Assembly: GCA_016748015.1 (NCBI GenBank)
Contig: JAAOMT010000303.1
Coordinates: 930,001-994,000 of the forward strand
Length of the DNA: 64,000 bases
Source: Geosiphon pyriformis uo1
Taxonomy: Eukaryota > Fungi > Glomeromycota
Reading direction: 5' to 3'
Made by a program: the position numbers and the translations under genes. Position 1 is the first letter of the stretch. Each line of letters starts with the position of its first letter. The notes below the pieces were generated by a model. The model did not search any database and was not told the DNA's origin. It saw nothing but the letters and a program-made list of their open reading frames with translations. Of this stretch, positions 1 through 64,000 are shown piece by piece.

Positions 1-379
1 AACACTTTTCTTAACGAATTTTCATTTTTTTTATATTTTTTATATTTTTTTTACATTTTTTTATTATATATATTAAAATAATCTACAAATAAGATTACTG
101 TAAAAGAATTGATTTTCACAACAAAATAATTACACATTTTTTAATAAGCTTTCAAATAAGTAATTCTTAAGAAAAAGTTGATTTTTATTGCAGAATAACT
201 ATAAAAATAACTGGCATAAAATTGGTTATTTTACTTATAAGTCCAGTAGTTCAAATTATAAGAGATAATTTGAAAATAAATTTAGTTATTAGAGATTTAA
301 CAGTTTTTAGTAATAACAGATTCACAACAAAATAATATTAACAACATTTAGAAAAAGAGACCAAAAATCTCTAGTAACA
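1..379 (+). mobile_element. Distal part of an LTR (family B), cut by the window edge
   Basis: Reverse complement aligns with 49381-49750 and 63495-63870 (e.g. AACAACATTTAGAAAAAGAGACCAAAAATCTCTAGTAACA). Ends in GTAACA at 374-379, the same point where the TSD-flanked copy at 49381 ends. Confidence 0.7.
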
Positions 380-2099
380 TTAACATAGATTTTTTAAACA
401 AAGTTTTAAAACTTTTACAATAACTGTTTAAAGTATTTTAATAATTTACAATATTAATAGAAATTATAATTAATAGAAAAAAATATAATACAAAACTACA
501 AGCAAAAAAAGATAGACAAAAGTTCAATTAAAACTAAATATTTTCAGTTTTATATAGAATCAAAAAAAAAGATCTAAATATTCAAACAATAAAAAAAATC
601 AAAAAAACTTTAAACAACTTAACTATAAAACCAAACACTAAAAAATAAATACCAAAAATTTTTACAATATAAAAAAAAAACTTCTATTAACATATTAGTT
701 TTTTAAAATTAATAAAAAACAAGACTTACAAATATTATACAAAAATAATAACAAACAAATATTTAATAAAAAAACATTAAAAAAACAGAAAATTTTGTTG
801 AAAAAAACAATTTAATATTATATTACAAGTTAATATACTAACTATATTTGGCATTTAAATACTATTTAATCATATTATTAGACAATTTTTTGAAGACTAT
901 TATAGTCAATAACATTAAACAAATAACAAATTTCTAGTTTAAAAAACTACAAAAGATAATATTTAATAAGACAATTAAATATTATATTAAAAAATTATTT
1001 TTAAAGATATATATAATTTTATAAAAGCTTAATTTTAAAAAGAAGAGATAATATTATTTAAATAAAAAAGTAATTAAAAGCTTATTAAAAAAATATAAGT
1101 GTTATATAAAAAAAACAAAAAAACATAATAATATAGAATTATACAGAATAATATAAAATAACTTAGAATAATATAAGATAATATACAATAATACAAAATA
1201 GTGCAAAATAATTAATAAGCAATAGCTAATAATAATAAGCAATTAAAAACAATCTTATAAAACTAAAAAACATGTATAAAAACAAGTAGTTTTAACAAAT
1301 AAATTAAATAAAACAGACCAGACAAAAATCAATTTCTTTTAAATGTCTTTTTTTTAATCTAATATGTTTTTATTTTATTTTTTCTATATTTTGTATTAAT
1401 CAAATAAAATATTATTACTTAAATCTAAAAATATCTAATTTTAATATTCTGATTTTTAAAATCTAATTGATTGTTTTCTTTTATTTTTATTTTAAATTAG
1501 ATACTATTAACATAAATATTTATAAAATTTTAATAACTAGACCAATTGTTTTTAATTATGATAAGTAATAAAATATTAATTAATTTATTTTTTTTTGTAT
1601 TTTTTATTTTTTATTTTATTTTTTTTCTGGTAAAACAGCAATATTAAAAATTGATTGTCTGAAAATAAACTTCATAATAATCTGATAAAAAAAAATTTTT
1701 TTTCTAGATTTAAATATTAATTTTATTTTGTTAATTTACCAAAAAGATAAAAAGCCAATGTTAAATTTTAACAATTGTATTCAATTAACTTAAAAAAAAC
1801 ACAATCATAACAATTCAATTACAGAAACAATTTTTTTATGTTTTATAACAAAAAAACTTAATAAGTAAAATTTTAAACAAAAAATTTTCAAAGATTGATA
1901 ATTAACATAATCAACAAAACTAATTTATCTATATTTAATTAGCTCTTCTTATTAAATTATAAGCACTAAATATTATAAACATACCTTATCAAGTTTACTT
2001 ATAACAATATATAAAAAAAAAGTTTTTTAAAAATTTTATTATCAATATAAATATATAAAATTGTATTGCTTTTATTATTAAAAAATTTTATTAAGTATT

Positions 2100-5000
2100 A
2101 TATATTTTTCAATTCAATTTTTAATAATAAAACTTATTTTATTTTTAACTATTTTTGAATTTAAAATTATTTATTACTTTTTATTAAATAATTTAAAACC
2201 ACTTTTTTAAAAGACTTTTCTAAAATATTTTTAATAATCTAATTTATTATTATTAATAAATGTTTTTATATATTTAATAATAACAGTTTTAATATAAAAG
2301 TTTTTAATTATTTTATATTTATTTTTTATATTTATTAATATTTATTTTAAAATAGATTTATTAAAATAATATTTTAAACTTAAAAGTTTTAATTAAATTT
2401 AACTTGAATTAAATATTTAAAAAATTAAATATTTTGGCAAAGTTATTTAATTTAAAAACTCTTAATATTTTTAAAATTAATAATTTTAATTCAAAAAAGT
2501 CAAAAAACTTTTTATTTTTAACAATATTAATATTTTAGTATTAAATTTTTATCAAAATTTATTAACAAAAAAGATAATATTTTATTTAGATTAATGATTT
2601 TTTTGTATTATTAAAATTATTAATTATATTTAAGATCTTAATCAAAAATATTTTATTAAATTACATTTATATATTTTCTTATATATTACAAATATTATAA
2701 TTTTATTGGTTTTTATTAATCTGTTTATATCCAAAATTTAGTTAAATATTAAAAAAAATTTCAATTAATATTTATTAATATAATTTAATAATTATTAAAA
2801 AATTTATTAATTTATAAATAAGATAATTACAAATTAACTCAATAAAACTTATATTAAAAAAACAAATTTTATGTATTTATTTATGTTTTTAAAATTAGAT
2901 TATATTAAAATTTTTATTAAAAAAAACTATTAAAAAAATTATATAAATCCAAATTTATAAACTTTTTAAAACTAAAATTGTAATTATTTTTATTTTTATT
3001 AAAGTTTTTTTTTAAAACAAAAATGTACTATTATTTAAAATTTTAACTATTATAAAATTAATATTTGTATTAAAATTAACCACTTTTTTAAATAAATTTC
3101 AATATACAAATCCAAAATTATAACTAAAATTTAATTTTTAAATAGTATATATATTAATAAAAATTATTTAATCATTTTAAAAATCTTGTAAATATATTTA
3201 ATAATATTTTTATTAATAATAATTGTAATTTTATAATTTAAATTAATTCTTAAAATAAACACTTTAATTTGTTTAAATTTGTTTATAATTTACAATTTAA
3301 TATTATTTTTTAATTTAATTTTTATAATAATAAAAATCATATTATTTATATATTGTTTTTCTACTTAATAAAATTACATATTTTTTTAATATTATATATA
3401 ACAATTTTTCAAATTAAACTAGTTATTAGAAAAAAAAGTTTGTTAGATTTTAATATTAAATCAAAATTATTATTTTTATTATTAAATTTATTATAATTAA
3501 ACTAGTTTTTAAATTTAATTTTTTAAATTCCAAAAAAATTTATTTATTAATGGTTTTATTATAAGTAATTATAATTATAATTATAATTATATTCATATTA
3601 TTATTATTATTATATATTTATTTAATTTTGCTTTAAAAGAATTATTAATAATTTATATTTAAAAGAAAACCAAAAAATTATTAATATAAATAAGTTTAAT
3701 TTTTTTATTAATTTATTAACTTGTTTTATAAAATCAATAAAATTGTGTTTAAAATTAATAAATCTTATTTTTATATTAACAAAAAAAAATTAATATTTAA
3801 ATAAAAACTGTAAAAATATATTATTAATAATTTATAATCAAGTTTTATTATTAAAAAAAATAAATTTAACAATAAAAGTCTGTTTATATATATATATATT
3901 ATTTAATAAGTACAATAATATTTTTTATAATCTAATTAAAAAATTTTTATTAGAATTATATTTTATAACAATATATTTAACTTATTTGTATTTTACATAA
4001 AATAATAGTATTAATTTAATTTAACACAATTTTATATTTTAATATCAAAATTATGTAAAAAACAGCTTTTTAAAAAAAAATTGTATTAAAACAAACAGTT
4101 ATATATCTTTTACAAATATAAAATACAAAGTTTTAATTAAATATACAAATTTTTTTAATATAAAAAACCAAAAAATTAAAAAATTAAAAAATTATTAGTT
4201 ATTATATTTATTAATAAAATATAAAAAATATTTAATAATTATTTTAAAAATTTAAATTTATATGTTATTTTTGGTTTTTATTATATATATTAAATTTTTT
4301 TTAACAAAAATAAATTACTTAAAAGTTATTTAACTTAGCAATACTATGATTAACAAATTTTATTATAACTTTTTGTTATAAATTAATAAACTGTATTTTA
4401 ATTAATATTATTTTATTAAATTTAATAAAAATTAATTTTATAATTAATTAAAAAAATTTATTAAATTTTTTTAATAATTACTTTTTAATTTGCATATTTT
4501 TTTATATATTTTAGATTAATATTTATTATAATATTTGTTTTTATTATCAAATTTTTAATTTTGTTTAAGCTTAATTTAGATATAAATATTAATTAAATAA
4601 TTTTATAGAATTTTAAAAAAATAAAAACTTTTTAAATTATTTACTTGATAAATAATTTTATATATAACTTTTAATTTATTTTAAGAAATTTTTTTAATAA
4701 CTATTAATAAGTTAATATTTAATACAAAAAATTTTACAAAATCAATTTTTTAATAAAAAATTAAAACTAAAAACTTTAAACATAAAAAAAAATCAAAAAT
4801 CTTAAAGCATTACAAACTTTTTAATTTATAATTTTGAATGCAAATTTTTACAAAGTTATTTATAGATTTAAAAATATTTATTTTTTTATTAACAATAAAA
4901 TTAGTTTTTTTTACATAACTATTTTATATTTTTAATATTTATATCTTTATTAATATTATTATAACAACTATTAATTTGTTTTTTCAAAACTTAAATTCAG

Positions 5001-5300
5001 AGCTTTTACTAAACTTTATTATATTTGTGTTTAATAAACCAGTAAAAAAATTTAAAATTATTTATTTATTAATAATTTTTTTTTTAATTTAATAAATACA
5101 GTCTTATTATTATTTAATATACAAAAACAGATTAAGTATTTCAAATTAAATATAGCTTATGTATTTACTATATATAACTAATCATTCAGAGTTTTCTTGT
5201 TTTTTTATTTTATTAGAAATATGTATAAAAATATCTTTTTTTCTATTTAATTAAATCTTTATTTTGTTTTTTTATAATTAAACTAATAACAAAAAAATTT
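2100..5300 (-). mobile_element. Extremely decayed LINE remnant (ORF1 and endonuclease region); boundaries approximate
   Basis: Minus-strand patches resemble the better-preserved LINE at 57300-62176. ~4750-4640 reads KFFVLNINLLIVIKK versus FVLDINLSTVKNK; ~2980-2940 resembles the SFKKCLNMGL segment at ~59730. Confidence 0.45.
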
Positions 5301-6746
5301 ATTGTGTTTAGTTTTACAAATAAAAATATATTAAAAATAATAATTTACAAACAGAATTTTTTATATTAATTTGATTTTTTTTATGTTTTTTAAGAATTAT
5401 TTTAAAAATTTTTAAAACAAAACTAAAATTGTTATTTATAATTTTAAAAAACATAATTTTATAATTAATATTAATATAAAATATTTATAAAAATTAATTT
5501 TATATTAATAAAAATTATTTATATAAAAAAACAAATATTTAAAAATTAGTTTTTAATACTTAAAAAAATTAAAAACAAAACAAAAAAAGCAATATTATAG
5601 TAAATAATTATTTTTATTTATTTATTTTTATTATTATTAAAAAATTATTAACAGTTCTTAAAAAATACTTGATTAATAAATTTAATTATTTTAATAGTTT
5701 TTATAAAAAAATTTTAAAAAAAAATTTTTAACAAAACATAAAAACAATATTTACAAACCAAAATTGATTTTATTAAAATTAAGATTGTTTTAAATCAAAA
5801 ATTAATTTAACTTATTAAATAATTTTTTTTTAATTTTATAATCAAAATTAAAATTTTACTTTTTTTATAATAATTAATAAAGTTTTAATAAAAAAAAGTT
5901 TTTTTATTATTAAAGTAGTTAGACAAAATATTTTAATAATATTTTCTTTAAGTATTGATAATAAAAGACTGTTTTTAATAACTTTTAAAGTATTTTTTTT
6001 ATTTTTAACTAATAATTCTTTTTCAATTGAGGTTTTTTTAAAAAAATATACTCAAATTAATTCAGTATTGTTTTTATTTCCTTTAAAAACCTTAAAATTT
6101 TTAATAATAGGTCGGTAAACAAGCTGGTTTTTTTTGTTTTTATTATTAACATTACTATTGTTATTTTATAAATAGCCAAAAAAGCCAAAACTCAAAAAAA
6201 TAACAGCAGTTATTTGTATTTGTTATTATTGTATTAAATTTTTTTGTAGTTTTAAATAAAATCTTAAATAAAATCTTCTTAACAATAATTAATTTTTTTT
6301 TTAATATAAACAATATTAATAATAATATGTTTTTTAAGATAAATCAAAATTAATTATTGGCTGTATTGTTAAATATAATATTTTTTAACAGATTATTATC
6401 AGTTTTAAAAATAAAACAACTTATTAAGTCACTTAATTTTAAGAATTAAACCAATTAAATAAAAATTAAATTGTTTTCTAGTATTGTCTTTAATAGTACA
6501 TAAAAAATAATTTCTAATTATTAAAAATTCTTTAAATAAATAATTTTTATTTTAATATTTAATATTATTTTTAAGATCAAATTGGCTTTTATTAAATTTT
6601 TGTTTTATTTGCTGTTTGGTTTTATTGGACTTAAGTCAGTTTTAAAAGACAATATTAAATTGTTTTATGTGAATTTTGCTTTTAAAACTTTATTAATGGT
6701 TCTTTCTTTTTAATTACACTTAAGATTGCAGAATCTTTTGTAATAG

Positions 6747-7600
6747 TGTTATAAAATTATTTTTTTGGTATATTAAATATTAATATCTTGTTTTAATTAT
6801 AATTAATTTTTTATAAATTCTTTAATTATATTTGTATAATAATATTACTATTATATTAAAAACTTTTTTTTGATATTGTAATATAAGTTATTTTTTAATT
6901 TTTGATTGTTGTATATATGTTTATGTATTTTTTCCAAAGACTAAACTGAAATTTATTTGCTGTTTAGAATTTTCTGTAAAGCTATTTTTATAATTATCTA
7001 AAGTGTTTCTTTAATTTAGAAACATAAAACATTAATAATCTTTAATATTTTTTTTAATTTTTACAATAAAATTTTTATTAATTAGTAATAATATAAATAA
7101 TTTTGATTAGAGATTATTTTTTCAAGAGATTTAAATAATAAATAATAGTTTTATTTAATAAATAATACAAGTAAATTTCTTAATATTTTAAGTAATAATA
7201 ATTTAGTTTTCAATTTTATTTTTATTTTTTTTTGATTAAAAGTTTCTTTGGATATTTATTTTAAAAATAAAAGTTAAAAAATAATTAAAATAAAAATTAT
7301 TAGATGAATTTGTTGGATAAATTGTTGTTTTTTTTAATATTAAAACTATTATATATATACATGTTTGTAATTTTATGAAAAAACATATTATAATATTTTT
7401 TTTTTAATATTTTAATCTAATGTTTGCTGCTATTATCAATAAGTATTTATCACTATTATAAATTGGTACTTGCTATTATTATAAGATAGTACTTGTTATT
7501 ATGTTAATTATTATTTTTTTAAGATTATTATTATGCTATATTATAATTAAATAATTTATATTATTTTATAATTTTTTTATTAAATTTTTGAACTGTAACA
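6747..7600 (-). mobile_element. Solo LTR (family D)
   Basis: Termini TGTTA...GTAACA; flanks ATAG/GTAG (4-bp TSD with one transition); inverted homolog of 8393-9239 over its full length. Confidence 0.8.
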
Positions 7601-8392
7601 GTAGTTTTGGCTTTCTTCTTTTTATCTTTATTGTACTTTATAATATTATTTTTGACATATTTTTTAATAATATTAAAAATGTTTTTGGTGTTTTTAATAT
7701 AATTATTTTAATTAAATTAAAGTTTACTGGTTTATAACAATAGTATATTGTTAATTTTTTTTTACTGCTATTGTTTTTGGTAATTAGTTTATATTAATAA
7801 AAGGAAATATTATTAAAATCTTTTTTTCAACCAAAAAAAAATTATTGTTTTAAAAAACATTTTTAAAACCAAGTTGGTTAATCTTTTTTTTTAGTTGTAT
7901 TGTTTTTAAAATTAGTAATTTGATTTTTTAAGTTGATAATCATATTTGTTTTATCTCTTATTTTTTTGATTTTTATTATTGTTAATGCTTTGTAATTATA
8001 ATATTTGAATCTTAAGAATTTTTAAATTTAGCTATTATAAAAATTAATATTTTGTGCAAATATTATATTTAATAAAAAATATATAAATATTATTATTGTT
8101 ACAAGTATTAAAGTTTTAAGTATTTGGTTGTTAATTGTGTAATATTTCTATATATTTTTTTATATTGTTTGTTAAATTTTTTGTTGGCTTTAAGTCTTTT
8201 ATGTTTTCTTTTATTAATAGAAAATTATATGTTAAAACTTCTATTTTTTAATTTTTTTTAACTATATTTGTTATTAATTTTGTTGTTAAATTTAGATTAA
8301 ATTCTTTAAATTTTTAAATCTATTATTAAGTTAATTAATTTTTTGATTATTTTAATTACTATTTTTTTAAACACTTTTTTTATTTTACATAT

Positions 8393-9239
8393 TGTTACAG
8401 TTCAAGAATTTAGCAAAAAAATTATAAAATAATATAAATTATTTAATTATAATATAGCACAGTAATAATTTTAGAGAATTAATTATTAAAATAATAGCAA
8501 ATACTATTTCACAATAGTGATAAGCACCAACTTACAATAGTGATTAATATTAATTAGTAATAGTAATAAATACTAGATTTAAATATCAAAAAAAAGTATT
8601 ATAATATGTTTTTTTGTAAAACTATAAACATATATATATACAGTAACTTTAATATTAAGAAAAACAACAAGTTATAAAACAAGTCATAAAAACAAATTAT
8701 TAAACAATTTATCTAACAGTTCTACTTTAATTATTTTCTAGTTTTTACTTTTAAAATAAATATTTACAAAAATTTTTAATAAAAAAAAAACAAAAAAAAC
8801 ATTGAAAATTGAATTATTACAACTCAATATATTAAAAAACTTACTTGTATTATTTATTAAATAAAACTATTATTTATCAGTTAAATTTTTTAGAAGAATA
8901 ATCTCTAATCAAAATTATTTATGTTATTACTAATTAATAAAAGCTTTATTGTAAGAATTAGAAAAAGTGTTAAAGACTATTAACATTTTATTTTTTTAGA
9001 TTAAAAAAATACATTAAACAATTACAAGAATAGTTTCAAAGAAAATCTTAAACAGTAAGTAGATTTTAGTTTAGTCTTTGAAAAAAAATACATAAAAACT
9101 TATATTATAATATTAAGAAAAAGTCTTTAGTATAGCAGTAATATTATCACATAAATAGAATTAAGGAACTTATAAAAGATTAATTGCAATTAAAATGGAA
9201 TATTAATATTTAATATATCAAGAAAATTATTTTATAATA
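8393..9239 (+). mobile_element. Solo LTR (family D)
   Basis: Starts TGTTACAG, ends TTTATAATA (decayed TTTATAACA). Perfect ATAT TSD at 8389-8392 and 9240-9243. TATATATA at ~8631. Confidence 0.8.
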
Positions 9240-10244
9240 ATATGAAAATTTAAAGATTAATTTCTAATGTTTAAAATAAAGTATTTGTTTTTAATAAAAT
9301 TATTAGTTAAGCTTTCTTAAATATAACAATAATAAAAACTAAATATAATTATAATAATATTTATATAAATGAGTATAATACTAATTTACTTAATAATAAA
9401 TTTTATATTAAATTAATTATTTTCAAAAAATATTAATTTAATAATATTAAGTTTAATATAAATATAACTATTAAATATTTAAGTAATTTAATTAAAAATA
9501 GTAATATACTAATTGCTATTATAAATAAGATATCTTTTTAAAATAAATTTTTTTTTAATATATTTCTAATTGTATTATAATTTTTGAATTTTATAATAAT
9601 TTTAATATAAATTAATTTAATATAAAAAAAACAAAAACAAATAAAATATTATAAAATTATGTATAATAATAATAATAATAATAATAATAAGTTTAAATTT
9701 ATATTATATAATTACATAATTTTGCATATATAAAACCAGTTTTTTAATATATAAAAAAAATATAATTTTTATTTATAATATTTACAAATATTTTATTGAT
9801 TATTAATATTATTATTTTTACAATTTTTGTTTTTATAATTATGTTTAAATTATTTTTTTAATATAATAATAATAATATTTATATATATAAATTTTCAAAG
9901 TTTATTTAAAAATTTTAATTATAATAATGATTTTTAAGCCAATTAAAATTAATTTTTGTATAATATTTTGAAAAAAAAAAATTACAAAATCATAAAATAA
10001 TTGTAAATTATATAAAATAAGATTTTAATTAATAAAAAATCATTATAATTATTGTAATAACAAAAAAAGTGTTTAAATTAATATTTATTTTGTTAAGTCT
10101 TATTACAATATGTCTTATTTTATCAAAAAAATATTATAATACAAAAAACTAATAGCAAAATAATTTTTGAGTTATTTTTTAACATGGAAAAATTTTGACA
10201 ATTAGAAAATAAAAGAAATTTTTATTGTGTAGTAAACTTGATAA

Positions 10245-10335
10245 TATCATTTTTATTATAATTATTATCATTATCATAATCATCATCATCATTATTATAA
10301 TCATTATAATCATCATTATCATAATCATAATCATT

Positions 10336-10400
<65 letters not shown>

Positions 10401-10403
10401 TAT
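10245..10403. repeat. (ATC/ATT/ATA)n trinucleotide microsatellite
   Basis: Directly visible; produces the spurious poly-I/poly-M ORFs. Confidence 0.95.
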
Positions 10404-10633
10404 CAAAAGGTTTGAATAGAATAAATTAATTTTATCTGATTCACAAGATTTGCTTTTCCGCTTACTTGCATTAGCTTTGAATTTTGACGCAGAACACAAA
10501 AGGTATTTGAATATACCAATAATAAGAATGATTCTTTACTTCTGCTCCATTACGGTAAGTAAATAAGTAAATAAATAAATAAGTAAGCAAAGAAGTAACT
10601 TTGGGGCAAAAAACAATAAAGCAAAGATTAATG

Positions 10634-10672
<39 letters not shown>

Positions 10673-11317
10673 GACAGATTATTTTACTGAACGTGTAACC
10701 AGAAAAATCCATTTAGAAGTGATTATGACGACGATGAAAATAAGAGTAGCCAAAGATAATGTTTATTAATGAAGTGATTAAGTCATTGTTTAACGGTCAA
10801 TTCCGTCGTTTGATGAATGGGGAAAAATAATTAGAAGTTAAAAATTGTTTTTTATTTTATTTTAAAAGTTCAACATTTTGAGTGCTGAGCAGAAATCCAG
10901 GGGGATTAGTTATGTAAATTATTTAAGTTTTTCATAATATATTTTTTTTAATGTTCCTTTACTTGGAAGACTCTTTCATTGTTTAAAAATCCTGTCCTGG
11001 TTTGGGTCTCTATAGTAATATTGTACAAGCTTCATGGGTTTAGATGTTTTGACGCGAAAATTTTTTTGCATTAAATTCACAGAGATCAAGTAATAAATTT
11101 ATTATGCATAATCAAAACATTACCTCAATTTGAAATCAATAAACTTTTCTTGCAGGTAAAAGTTATAAATCAAATTACCAGAGACCAATTGTTTGATATT
11201 TTTCGTCTTTTTATGTGATTTTTTTTTCATCCATGCGCTTTTTTAAAAATTAAATATAATTTTTTTTGGAGAATAGTCCAATCAACTTAATATCATAACA
11301 ATTAATTATCATTATCC

Positions 11318-11352
<35 letters not shown>

Positions 11353-11577
11353 TTCTCGTTTCGTACCGTTGTTCGAATTTCTTGGTCATTATTTCATAAA
11401 CTTTTTTTAAATTCAACGCGTCAGTATCACCATATCATTCAAGGTGGTAGCACTATTATTCTCACTTCTAAGTTAGGGAGAGTGAGTAAAAAATGATGGT
11501 AATCAAAAAAATTGAAAATTGAAAAAAATGTCATTTATCATTTAAAACGGTAAATTTTCATGTATATTTATAATAAC

Positions 11578-11631
<54 letters not shown>

Positions 11632-12948
11632 TTTTTATATATCAAATATAATTTAAATTACCTGTTCATTATTTATGGTTTTGAATGGTCTCTTTTGGAG
11701 TTCATTGTATTCTAATAAATGGAAATAATCATCACTCTCTATGAATAAGAAGGACATTATTTCTATAATAGTTCACTCTAAATGTCCCCCTCTCTCCTCT
11801 CCTCCTTTCAAATCTCAAAGCTTTTTTTAGTTCCCTTTTTTTAAATCTTCTACCTGCCAAATTTTTGATAAAATGAAACAATGAAAGCTCTGAAACAACC
11901 CCAAATATTTTTTTTTTTAAAAAAAAGCCAAATATGTAACTTATCCCCAAGGCCCACGTTTTTTCTTTGTTATTGTTCCTTGATGATATAAAAAAACTCA
12001 TATAACACTACATGTCATGGTAACCTAACGGTTCATAATGATCAGAGTACCATTGAGAAACCTTAAAAAATAATAATAATAATAATAATAACCCTCTTTT
12101 GATTAAATTTCGAATAATAGATATAAACAGTTCATTTCCACAAAAGGTATCACTCGCATTGTTCGATGATTTTGAATCGCAGTGAAACATTGTTTAATTT
12201 GTTTGAATGGTTAACAATTCATTAATCGATTAAGGTCAGGTGAATTAAGGTTAAAACTCTTTTGATTGCTGTCCGACTTTTTTGGAAGGTATGTCCTGTT
12301 TTAGCATTAGAATTAAAAGTGATCAATTCCCAATCAAAAATTGCTTAGGATAGAACAGTGTGTTCAAATGTATCATGATGAATTATCTATTGAAAATATT
12401 TATATTCGGGTGATATTTGAACCACTAAAAGGTAGTAGTAATGAAATCTTTCTCAACTTTACTATCATTATCATTATCATTATCATTTATCATTTATCAT
12501 CATCGTCATTATCATCATTATCATAAAATTTTTGATACAAGATATTTTAGTGGAAGCACACTATATCATTAAAGATCTATTCGGATTACTCATTTAATAC
12601 AATTATGCATGATGATCAATGATCATCAATGTCACCATTTATTGTCTTCTTTTTGCATTGTATTTCTTAAAAAAAACATGAAAATGAAGATGTATCATTA
12701 TTGAACCCAATCATAAATCACCATAAAATAAAAATAAATAAATATATATATATATATACCATTCTTAAAACCCCGCAGCTTTAATGTATTATCCATTATA
12801 TTCATTATTGATTTATATTCATATTCGGGTATCGATTAAAAAAAACCTCCCTAACTGGAAAAAATGGGGTGAAGAATTATTATCTCTTTATGGTAATATC
12901 CTTATTATATTACGATCACTTTTTTTCCCATACAATGTGACAGGTAGG

Positions 12949-12979
<31 letters not shown>

Positions 12980-13736
12980 GTATTTATGAATAAATGTATG
13001 TATGTATGTAAAGATCCTTATTTCCTTTTCCTATTCCTATTCCTATTCCGATTCCTATTCCTATTTCTATTTTTATTTTTATTCTTTTATATAGGTACGA
13101 AAAAGCTGGTTTTCTTCAAAAAGTTTGATTTTTTTTATGCTAATCTAATTTTTTTTTCGAATCTTTATATGAAGCTAATCTTATTATATATAATTGATAT
13201 TTCTATTCCTTATAAATTAAAAATAATAATTTTTAGCTTAAATAGCCTTAATTTAATAAACCCTTTCCTAATCGAGTCCGTATCATTTTTTACCAAAAAA
13301 GGTAATATCAAATTTAGGTTATCTTTATTTTTGTTTTTTTTTTTTACTGTTGTCATTGTATTCTCAACAATCAGCGTGCCCCTATTTAACATGATCAAAC
13401 TGGGAAATTTCTTTCTTTTGTTCCAATAAAAGGGAATGAAAAAAAAAGATCTTTGCTCATGATTTTCTGATCATGGCTTATGAAAATCATAAGTGACTAA
13501 CGAGAAAGAGAACAATAAGGATATTTTTAATTCGAAAAAATTTTTATTATTGATTTATTTTGATTTTGATTTTTGATTTGATTTGATTGATTGATTGATT
13601 CATACATTAATTGATTTAGGTAATTAATTTTAGTTGATGTTTGTGTGTGTGTGTGTGTATTATTAAAATTTAGAAATAGAATTAGGAATAATAAATAATA
13701 AATAATAAAATTTATATAAAAGTTTTTATAATTTAA

Positions 13737-13771
<35 letters not shown>

Positions 13772-13830
13772 CTTTTTTTGATCATTATATTATATATATA
13801 TATATACTTTTTATATTTATTTTTATTTTT

Positions 13831-13873
<43 letters not shown>

Positions 13874-14765
13874 CACTGCTATTTCAAAATAAGTTATTGA
13901 ATAAATTTAAATTTTTCATTTACAAATTTATTCTATTATTTAAGATTTTATAATGCATTTAATTTAATAAATTTTAAAAAAATCATTTCCTTCTTTTTAT
14001 AAAAAATCTTTAATCACCATCTTTTTCATCATCATCATGATTATTATTATTATCCCTATTATTAAAACTATCCGGATCTTTTTATCATGACTCTATTGTC
14101 CCAACTTCATTATTATTGTCAACCGCCAATCACTTCATTGTCTTTTCGATACGTATACCTATTACCCTATTGCCGTTATGTATTTTTTGTTTTGTTGTGT
14201 GTGCTGTGTGTTGTGTGTGTGTTACGCCCAAAAACAACAACGACGACACATTGACTAAATAACTACCCTTTTTCTGAAACTTTTTCGAACCCTTCTTTCA
14301 TTTCATTTCTGGAAAATTATATAAATCCCTTTGTTTCTGAACTACCTTGGAAAATTTGTTGAATGAAAAATTAATAGACCGTTAAACACAAGAGTAACAA
14401 ATACAAGAATAGAACAAAGAAGACTATCACTCACAATATAATAAAAACTTATAAAGTATTACTATTACTATTACTATTAGTACTTTCCTGTTTTCCAAAA
14501 AAGACTTCACAAGCATAGAAGACCTTCGCACATTAATCTTTTCCAACATTTCATTCACCACTTTTGGTTTCTAAACTTTTTTACTTTGTTAAATATCTTC
14601 GCTGATCCCGTTTGTTGTTTATTATTTGTATTTTTTTTTTCTTTTTCTTCTAAAATTTTAATCAATTGTCATAATTACACACTTCCGCCCCTACCCTACC
14701 TTATCCTAACCCTAACCCTAACCCTACCCATTTCATAGATAGATAAAAAGTTTTCAAAGTTTGTA
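10400..14765 (+). promoter_or_regulatory. Long TE-free upstream regulatory region/5' UTR of the HMG-box gene
   Basis: Retains CpG, has no credible ORF or TE homology, and holds many microsatellites: (AAT)n, (TATG)n, (CCTATT)n, (TTTC)n. CCAAT at 14126-14130, TATATAAA at 14318-14325, many CATTGT/ATTGTC motifs. Confidence 0.55.
14705..14729. repeat. Interstitial telomere-like repeat (CCCTAA)n / G-quadruplex-capable motif
   Basis: CCTAACCCTAACCCTAACCCTACCC; four CCC tracts at 14710, 14716, 14722 and 14727. Confidence 0.85.
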
Positions 14766-15344
14766 ATGGCAACAGTATCATCCTCATCACCTTTACCTTC
14801 TCATAATTCTAAAAGAACTTCGACAAATTCGAGTTCAAGAATGGAACTTGTTGAAAATTATCACAACTCGGAAGTTTCAACGCCTGAAAAAAATAAATCA
14901 TCTTCATCTAGTCCCACTTCAATTTTACGAAATCAAGAACGTTTATCAGTAGCTAGCATCTCGAATTTGATTAACCATCATGATGAATGGAAAAATCAAT
15001 CAATTTCAACACAATCTTCATCTTTATCTGAAAAAGTTATCGAGAAATTAAACAATAATGAACATAAAAAAAGAAAACAATCAGATATTCCTTCCCCTGA
15101 AGATTTTGCTGAACCAGTTCCTGATAGTTCAACAGCTGAAGCACTTCTCTCCTTATTCAAACGTCGACGTGTTTCGATATCAGAAAAAAATGGTGATGGT
15201 GATGACGATGACAATGTTAATGAAAAAAATCAAATTATTAATACTATTGCTAATGCTAATGTTAATCATAGTAACAAAAACATTAAGAATAATAAGAATA
15301 ATAACAATAATAGTATTAACAACAAAAACAAAAACAACAACAAC

Positions 15345-15375
<31 letters not shown>

Positions 15376-15400
15376 GTAATAACAAGATTCATTCTCGACT

Positions 15401-15445
<45 letters not shown>

Positions 15446-17215
15446 GGATGATAATGATGATGATCAAATGGAAACAGATGAACTTATTCACTCAACACAA
15501 CCATCTCCCGTTCCATCGACCGGATTCGATGACCCAAATCCTGTGGATGACCCACCTTTAGAAGTTATGTCGAAACCTACTCCTACTCCTACTACTGTTA
15601 CTGTTACTGCTACTACTAGTACTACAAAGATTTCAACGGCTCATTCAATCTTTGGTGGTAACGGTCATGGTGTTATCCTTCCTCCAAGCACATTTAGCGG
15701 TAAACAGTCACGGAATAAAAAGGCTTACGTTCCACGTCCCCCAAACTCCTTCATTCTTTATCGTCAACATCATCATCCATTGATCCTTAATCAACGTCCC
15801 GGAATCAATAATTCCGAAATCTCTCGAATAATCGCCGAACATTGGCGTAAATTAGGTGATCAGGAGAAATTAGAGTGGAAACGAAAGGCTGAGGAAGCTA
15901 AAGAACATCATATGAAAGTTTATCCCGATTACAAATATCAACCAAGACGACGAGCTGGTGCTCAGACCTCCAATTTTCGAAAAGCCGTTATTCCCTCCGC
16001 ACATGGTACATCACATGAAGATTCATCTGGGAAATATTTGGACAATTTTGTGATTGAGATGAAAGGCCCTCAACACCACCAACCACAACCATCGATAAAA
16101 CCACATAATCATCATAATCACAATCACCAGCATCAACATCATCATCATTCCATTCAACTCGACGAAGATCATGCCGTTCCAAGGACAGAAATGGAAGATT
16201 TAAGGATCTCGTCAACGAAATCTCAAAGATTTATTCGACAGGTGAACGATGTGGTCATCTTTGAAGGTGGTTCAACGGAATTGAAGAATATAGGTAAAAT
16301 TTCTAAATCTATTTAGAATTCTTGCTTCAAAATTGTCACCGATCAAATCTTTTTACCAATTCTTGAATTCTTTATCAAAATTAGCTCGTAATAAACCCAC
16401 CCCAACCGAGGCTCTCAAGGCTAGATTATTACCACGTACTACATCAGGACCAGCCGCATCATCATCTCATTCTCTACCTGCCCCGCCGTCCGCTTCCGCA
16501 TCCTCCTCGCAAAATTATTTTGTACATCCAACTCCCCCACCTCCATCCACTCCAACAACACCGAACCGGTTACCTTCACTAAATACCCTCATGCAATCAC
16601 CCCAACAACCTACACCAGTCTCTTCAACAATATCAGCTCCTCCATCTCCGGTTCATGGTTCGACAGCTCGTGGTGCAATGATTGTTCTGGAAGGATGTGA
16701 GGATGGTTCTTCTTCCTTACAAGCAAACAAATTGCTAGAATTCTTCAAGCAAGAAGGAATCACTGCAAAACTATGGAAATTTCCTGATCATTCCACACCT
16801 TCCGGTAACGCATTAAAAGCCTATCAACAATCAGATTGTCAACCACATCCGAAAACTCTTCATTTATTGATTGCATCTCATTGGTGGGAATTAATGTAAG
16901 TAATCTCGAATTGATTGTTTTTTTCTGAATCAAAATGTTTACCAATAAAATAACACATTTTTGAATTTTCCTTCCAGGCCAATCATGAAGGATCATCTTT
17001 TAAATGGAACCACGTTGATCGTTGATCGTTATGTTTATTCCGCGATTGCTGCTTCAGCAGCGGCAGGACTTGATCTGAATTGGTGTAAAGCCAGTTACGT
17101 GCATTTATTAAGTCCAGATCTTATATTCTTCTTGAATATTTCCGGACTTGAAAGGGATCAATCATCTCAGCACCAGCACCAACAACAACAGCACCACCAA
17201 CAACAGCAGCAACAA

Positions 17216-17246
<31 letters not shown>

Positions 17247-17760
17247 AACAGCAACAACAACAACAACAGCAACAGCAACAAATGCAGAGAATTTCACCTA
17301 CCACGGAGCCTACTTTTGATGATAATCGATCTTCGATTGAATGGCAACGAAGAATGCAGGACGCATTTGGAAGGCTGGCAGAAGTTCATTGGAAGGTAAG
17401 AACAATCTTGAGTCTTTTTGCTTTTGATGTTTCAAAATTTAAAATTTACACTTTTATTCTCTATACGAAAAGATTTTGGATGCGTGTGAATCAAATACCC
17501 TGGTTCACTTACAGATTGCCAAGGAATCAATAAAAGTGATTGAGCGTTGCCAAAATTGCAATACCAGTTACGGAACCAGTGGCAATAATAATATTCTACC
17601 AATCCATTATCCGAATATTGGTGGTGGTGGTGGTGACGAGAGCATGATTTCAAACAAACTAACAGGTCGTGTATCACAACATCAATCATCACAACAAAGG
17701 TTATCACTTCCGTTCGCACATCATGAAGAATACCCAAGACCTGTTCATGTACAGCTCTAG
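14766..17760 (+). CDS. MATA/SOX-type HMG-box transcription factor fused to a C-terminal degenerate thymidylate kinase (dTMP kinase) domain, ~914 aa; exons 14766-16293, 16385-16895, 16978-17395, 17473-17760
   Basis: HMG box VPRPPNSFILYR...ISRIIAEHWRKL...YPDYKYQPRRR (~15729-15953). TMPK-like RGAMIVLEG...KFPDHST...GTTLIVDRYVYS...LNWCK...PDLIFFL...WK|ILDA (16669-~17550). Three GT-AG introns (91, 82, 77 nt; phases 1, 2, 0) join the four ORF-track pieces into one 2745-nt open frame. Confidence 0.88.
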
Positions 17761-18198
17761 ATTGGAAAAGATAATCAACTTTTATCTTATACAACCGATT
17801 CTTCTCCTTCCTAAACTTCCTCAGATCAGCAATGTATTATTATTATTATTCGTACTATTTGCAATGACTTTTTTGTAGTCTGCATTTCAGTTGATTAGCA
17901 TAATGAAAAAAAAATGATGGGTAGTTTTGAGAGTACAAGTCTTTGAAATCAAATTTAATTTTACATTCAATATATATTTTTTTGACTCTGAACCATTAGT
18001 TCCACCTAAGGCTTGTATTTCTAGACTCAATCCTCTCTATATTTCTTTTTGAATACTTTTCAGTTCCATTCAAATTTTTTTTATAGTCCATTTCTTTTTC
18101 TTTAACTTTATCTGTATATTTTTTCTTTGCACTTTTCATTACCAAATCTCGATACACACAAATCCATTCATCATTCTCACACATATACATAAACACGT

Positions 18199-18247
<49 letters not shown>

Positions 18248-18464
18248 TACACTTAAAAAAACTTCAATCAGTACATATATACACACACAAATGTATACAG
18301 ATAAAAATGATAAAAATATTACCACACTTCATTTTTAAATTGGGACACGAAAAAATTCTGTGGTCTTATCTTCCTCTATTTAACATATATCACATCTTAT
18401 TTGAACGTTCATTAGAGCAAAAAAAAAATTAAATAATTCAGAACATATTTTTGGAAACCATATA

Positions 18465-19713
18465 CAGTTAGACCTTCATAAAAGAACCACCTTTTACAAA
18501 AAACATTTTTTTATAGAACCAATTGATTAATTAACAATTTTCTCTTTATATAAGAACAATCTATAAAAAAACAAGAACATAATTTTATCAAACGTTTATT
18601 CGAAATTTATTTTCCTATAAGAACAAATATCACGTGTTAGATGTTAATTAATAATTGAGAAAACACTTAATCTTTATTATATTTCAATTTAGATTTGTTA
18701 AAACCAATTTAATATTATTATTATAAACACATTTTTTAACAAACTTGCTAAATTATTACAATATTAGAATTTTTATTCAAAAAACAAAAATAAACAGCAG
18801 TTAATAATACTTTTTATAAAGAAATTTGTTAATATTCCAAAAATTACTATGACATAAAACATAATAATATTGTAATTTATTTTAATTATAAATATTCAGA
18901 ACTTTATATTTTTTATTTAGCTGTTTTTAAGATAATCAAAAAGCATATAAAGTTATTGAATATTAAAATTAATAAAATCTTAAAAAGATTTATTTAACAT
19001 AAAAACATTAAATTTCTATTATTAAACTAAGTTTTAAGTTATTAAATAGAACAAGTAATTACAACCACTATTAAATTCAATAATTAATTAATTAAAGAAA
19101 AAAAAAATTTTGCTAAATTTTTTGGTATACATAAAAATAAAATACAATTCTTAAATAAATAAGTTCAAAAATTAAAAAAATAAAACCAGTTATATGTTTA
19201 CTAATTTTATAATAAAACAGAAAGTATATTAATTGGATTTTTTATAAGATAAATTTCGAATTATAATTTTTTATGTTACAAATTTAATTGGATTTTACAA
19301 ATTGCAATATTTAATAATTAAACATCCAAAAAATTTAAGATGCTTTAAAAAAATTAATATTTTTAATTTATCTGTAATTTACAAATTTAATTTCGAAACA
19401 TAGATACATTTAAATATATAAAAAATATGGCTTAAATATATAAATAAAGACTTTTAAATTCAAAATTGGAATATATTATTTTTGGTTAATAATATAACTT
19501 TTTATCATATTTAAATTGAGAAAAATTTATTTTAATTGACCAATATTATTTTGCACTATTTTTCTTTAAATATTATATTATATTTTTAATCAATAGATAT
19601 TAACATTATTAAATTTTTTAAAAGCAAATATAAGCACTTTTATTGTTAATATATTTTACATTAATTTGAACAAAAAATTAATATTAAACAATTAAATAAT
19701 ATAATATATACAA

Positions 19714-19759
<46 letters not shown>

Positions 19760-20300
19760 TATATAATTTGATCTAATATTAATTTATTTTTAGAAATAAA
19801 TTAAATATAAAACAAGCAATTAATTATGTTATTCAATCATGATTTTAAATAACATTTATTACAATTTAAAACTATTGACAAAAAACAAATATTCTTTTTT
19901 ATAATCAAGAATTAGAAATTTAAGAATCCAAAACATTAATTGCTATAAATATATTTAACAATTTACCATTAAATACACAACAATTGATCAAAAATTTCGA
20001 AAATTATACTGTAGTAATTGATGAATTATTGGCAACCAAAAATATTTTTAATGATAATAAAATTATAGATATGATTTTAACTAATGCTTAAATTAAAACC
20101 AATATAATTAATAACTTAAAAAAAAAATTAAAAGAATTTTCATTTGTTATAATTATAATTACAAAAACATATAAAGCATTAAAAAAGATAATTAAATTTA
20201 AAAAGCAATTAGCAGAAAAAAATTTTAATATAAAAAACAAAAATTTATTTAAAAAAAAATTATATGATATAAAAAAATAAAGAAAAATTCTAAAAAACAG
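18465..20300 (+). mobile_element. Decayed pogo/Tigger (Tc5)-like DNA transposon remnant; right end approximate
   Basis: TA|CAGTTAGACCTTCATAAAAGAAC resembles a pogo-type TIR, followed by repeated AGAAC subterminal motifs. ~19075-19190 reads LIKEK..FAKFFGIHKNKIQFLNK*VQKLKK, an AT-shifted CENP-B/Tc5 HTH pattern (F.SNGW..KFK.R). No right TIR or DDE domain recognised. Confidence 0.45.
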
Positions 20301-20449
20301 ATAATAATTAATTAATATTTTAATAATAATAATAATTATTATTATTATTATTTAATTTAATAAATAAATATAGTTATTTAATAATAATTATAAAACTCTA
20401 TAATAAAACATCTCTATTTTAATTAATCTAATAATACTAAAATTAATAA

Positions 20450-21300
20450 ACATAATTACATAGTCTTTAAAGATGTTTTTACCAAAATTTTTTACTTAAT
20501 TTGTCTAATTGTTTACTGAATGTCTAAGATTAATGTTTACTACAATACTTTTAATATTTGCCAAATTTGCTGTAGTTATTATTATCTTCTTAAAAATAAA
20601 AAATGCTTGAATTATTTTACTAAATTTTAAGAAAGTAGAAATTTCTTCAAGACTATTTACTCCAAAAAAAAATTTCTAATAATTTTTAATTTTTTTGAGC
20701 CAATTTTTTAAATACAGCAAAAAAATTAATATTTAAAGTATAAAATTTACAAATTAAAATATTTACTAAAAACTTTAAAGAAAAAAAAGAAAAAAAAAAT
20801 AGAACTGTTTAAGATATTTTTTATATTATTACTATTAACATTAAAATTAATTTGTCCAAAAAATTTTCCAAGTATATACTTAGTAACAATTTTTTTTGGT
20901 CTTTTAGAAGTTATGTTTATATTATTGTGTTCTAATTTATTACTACTATTAAGCTAAAACCTAGTTTTTTCAATAAGAAATTGTTTTTTTATATTTATGT
21001 TTTCTATATTAATAATATTACTAGTATCTAAACCAAATATTTTGCTAATTTTGAGCAATTCTTAAAAAACACTAATACTGATTCCAATAACAGATTCTTT
21101 TAAAACACTATCTTTATGCTTTTTTTTGACAGATAAATTTAAAACTATAAACCAATACCAGATTTTTTCTTGGATTTTTTTATATTCAAACTACTGTCAA
21201 TATTAGCAGTCTTATATTTAAACAAAATAAGATATCTAATTAAATAGTAAAAATAAAACAAAAACAGAAAATTTTTTTTTTAAAATAAAGCATTTTTTCG
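20450..21300 (-). mobile_element. LINE ORF1 5' fragment, decayed
   Basis: Minus strand reads approximately KFYTLNINFFAV...IIRNFFFGVNSL...STFLKFSKIIQAFF, homologous to the ORF1 segment at ~57830-57990. Confidence 0.55.
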
Positions 21301-23052
21301 AAAATTTAAGACAAAAAAAAAGCTTTTTTATTTTCAACAATATAATTAATAGTTAATTTTGGTTTATTATAAAAAATATATTATTATTATTGTTATTTAT
21401 ATTAAAAAAAAGCTAATTACTATAATAAAAATTTTATTTAAAATTATAAAAAAATTTAATATAATAATAATAAATAAAAACTATTGTTGTTTTTTAAAGT
21501 TTTTGGCTTTTTTAATTATTTGTAAAATAATAATAGTAATAGTAAAAGCAAAAGTAAAAAAAACTTATTTATTAATTAATTTATTATTAAAAACTTTAAA
21601 ACTTTTAAAAAAAATAAAATATTAAATATCTTTTAAAAAAAATTTTGATTAAAAATAATCATTAACTAAAAAGAAAAAAATATTTTAAAAATTATTAAAA
21701 ATAGGTTTAGATTATTATAATAAAAAATATTTTTTTTGTTAAATTTTTATTAATTATTATAAGAAAAATAATATTTAAACTTTTTTTACTTTTTGTTTTA
21801 ATTATAATTATAAAAATAAAAAAAAAAATTTATTAATTATATATATTTATTATTAAATTATATTTTTTTATAATTAATAAAAATAAAACCAAATTTATTA
21901 AAAAGCCAATAAGTATAATAACAAATTATATTAATTAAATTATTTTTATAAAGATATTAATTTTAAGTTAATAATAATATTAAAAAATATTACAAAATAA
22001 AAAAATAAAAAATAAAAATTTTAACATATAATATTAAATTAATAAACTAATTATTAAGAACTTTAAACACAATTAAAAACTTATTAAAAATTTTTAATAA
22101 TTAAAAAGTATTGGCTTTATAGACAAATAATTTAAAATATTAATATTTAAAAGTTTTTTACTAAATATTAATATTGGTTTTAATAATAACAATATTAAAA
22201 ATATTTTTTGGCTTAAAAATAACATAATATATTTTTAATAATAATAATTAAAAAACAAGAAACAAAAAAAGTTTAATTGTATATTTAAACAATTATATTG
22301 TTAATTTGGTTATAAAAGTATTATAAAAAACAATTAATAAAAATAACTTTAAAAATTTTAAAATAAATAATAATATATTATTACAAACAACAAATCTTAA
22401 TTTAACATTAATAATTTTTACCAAAAACTTAAAAAGTATTTTTAATAATATTAATTAAAATATTATAAAAAACCACAATAGCAAAAACAAAAACAAATTT
22501 AAAAATTACAATAAACTTTGTAATTTTAAAAATAGTAAAAATAAAAATTTAGCAAGTTTAATATTAATAACAATATTTAAAAAAAGATAAAATACAAATT
22601 TTATACAAAAGTTTAATATTATTCTTAATAATCAATTTTATATTAATAAAATTATATAAAAACTAGAATACAGCTTTATTATAACCTATTATAATATATT
22701 TAAACATTATTTATTATTATTATTAAAAATTAGGTTTTAATTTTTGTAATTATTATTTTTATTATTAATTTTTGTAAACCAATTTAAAATAATTAGTATT
22801 TGATTTTTTTAAAACTATTAACAAAATTTATTGTGAATATTTAAATTGTTTTTTGTAATATGTTTACAATAATAATAAATTTAATTTTTATAAGTTTTTT
22901 TAATGTAAATAAGTATTTATTAACAATAAATTTTGATCAGAATATGAAAAAAATAGGTTGTTAATGAATATAGATATAAGTTTTATAGGTTATATTCAAA
23001 ATAATATTAAGAAGGTGTCTTTATTAAATTACTCAAGTTTTTTCAATAGAAT

Positions 23053-24411
23053 TTAAAAGAACATGTCAAAAATATTTCCACTATGAAGACAAAGTCCAAG
23101 ATTGCTTTTTGCAATTGTATTTCCCGCCTTCGCTGCTTTTAAATAAAGTTTCAATGCTTTTGCCAGATCCTCTGTTGTTCCCATTCCATTCTCATAACAA
23201 ATTGCAAGATTGTATTGTGAATCTTCATATCCTGCCTCGGCTGCTTTTAAATAGAGTTTAAATGCTTTTACCAAATTTTTTGTCGTTCCTTTTCCATTAG
23301 CATAACAAAGTGCAAGATTGTATTGTGCATTTAAATCTCCCGCCTCTGCAGCTTTTGAATAGAGTTCAAATGCTTTTTCTAAATTTTTTGTCGTCCCTTT
23401 TCCATTAGCATAATAAACTGCAAGATTGAATTGTGCATTTAAATGTCCCACCTCTGCTAGTTTTGAATAGAGTTCAAATGCTTTTTCTAAATTTTTCATC
23501 GTTCCATCTCCATTAGCATAATAAACAGCAAGATTGTATTGTGCATTTAAATGTCCTGCCTCTGCAGCTTTTGAATAGAGTTCAAATGCTTTTTCTAAAT
23601 TTTTTGTCGTTCCTTTTCCATTAGCATAATAAACAGCAAGATTGTATTGTGCATTTAAATGTCCTGCCTCTGCAGCTTTTGAATAGAGTTCAAATGCTTT
23701 TTCTAAATTTTTCATCGTTCCATCTCCATTAGCATAACAAAGTGCAAGATTGTATTGTGCATTTAAATTTCCTGCCTCTGCAGCTTTTGAATAGAGTTCA
23801 AATGCTTTTTCTAAATTTTTCATCGTTCCATCTCCATTAGCATAACAAAGTGCAAGATTGAATTGTGCACTTGTATCTCCCGCCTCTGCAGCTTTTGAAT
23901 AGAGTTCAAATGCTTTTTCTAAAATTTTTGTCGTTCCTTCCCCATTAGCATAACAAAGTGCAAGATTGAATTGTGCACTTGAATCTCCCGCCTCTGCAGC
24001 TTTTGAATAAAGTTCAAATGCTTTTTCTAAATTTTTGGTCGTGCCTTTTCCATTAGCATAACAAAGTCCAAGAATGTATTGTGCATTCGAATATCCCGTC
24101 TCTACAGCTTTTGAATAGAGTTCAAATGCTTTTCCTTGATCTTCTGAAGTACCAAATCCAGTATAATGACAACATCCTAAAATGAATTGTCCAAAAGTAT
24201 CTATCAAACACTGTGAATTTTTCTCATTCAAGCAATCAAAAAAATCTTCAGGTGTTTTCTGATTGCGCGCAAGATATTTTTTCCCTAATTCAATGACTTT
24301 TGAATATTCACTAGCTTGAAAAATGGCCAAGTTTTCTTTTATGACAATCAATGTTCCTTCGAGCCAGTCGAGGGGGGAAGTTGGGTTTTCAATTGAAGAG
24401 GTTGAAGACAT
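23053..24411 (-). CDS. Sel1-like repeat (SLR) protein, ~452 aa, 10 full plus 1 partial 36-aa repeats, intronless
   Basis: Repeats of AQ[YF]NLA.[CY]YANG.GT.KNLEKAFELYSKAAEAG match the Sel1 consensus. First in-frame ATG is at 24411 (the track start at 24513 is TTG). Near-identical 108-bp DNA units. Confidence 0.92.
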   Translation of the reverse strand: MSSTSSIENPTSPLDWLEGTLIVIKENLAIFQASEYSKVIELGKKYLARNQKTPEDFFDCLNEKNSQCLIDTFGQFILGCCHYTGFGTSEDQGKAFELYSKAVETGYSNAQYILGLCYANGKGTTKNLEKAFELYSKAAEAGDSSAQFNLALCYANGEGTTKILEKAFELYSKAAEAGDTSAQFNLALCYANGDGTMKNLEKAFELYSKAAEAGNLNAQYNLALCYANGDGTMKNLEKAFELYSKAAEAGHLNAQYNLAVYYANGKGTTKNLEKAFELYSKAAEAGHLNAQYNLAVYYANGDGTMKNLEKAFELYSKLAEVGHLNAQFNLAVYYANGKGTTKNLEKAFELYSKAAEAGDLNAQYNLALCYANGKGTTKNLVKAFKLYLKAAEAGYEDSQYNLAICYENGMGTTEDLAKALKLYLKAAKAGNTIAKSNLGLCLHSGNIFDMFF

Positions 24412-27000
24412 GATTTTCAAGCAACACAAATAGATTATTAAACTTTGAATCTTTTGTATGGGTAAAAAAGGATTTTCAAAAGAGTTTGTCTTCCTAATAA
24501 ATAAGGATTTCAACCTCTGATCACATTCCTGAAAAGGCTAGGCCTTTATCTAGATTGCTTAAACGGATAGAGATCGTCTGGAACTCCAATGTCATTGTCT
24601 TTATTGCCATTTTAAACCTAAAGTCGAGATTTTTTCGTGTAACAATCTAAATGCATTACCCCCAAAAATATTCTTTAAATATCAAAAAAATGTATATCAC
24701 TCTCGCTTGTGTAAAGTTTATCTTGGATTTCAGTCAGTCAGTCGATAACACCAATTTAATTAAACCATTTTTTAGAAACTGTTTTATCAATAATAAATAA
24801 CATGACAAACTTCCCCTTATTATAATGATGTAACTTCAATGAGAGCGTGTGAAATAAAATTAATTGTTTTTTTTGTAGGCGATGATAAAAAAGCCAGGTT
24901 TTCGGAGTAGGCAAATTTATTATTTTGTTAGTTTCTTATTAATGCCTAAATTCTAGAAAAATTAATAAATTCAATTAAAAGTTGATAACTTTAAATTTTC
25001 AAAATAATAATAATAAGGAATTATTTTCAAATAACACAATCAGAAATGGAATATAATTTCTTACTCACATATAGAACATGAGTTGGGCTCCAAGATTTAT
25101 TTTAAATGTTAAAGAAAATAAATACATTTTTTCCAATCTTATATCTGAGAATTATCTTCAAAAATTGCTTCAAATTTGAATTATGATTTAAGCTTTTATT
25201 TTAACAATAATATTTTTTGAACAGATTTTATTTCGAGATAATATTTCAAGTACTAATACTAGTAAGAATATGGTTATATATTAAATTACTAAGTTCAACA
25301 AAATAATGTCCTTAACATAATCAAAATTTTACTGTGCAAAGTTTAATATATGAAAAATTCTAAAACTGCAAATATTTTTAGCAAAATATGGTTTAATGCT
25401 CAAAAAACTTTTTGGGAAAAAAACCAAAAAACATAAAGATTAATCTTTATGAATTTTTTCAAAAATATATATATTATCTATAATTAACTTTTAAATTTAT
25501 TTGATTATGTTTATATTTTTTAATAGGCTTTTAATTTTTGAATTGTATTCTAATTATTAAAATTACAAATAATTTATTTTTGTAATATATATAATTCAAT
25601 ATTTAACATAATAATAAATTAAAAAAATGTATTGTAATTAATAAAATAATAAACCAAATTTTTGCATTTTTTGAAAATTAAATTTCAAAATTAAATTAAT
25701 TACATACAAAAAACAAAAAATTATAAACTTGAACTTAATTTAATTCATAACAAATTTTTTAATACAATATCTAAAAAAAATTTATATTAATTACATAATT
25801 AAATTTTTATAATTAATAATTTAAATGCTTTATTGATATTATTTTATAAGTGTTTAATTAAATTTAAATTATATTATTATAATAATTATTAAACATTAAC
25901 TAGATTTTTTGATAAAAGACTAAATATATTAAAAAATTAAGTATTGTAAAATTTTTTGATAAAGCTATTAAATTATTATTTAAAATAAAAAATTAAAGAA
26001 TTATTAGTCAAAATATTTATTTTATTCTGAAATTTATTAATAAACAATTTTTTTTTACAAAAAACAACGTAATTAAATTATTTAAAATTAAAAATTTTAA
26101 TAAACTTTATTAACAAATATTCGAAAATTCAAAAAAAGTTTTTTAAAAAACTAATAATTATTTTTTTAAATAAAAAATTCAATTTTTTTTATATAATCTA
26201 AAATTTTAATAAAATATTTAACACATTTGGTTTTATAAAATACAATAAAATTAGTTAATTATAAATAAAAACTAAAACAATAATCTGTTAATTATTAAAA
26301 TATTTTAATATATAATATTTTTTATTTTAAATTCTATTATTATTATTTTACTAAATTTTAAGCCAAAAAAAATAGTATAATTATTTAAATAATAATTTTT
26401 AAACAAAAAAAATAAAGAATTAATCTTAAATTAATTAAAAATTATAATATATATATTTATTAATTTTAAATAACAAAATTAATTTTTAATTTTTAATTAT
26501 AAATATTTTTAAATTTAATTAGTACTGTATTATATTATATTATTAATAATTTTAAGTTTAATAATAATTTATAAAATTAATAATATAAAAAAAATTTTTA
26601 ATTTTAATATATATATTAACAAAAACTAAATATTTTAATTTAAAACCAAGTTTAATTAATTTATAATATAACTTACAAATAAAGTTTTAATTAATTATAT
26701 TTATATTAAATAAAAATTATGGTTTTTTAAAATTAATATGCAATTTTGTTTTAAGTAACCAAATTTTATTTTATAAAATATTATAAAAAAACAAATTAAT
26801 TTTATAATTTTTATTATATTAAATTAATTAATTTAAAAATAATTAATGTTTTAATACAAGTTTTAAACATAAAATTTTTAATTATATATATATTATTTAT
26901 TAATAAAAATCTATTAAATTTATTTAAAAACAAAAGATTAAAAATTTTTTATAAAATATAAAAATCTTTAATTAATATAAATTATATATACTAAATAAGA

Positions 27001-30000
27001 TTATTCAGATAGGATCTTATTAGTATATAGTACTTTTGATGTTTTGCATAAGAACAATTTTTCAGTTCTAAAAAGTACAATGATGCAGTCTTCCATTTTT
27101 GCCATTGATTCAGTAATTAAAGATGTTTTAGAGAAAGGTCATGAACTTTGGTTGGTCTTACAGAATATGCAGAAGGCTTATGATTCTGTTGGGTGGAAGC
27201 ATTTTTGGAACAGTTTGGTTAGGATAAAGATGTGTAGCAGGTTCATTAGATTTTTTGGTAGTATCCATAATGATCATGTTAATAGGGTTATGACAGATTT
27301 TAGTTTAATGGATGGGTACAAGATACATGATGGCTTGGACCAGAGAGAGGTGTTCTCGCCACTTTTATGACACATATTTTATGATCTTCTTTTGTGTAAG
27401 ATCAAGAGACAGGCAAATAGATGTAGATATAGGTTAAATTCTTACTTTATTTTTAAATATGGTCATGCCAAATCTCGGGCTGGCCTTTTTTTTTTTTTTG
27501 CCATGGGTGCTTTTGTTAATAATACTATATGAATTGGCAGCAATCAAAGTACTACACAGCACATTCTTAATGTTGCTAGTGATTTTTTTAATATCAATAA
27601 TATTTTAATTAATAATAACAAGATTGTGGCCATTCTCATTAATTGCAAGGTTGTGGATCCTTCTCTGTTAATCAGTGGGTTACCTATTTTTATTGCCAAG
27701 AAAGAGGAATTGCATTGCTATTTAGGGATCTATTTGTCGACTAAGGGTCTTTCAAAGCCTAACTTGGCCAAAACACATTTTGATGTCTGGTTTTTTGCTA
27801 ATTTAGTTCTTAGAAAGGCAGTATCTGATAAGCAGTTTTTGTATTTGGTTTTAGCAGTTCTTTTTCCTATCATTGGCTATAGAACACAATTCAGTTATGT
27901 TCTTATCAGTGCTTATGAAAAGTGTGACACTTTGATTTATAAGAACTTGAAATCTAAGTTTGGCTTGCCACATGATTTTTCTAGTGATGTAATTCATTAC
28001 TCTTTTATGTATGGTTTGAAGACTTTTGAGCAGATTCAGGCTGAGAATAAATCAGTCTCAGTTGTTTTTTTTACAAACTCTGTTGAAATTTTGGGTCATT
28101 TATTCTCTTACCAGTCACATGATCTTCAGGTTCTCTGCTGGCATCCACTTCATCTCTTGTGGTACCCAGTTCATGTCAAAGTCAACCCTTTGAATAATTT
28201 TCTAGCAGGTATGATGTGCATTTTTTCTGGGAGTGATTTGTCCTTGGGTGGCTCTCTGACTGATGCTTTTTATCATTAAAGTAGAACTCCTATGTCTTGT
28301 GTTCTTGGTAAATCAATCTATTTTAAGTGTGTTTCTTCACTTTGGCATTATAGAATTGCCTTTGTGGACCAGCTATATGACCAAAGTGGGGCTATTTTTG
28401 ATTGAAAAACCTTCAGACGATAGAAGTGGTTGGATCCGCATAGTCTAGTTCCTGCCTAGTTTGAGCTTTTTGTTCAATTTTTTGGTGGTGCATCCTCTTT
28501 TTTTGTCTATTCCTTGTCTTTGAACAATGGCAACTTTTTAAATGTTCTTTGGTCTTGTGAGTTTGGTGCTATTAGTGCCAATTTGTTGTGTTCTAATATT
28601 GATCGTCTTTCTGTCTATATGGATGGATCTTTGAGTGATTTGAAGACTGTTGATATAAAAGCTGGGGCTGCTGTTTTCTTTAAGAACATTGGTATGGATT
28701 TGGGTGTGGAAATGTCTGGTTTGATGTTTTCTACCTTGACAAAGTTGCAGGCCATTGCTCTAGCTCTCAAGTGTGTCTCTCTTTCTTGCTCAATTGATTT
28801 GTTCTTAGACAGTCAAGCTGTTTTGGATGCTTGCAAGTTGGAATTGAATTTGGTTTACCCAGATTTTAGAAATTAGTGTTGGATTGAATGTCACCACATT
28901 GTAAATGTCATTTGTCATAAGAATTTGAATATTAATTGGTATAAGGTCAAAGGTTATTCGGGTGTTTCAGGCAATAAGCATGTGGATGAGTTGGCCAAAG
29001 CTATAGCTCTTTCTAGTTGGCATCTGCCCCATTTTATCAATAAATGTTATCTTAGGGTTGGTGGTGCTGCCATTTCTGGTAATTCTAAGCATTTTGTTTA
29101 GGATGTTTTTCAGTCAGTTCATTATGCATGTTGAGAAATTGGTTCTAGTTCATGGATGATGGTGAATAGTCTGTGTATAGATATTGATTGGTTCAAATCA
29201 TTACTGATATGGCATCCGAATTCTCACATGGCTGCTGGCTTCACTAGCAAGCAGACTGCTGGTTTCCAGACGTATTTTATGAAGGCATTGTATAATCAGC
29301 TCCCTGTTGCCATGTGTAAACAGCTTTATGATAAGAGTTACCCTAGTGTAGTGTGTTTGTTCTGTGGTGATGTTGAAGTTTTGGACCATGCTTTTTCTTG
29401 TTTGTTTGATGCTGATGATTATGCTTGGTTGTTGGACACTCATGCATTAGCTTAGGGGGTGCAATCTGGCCTGGGTCATTCTTTTTCAGGTGTTTTGTAG
29501 CTGTTGTTTATTTGTGCGTCTGACATTTTGGTCAGCACTGCTCTGTGCAAGAATTTTGTTTTCAAGGATTGATTTCATGAGTCTGTTTCTGTTTTTAAGG
29601 ATTCCAAAATAGTGAGTCAGAACATTGTGGCCTTTGTGCATGAGTTTAATTTTGCTTTTTGAAAAGACATTTGGTTAGTTCATGTCAAGCACTGTACTTT
29701 TATGGAAAAAAATGGACTTATTCCACATGATGAATCTGTTCCTATCTCGATTTCTGGGCTTCCTTCAGTGCTGTTGGCTGGTGTGGTTGGATTACTGGGT
29801 ATTGTAGAGGTGATTGGTGTTGGTTTCAGTTTTTGTAAGTCTTGTTTGTTTTTTTTAGACATAAGTGACATAGTTTCTGTTCATATAGGTGTATAGTGTC
29901 ATTCTGATTAATCCGAGTGGCTAGTCACATGTAGAAAGCACATGATTCACACCTAGTTTAGATTATTTGTATGATGTATTGCACTAGGCAGTGTTTGGAC

Positions 30001-30905
30001 TTTATTCATTGTTACAAGTGACTATTTCTGGTGTTGAATTAAATAACAAACCCATAACTTGGTGCTTAAATCTAGTTGCAGTTGATAGTAATCTGAAGGT
30101 TTGTGTCTAAAAGATCTGTATCTGAAGGATTTGATTGAATTCTTTGTATAATGGACAGAGATTCAATAGTAATAGTTTTATCTATAGCTTCCTGAAACTG
30201 CAGTTTTGTCAATTTCTTTCTCAGCTTGATGGCTGGTATTTCTCCTGGTAAGCTATTCTCAATCGAGTGTTCTATTTTTATTTCTGGGTTTTTTACCAGT
30301 CACGTTTATTCTGACGTCACTACCCTGCACATTAATTCTCAATAGAGTTAGTAAACATTAATAAAATCAAAACAAGAAATAAAGAAAAAAAAAAAAAATA
30401 AAGAAAAAAAAAAAATAAGCCAAGACAATTTGCAAGTTAGTGTTCTGTCAATAACCATGATTAAGAGCTATTGTTCCAGTATGATTAAGTATCAATTACT
30501 ATCAACATAAAGTGTTGATAGTGGCAGCAGGTTTGAGATAACAAACAGTTATTTATTTGTGGTTTTGGAAAGTTGGTTAGATAAAATCTAAATTGAGAAG
30601 TCTGTTTTTTTAGCTTTTAATCCTACTGCTATATATACATAATTGAAATTCCTTAATTCTTCAATTCTTTACAACAAAAATTTTGGGATTCTTGGAATCC
30701 TGCAATTCCTTTGAGAGAAATCCTGGAATTCTGAAATTCTGTGATTCTTTGTAAGAATCTTGTAATTCCTGAAATTCTGCAATTCCTAAGAGAAATCCTG
30801 GAATTCCACATTTTACTATGTCTACTTCTGATTGGTTAATAACTATGCTAATATATATTTCCTATATTTCTATGAGTAATATCATTAAATGTTAAAAAAA
30901 AAAAA
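27001..30905 (+). mobile_element. 5'-truncated LINE ORF2 (RT, RNase H, C-terminal zinc finger), 3' UTR and poly(A); pseudogenised
   Basis: RT motifs MQKAYDSV, GLDQ.EVFSPLL, AFVNNTI (decayed AFVDDT) and YLGI. RNase H motifs VYMDGS, LQAIALAL, DSQA and KVKGYSGVSGN. Zinc finger CLFCGDVEVLDHAFSC. Many in-frame stops. Poly(A) at ~30894-30905 after removing the LTR at 30010-30881. Confidence 0.9.
30010..30881 (-). mobile_element. Solo LTR (family A) inserted just upstream of the LINE poly(A)
   Basis: TGTTAC...GTAATA (decayed GTAACA); perfect TCAT TSD at 30006-30009 and 30882-30885. Homologous to 62177-63104 and 47601-47763. Minus-strand CCAAT (~30835) then TATATA (~30635); tandem CTGGAATTC-like repeats. 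Confidence 0.85.
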
Positions 30906-31419
30906 GATTACATATAAAAATTATGTTTAATTTAATATTTAAGTTAATAATATATAAAAATATAATTAAATAATTTTAATTTTATATATTTTTATATTAT
31001 TATAAATAATTTTTTATATTATATAAGTTAAAAATTTAATATATTTGAATTAATAAAATTAAATTTAAATAGTAAGTTTGAATATAATATTAATATTAGC
31101 TTATTTTAATTAATATTTAAAAACTTATTTTATATCTTAATTTTTATTAAATACAATTAACAAAATTTAAAAATAGTATAAATTAAATGTTAAATATTAT
31201 TTACAAACTATAATTTAATATTAAACAATAAATATAAGTTTAATTAATATTAATAATATTGTTTTATATAATTTTATATTTATATTATATTATATTTTTA
31301 AAAAAGACAATAATACTATTTATTACATAAATTAAATTTATATATTACACAAATTTTTAATAAAAAAATTCAAATCATTTGTTTTATAAACAATAAAACC
31401 AATTTTTTTTGAATATTAA

Positions 31420-34380
31420 TTATTCTTTGTTTCTTTAATTTTATAACTATAATCAAAACAAAAAATAAAAAAGCTGTAACTAATATCTTATTTTTGGTAT
31501 CTTATAAAGTTTCAACCAAAAAAATTTTTTTTGTTGTAGAAACAATTAAACAAAATGTCTTAAAAGCTTTTTCTTTAGCTAATAATAATAAAAAACTGCT
31601 TTTAGTAATTGTTAAAGCATTTTTTTCATCTTTAATTGGTTTTTACCAGTCAAAGTTTTCTTAAAAAACCCACTTGAGTTGTCTCTACTTTTTTTAAGAG
31701 CTTAAAAGTTTTTAATAACAGACTAGTTAACAAATCGGTTTTTTTTATTATAGTTTTTATACTTAGTGTTTCTAATATTATTTTTTCAAAAATAATAATT
31801 AAAAAAACTAAAGTTGCAAAAAAATAGAGACAGCTGTTTGTTTCTGTTATTATTATATTAAACTCTTTTGTAGTTTCTAATAAGATCTTAGATAAAATTT
31901 CTGTTATATTATTTAGTCTATTATAAGTTGAAATAACAAATTAATAGATAGCAAGAAAGAACAAAATTGTAGAATGATAGAATTGATTAAAGAAAATTCA
32001 ACTTTAAAGAGTGAATTAAATAAGTATAGATTTAATGTGTAAGATCAATTTCATAAAATATTTCAGTTGCTATTTTTTTCAAAAAATAACTGAAAAATCT
32101 AAAGATAGAAAGATAATTCATACTATTAATAATAATAATACATTAGTATAATTCTATGTCTTATATTAGCACTCTTAAAATTTAATATTAAGTATTAGAT
32201 ATACTTTTTAGTCATATTTTATTTAATAATCTTTAAATGTTACAATTATATAAGTCAGAAAAAGGGTAGATAAATGCCAACAAGTAATTTTTTATTTTAA
32301 AATATTTAGATACTTAAAGATAAAAAAAAAGAAATAATCAATAAAAAAAAGATTGAGATAATAGTTATTATTTTATTTATTCTTAATTAATTATTACATT
32401 AATTATTTGTTATATTAATATTTTTTACAGCTAAAAAACTTACTGTTTATATAACTATTAAAGAGTAATTAATGATCAGGTTAATAATTAGGTTAATAAT
32501 CAGGTTATTAATCAGGTCAATAATTACTATATAAAAATAAAATGGCTAATTATATAATATTAGTAACTAATACATATTATAACTAATAAAAACTATGGAT
32601 TTTAACTATAACATTATTACTTAAGATAAACCAAAATTAACTACTGGCTATATTGCCAAATATAATGTCTTTTGACAGATTATTACTGATTTAAAATTAA
32701 AACAACAGTCTTTTGTTAAATCACTTGTTTTTAAAAACTGAACTGATTAAATAAAAACTAAATTATTTTTTTTGCTAATTTTTAATGCTATTATTAGTGG
32801 TGTTTGGAAAACTATTACTAATCATTAAAGATTTGCTGGGTGAATAGTCTCTATTCTGGTGTTTAATACTACTTTTAAGATTAAATTGGCTTATGTTAAG
32901 GCTCTTTTCCAGTTTGTATGTAATTTTTTGAGTGTAAAGTTAGTGTTAAAAAACAATATAAAGCTCTTTTGTATAGAGTTTACTTTTTAAGAGTTTTTGA
33001 AAACTGCTTTTTTGGTTGAGCTTATGAGCTCTATTTATTTAGCTATTCTTAAAAGTGTCAAGTTTTTGGTAATTTTTAAGTCTGGTTTTTTTTGCTGCTG
33101 TTGTGCTATGTAATATGTTTTTGAATATGTTTATTGTTAATATTAAGACAGTTTTTGGTATGTTTGTTAAAGTTGTCTGTATTATACTAAAGCTTACTAA
33201 TATTTGGTAATATATAATTGTTTATTTTAAAAAACTGGACTTTGTTGTATCTGTTTTAAATTATTGATTAATTTTAATAAGTAAAGATAGTGTTAAGATT
33301 TTCTTTTTGGTAAATCAAAATAAGATTATTATATCTTGCAATAAGTTTAAAACCAAGTAAGTTAATTTTTTTTTGATTATATTACTTTTAAAATCAGTAA
33401 TATGATTTTTTAAGTTAATGGTCAAACATGTTTTATTTCTTGCTTTTCTAATTTTGGTTGTTGTTTTTAGCTTACTCTAATTATATTTAGATCTTAGATT
33501 GATTTGAATATTGCAATTATCAAAACTAATATGTTAAAAAAATGCTGTATTTGATAAAAAACTTCTAAAAATTGACACTGTTTTTGGTATTAGAGTTTAG
33601 ATCATCTGGCTTTAAATTGTAAGATGTCTTTATTTTTTTTTTTTAAAGCTCTCAAGGCTTTTGTTTTTTATGTTATTGACAACAAGTTTTATTCTAAAGC
33701 TGCTGCTTTTGTACTTTTTTTGGCTTCTTGGCTTTTAATTGGTTTAGTTTTTTTTGCTAATATAATGATTAATGATTCTGTGATTTCTTTTTGGTTAACT
33801 TTTCTAGAATCTGAGTTGGCCAAGCTTTCTGTTCTGGTTAATTCTATTGTTAAGCCAGTTAGTTTTATGGTCATTGTGTTTAAACAATTTGTTAATGAAA
33901 ATTTGGTTTCAAGTAATGCTTTTAGTCTTGGAGTCAATAAAATTTTGGTATACATGAGTATTTTTAGCAAAGCTATTAATAAGTTAAAGTAAAAAATAGT
34001 TGCTTTGAAAATTAGAAAAACATTAATATAACTAGCTTCTATGTAAATTTGTTTTTTGTTAATAATAATATGTTTTCTAATTTGATATTATTTTGGAAAT
34101 ATAAACCTATTGCTGTAAAAACTATTACCTTAAAAATGGCTAAATGGCTGATTGAACTAGTTAGTAATAGTACTACATTGTTTAAGATTGTTTAAAGAAT
34201 ATTTTCTTTAGATAAATTTTTTTTAAAGTAATAATATAATATAGCTTGAACTAACTTAAATAACTGGTTATATATAAAAAGCATATAAACTATATTTAGT
34301 ATTAGAATACTTAGTTTGTTTCTAATTTTTAGATAGTAGTTGAATCATATTTATTAAATTTTAATAAAAAATAAAAAAAT
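31420..34380 (+). mobile_element. ORF1-only non-LTR element copy, interrupted by the 31922-32613 insertion
   Basis: Colinear with 42570-44840 from the ORF start to the 3' tail; decayed zinc knuckle at ~33580-33620; A-rich tail at ~34365-34385. Confidence 0.8.
31922..32613. mobile_element. Probable solo LTR (family C)
   Basis: Starts TATAAG (possibly decayed TGTAAG), ends TAACA; flanks CTAT/TTAT. Removal restores the host ORF1 frame (AGT CTA TTA CTT AAG). Internal ~12-bp tandem repeat TTAATAATCAGG at ~32470-32525. Confidence 0.6.
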
Positions 34381-34859
34381 AAAATCATTATTAATATTAG
34401 TTATATTTACAAAAAAAGTCAAATTATACAAAAAATTAAAATTAAAACAAATATAATATTTTTAAATATTTAATATACTTTTTAAACCAAGTAAAAACAA
34501 ACTTTTTTGAATTTTATTACTTCTATTTTTTATATATTTTTTAGTTATAAACAATATTTTTACTGTTTTTTAATTAATTTATATATGTTATTTTAATTGT
34601 TTTTAAATATTTAATTGTTTTTTAAGATTTAAATTTATTTAAAATATTTATTTTGTAATTAAATAAATAAATATTTATATTGTTTATAATATAATTAATT
34701 AATAAATTTAAAATTTAAATTAACTTTATAATAAGTTTTTATAATAAAATACTTAATATTTTTTAAAATATAAATTTTGTTAACAGTTTTCAAATGTTTT
34801 ATTTTAGTATTAAATAACAATTAATAAGTTAAATTAAAAATTATATTTGTTATATTTTT

Positions 34860-35130
34860 ATTTATTAATATTTAATGAATAAAGCCTAATTATTATCTAA
34901 TACATAAAACCAAACTAAGTGGCTCAAATTAAATATGACTTATGCTTTTACTAAATATAATCAGTTACTTGAACCAGACAAAACAACATTAAACATTTAG
35001 TATTAACAAATATATTATCATTCAAACCAAAAAAAAAAAGATATAGTTTGCATCTATTAAAACTAATCACAAAAGATTTCACAATACCAAGCAAACAAAT
35101 CATCTTATCTAATAACATAAACACTATATA
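34860..35130 (-). mobile_element. Short 5'-truncated LINE 3' end
   Basis: Minus strand reads FVISFNRCKLYLFFFGLNDNIFV, like the ORF2 C-terminus at 29810-29896, followed by the shared 3' UTR ending TTTATTCATTAAAT. Confidence 0.55.
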
Positions 35131-36473
35131 TTGTTATAATATCAGTTATTTTATTATTTAAAATATTAAAATGTTTTTTAATTTTAATTTAAAATATTAC
35201 TAAATATTTATTTTTAATTAAATTAATTATATAATGTTTTTTATTTAATATTTGCTTTTAAAGATTAGTTTAAAATTATTGTTTGAAAAATTATATATAT
35301 TTATAACTACATAATTATTTAATAGTGTCTTAATAAAATTATAATATAATATTACAAAAAAAGCAAAAATAATAAATTAAAACTTAATAAATATTAAAAA
35401 CATCAAATTTTTATCTTTATATTTACATTAATTTTAATTTTAATAAAGTAAACAACAGAATTTTTTTTACCAAATTAGTGTCAAAATACTTAATAAATTT
35501 ATCTGTAAATATAATTAATTAAAAATATTTTTTATTAAATTAAAATAGTTTAAAAACTAAAAATTATTGTATATGTCAAAAATTGTTTGTAATTTTAAAT
35601 ATTTAAGCCAAATTTAAAGTATAAAAAAATTATATTTATATATTTATAAACTTGTGTTTTTTTATTAAAATATGTCATTTAAATTTTTTAGAAAAATAAA
35701 ACAAAAAATTATTTTTTCTTAAAAATTATAAAAACTAAAGAAATTATTAACTGGCAAATATCAAAACCAGTATTGATTTAATCATAAATCATTGAGTTGA
35801 TTTATCAATAATATTTGGAAGCTTTCAGCAAAATAAAAATTAATAGAAGAAAAAGGATGAGTGTTTATGGATTTGCCATTGAGATTACATATCAAGTATT
35901 TGGTTAAAGACGAAAAGTGCCCTTGATAATCTGTTTGTAAAAATACATCTCTGATAAAACTTTTCTTGATAAATGGTCTTTTTAAGATTTAAATAGGAAC
36001 AAGTTAGCCATCATCAAAACTGATAAATAAGCTTTCTTACTCCAATTGGGTATTTTCGATAGCTTCGAGATCAATCTTCAATTTAAACTCATGTTCAAAA
36101 TGCGATTTGTACTGCCAAACGAAAACCACGAGAGCCAAGTTACAGCATTCAATTGATAAGACAAAAGAAGGCACTAGGTATTACCTTCAAGACCTCGCGT
36201 GACAATCACATAATAATTAATGATTATATATCATTAAGAAAATGAGGGGTCATTGCCATTTTCAGCAGCTATTTAGTTGACCTTCCTGACAAGAAACTAA
36301 AAACGTGTTCTGAGGGAGTCTTTTCATTCGCAAGTCTTTATAAATTATAGCAAGAACTGTAAGGACTCACAACTATCCTGTAGTTCTTGAAATATTACTT
36401 GTCGTTCTTGGAACAAGAATAGAGTTCTCATTCAAAAGTTTTATTGTAATTGTAAAGTTTCTTAACTTCGAAC

Positions 36474-39082
36474 ATGAGCTTATTTAACATAAATAGAGGA
36501 CCTGGTAATAAAGATGTTCCAAAGGCTTCTGGTCAAACCCGGCCTACAGTAAATAGCGCCATAATTCAGGGTTTAGGTGGGAACTTCACAGATAATTTTC
36601 GTGGTTTAAAAGCCTTTGCCGCTCAAGGTCATTCAAAGTCAAAAGAGGAAGAAGAGGAAGAGGATTTGGAAGAGGAAGAGGAAGAGGAAGAGGAGGAGGA
36701 GGAGGAGGAGGAGGAGGAGGAAGAGGAGGAAAGTGAAGGGGGTTCTCGTAGTGCTGAAGAATCTGAAGGGACCGAATCTTCTGACTCCTCAACAACAAGA
36801 GTTGAACACCATGAAACAGCGGCCAAAAGCTCAACATTAGCCAACGATACGGGCATAAATACTAATAACAGAAGTTATGAGATAGACGGTTGTGAAGATG
36901 ATAGTCAAGACATGAAACCGGTTAAATCACGGGCTAAAGTTAATACAAACAATATTTTGTCAGGTCATACAAGTAGTTTTAGACAATTAGGGAGACAACA
37001 ACGGGAACATCAACAGGGATTATGTAATGAGCCTTTTTCTTCTAATAATCCTGGTGAGATTCGTTCAGGAATTTCTGGACGTCATAATAATTCACGACGT
37101 TTACAAACTAATACTTCAGCAATAATCGAAGAACCAATGAGTTATAATAAGAGTAATACGGCAGAGTTTTATTCCCCGCTTCATGAACGCCGAAAAGTTT
37201 CATTTGATTCGACCAATTATGATGCTGGCGAAAAATCCCCGGCTAGTTTTTCTTGGACAAACGATGATAATGGACAAAACAATCCCAGAAGACCGAACGC
37301 GAAATCTAATATTTTAGAAGAAAATACATATTCAAGACGACAATGGACATCCTCAAGTAATGATCATCATCATCATCATCATCATCCTGTAGACGTTCAA
37401 TCAGAAATAACCCTAAATACGGATAAAATAAATCTAAAACCAAGAGCACAATCTACTGTTGAATATGGGCACCCACGTGGCCAAGATTCAGTTAAACAAT
37501 CAAATATCTATTCGGATCCATACGTGGAATCAAAATCAAAACCAACAGTCTATTCACCACCTTCAACTCCAAGAGCATGGTCAGAAGTTATTTACCATCC
37601 GCCTGCAGCCAGGACCGAAATTTCTCGTCTCAGTGATCCAGGTCCAGCAGGAAATCGGCGACCAACTGTCAAAATTAATGCTCGTATCCCAATGACTAAT
37701 GAATTAGAAGAAGTTTATCTTCAACAGAGTCGAAACGTTGATTTAAGGAATAAACCCAAAGTTTCATCAAGTGCCATGATTGATCTTACTGGTCTCCATC
37801 CAAAAAGAAAAGTAACTGCATCAGCACAGATTCAACTTCAAGACGAGGATTTTCATTATGAGAATAATAATGAAGATGGCGAAGAAAATTGGGAAGATGA
37901 TCAAGAAGAAAGTGAAGAAAGCGATGTGACTGAAAAGGAACAGCAAGTGAAAAAAAAAGTAGATAGTGAACAGATTCAGGATGATTTATTGAAGCTTTCT
38001 AAAGATCCCAAGATTCGTGAAAAGGTTGATTTGATTATAGAGAATCATAATCGCAATCTATATATATATATTTCATTTTTACTGTCGAATGATTCATATT
38101 TTTATTCTTTTCTTTTCAGATTACTAATCTTAGAACATCTAATGAAGCTCTAATGACCATGAATGCTCAACTCAAATCAACTTTAAAAGACCAGCAGGCA
38201 AAAATAGAACAATTAAACGGGCTTGACTCAGTAGCTGAATCCCAAAAGCAACAATTAAAACACCTTGCTAAAGTTGAGGAATTAGTTCAAGAACTTTCGA
38301 CAAAAGTATCTTCCCAAGAAGCTGAAATTAGTGGCCTAAGGGGACAATTAGTCAAGGCAGAATTGTATGTATAACCTTTTTATTTCGGTATTTTGCATAA
38401 ATCTTTTATACTCACAATAATATTGCCGAATATTTAACATCTTTAAATATATTAGAAAACAAAAAGATCAGCAACAAGTTAAGTTAGATGAAAATGTTGG
38501 TTCAAGAATTCATCAACACCAGTTAACTAATTTTTTCTTCTTTAAAGCCACCAGCATCAATACTTTATAATCCTAGACTATTGCCTATAAACTCTCTACC
38601 ACGTATAATTTATGAACGAGGTATATGATCTATCTTTTTACAAAGAGAAAATTAAAAATTATATTATCCATTAATTAATATTATATTACTTTTCAATAGT
38701 CTCCGATGATGTTACTATACTCTTTACCGTGGTCACTTCGCTCATCTATACAATATATGTTTTCCCATTAGTTGTAATTGCAAAAGCATTTAAAGAACTT
38801 GCTGATAAATCTAGAGCTAAAATTCAAGAAATAACCAGTAGTGATGCCCAAGATTCTACCTCATCATCATCATCATCATCCTCATCCTCATCATCCTCAG
38901 ACATTACGACTGTCAATCAAAACAGTACAAACAATGTGAGTAAATAATCTTGTGTGTTCTCGGTAAATGTTAGTAATAATTTCTTTTACCTTTTTTTATT
39001 CTTTTCCACCACCACCAACATTTCTATTTAGTTTCTTACCAATTTTGACGATGAGTCTGATAATTTTATATTTATTTCTTAA
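36474..39082 (+). CDS. Uncharacterised protein ~725 aa: acidic/disordered N-terminus, coiled coil, one predicted TM helix; exons 36474-38024, 38120-38364, 38456-38477, 38548-38620, 38700-38935, 39032-39082
   Basis: Long CpG-retaining ORF with poly-E. GT-AG introns join the track ORFs in frame: ...PKIREK|ITNLRTSNEALMTMNAQLKSTLKDQQAKIEQL..., with hydrophobic VTILFTVVTSLIYTIYVFPLVVIA. The exon 3 donor and the last exon are less certain (alternative stop at 38947). Confidence 0.75.
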
Positions 39083-39465
39083 TTAAACCCTTTGCACACT
39101 TTCACTTTAGTAATACTGTAGAATATGTTAAATTTTTTTTTACATACCTTCATCATGATTTTCATTTTATCTTTTTTATTCAAAAACCGAAAAAAAATGG
39201 GAATAAACAACTTGTAAAAAGCTTCGAGAATCTTCAAAAATATTTGTGACTGGCTTATGAGTTCAAGGGAAACTATTGACGTTTTATTATTGAAAATGAT
39301 GCAGATTTAATATTGCTTGTTTCTCTTCAGCATTTGAATCGATCTGATTCGTTGATCCACGAATCCTGATTTCGATTTCAATCATATCAATTAATATTTA
39401 CTTATTTCGCATATAAACACCAAGGATCAACAAATGGCCTTTCAAAATCGACCTTTAGACTTGTA

Positions 39466-41095
39466 ATGGGTATGTAATATCAAATTGCGATACAAAAATT
39501 TTCAGATATCAGGGAATAAACATAATTTTGATTCTATTATGATTAGCTGCCAGTGTTAATGACTTCTTAGCAGGTACGTCTTCTATTTAAATTACCAGAA
39601 TGGGTACATTAATCAAATTGAAGCTTTTCTCCATATTTCTTTTAATTCAATTTTTTTTGATAACAGGATATGTGAGTGGTGTCGCCGGACTTCTGATTGG
39701 GAACCCTCTCGATGTTCTGAAGGTATTATTTTAAAGTTCTGTCGAATTGGGACTATCCTTCAGGTGTCTCCTCATGTGGAATCTGGGGATTTTGAGTGAT
39801 CTATAGGTTCGCCTCCAAACTCAAAAAAACCCCCATAATCCAAATGGAAGTGATATAATTGTTACACCACAATTAACAGGTTTAAGAAATTTGCGGCGCA
39901 TGGTACAAGTTGAAGGGGTAAAGATGGTTTTTGATCATTTATATATTCAGATGCAATTCTTGATTAAAAACTTAATCGGTATAAAGAAATTAATTTTAAA
40001 TGTAGCTGGGTTCAATGTTTAAAGGAGTAGCGTCTCCAATAATTGGACTCGCTTTCTTAAATTCCATATTATTTGTTTCATACGGGAATATCTTAAGGTT
40101 ACTTCAAGGTTTCGAGAAACCAGATTCAAAAAAAGGAAATACCCTAGTACCTTCGATGTTGAATGTTTACTGGGCAGGATTTGGAGCTGGTTTAGCGTGT
40201 TTTTTTGTGAGTACACCCACCGAATTAATCAAGTGTAAAACACAAGTTATTATCCCGTTGCCTATGTCATCACAAAATCAAAATAGAGATGCAAATAGTA
40301 GCAATGATTTTTCTTGGAATATATTCAAAGATGTGCTAAGACGGCAAGGAATTAGAGGTGAGAGAGGAAGGGAATTTTCTTTTGATAACTCAGTATAACA
40401 AAACAAAAATTTTAGGCCTTTATCATGGAGGATGTATAACTATTATGAGAGATACAATAAGTTATGGTGTTTATTTTTGGTAATTATCGGGGTCAGCAAA
40501 GAGTTTTTACTCTTTAATTTTTAAATAGCACCGAATTTTTTATATTCCCTCATAGGGCCTACGAAGGATTAAAACGAATATTAGGAGAGACATCAGATAG
40601 TTCAAATACTTCTATGGTCCTCAAAACTTTGTTTGCTGGAGGAATGGCAGGAGTTTTATCTTGGGTTAGTATATACCCATTAGGTAAGAAATTTCTCTAC
40701 CTAAACAAAAAACTAGTCTTTGGACCTGCAAACCTTAACTACTAAATTAAAATTCATTTTCAAAAAAATTAGATGTAATAAAAACTCGAATTCAAACAGA
40801 ATCAATCAGTACCAGTTCTACAAATTTCGTCGAAACTCACCGTTCTATTCGAACTTCTGTAAATTATTCCTCATCCTTTGATTCACATCACGTCCATTCC
40901 TTGTCAGATGACACTAGGCCATATTCAGGAATACTTGATTGTGCACTGAGATCATATAGAGCTGAAGGAATCACCGTATTTTGTAAAGGAATTGGACCAA
41001 CTGTGTTAAGAGCTTTGCCAGTGAGTGCGGTTACTTTTTATGTTTATGAGATTATGATGAATTGGTTAAAATCTGATCATGGCATAGTACCATGA
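39466..41095 (+). CDS. Mitochondrial carrier (SLC25) of the amino-acid/carnitine-acylcarnitine group, ~354 aa; exons 39466-39469, 39547-39573, 39667-39722, 39807-39917, 40006-40357, 40416-40479, 40556-40683, 40773-41095
   Basis: Three Px[DE]xxKx[RK] signatures: PLDVLKVRLQ, PTELIKCKTQ, PLDVIKTRIQ. EG..[FY][KH]G motifs present. The R-D pair (IMRDT) is typical of amino-acid-type carriers. Seven GT-AG introns give a 1065-nt open frame. Confidence 0.92.
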
Positions 41096-42569
41096 TTTCT
41101 TATTTCTGATTTATCGTGAAATTCGAACTATACTGAGAAGAGGGTTATTTCCATATGTAACAAATGGTGAAATACTATCTACAAAACCAAATACATTCTC
41201 TTATTACTGCAGAAAAGCAATATTCCAAATTTTTGTGATGTTTGACATTTAGAAGCCTGGCCTTTGGTGCATGCGTTGCCTTTTATAAATAAATTATTTG
41301 AAAATTTGGAGGGAGTTGAGGTCTCGATTATTAATTTTCGAAGAAAAATTTAAGAAATTGGCTTATGATCTCAATGCTACAGCTTTCACAATTTTCTGTT
41401 TTATTTTTATTGCATAAATTTTTAATTGAGAATGACTGAAAACATAATCATTAGCCTTTTGAATACGTCTTATTGCAAGCCCCATTCCGAATATTCACAA
41501 GTGAGTTAGTGTTTTTATGGAAGAAAAAATAATTAGTTAATAGATTCATTAAAGCAATAGAATGCTAAATACAAAAACAAACCTCAACTTTTTAATCATT
41601 AAAAATTGATCATTTACTTGAAATAGCTTTGTCTTTTTCAAGAAACAAGCCTTTTGTTTTTCAATTCAATGCATAAAAATTGTAATTGAAATCTAACTCT
41701 CACAAATTTATTTAAATACCACATTTTAATGCACACAAAACTCATCAATAGTGTACAAAATTTTAAAGTTAACACATTTTACATATTATATATATCAACT
41801 AAAAAATCAAGTTTATTATTTATATTTTTGAACTATTAATCTTAAACAGTCTTTTTAATCTCAATTTAATAACTGTTTTCAAGTTATTACAAATGCTTTT
41901 TAAAGTATTGTTGATTTAAAACTTTGTATTATATGTTTTTAAAAAATACTCATTTATTAAATACAAATTTTTAATAATAAATAATAATAATTTTGGTTAC
42001 AATATTGATTAAATTATTTAAAAAAAAACTTTTTAACATTAAAATAAACAACAATAAATAATAACATAAAAACAAAATTAAAAAAATTTATGTTTAACTA
42101 TTTTAAAATTAAAATTTCTAATATTATATATAATTTTGTAACTTAATATTAAGATAATATTAATTAAGTTTTTTATATAATAGACAAAAATTTATTAATA
42201 ATAAACAATATTTAGTATTTAATTTCTTAACATAATAACTAGTTTATTCTAATGTTTTTTACTTTTTTAATAAGTAATTCTAATTTTTAATTTATTTTTT
42301 ATACTATTTTTTGTATTTTTTATTAAACAATTCTTGATATTATAAACTTAATACTTTTTTTAATTAATTAGTAATTTTACAAATACAATAAAATAAAATA
42401 AATTAATATTTTAATAATTATAATTAAAAACTATTGTTTTAATATAATAAATTTTTTTAATAAATATAATTAATATTTATGTTTTAAATTATATTAAAAA
42501 TAAATAATAAATAAATTTACAATAAATATATTAATTACATATAACTTGAATTAAATATCAATAATTAAA

Positions 42570-44840
42570 ATTATAATAACTCTTTGTCTTCTTAATTTTA
42601 TGACCACAATCAAAGCAAAAAGTAAAAAAGCTGTACCTAATATTTTTTCTAAGATATCTAATAAAATTTCAACCAAAAAAGCTCTTTCTGTTGTAAAAGC
42701 AACTAGACAAAATATTTTAGAAGTCTTCTTTTTACTCAGTAATTGTAAAAAACTGTTTTTAGTAGCCATTAAAGCAATTTTTTCAATTTTGGCTGGTCTT
42801 TCACCAGTCAAAGTTTCTTCAAAGAAACATACTTGAGTTAGTTCTAGTATTGTTTCTATTCTTTTAAAGAGCCCAAAAATTTTTAATAACAAACCAGTTA
42901 ACAAGTTGGTTTTTTTTTCTATAGCTTCAACACCAGGTGTTATCAGCATCTTTTCTTCAAAAAAAATGGTCAAAAAAACCAAAAGTTCAGAAAAGTAAGA
43001 GCAGTTACTTGCTTTTACTATTATTACACTAAACTTTTTTGTAATTCCAACTGAAATCTTAGACAAAATCTCCACTGTTTTATCTGACATATTATTTAAG
43101 ATAGGCCAAAATCAACCATTGACTGTATTGTCAAATGTGGTGCTTTCCAGCAAATTTTCACTGATTCTAAAAGCAAAGCAACTATTTTCTATAGTGTCAT
43201 CTGTTTTTAAGAATTGGGCTAACCAAATGAAAACTGAATCATCATCTTTTTTGGTTTCTGGTGCTGTTGTTAATAGTGCTTAGAAAAGTATTGCTAGTCA
43301 TTAAAGATTTGCTAAGTAAGTAGTCTCTATTCTAGTGTCTGATACTACTTTCAAGATCAAATTGGCTTATGTTAAGACTGTTTTTCAATCTGTACATAGT
43401 TTTCTGAATGCAAAATCAATATCAAAAAACAATGTGAATTTTTTCTGTATGGAGTTTGCTTTTCAAGTGTTTTTGGAAGCTGCATTTTTGGTTGAACTTA
43501 CAAGTTTTGTTTGTTTGGCCACTCTTAAAATTGCTAAGTTTTTGGTAGTTTTTGAGTTTGGTTTCTTTTTTGCTGCTGTTGTGCTATATAATATATCTGC
43601 TGCTAACATTAAAACAGCTCTTGGTGTGTTTAATAGCATTACTTGTGTTATGTTAAAGTTTATTAATGTTTGGCAATATGGAGTTGTTTATTTTAAAACA
43701 TTAGACTCTGCTGTATTTGCTTTGAGTTATTGGTTAGTTTTGATGGACAAGGATAATATTAGGATCCTCTTCTTAATGAATTAGAATAAGACTATTTTGT
43801 TTTGTAATAAATTTAAGGCCAAGCTGATTAATCTTCTTTTTGGCTGTACTGCTTTTGAAATCAATAATATGGTTTCTTAAGTTGATAGTTAAACATGTTT
43901 TATTCCTCACTTTCCTGATTTTGGTTATTGTTTTTGGTTTGCTTTGGTTATATTTGGATCTTAGGTTGATCTGGATGTTGTTATTATTAAGACTAATACA
44001 CTAATAAAATGTTGTATTTGGTAAAAAATACTTGGTTGTTGGCACTGTTTTAGGTGTTAAAAAATGGGCCACTTGGCTGTGGATTGTGAAATGTTTCTGT
44101 TTCTTCCTTTTAAGACTTTCAAAATATTTATTCTATGCTTTGTGAATACAAAGTTTTATGCTAAAATGTCTGTCTTTTTGGACTTTTCTGATTTTCTTCC
44201 ATTGGTAATTTCTACTTTTTTTTTTGGAGTTAAAGATGATTTTTTGATTTTGTTTTAGCTTATGTCTTTGGAATTTGACTTGGTCAAGTTGTTAATATTA
44301 GTTGAATTTATTGTTAAGCCTGTTGGTAGGTTGGTAACTGCTTTTAAACAATTTATTAAAAGTAATCTTATGTTTAGCAGCAAGTTTAGAAACAAGATTA
44401 ATAAGCTTATGATATATTTAGGTGCTTTCAGCAAATTTGTTGGTAAGTTGGAGAGAAAAGTGGTAATATTAAAGACTAAATATAATATGGAAAATGTTGA
44501 TTTGTCTGATGATTCTGGTGTTCTAGTTGGAGTAAGTAATAAGATGTTTGGTGAATTAATGGCACTTTGGAAATTTGAATCTCTTGAGATTAAGTTCAAT
44601 TCCATGAAAACAGCTAAGTTGCTTATTGGATTGGTTTTTAGTAGTCTCACTTTGTTTAATATAATTCAAAAGATGTCTATTTTGGGCAAGTTTTCTTGTA
44701 AGTTGTCAACATATTATAGCCTAAAATAGCTGGTTATATGTAAAAAATACATAAACTTCACTTAGTTTAGAACACTTAATTTGTTTTATTGTACTAAGTA
44801 GTAGTTGGGTCATATTCATTAAATCTTTAATAAAAAATAA
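42570..44840 (+). mobile_element. Best-preserved ORF1-only non-autonomous non-LTR element (HAL1-like organisation)
   Basis: One decayed ORF from ATG 42600 to ~44729 with a gag-type CX2CX4HX4C knuckle (CFRC*KMGHLAVDC, 44046-44087). It is followed directly by the LINE-type 3' UTR and A-rich tail; no EN or RT. Confidence 0.8.
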
Positions 44841-45311
44841 TAATAATCAAATATAATAATTATAATTTTTATTAAGTAATAAATTTTTAATTATTAAAAT
44901 AAATTAGTTAAAAAGAAGATAATTATTAAAAAAATTATTTTTTCTGTTTCTAAAACTATTATTATATATATATAAATTTTTAATATTTTTAATATTTCTT
45001 ATATTTTTTCTAAGTTATTATTGGAATTTTTAAAATTTTTAATATTATATTTATCTGCTAATATTTAATATATAATTGGTTAATTTATGATATATTAATA
45101 TTTGTTTTGTTTTTTTATTATTTTATAAATAATAATATATGAAGCAAATTTAATAAATCAAATTAAAATAATCTTATAAAAATTAAGTAATTTAAAAAAC
45201 TTTTTATAAATTAAATTTAAATATTTTTAATATTAATATTTATAATAATAGTATAATTTTTTTAATATTTAATTTTATGAATTATACAACTAAAAAAATA
45301 ATTTTAATATT

Positions 45312-47600
<2,289 letters not shown>

Positions 47601-47763
47601 AAAAATTCTGAAATTCTGCAATTTTTGAGAGAAATTCTGAAAGTTTGAAATTCTGGAATTCTGTAATTTCTTGAGAAAAATTCTGGAATTTCTTTTTTTA
47701 CTATGTTTATTTTTGATTTGTTATTTTATCTATTATTATAATTTTTAATTTCTATGAGTAACA
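47601..47763 (-). mobile_element. Truncated LTR (family A) fragment
   Basis: Homologous to ~30720-30881; ends TTTCTATGAGTAACA followed by ATAT. Confidence 0.75.
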
Positions 47764-50700
47764 ATATACACAAGTCAGATGTAATCTTATTTATGTATTT
47801 AACAACCATATAAGAATCAGAGTACCACAGTAAAACTATAAGTTTCTAATTAAAGTTACCAATTTAAGAAGTATTTATAATTCTAATACTTGATCTATTT
47901 TTTTATTGAAAACATTTAATAATATTATTTACAATTCTCACAAAGTAATAAATATTGCCAGATACTATTTTATTATTAGACATTAACATTTTTTCTAATA
48001 TTAACTGGTAAAACAAACCCAAAAATGTGGCTTAATTAGCCAATTTGTTAATCTGCTTATTGTTTAATACTTTAAAATAACTTTTTACTTTAACTTACTT
48101 TACTAAAATACTTTTATTCTTAATTAAGTTGCAAATGTGATAGTATTCAATCCAGCATTTGTTGTGAAAATCAAGAGCCACCAAATCCTTAGTTTAACAT
48201 ATATTTAAAAGAACTTAATTATCTAAAAAGATTGCAATATTGGAGAAGATTAGAACACATTCAAAAGCCAATATAATAGTATGCATTTTAGCCAGAATTG
48301 AGAATAATAGTCTGTAAACTTCTATACTTATAAATATACTCAGATCAAAAAAAATATGCAGCTGTACTGTCAACAGATTTAAAGAAACCAAAATTCTTGA
48401 CAAAGTCATTAGTGTATATTAAAATCTTGAACAAAAACAAATTTCTTAATTTAGAATAAACAATATTAAATATGCTTACATTAATTACTCTTGTCTTGGA
48501 GAAGCTTTTAAAAGTAAAAGAATGTTCTTAAACTAAATCACCATTTTTCACAAAACTTGAGACTTTTTTGAACCAAAAAAAAACTGGGTCTTTGAGATCT
48601 AAAAATTTTCATTAATGAAAATTACTTTAAGTAAAGCATTTTTCATGGTTATTCAAAAACTAATTTGCAAAAATAATTTCAAAATACTTTAATGTCTTAC
48701 AGAATCAAAAATTTTTTTTTTGATTCAGAACATCTATAACAGAAATTCTATGCTTAAAACAAAAAGCACTAGGTTGGCTATTGGCCAGAAACATATTATT
48801 GTTCAAAAATATTTTTGTGACACCAGCCAAAAAATTGTTCATCAAATTGACTTTTAACTTAACAGAGAACTAAAAAAAGTTCTGGGGAACCCAACCTAAA
48901 ATCTGCAAATTCAGTAACCTATGCCTAAAAAACTGGTTAAGAATATTTTTATTATTAGCAAAAATTATTATTGATGTCACTTTTTTTTCCACTTGTACTT
49001 AATTAAAAGGTTTTAAATTGTACAAAAACAAATAATACATAACTTTATTAAAGAAATTTTTAAACAGATCAGTCTTTAATTTTAACTTTTTTTTAATCAA
49101 ACAATTTTATCTTTTATACATACTTTTACCAATAAAGCTGAATTGAATTTTATAAGCAACAATAGACTGTAAGATAGCTAAAACCAAATAGAAAAATTGT
49201 TTGTCTGAAATGGCTTTATACAAAACCATAAATAAGAAAAACTTTATATCTGAATCTGTTTTTTTTAAACTTAGACTAAAAAGACTCTTGGTTAACAAAA
49301 AAATATCCAAATAACAATAAGTCTTGTTTGCTTTTGTAATAGAAATAAATGTCTTACTTATGCTTAAAGAAATATTATATTGTTATTAAAGATTTTTGTT
49401 CTCTTTTCTTAAATGTTGTTAATGTTTGTTTACTATTAATTTACGTTTTTGAAAGCAGTTGAATTTCTAATAACTGAATTTATCTTCAAATTATCTCCTA
49501 TAATTTGAACTACTGGGCTTATAAATAGAATGGCCAATTCTATGCTAGTTATTTTATATAGTTACATTATAGTAAATATTAACTCTTTTCCAAAAATTGT
49601 TTATCTAAAAGCTTACTAAATTGTATAGTTACTTTGCTATAAAAATCAACTTTTTTACAGAAATCTTATCTGTAGGTTATCTTAATAATTATATTAAAAA
49701 TAAAAAAAATATAAAAAAAATATAAAAGAATTGAAATTTTATTAAAAAAATTGTTTTTTATTCAGACTTGAAATCATTAATAGTTTACTAAAACTGGCAG
49801 CTATTTAATTTTAAAACATTAATTGAATTTCAGAGAATGTCAAGTACAATTATTTCAAAAATTGGTTTTTAAAGTATATTTTTATTTTAAATTGTATTAA
49901 TAAGGATAAATTTAAAGTAAGATATCTATAATAAAAATTTTTTTTTTGAAAAGAGAAGCTCTTTTTTTTATATAATTTGTTGTAATATTAGTTTATAAAC
50001 TTGAACTTTTTTTTTATTATAATTTAGATAAATTAAAGATATATTTTAACAAACTATTAATTATTTTGGTAAATTATCTATTATTTTAGCAAATTTCTAC
50101 AAATTTTGGCAAATTTTTAAATATTACATAGTTTAAAATATTGTGTAATTTGATCATTCTAGTTTTTATTGTATAAATCAAGTTATTAATTAAATAATAA
50201 TTTTGATAATTTGATTAAGTAATAAGTAATAATTAAAATAATATTAATATATGCTAATTAATAATAGGAATTATAAAATTAATTTCATGCTAATTAATGG
50301 CTAAAATTTTATGGATAACAATATACTCTTGGGTTGATTGGAATAACCATTATTTTGTTTGTATTAATTGAAATATCTATAATATTAAAAAAATTGTTAA
50401 TAATATCCAAAATATTTTGTATTATTATATAACAATTATCAACCCAAATTATATTATCCACAAAAGCACCAGTGGCCAAATAAAAAGTCAGACTGATATT
50501 AAACTCAATTCTGCCAGTTCTGACAACTAATCTAGAATCAATACAATACCCAAATAGAGACTTCTGTCTTTTTACTTTACATAAAAAGAAGTTGTAAAAA
50601 ATTCTTCAAAAAAAAGTAAAAACACTTTATTTTAATCCAATCTATTATGAATTTTGTAACCATTAAATAAACCAAAATTTGGCATAACTCTATTTGTATG

Positions 50701-53700
50701 ATCATTGTAAATCTAACCAAAGAACCTAATAAATTTATTACACATTTTAATCTGTATTAAACTATTCTTCAAATGTGTTTAACCTACTAAGTCATATGCT
50801 TTATACATGTCTTAAAGCACCAACCATATTTTTTTACTCTTTTTTAAAGCATTTTTGACCATAAAACCAAAAGCAAAGATAAAAAATTGAGTCAAAGTGC
50901 TCTTTAGAACCAAAAAGTTATCCTCATGTAAAACATTGTATTTGCAGCAAGCTGTAAAGATACAATCAGATAAAATTTTTAAAAGAATTTTTCTTGCTAT
51001 CTTAATAAGAACTATAAGTTTGGTATTTGTTAGAACACTCTTTTATTCATAAGACTTTAGAATTATAGACATTCAAACTTCTATTTAGACATTAAAAATT
51101 AATTTATTTGTCAAACAAAAGTTGAACAGACACAAAAAACAAACTTGCTATTATGTTTCTATAGCTCATTAAAAATACTGAATAGTCCAGCAGTTTTGCT
51201 ATTAAGTAGATTTTTAATTATTAACAAAAACTTATCAAAACTAATCCAAGACATTATACCAGAAAATGTGCTATTCATAATATAACCAAAAGGTTCAAAT
51301 TGTCTTTGCCAATAATAAAAAATATTGGATTTAATTATGTATTTTTTGGTCCAATTTTTTATTATTAAATCAACTCTACATCTGATTGCATTGAATTCCA
51401 AAATTAATTTACTATTATCAACTAGATAATTTAATGTAATTTTTTTAAAGAGCCATTTTAGTATATCTCTTATCATTTAATCTTTATTATTAGCAAAAGC
51501 TTCTATTTGTTTAACAATAGCATTTCTAATCCAAGACTCTTTAGCAGTTTTAGCTTTTAATATTTTATGAAACTTATAAATTCTCTTAGAATGAGCCAAT
51601 AATTGTTCAAACACAATTTTATCACTACTATTTTCTAGAGATTTTCTGAAATTTGTTATTAGAACAGAATTCAAATAAGCCTATTTGTTAAACAAAACCT
51701 AAAGCACTTTTGTATTTTTTGACTTATATGTCTTCAAAATCTTTAACACTAACAATTTCAGCTTGTAAAACTTAGAAAATACAGCATATTTGACCATTTT
51801 ATTATCTTGGTGCCATATTTTTAAAAGGGTAACATTAGTGGTAGAGCAAATTACCCAATAAAAAATATGCCACATCCTATATATGTTATTTTTTTTCTTG
51901 TATTTTTTAAATTTAACAGCAGCAGCCAAAGCAGTCATCAGTAACACATTTTCAAATTTTTCTTAGATTTCTTTGTTAATGTTACCAATTTTAAATTTCC
52001 ACTTATCTTTGGTAGTTTGTTTGCACACTAAATTGAATTGAAGATTGAGAAAATTTTCTTAAACCAATATTTACTAATATAATTAAATAGTTAGTATTAA
52101 AAAACTTATCTAAACAGTAAATACTATAGTTGAAATTTAAATCTTAAAGACTTTTATTAATTAGAACAAAGTCAATATATTTATTAACTCTTTTAAAATT
52201 GGACTATATGAAAAGTTTATGTAATAATAAATTACTAAAAAAATTAGATAAGTCTAAATTCAAGAATTTCTTAAAACTTATACTCTGATCTGAATTATTT
52301 TCATTAAAATTGCTTCTAAAAATTATAAATATACTAGTATTTAAGCATTAGCCATCATAAAATTAATATTACAGGACTGGACCAGTCTTTTTTTCAAAAT
52401 GGTATTAATATACAAACTTAAAATTATTACCAAAAGATAATTCTTGAAAAATAAATGTATTAAAAACAACCAACCAGCTACTTTTGAAATCTTATAAACG
52501 TGTTTAGCTATATTATTGTTGATAATAATAGTAATACCAAAATCTAAATAATTAGAATTAATACTTGAAGTGAAAATCCTGATTTTTTCAAGTTTATTTA
52601 TAATCTACAAATGAATTTTATTCTTTAATTTTGTCTTTATAATAATAGACACAGAATTGTCTTTGGTTTTATGCCATTGAATAATATTTTTCTGTTTAAC
52701 AAGATTATTTATCTCTTTAATATTGTACATAGTAATCTTTTAAACTAGATCTGTTATTAAGAATAGTTAAAATCCAAACCCAATTCAATATTTTTTACTT
52801 TGGCTAAAAAACTCATAACTATATTTAAAAGACTCATTATATTGGCTTCTAATTTAAAAACCATTGACATATTCAAAAAAGTCTACTCTTATAACAATTT
52901 CATTACCAGTAACCACATCTGAACTCTCACTTATTACTATATTTGCTCCTTAATTCTGTAATAAAAAAGTCACCAATGGCTAATATTTAGAGTTATGTTA
53001 AAAAATTATTAGTCTGAATGCATTCAACTTTCTAGCCAATTTATCAACTTTTTTTGCAAGACTAGTAAGATTGTGTTTAAGAGTAACAAACTTATTATTT
53101 AAATTTTTTGATACTGGTTAAATAAACTTTACTTTTAAAGAAGAACCAATATTTACAAATTTATTCTGCATAAAAAAAGGAGAAAATAAAAATTCACCAA
53201 CAATTTTGGCCTAAAATATACTCTTAAAAAAAACAGAACAGAATACAAGTACTAAATGTTTAACATAAATAGTGGCCAGTCTGCTTTTATTCACTTTTAA
53301 TAATGTTCTACAAAAAAGCCACCAAAAAACACTTTTCTATTTACAACACATCTTGTAGAAATATAACCTATATTTCTATATTTAGCATATTTTGTAAAGT
53401 TCAGCCAAGATTATTTTAGATTGATACTTCTTAAAACCAGTATAGTATTCATAACAGTATCTAATAATTTACTAAAATTAAAACAAATTACTGCATATTT
53501 AGCTTTGGCATATGTGACTGGATGTCAATTTATAATATATGTTTTTTTATCTACAGATTCAATTAAGTTCCAAATATTGTGAAAATTTGTTTTTATTAAC
53601 AATATGTAAAACAGTGCTTTATATTAATTTTTTGTATCTTATGTGTTTTTGTCTAAATTTACTTTAGCAATTTGTACAGCATTTTTTTGATCAGAATAGA

Positions 53701-54700
53701 CCATTTTGCTGTGACTAAATTGACATAATCAGAATGCTCAAACTTAATTACAATCTTTTATTACAGTTCAAGTAATTGTATTTTGATCAACTTAATAATG
53801 CTAAATTTAGAAAATACAGTATATACAGTCTTAACTAATGTTCTAATTAGAAATTTTATTATTATTACAGCTTAATCTAAATGCATTACTGATTTTTAAG
53901 ATTAGTATTTACCAAGATTTTCATATTTCTAGTTTTTTTAGATGCCTGTGCCAAGCTTAATTCAGAAGTAAATATTGTTCTAATAATTTCAATAAATTTT
54001 AAAAAGATAAATATCCCTCCAAAATTATGGATTTTGGAGAATAAATTTCTGACTATTGTAAATTTGTCTTAAGAAAACTTCTTAACAATATTATCCAAAC
54101 TAATATTTAAAGCAAATGATTTTCTAACAAAAACATTAACCAAATTTTTAGAAAAGATAGAAAAGCTGGCAGAGCATCCAACAAAATATTATTATTATTA
54201 TTACTTAAAAAATTAATTTTTTTCAAAAGTGTTTTCAATGTTTTTTTGGTCTTTACTCATGAATTTTTTGGTATTCAATTAAAGTTTTCTCCAATAAAAG
54301 TGTTTTTTTTATCATAATTAATACTGGTTTCCTTTACCAAGCACTTTTTTTTTATATTAACACTATTAAATTCAATAGTATTATTAGTTTTAGAACTTTA
54401 AGAGCAATTATCTAAAGTCTTAATAAAAACTATTTTGTTATTAATACTGTTCTTTAAAGCACCATTTTTTTTTAGAAAGCATTTGTTTATTATTGCTACT
54501 AAAACCAGAATTCTTGATAAATTTTTTAATAGACTTTTTTATAATAGTAATATTAAAACTAACAATAATCTTATAGTCAAGCAAAAAGAGTTTGAATTTA
54601 TTGTATTGAATGATTAAAACTTCTATTTAATAAATATACTCTTTAGTAGGTTTTTGAATATAAAAGAAAAAAAAGTTTTTTGTTTATTTTTTTATTTTTT
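47764..54700 (-). mobile_element. Near full-length decayed LINE (ORF1, APE endonuclease, RT, RNase H), 3' end lost
   Basis: Endonuclease start KITMYNIKEINNLVKQKNIIQWH at ~52740. RT motifs (KAYDLVG, GAFVDNIIW) at ~50800 and ~50460. RNase H-like VKVKSY..LNNK.INKLA at ~48090. Homologous to the LINEs at 27001 and 57300. Confidence 0.85.
49381..50320 (-). mobile_element. Solo LTR (family B) nested in LINE ORF2
   Basis: TGTTA...TAACA termini; perfect ATAT TSD at 49377-49380 and 50321-50324. Excision restores IPINPRVYNISLSIS, gap-free against ILINCKVVDPSLLIS of the 27-kb LINE. Confidence 0.88.
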
Positions 54701-55799
54701 TAGCTTTATTATGCAAAATTTTATTGAAATCTGTAATATAAATCAAAAACAATGTTAAATTTCTAAGTTAGTAATAGAATTATAAATTTATTAAAATTTA
54801 ATAAGTTTTTTATTAATTGTATTAATAATTTTTATGGCTTTTTTCTGTATTAAAACATTAAAAAAAATTATGTTATCTATAATAATCTTTTTAATGATCT
54901 TTGAAATAGTTAGTATTAAAGTAGTTTAAATAATTTTAAAGTTTTAAAATAATAATATTTATTATAAAATATGCAAAAAATCTTGAATTAAAATTAAAAT
55001 TATCAGATATTTTTCAATTTTTTGTGAAAATTTATGTTAAATTTTTATATATATATTAATATACTTAATACATAAATTAAACTTTTAATGTGCTAAATTT
55101 TTTGTGTTTATTATATAATTATATCATAAAATCTTTGATATTGATTTGTAAAAGTTTTATAAATATAAAACTTGTTGTATTGTAATATAATTAAAAAAGC
55201 TTGTATATTAAGTGAGTTTAATAATAAATAAAATCAAAAATACAATATTAAAGATATAATAAATCAGAAAATAAAAGACAAATAAAAAATATACTAAATT
55301 AGAAAATAAAAAATATGCTAAATTAAAAAATAAAAAACATATTAAATTAAAAAATAAAAGATTTAAATTTATGATTATTTTTATATAAATAAAATAATAT
55401 AATAAGTTAAAATATTTAGATTAATATATTTTTATAATAATTTTATTTATAAGTTTGATCATATTTATTATATAAGTTTGATTATATTATGTTATATATT
55501 TATAGTATATGTATTTATAATTATATATTATAAATAATATATTATTATAATGTAAAATAATATTATTATAAAATATTTAATTACATATTTTATCAAAAAA
55601 AAGATGATTTTATAATAATTAGTAATAATATAATATATATTTATTTTTTTATTGTTTTTAATTATTATTGTTATTTTTTATGTTTTAATTAAATATAATT
55701 TAATTATATAAAATTTAAAAATTTTACAAATAATTAATATAATAATTTAATATTTTTATATATTGATTTATATTAAATTAAATATTATTATATTGTAAA

Positions 55800-56892
55800 T
55801 ATTTTTAGAAATAAAATTATTAATGTAGTATAAATAAAATTAAAGAATATTTTGGTATTTAGAATAATAAGAGAACTAATAATTTAGTTAGTACTGTATT
55901 TTTTTCTGAATTGGTTTTGTCTTTAATATTAAAAAGTGGTTTTTGGTTACAAATAACAGAACTATTTTAAGTAATGTTTATTGTTTGTTAAGTTATTAAG
56001 TAATATTGTTTGTTGAATTTCCTAAAAAGTAAATTTTAGTGTTAATATAATTGATATTTTCTTTCATAATAATATTAATTAGTTTGTTTGTTTTTTAATA
56101 TAACATTCAAATTTACATATAACAGCAGAATATACTAGTTGTGTTTCAATTTGTGTGTACATTTATATACAAAAAACATTACACAAATGTCTTCTAATTA
56201 TTATTAAAAAGTGGTTGTATAATAGAAATTATCTTAGAATACTATGTTTAACCTATAACAAAATAGAATTATCTGATTATAGCTTTGTATATAGCTTTAA
56301 TTTTTTTGTCTATACAAATTTGTTAGTAAAATAGGCAAAACAATAAAAATCTATGTCTAATATTGTCTTAAGTTCTTTGATTATTCTTTAATTTTTGGTC
56401 TTAAGTATTAGTAATAATAAGTTTTATATAACTTTATACAAAAGCTTTGTATTTAGTTTTTGAGTTTTTAAGACCAAGTTAGTCTTTATTAACAACAAAC
56501 TTATTTTGTTCATAATATAATCATAAAACATAAAGAAAAGATATGGCTATTTAAATCTGATTATTATATTATATTAAAAAAACAAAATTTTGTTTTAATT
56601 AATAATTTTAGTGATTTTTTTTTTGGAAATTTCAGGAGTTGTATTTTTGCAAAAATAGTATATTTGCTAAGTATAATTAAAAATCAAACTGTTAGGTTTG
56701 GTTTGAAAATTAAGTATTTATTTTTTATTAATGTTAATTTAAAGACTTTTATTATTGTAATTATATAATATAGTCTTAATTAGCTAAATAATTGGTTATA
56801 TATAGTAAATATATAAATTATATCTAATTTAGAACTTAAAATAATTGTATTATATTAAATAATAATAAGATCATATTATAATATAAAAAAAA
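55800..56892 (+). mobile_element. Decayed LINE 3' fragment (C-terminal zinc-finger region and 3' UTR)
   Basis: ~56160-56290 reads YIQKTLHKCLLIIIKKWLYNRNYLRILCLTYNKIELSDYSF, matching YFMKALYNQLPVAMCKQLYDKSYPSVVCLFCGDVEVLDHAF at ~29272-29397. Shared 3' UTR at ~56770-56892. Confidence 0.65.
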
Positions 56893-57299
56893 TTACATAT
56901 TAATATTTAATTAAAAATTTTAATTAATTTAAAAATTTTTAATTTTAAGTTTTTTATATAATGAACAAAAAATTTTGAATTTAATAGTTTTTGTTATTAG
57001 ATATTTGAATTTTTTTGTATTTTTGGCAGATTTATTTTGGTGTTTTTTATTTTTTTTAAATAGATAATTTAATTTTTAAAAGTTAATTTTATGTTTTTTT
57101 TTGTATTTTTATTAAATAATTAATATTATAATTTTAATATTATTTTTTTTAATAAATTAATTTAATAACAACAAAAAATAAATAGAAAAAAGTTTAAAAA
57201 GTTAATATTTGTTAATAAAGTTATTAATTTTAAAAAAAATTTTTTGTAATAATAATAATTATTATTATATAAACAAAAAAAAACTTCTTTTTTTTCTAT

Positions 57300-60200
57300 A
57301 TTTCAAATTTTTCAAAGAGCAAATTTTGAAAAATAAGTTTTTATTTTTATTTTTTTTTGTTGTTAAGCAAATAATTTTTTGTGGTGAATTTGATAATTGC
57401 CTTAAGTAATATTATATCTAAAAAAAGCATTTAAAAGAGTTTTTTATAGTTCTGTTAAAGGTTTTTTTTCCAAAAAAAAATTTCTGTTAGTAATATTAAC
57501 CATTTTGGTGATAAAAAAAATATCTCTTTAGTCAAACTTAGTATTGATAACAGTATATATTCTAATATAAACAGTGAGTTTAGTGATAATAAAGATGATA
57601 ATATATTATTAAGTACTAATAATAGCTTTTTTCTTGGCTTAGCAGTAAATATTTCTAAAATTAAAAAAGTAAATACTGGTTTAATGTGTGGTTTTCTTAT
57701 TAAATTAATTGATTATAACATAGATAAAGATGAAAAAACCTTTTTTCTTCTTTTAATATTTCTTTAGACAAAAAATAGATTGACCCAAAAATTGTAAAAA
57801 CTCAAATTAAAATGTTTGTTAAAAAATTTTTGTTTTAGACATTAATCTCTCAACTGTAAAAAATAAATCAGTTACAGTAAAAACTCAGACTATTAGAAAC
57901 ATTTTTTTGATAATTAATGGTTTTAGAAGGGCCACTATTTTTTTAAAATTTGAAAAAATTATCTAATTAATATTTACATCTAAAAAAAATATAAAGAAAA
58001 CTACATTATTGGCTAAAAATAAGAGAATTATTATAAACAATAATGTTAAAAGACAAGAAATTTGTTTAAATCAGACTGTAATTATTAAAAAGATTTCTAT
58101 AAATATGCCAAAAAAAATAATTGTCACAACTTTTTTTAAATTTGGTTAAGTAGTGTCAATCTAATTACAATTAATTGAATTATAATAAAAGACTATAGTA
58201 GAATTTACCAAATAAAGTCAAACTGATTAATTAGTAGCAAAGTAGTTATTCTTTATCAGAAAAAATTCAGTACATATAGTAAAAACTATAAGAGATTATA
58301 AAGTCTGAATGTTAAAAGATCAGTTTAAAGTACTTTTATTTATTCTGCCTATAAAACAACTGTTTATAATTTCAGTGCTCTATTGAAAAGAGCTGAAAAA
58401 AAAACTTATATTATTAATTAATTATTTAATACTAACAATAAAATTCGATATATTGTAATTAGTTTTGAAATAAATAAAAAACTTGAGACTGCTTTTTGCA
58501 TGGAGGCAATTTTTGGTAGTGTAAAATTTGTTTGGATTAAAATAAATTTGGTTTAGTGTAAAAAGTGTGAAAGATTTAGCCATTCTGCTTTAGAGTATAA
58601 TATACTTAATACATCTACTTTTAAGCTTACAAAAACATTTAAAAAACCTGCTTTGGATGCAAATTGTTTTCAATTGGCCAAGCTATATATAAAAAAAAGT
58701 GTTTTTATCTTCTATCTTATTGCCTTTAATAGCAAATCATAGACACAGATGGTTTTATTTGCTTTTTTTTAATAATATTGGCTTCAGTTTTGGCTTTGAA
58801 TTATTTTTTTCTAGTACTTTTTATATAAAAAAAAATCTTTTAGCTAATAAGAACAATTTTTTTATTAATGTTTATTTGGCTTCTTTAAAGTACTCTCTGA
58901 AGCTTCTGGCTAATCAGGTTTTTAATATTGTGTAACAACTAAATAATATAAAACTGGTATTTTTAATATCTAATTTTCAATTTTTATTTTTAGTAATTTC
59001 TGTATTAGTATTGTTAAAGTCAAACATAGACATGGTTTTGGATAACTTTTAGTCACTTTTTGCTTCTTTTTCTCTAGTAGTAAAGAACAAAATTTTAGAT
59101 TTGGGTTTAAGTAGTTTAAAAATTTTTACTATTAAAATGGGTAAATTAAAATTAAAATTGGTAGCTCTTGAAGTTTTTATTGGCTTAATTTTGGAAAAGT
59201 TGGATTGGTTGTGTATAAACTTAGATTTTTTAGTGCATTTTTCATTTTAATGAATGAGTTTATCTGGAAAATAGCTATGTATAATGTCAAAGGTATGAAC
59301 AATTTAACAAAACAAAAAAATATTATTTTTTGGCACTTGAAATTTAACAACATAATTTCTATTCTTACTAAAACTAAGTTGAAATCTAACATTAAACTAT
59401 GGATTAAAAATAAGTTTAATAATATTCAAATTTTTACATCAGGTCTTAAAGAAGGCTTTTTTAGTACTGAAATGGCTATTGTTATAAACTATTTTTTGGT
59501 TCAACATGTATCAAAAATTGAGAAAGTTTTTGGCAGAATTATTTCAGTTTGATTGTTGTTTAAAAACAAATTTTCGGTTATTATTTTGGGTCTGTATGCT
59601 GATATATTAGCCAAAGTACAGTTTGATCAGGCTTTTAATGTCAATTCAGTTATTTTTAATGCTATTAGTTCTAGTTTTTTTGTAATTCTGTGTGGTAACT
59701 TCAATAAAAATAGTTTTAAGAAGTGTATAAGTTTCAAAAAGTGTTTAAATATGGGTTTAATCAACTTACTAAGTAGACATTTTTTGGATAAATTGATTAC
59801 TTGAAACAACTTTAGAAGCATAGAAAAAGTTATTGACTATATTTTCATAAATAAAAATTTGTCTTCAGTAATTACTGGGCATAAAATTGAATCTGTATCT
59901 GAGTTTTTTAATATTAATTATAAATTAGTTATAGTTTTGATTGAATTAAGAGACCTATTAGATATTTGTTTAAATAATGTTTGTAAGAAAGCTAATAAAA
60001 ATCAGTAAAAGTTCTAGATTAAAGATGCAGATAAGGCCAAATAAATGTATTTCAAAGATTGTTTTTTTATTAATTTGTTGGCAACAATGAGTGATTTTGT
60101 AAATACAAGAAATAAAAAAAATCTGTATAAGATATAAGAAGTGTTGAGAAATATTGTAATTGACTTGGCTAATAAGGTGTTTTTTAAACAATAATTCTGT

Positions 60201-62176
60201 AATTTTAATTGTTCAAAAAACAAACAATCTTTAAGGTTTTTTAAGCTAAAGTTATTAGTTACTAAGATAATAAAAAGTTTAAATTTAAATAAGGTATCTG
60301 ATTTTAAAAAATTTGTTAGAGTTTGGTTGACCATTAATAATATTAAAGCTTCCAAAGTTGTTGTCATGTCTTGTAATAATATAAAACTGACAAAAATTAT
60401 TGAACATTTGTCAAAAATTAAGAAAAAATATTAAAAATTTAAATACTATAAATCAGAAATAACCAAAAATACATTTATTAAAAATGTAATTGAAAAGCAA
60501 ATAAAAAATTTCAGTTTAAATAAGGGAAATATGATAAAAAGTGTTTTAAAATGATCTTTTTACAAAGTTGTTTTGGATTATTTAATAATAGAAAAGGAGT
60601 TAATTTTGGAATTGAATAAAATAAAATCTAAAATAGATAGTATTATAATGAAATAAACAAAAAAGTGAAAAATTTTATCAGTTCTGCTTAATTTGTAGAC
60701 TTATCAATATATTCTTTTGGAGCATGTAAAGAATAATGCTTTTTTTGACATAAAGAACAAAATTAGCTTAAAAAAATTAGTATTAATGATTAATGAATTA
60801 CCTGATAGAAAAGTTATTAGTTTTTTCAGTATTTTAAATGAACTATAAAAACACTGTAGTGATAAAATAATAAAATGCCTTTTGGATCTATTGAATTCTT
60901 GTTTTAAGCTTGGTAATATTCTGAATTCTTGAAAAAAAACTTGAGTCTTAATGATTTTTAAGTCTTATAAATGAGAAAACATTTTAATTAACACATAGTC
61001 TATTGTATTAATTAAAACTGCAAGAAAAATTTTGCCTAAGATTCTGTCAAATTGAATCTTGTCTGTTTGTAACAAGCTTAATGTTTTTTGTGATGATAAT
61101 TTTTCAGTTTTAAAGGATATTTTAACTCAGTTTTCTGTGTTTGTTGTTAATTTGATAATAAAAATGCTCTGAAAAAGAGCCAAAAAATCTGGCTAGTTTT
61201 GCAAGATATGCACAAAGCTTATAATTCAGTTGGGTAATATTATTTAAGACCAGTTTGAAATATATTAAAATATGTAACAGATTTATTAAGTTTTTTGGAA
61301 ATATTTATAAAAACAAAAATAACAGAGTAATGACTAATTTTGGCCTCTTAAATAGCTATATAGTTCATAATAGGCTGGATTAAGATGAAATTTTTTCACC
61401 ACTTTTTTGAAGAATTTTTTATGATTATTTGTTGTGTGAAGTTAAAAGACATAAATATTTGTATAGATATAGAATTAATTCTAATTTGTAACAAAAACAA
61501 ACAAAGTAAAAGTTAATAGAAATGTTTTTTCATTTTTTGCAGCCAGTGTTTTTGTTGATAATACAATATAAGTAAGAAGTAGTTAGGTATTAACACAGTA
61601 TATTTTAAATATTACAAATAAATTTTTCTGAATTAATAATATTTCTATCAATAATAATAAGACAATAACTATTCCTATTAATCAAAAAGTAGTGAAAACT
61701 TCTTTGCACATTAGTAACCAACCAATTTTTGTGGCCAAATCTAGTAAATTGCATAGATATATAGATATTTTTTTACCAACAAAAAACTTATTCATATTAA
61801 GTCTTGTTAAAGCATATTTAAATGTTAGGTTTTTTTTGAATATAATTCTTAGAAAAACATTGTCAAATAAGCAGTTTTCTTATTTAGTCTTAATAGTTTT
61901 GCAGCTTATAGTAGTTATTGAACACAGTTCAGTTTTGTATCTAAGAGTATATGCTATAAATGAGATATTATAATAAAAAAAAGGCTTAAATCTAAGGCCA
62001 ATCTTCCAAAAAATTTTTCCAATAAAGCTATATATCATTTGTTTTTGTATAGTTTAAAGTTTTTTGAACAGATATAAATAAAAGCCAAGGTAGCTGCTAA
62101 AATTTTTGGCTAATTGTTTAGGCATTTTGTTTTAAATTTGCAAATTTTAGAATGGATGCTTCTAAATTTTTTGCAG
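57300..62176 (+). mobile_element. Decayed LINE (ORF1 with zinc knuckle, APE endonuclease, RT), truncated by an LTR
   Basis: Knuckle CKKCERFSHSALEY at ~58557. Endonuclease WKIAMYNVKGMNN, LCGNFN and IDYIF at 59250-59850. RT QDMHKAYNSVG at ~61200 and VFVDNT at ~61550. Many stops. Confidence 0.88.
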
Positions 62177-63104
62177 TATTATAGGTAATTATTTAGGGTT
62201 TTAAATCAAATAACAAACCTGTAACTTGGTATTCAATAGCTGTAATTGATAGTAATGTCTAAAGGTTTTACAATCTGAAGGTTTTGGTTGAGTTTTTCAT
62301 ATAATAAACAGAGATTTAATGGTGTGCAATTCTTTTGTGATGAGTTTCCCAATTTTTTTTTTCAGCTTAATGGCCAATTTATTTTGGCAGTTGTGCCCTT
62401 CTGATAAGCTATCCAAATTTTCACTCTGTATTTTTCTATTCAGGTTTTTTACCAGACTATCCATGATGTCAATAACTTAGTATTTAATCTTTAATCAACT
62501 AGTATACAACAATAAAATATTACAGTAAAGAAAAATAATGAAGAAATAAAGAAATTAGCCAAGACAATTATGTTAGTATCTCATTAATAGTCATGATCAA
62601 GAGCTATTGTTCTAATGTGATTAAGTATTAAATACTATCAACATAAAGTGTTGATAGTAGAAAGAGTAGTTTAAATAATAAATAATTATTTATTGATATT
62701 AATAATTCCAATAAAAATGTGGTAATAGGAAAATCTTGGTAATAATTTTGTCTTTTTTACTTCTAACACTCTTACTATATATACATAATTTAGATTCTAT
62801 GAGATTGTTTACATTCCCAAGCAATGTGTTATAATTTCTTAAGCAATATGCTCATGTGCTAACTACTACTTTCCTATTGGTTTATCTGTTTTTTTTACTA
62901 TTTTTTCTTTATATATTTTCTTTATAAATAATATTATCTCTTCCTTTTAATATTGAACTCTGTTGAAATTTTCACTTTGAATTAAGTTTAATACTTTTTT
63001 TTCTAATACTGTTTGTTTAATTTTGTTTCTTATATGTTCAATTTGCACGTTGTTTATTCTTTTCTATTGGTTAATAGTAATTGTCTTTATGTCAGGATGT
63101 AACA
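62177..63104 (-). mobile_element. LTR (family A) with non-matching flanks
   Basis: TATTATA (decayed TGTTACA)...GTAACA; left ~600 bp homologous to 30010-30650; flanks GCAG / ATAT. Confidence 0.75.
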
Positions 63105-63494
63105 ATATTTTTGAGTAATTTTGAAATATCATATGTAGTCAATATATTGTTCTAATGTGCAATATTAAAATTGTTTTCTTTCTGATAATATTTTTAATAT
63201 TTTGTATTATTTCTTAATTGAATATTTTTTTGGTTTTATCAAGATATAATTTCTGAATGTTCAACTTTTGTCCCAACTAATAGTAGCAGTATAGTATTGG
63301 AAGTTGTTTTGTTTATTGTTTTTAATTTTCTTTTGAAAGTTTTTCTGTTAAAACTATGCTAGGTATTTTTCCAAAAGTGTTCTTTACTTTCTCTACTATT
63401 TTATCTGACCAGCTTATTGATTGTTTCTGTGGTCACTGGTATGGTGTATTTTTTTTGTTTTTGTTTGGTGTTTCAATAACAAATTGTTTGGTGG

Positions 63495-64000
63495 TATTAC
63501 CGGAGGTTTTTGATCTCTTTTCTTGAATGTTGTAACTGTCTGTTGGTTGCAAATTCACGTTTTCTAGAAGTAGTTGAACCTCCAATAACTGAATTTATCT
63601 TAAAATTATCTCCTATAATTTGAATTGCTGGGCTTATAAGTGAAATGGCCAATTCCTTGCCAGTTACTTTATGTAGTTACGTTGTAGTAAATGTCAACTC
63701 TTTCTCAGGAATTGCTCATTTGGAAGCTCACTAAAAATGTGTAGTTACTTTGCTGTGAAAGTCAACTCTTCTACAGGAATTTCATCTGTAGGCTACCCTA
63801 ATAATTGTAATAAGAAAAGAAAAAAAAAATAAAAGAAATGTAAAAGAAATAGGATTTTATCAAGGGAAACGTTTTCTATCCAGGCCTGGAGTCACTAACA
63901 GTTTACTGAAATTGGTAGCTAATCAATTTCAAAACGTTAGTTGGGTTTTGAGGATTTTCCAAGTGCAATAATTAAAGAATTTGGTTTTTCGAATTATTTG
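63495..64000 (-). mobile_element. LTR (family B), less decayed copy, cut by the window edge
   Basis: Colinear with 49381-49880; starts TATTACC at the position equivalent to TGTTATT of 49381; retains several CpGs. Confidence 0.75.

What the first reader, a model, noticed from the sequence alone, without database searches (positions are those of the whole stretch)
14766..17760. HMG-box transcription factor fused to a catalytically dead thymidylate kinase domain
Seen: splicing three canonical introns yields one 914-aa frame joining a sequence-specific MATA/SOX-type HMG box, a Pro/Ser-rich linker and a complete eukaryotic-type dTMP-kinase fold. Established: Cdc8/DTYMK enzymes have the P-loop EGxDRxGK[ST]TQ; here it is EGCEDGSSSLQ (16690-16722), lacking the invariant Gly-Lys and the Asp-Arg pair. 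Thymine-pocket residues also differ: LLFSANRWE becomes LLIASHWWE and SGVAF/Y becomes SAIAA. KFP, DRY, WCK, PDL..FL and WK..DA are kept. Inference: this is an intact, selected pseudoenzyme domain on a DNA-bending regulator. Thymidylate kinases are homodimers, so it could dimerise the HMG box, bind the canonical enzyme, or sense an altered nucleotide ligand, linking nucleotide status to transcription. I know of no characterised protein with this architecture.
Basis: partly seen in the sequence, partly recalled or inferred. Interest (0 to 1): 0.92.

Follow-up and report, generated by a model that had tools for sequence, protein, structure and literature searches.

The report
Mycorrhizal regulator with dead thymidylate kinase
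Arbuscular mycorrhizal fungi of all five orders sampled carry a conserved DNA-binding regulator fused to a copy of a DNA-precursor enzyme that has lost its active site but kept its shape, probably as a protein-docking or pairing module, and we found no paper describing it.

Summary
Confirmed and strengthened. Four exons give one 914-aa frame. A public run of the same sample has contigs lacking all three introns exactly as modelled, and one contig joins the HMG box to the kinase-like exons. The fusion occurs in all five Glomeromycota orders sampled; in Paraglomus the HMG box and the first part of the kinase fold share one exon. It was not found outside them. The kinase-like domain folds like human TMPK (ortholog model, TM 0.81), shares two intron positions with the fungus group's own TMPK gene, and is under purifying selection (dN/dS 0.03-0.19). 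It keeps 0 of 16 conserved ligand/catalytic sites but 28 of 34 other conserved sites. P-loop indels, a variable DR arginine, a LID replaced by low-complexity sequence and a fixed Arg76-to-Trp argue against nucleotide sensing and for a protein-interaction module, most likely dimerising through the retained helix 3 (inferred, untested). Databases hold orthologs under automatic names, including a truncated MATA-HMG entry; no paper describing the architecture was found.

The parts
14766..16293 (+). Exon 1: disordered N-terminus, HMG box, start of linker
   Evidence: RNA-type contigs
14955..14978 (+). Short motif SISNLINH, conserved from Paraglomus to Rhizophagus in otherwise unalignable sequence; candidate cofactor-docking motif (inference)
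15732..15935 (+). Single SOX/MATA-type HMG box, 81-99% identical among AMF orthologs
16294..16384 (+). Intron 1 (phase 1, 91 nt); holds the in-frame stop at 16314-16316; same position in seven other AMF genomes, absent in Paraglomus
16385..16895 (+). Exon 2: Pro/Ser linker and first part of the TMPK-like domain (from 16669)
16690..16722 (+). Degenerate P-loop EGCEDGSSSLQ (no Asp-Arg, no Gly-Lys)
16852..16895 (+). Start of helix 3 (dimer helix in human TMPK); Phe72 to Ile, Asn75 to His, Arg76 to Trp (human numbering)
16896..16977 (+). Intron 2 (phase 2, 82 nt); same position as in the canonical Diversispora TMPK gene
16978..17395 (+). Exon 3: DRY, DLxWCKxSY, PDL strand, insert, following helix
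17138..17338 (+). 67-aa poly-Q/low-complexity insert replacing the catalytic LID (17-67 aa in orthologs)
17396..17472 (+). Intron 3 (phase 0, 77 nt); same position as in the canonical Diversispora TMPK gene
17473..17760 (+). Exon 4: last strand and helix of the TMPK fold, disordered tail, stop
17737..17757 (+). C-terminal motif RPVHVQL; the V-H/Q-V/I-Q-L end is conserved in Paraglomus, Rhizophagus, Glomus, Funneliformis, Acaulospora and Diversispora

Best explanation
This is a Glomeromycota-wide transcription factor. Before the AMF orders split, a DNA-level duplicate of the cell's own thymidylate kinase gene (CDC8) was joined behind a SOX/MATA-type HMG-box gene. The kinase copy lost ATP binding, dTMP binding and catalysis, changed quickly, then froze again under strong selection. 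It now works as a folded protein-interaction module, most likely pairing two copies of the regulator through the old helix-3 dimer face, so that two HMG boxes on long flexible linkers bind or bend paired DNA sites; short conserved motifs in the disordered parts would recruit cofactors. Shown: the gene structure, the spliced fusion, its spread, selection, predicted fold and loss of ligand residues. Inferred: loss of activity (from residues), dimerisation, DNA binding, cofactor docking.
For: Spliced single contig across HMG and kinase exons. No intron between HMG and the first part of the kinase fold in Paraglomus. Orthologs in Archaeosporales, Paraglomerales, Entrophosporales, Diversisporales and Glomerales. 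Introns 2 and 3 match the canonical AMF gene. The 14 pseudo-domains form one clade (100/100) on a 1.05 subs/site stem, next to AMF canonical TMPKs (97/92). dN/dS 0.03-0.19 in pairs with dS below about 1.1. Ortholog model pLDDT 88.6, TM 0.81 to human TMPK. Ligand/catalytic sites kept 0/16, other conserved sites 28/34 (Fisher p 1.5e-8). Helix 3 is the dimer face of human TMPK and Pro81 is needed for it (PMC8679000); H69, L70, L71, A74, W77, E78 and P81 are invariant in all 14 orthologs. Entrophospora vs Diversisporales identity: pseudo-domain 80-83%, true enzyme 59%.
Against: No dimer was modelled or measured. Conservation is spread over the whole fold (0.80-0.96 per element; helix 3 0.86, not exceptional), so it does not single out the dimer face. 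Several newly fixed residues (H75, W76, S120-Y121, W at F156) could line a new pocket instead. The ligand/other split was partly assigned after seeing the alignment. The 83% vs 59% contrast rests on one comparison with an imperfect gene model.
Confidence: 0.55

Rival explanations
1. The dead domain is a ligand or phosphopeptide sensor: the remodelled pocket binds a new small molecule or a modified peptide and switches the HMG regulator, as the MAGUK guanylate-kinase domain does for phosphoproteins.
For: Newly fixed residues lie at former pocket positions (D at R16, H75, W76), and EGxED, FPD.S/T-T-P and AHWWE are nearly invariant. Precedent for reuse of an NMP-kinase surface: PMC4718807, PMC3335814.
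Against: The basic residues that bind phosphate (R16, K19, R45, R143) are gone and R97 varies among R/K/G/H. P-loop length varies by -1 to +2 residues and the LID is 17-67 aa of low-complexity sequence. Trp76 next to a shrunken Phe72 and Phe105 looks like a plug (inference).
Confidence: 0.22
2. The domain heterodimerises with the canonical thymidylate kinase, tethering or inhibiting the enzyme and linking dTTP supply to transcription in the multinucleate hyphae.
For: Helix 3 keeps 11 of 21 majority residues of canonical TMPKs. Both genes coexist in Entrophospora SA101. TMPK activity depends on dimerisation (PMC8679000).
Against: The pseudo-domain is more conserved than its would-be partner over the same split (80-83% vs 59%), and neighbouring helices carry fixed changes. 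A homodimer of the abundant enzyme would compete (inference).
Confidence: 0.13
3. The domain is still an enzyme with changed chemistry.
For: The fold is intact; Asp96 is invariant and Arg97 is kept in this genome.
Against: No Walker A lysine in any of 14 orthologs, no LID, 0/16 conserved ligand sites; below the dTMP kinase equivalog cut-off (60.6 vs 83.25 bits; canonical 124.2).
Confidence: 0.04
4. There is no real fusion: an HMG gene ending at 16316 sits beside a separate or decaying kinase-like gene, or the HMG-only form is the main product.
For: Reading into intron 1 gives a stop at 16314-16316, and the same read-through frame is deposited for Rhizophagus (MATA-HMG, 404 aa, ANQ32280-84) and Gigaspora (477 aa).
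Against: Run X2 has the spliced join and no contig in intron 1 (bin depth 17.5 = 36/117 x 56.8, exon share only). Paraglomus has no intron there. The 404-aa Logan contigs keep all three introns, so they are unspliced. Strong purifying selection.
Confidence: 0.03

Closest known systems
Eukaryotic thymidylate kinase (Cdc8/DTYMK; PF02223, TIGR00041)
   Same: Fold (TM 0.81 to 1e2f), core strands, helix 3, R5 and D128, two intron positions shared with the AMF gene.
   Different: No Walker A Gly-Lys, no D15-R16, R45, F72, R76, F105 or LID; fused to an HMG box; the canonical enzyme is a separate gene where it could be checked.
SOX/MATA-type single-HMG-box transcription factors, including the expanded AMF MATA-HMG family
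   Same: One sequence-specific-type HMG box; best single-box PDB matches are SOX4/11/9 and Capicua. The Rhizophagus exon-1 frame is deposited as MATA-HMG.
   Different: Box is 81-99% identical across all AMF orders, unlike a fast-diversifying expansion (own knowledge), and carries a C-terminal pseudo-TMPK domain. No mating role was tested.
MAGUK guanylate-kinase protein-interaction domain (PMC4718807, PMC3335814)
   Same: A nucleoside-monophosphate kinase duplicated, fused into a multidomain protein and kept without its old catalysis.
   Different: Other parent enzyme, fungal, on a DNA-binding protein; MAGUK reuses the GMP site for phosphoproteins, whereas here the phosphate-binding basic residues are lost.
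Enzyme-fold regulators such as Gal3, Gal80, Ure2 and the dNK-fold complex I subunit NDUFA10 (own knowledge, not checked here)
   Same: Enzyme fold reused for regulation or scaffolding.
   Different: Those are separate proteins, and some still bind ligand; none is a TMPK fold fused to a DNA-binding domain.

Membership tests
Thymidylate kinase (active dTMP kinase) | TMPK fold | tested here: met
   Ortholog model pLDDT 88.6; Foldseek E 6e-16, TM 0.81 to human TMPK
Thymidylate kinase (active dTMP kinase) | Walker A P-loop with Gly-Lys-Ser/Thr | tested here: not met
   Lys absent in 14 of 14; indels in the loop
Thymidylate kinase (active dTMP kinase) | Thymine-binding Phe72 and Arg76 | tested here: not met
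   Phe72 is I/V/S/T; Arg76 is Trp in 14 of 14; roles from PMC8679000
Thymidylate kinase (active dTMP kinase) | DR(Y/H/F) motif arginine | tested here: inconclusive
   Kept in the window; G in Ambispora, K in Gigasporaceae, H in Paraglomus
Thymidylate kinase (active dTMP kinase) | LID segment (R143...ERYE) | tested here: not met
   Replaced by a 17-67 aa low-complexity insert
Thymidylate kinase (active dTMP kinase) | TIGR00041 equivalog cut-off | tested here: not met
   Orthologs 60.3-60.6 bits vs cut-off 83.25; canonical 124.2
Thymidylate kinase (active dTMP kinase) | Catalytic activity; homodimer | not testable with these tools
   Needs assay or a complex model
SOX/MATA-type HMG transcription factor | Single HMG box above Pfam cut-off, closest to sequence-specific boxes | tested here: met
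   73.8 bits vs 25.4; SOX4/SOX11/SOX9/Capicua ahead of HMGB1
SOX/MATA-type HMG transcription factor | Binds (A/T)ACAA(A/T)-type sites and bends DNA | not testable with these tools
   Inferred from family only
Mating-type (MAT/sex locus) HMG gene | Allelic divergence or conserved MAT-locus neighbours | tested here: inconclusive
   Neighbours differ among genera (Nup98-96 in Ambispora, GMC oxidoreductase in Funneliformis, PP2C/MutS in Entrophospora); Rhizophagus copies near-identical. Suggests not a MAT gene; no direct test
Pseudoenzyme domain | Catalytic residues lost while frame and fold stay under purifying selection | tested here: met
MAGUK GK-type interaction domain | Derived from guanylate kinase within PDZ-SH3-GK | tested here: not met
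   Derived from TMPK; only HMG and TMPK domains found. An analogy only

The most novel reading that the evidence does not exclude
A phylum-defining AMF regulator in which a thymidylate kinase fold was rebuilt into a sensor or into a binder of the real enzyme, so that dTTP supply or another metabolite directly sets transcription or nuclear cycling in the shared cytoplasm of these symbionts.
Probability: 0.25. Interest if true: 0.88.

Novelty: new variant of a known kind. Interest (0 to 1): 0.72.

Why it matters
AMF have over 100 HMG-box genes whose roles are mostly unknown (PMC4771724). This one stands out as conserved in every order sampled and carries a domain not found outside the group, so it is a strong candidate core regulator and a marker of what arose at the origin of these plant symbionts. 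It would also be, to my knowledge, the first thymidylate-kinase-derived interaction domain, an independent parallel to the MAGUK case. Databases mislabel it as a kinase or cut it to an HMG-only protein.

Tried and rejected
Two separate genes or a prediction artefact: rejected. Retrocopy as the source of the spliced contigs: unlikely, as DNA run X1 has no joints and X2 has no intron-bearing contig. Decaying pseudogene: rejected by dN/dS and intact frames in 10 genomes. Logan contigs of the 404-aa Rhizophagus protein as an intron-retention isoform: they keep all three introns, so they say nothing on isoforms. Origin from the Entrophospora enzyme specifically: the tree puts it sister to the pseudo clade, but holding the two AMF enzymes together is not rejected (p-AU 0.22); probably long-branch pull. 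Synteny: flanking tblastx gave only noise. Full-length structure of the Paraglomus ortholog: two folded domains, disordered linkers, pTM 0.38, no sign that the short motifs fold onto either domain, but the alignment was shallow. Atlas searches gave nothing beyond HMG and TMPK. Metagenome scan gave two more loci, both AMF-like. Paper searches for HMG with thymidylate kinase, and thymidylate kinase with mycorrhizal, found no description; subscription papers such as the MATA-HMG surveys are not in the library.

Full report
Observation. Searched exon by exon, exon 1 holds an HMG box (E 1.6e-20) and exons 2 and 3 hold the two halves of a thymidylate kinase domain, each matching human and yeast TMPK in the PDB. 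The degenerate P-loop is at 16690-16722. It was assembled by coordinates only inside local scripts, for the frame check, alignment, dN/dS and tree. Structures were predicted from orthologs.

The fusion is transcribed. Run X2, from the same sample as genome run X1, has contigs that skip exactly 91, 82 and 77 nt at the predicted GT..AG sites. One contig runs 15469-16290, 16382-16895 and 16978-17163 with no mismatch, so it joins the HMG box to the kinase-like exons. X2 is labelled 'DNA?' by guess, but it has no contig in the introns (depth in the intron 1 and 2 bins equals the exon share only), while X1 keeps the introns and shows no joints; X2 is therefore best read as RNA. Limits: one sample, contigs only, rare isoforms would be dropped, and the start codon region is on a separate contig across a repeat.

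It is old and widespread in one group. A full-library search with the exon-2 piece gave eight hits at 64-86% identity, then ordinary TMPKs at 44% or less. The six named hits are all Glomeromycota. Length-limited searches added Rhizophagus, Funneliformis, Dentiscutata, Cetraspora, Racocetra, Acaulospora, a second Ambispora and Paraglomus, mostly with both Pfam domains on one protein. That covers all five orders sampled, which by general knowledge split over 400 million years ago. Nothing outside the group appeared; the full-library search has no length limit but shows only 50% cluster representatives, and the other searches are length-limited, so absence is likely but not proven. The window's domain is sister to Ambispora (97/98) but is neither Ambispora species (75-79% identity, saturated dS): an archaeosporalean fungus, possibly Geosiphon (inference).

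Gene anatomy points to the origin. Intron 1 is at the same place and phase in seven other AMF genomes and absent in Paraglomus, where HMG box, linker and first part of the kinase fold are one exon. Introns 2 and 3 sit at the same codons and phases as two of the four introns of the canonical Diversispora TMPK gene, which indicates a DNA-level duplicate of the lineage's own gene. In a tree of 44 domains the 14 pseudo-domains are one clade (100/100) on a stem of 1.05 changes per site with mostly short branches after it, next to the two AMF enzymes (97/92). No Mortierella or Mucorales enzymes were identified in the tree, so the date is bounded only as 'before the AMF orders split'. Canonical copies were seen in Diversispora epigaea and in Entrophospora, which has both genes; this genome's own CDC8 could not be checked.

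It is selected but not an enzyme. Pairwise dN/dS on the domain core is 0.03 (Racocetra-Gigaspora), 0.12 (Rhizophagus-Funneliformis) and 0.19 (two Ambispora); deeper pairs have saturated dS with dN 0.1-0.3. The Ambispora domain models at pLDDT 88.6 and matches human TMPK at TM 0.81. Using the Diversispora-human alignment for numbering, D15, R16, G18, K19, R45, F72, N75, R76, G102, F105 and the LID are changed in all or nearly all orthologs. Of 50 sites at least 90% conserved in 30 canonical enzymes, 0 of 16 ligand or catalytic sites are kept, against 28 of 34 others (p 1.5e-8; the split uses PMC8679000 and my own knowledge and was partly made after viewing the alignment). The P-loop varies in length, Arg97 is G, K or H in three lineages, and the LID is a 17-67 aa low-complexity stretch. 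Orthologs score below the dTMP kinase cut-off.

How it most likely works. What is kept is the core sheet, the R5 and D128 pair, and helix 3 with H69, L70, L71, A74, W77, E78 and P81 invariant. In human TMPK helix 3 forms the dimer interface, the P81 kink is needed for it, and F72 and R76 on that helix hold thymine (PMC8679000). Here those two residues have changed while the rest stayed. Between Entrophospora and Diversisporales the dead domain is 80-83% identical and the enzyme 59% (one comparison), which suggests a tightly constrained surface. The full-length Paraglomus model has two folded domains on disordered linkers, and those linkers keep short motifs (SISNLINH, NFxxE, xIIxxGxKEL, RLP, C-terminal VHVQL). 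The simplest reading is a sequence-specific HMG factor (closest solved boxes SOX and Capicua) whose dead kinase fold pairs subunits or docks a partner (0.55). A new ligand or phosphopeptide pocket (0.22) and a heterodimer with the real enzyme (0.13) remain open, because conservation covers the whole fold rather than one face.

Comparison and novelty. It fails membership of active thymidylate kinases and fits the pseudoenzyme pattern. The nearest precedent is the MAGUK guanylate-kinase domain (PMC4718807), an analogy and not kinship. Orthologs are already in public databases with both Pfam domains computed, under names such as 'bifunctional thymidylate/uridylate kinase', 'HMG box domain-containing protein' and, for the intron-1 read-through frame, 'MATA-HMG'. 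No paper in the held library describes the fusion or the loss of the active site; the library lacks most subscription papers. The scan's notes on this genome did not contain it. Verdict: real, expressed, conserved across AMF, a new variant of a known kind; interest 0.72, with the mechanism still inferred.

Noticed in passing
window:14690-14730: A short run of telomere-like CCCTAA/CCCTAC units about 40 nt before the start codon.
   Followed up: no
   Followed up: no
window:16248-16283 (linker motif before intron 1): The conserved linker motif of the form xIIxxGxKEL looks like the strand-1/P-loop start of the kinase fold (LIVLEG); may be chance.
   Followed up: partly
L013:9466-9612: The Funneliformis geosporum gene model removes the degenerate P-loop as a 147-nt 'intron' that is open in frame and encodes RGALIVLEGCE: an annotation error.
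   Followed up: yes
L003 and L004, 3' of the gene: Both Ambispora models (1007 and 1157 aa) continue into many further exons, probably a merged downstream gene; their true C-termini were not determined.
   Followed up: no
L011, L012, L016; L015: Intron 2 is absent in Acaulospora, Racocetra and Gigaspora; intron 1 is absent in Paraglomus.
   Followed up: yes
P0176-P0180, P0184: The canonical Entrophospora TMPK has P-loop EGCDGSGKSTQ, without the arginine usual in eukaryotic enzymes.
   Followed up: no
P0009: A Volvox carteri model holds two tandem TMPK domains, both with intact P-loops.
   Followed up: no
window:23053-24513 (-): Intronless ORF of near-identical Sel1-like repeats (one search hits are Sel1/TPR proteins below cut-off).
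   Followed up: partly
window:26999-28873: Broken frames that look like a LINE-type reverse transcriptase/RNase H remnant (by eye).
   Followed up: no
window:36474-38153 and 40006-41092: A 559-aa low-complexity exon with no NCBIfam hit, and exons that look like a mitochondrial carrier gene (by eye).
   Followed up: no
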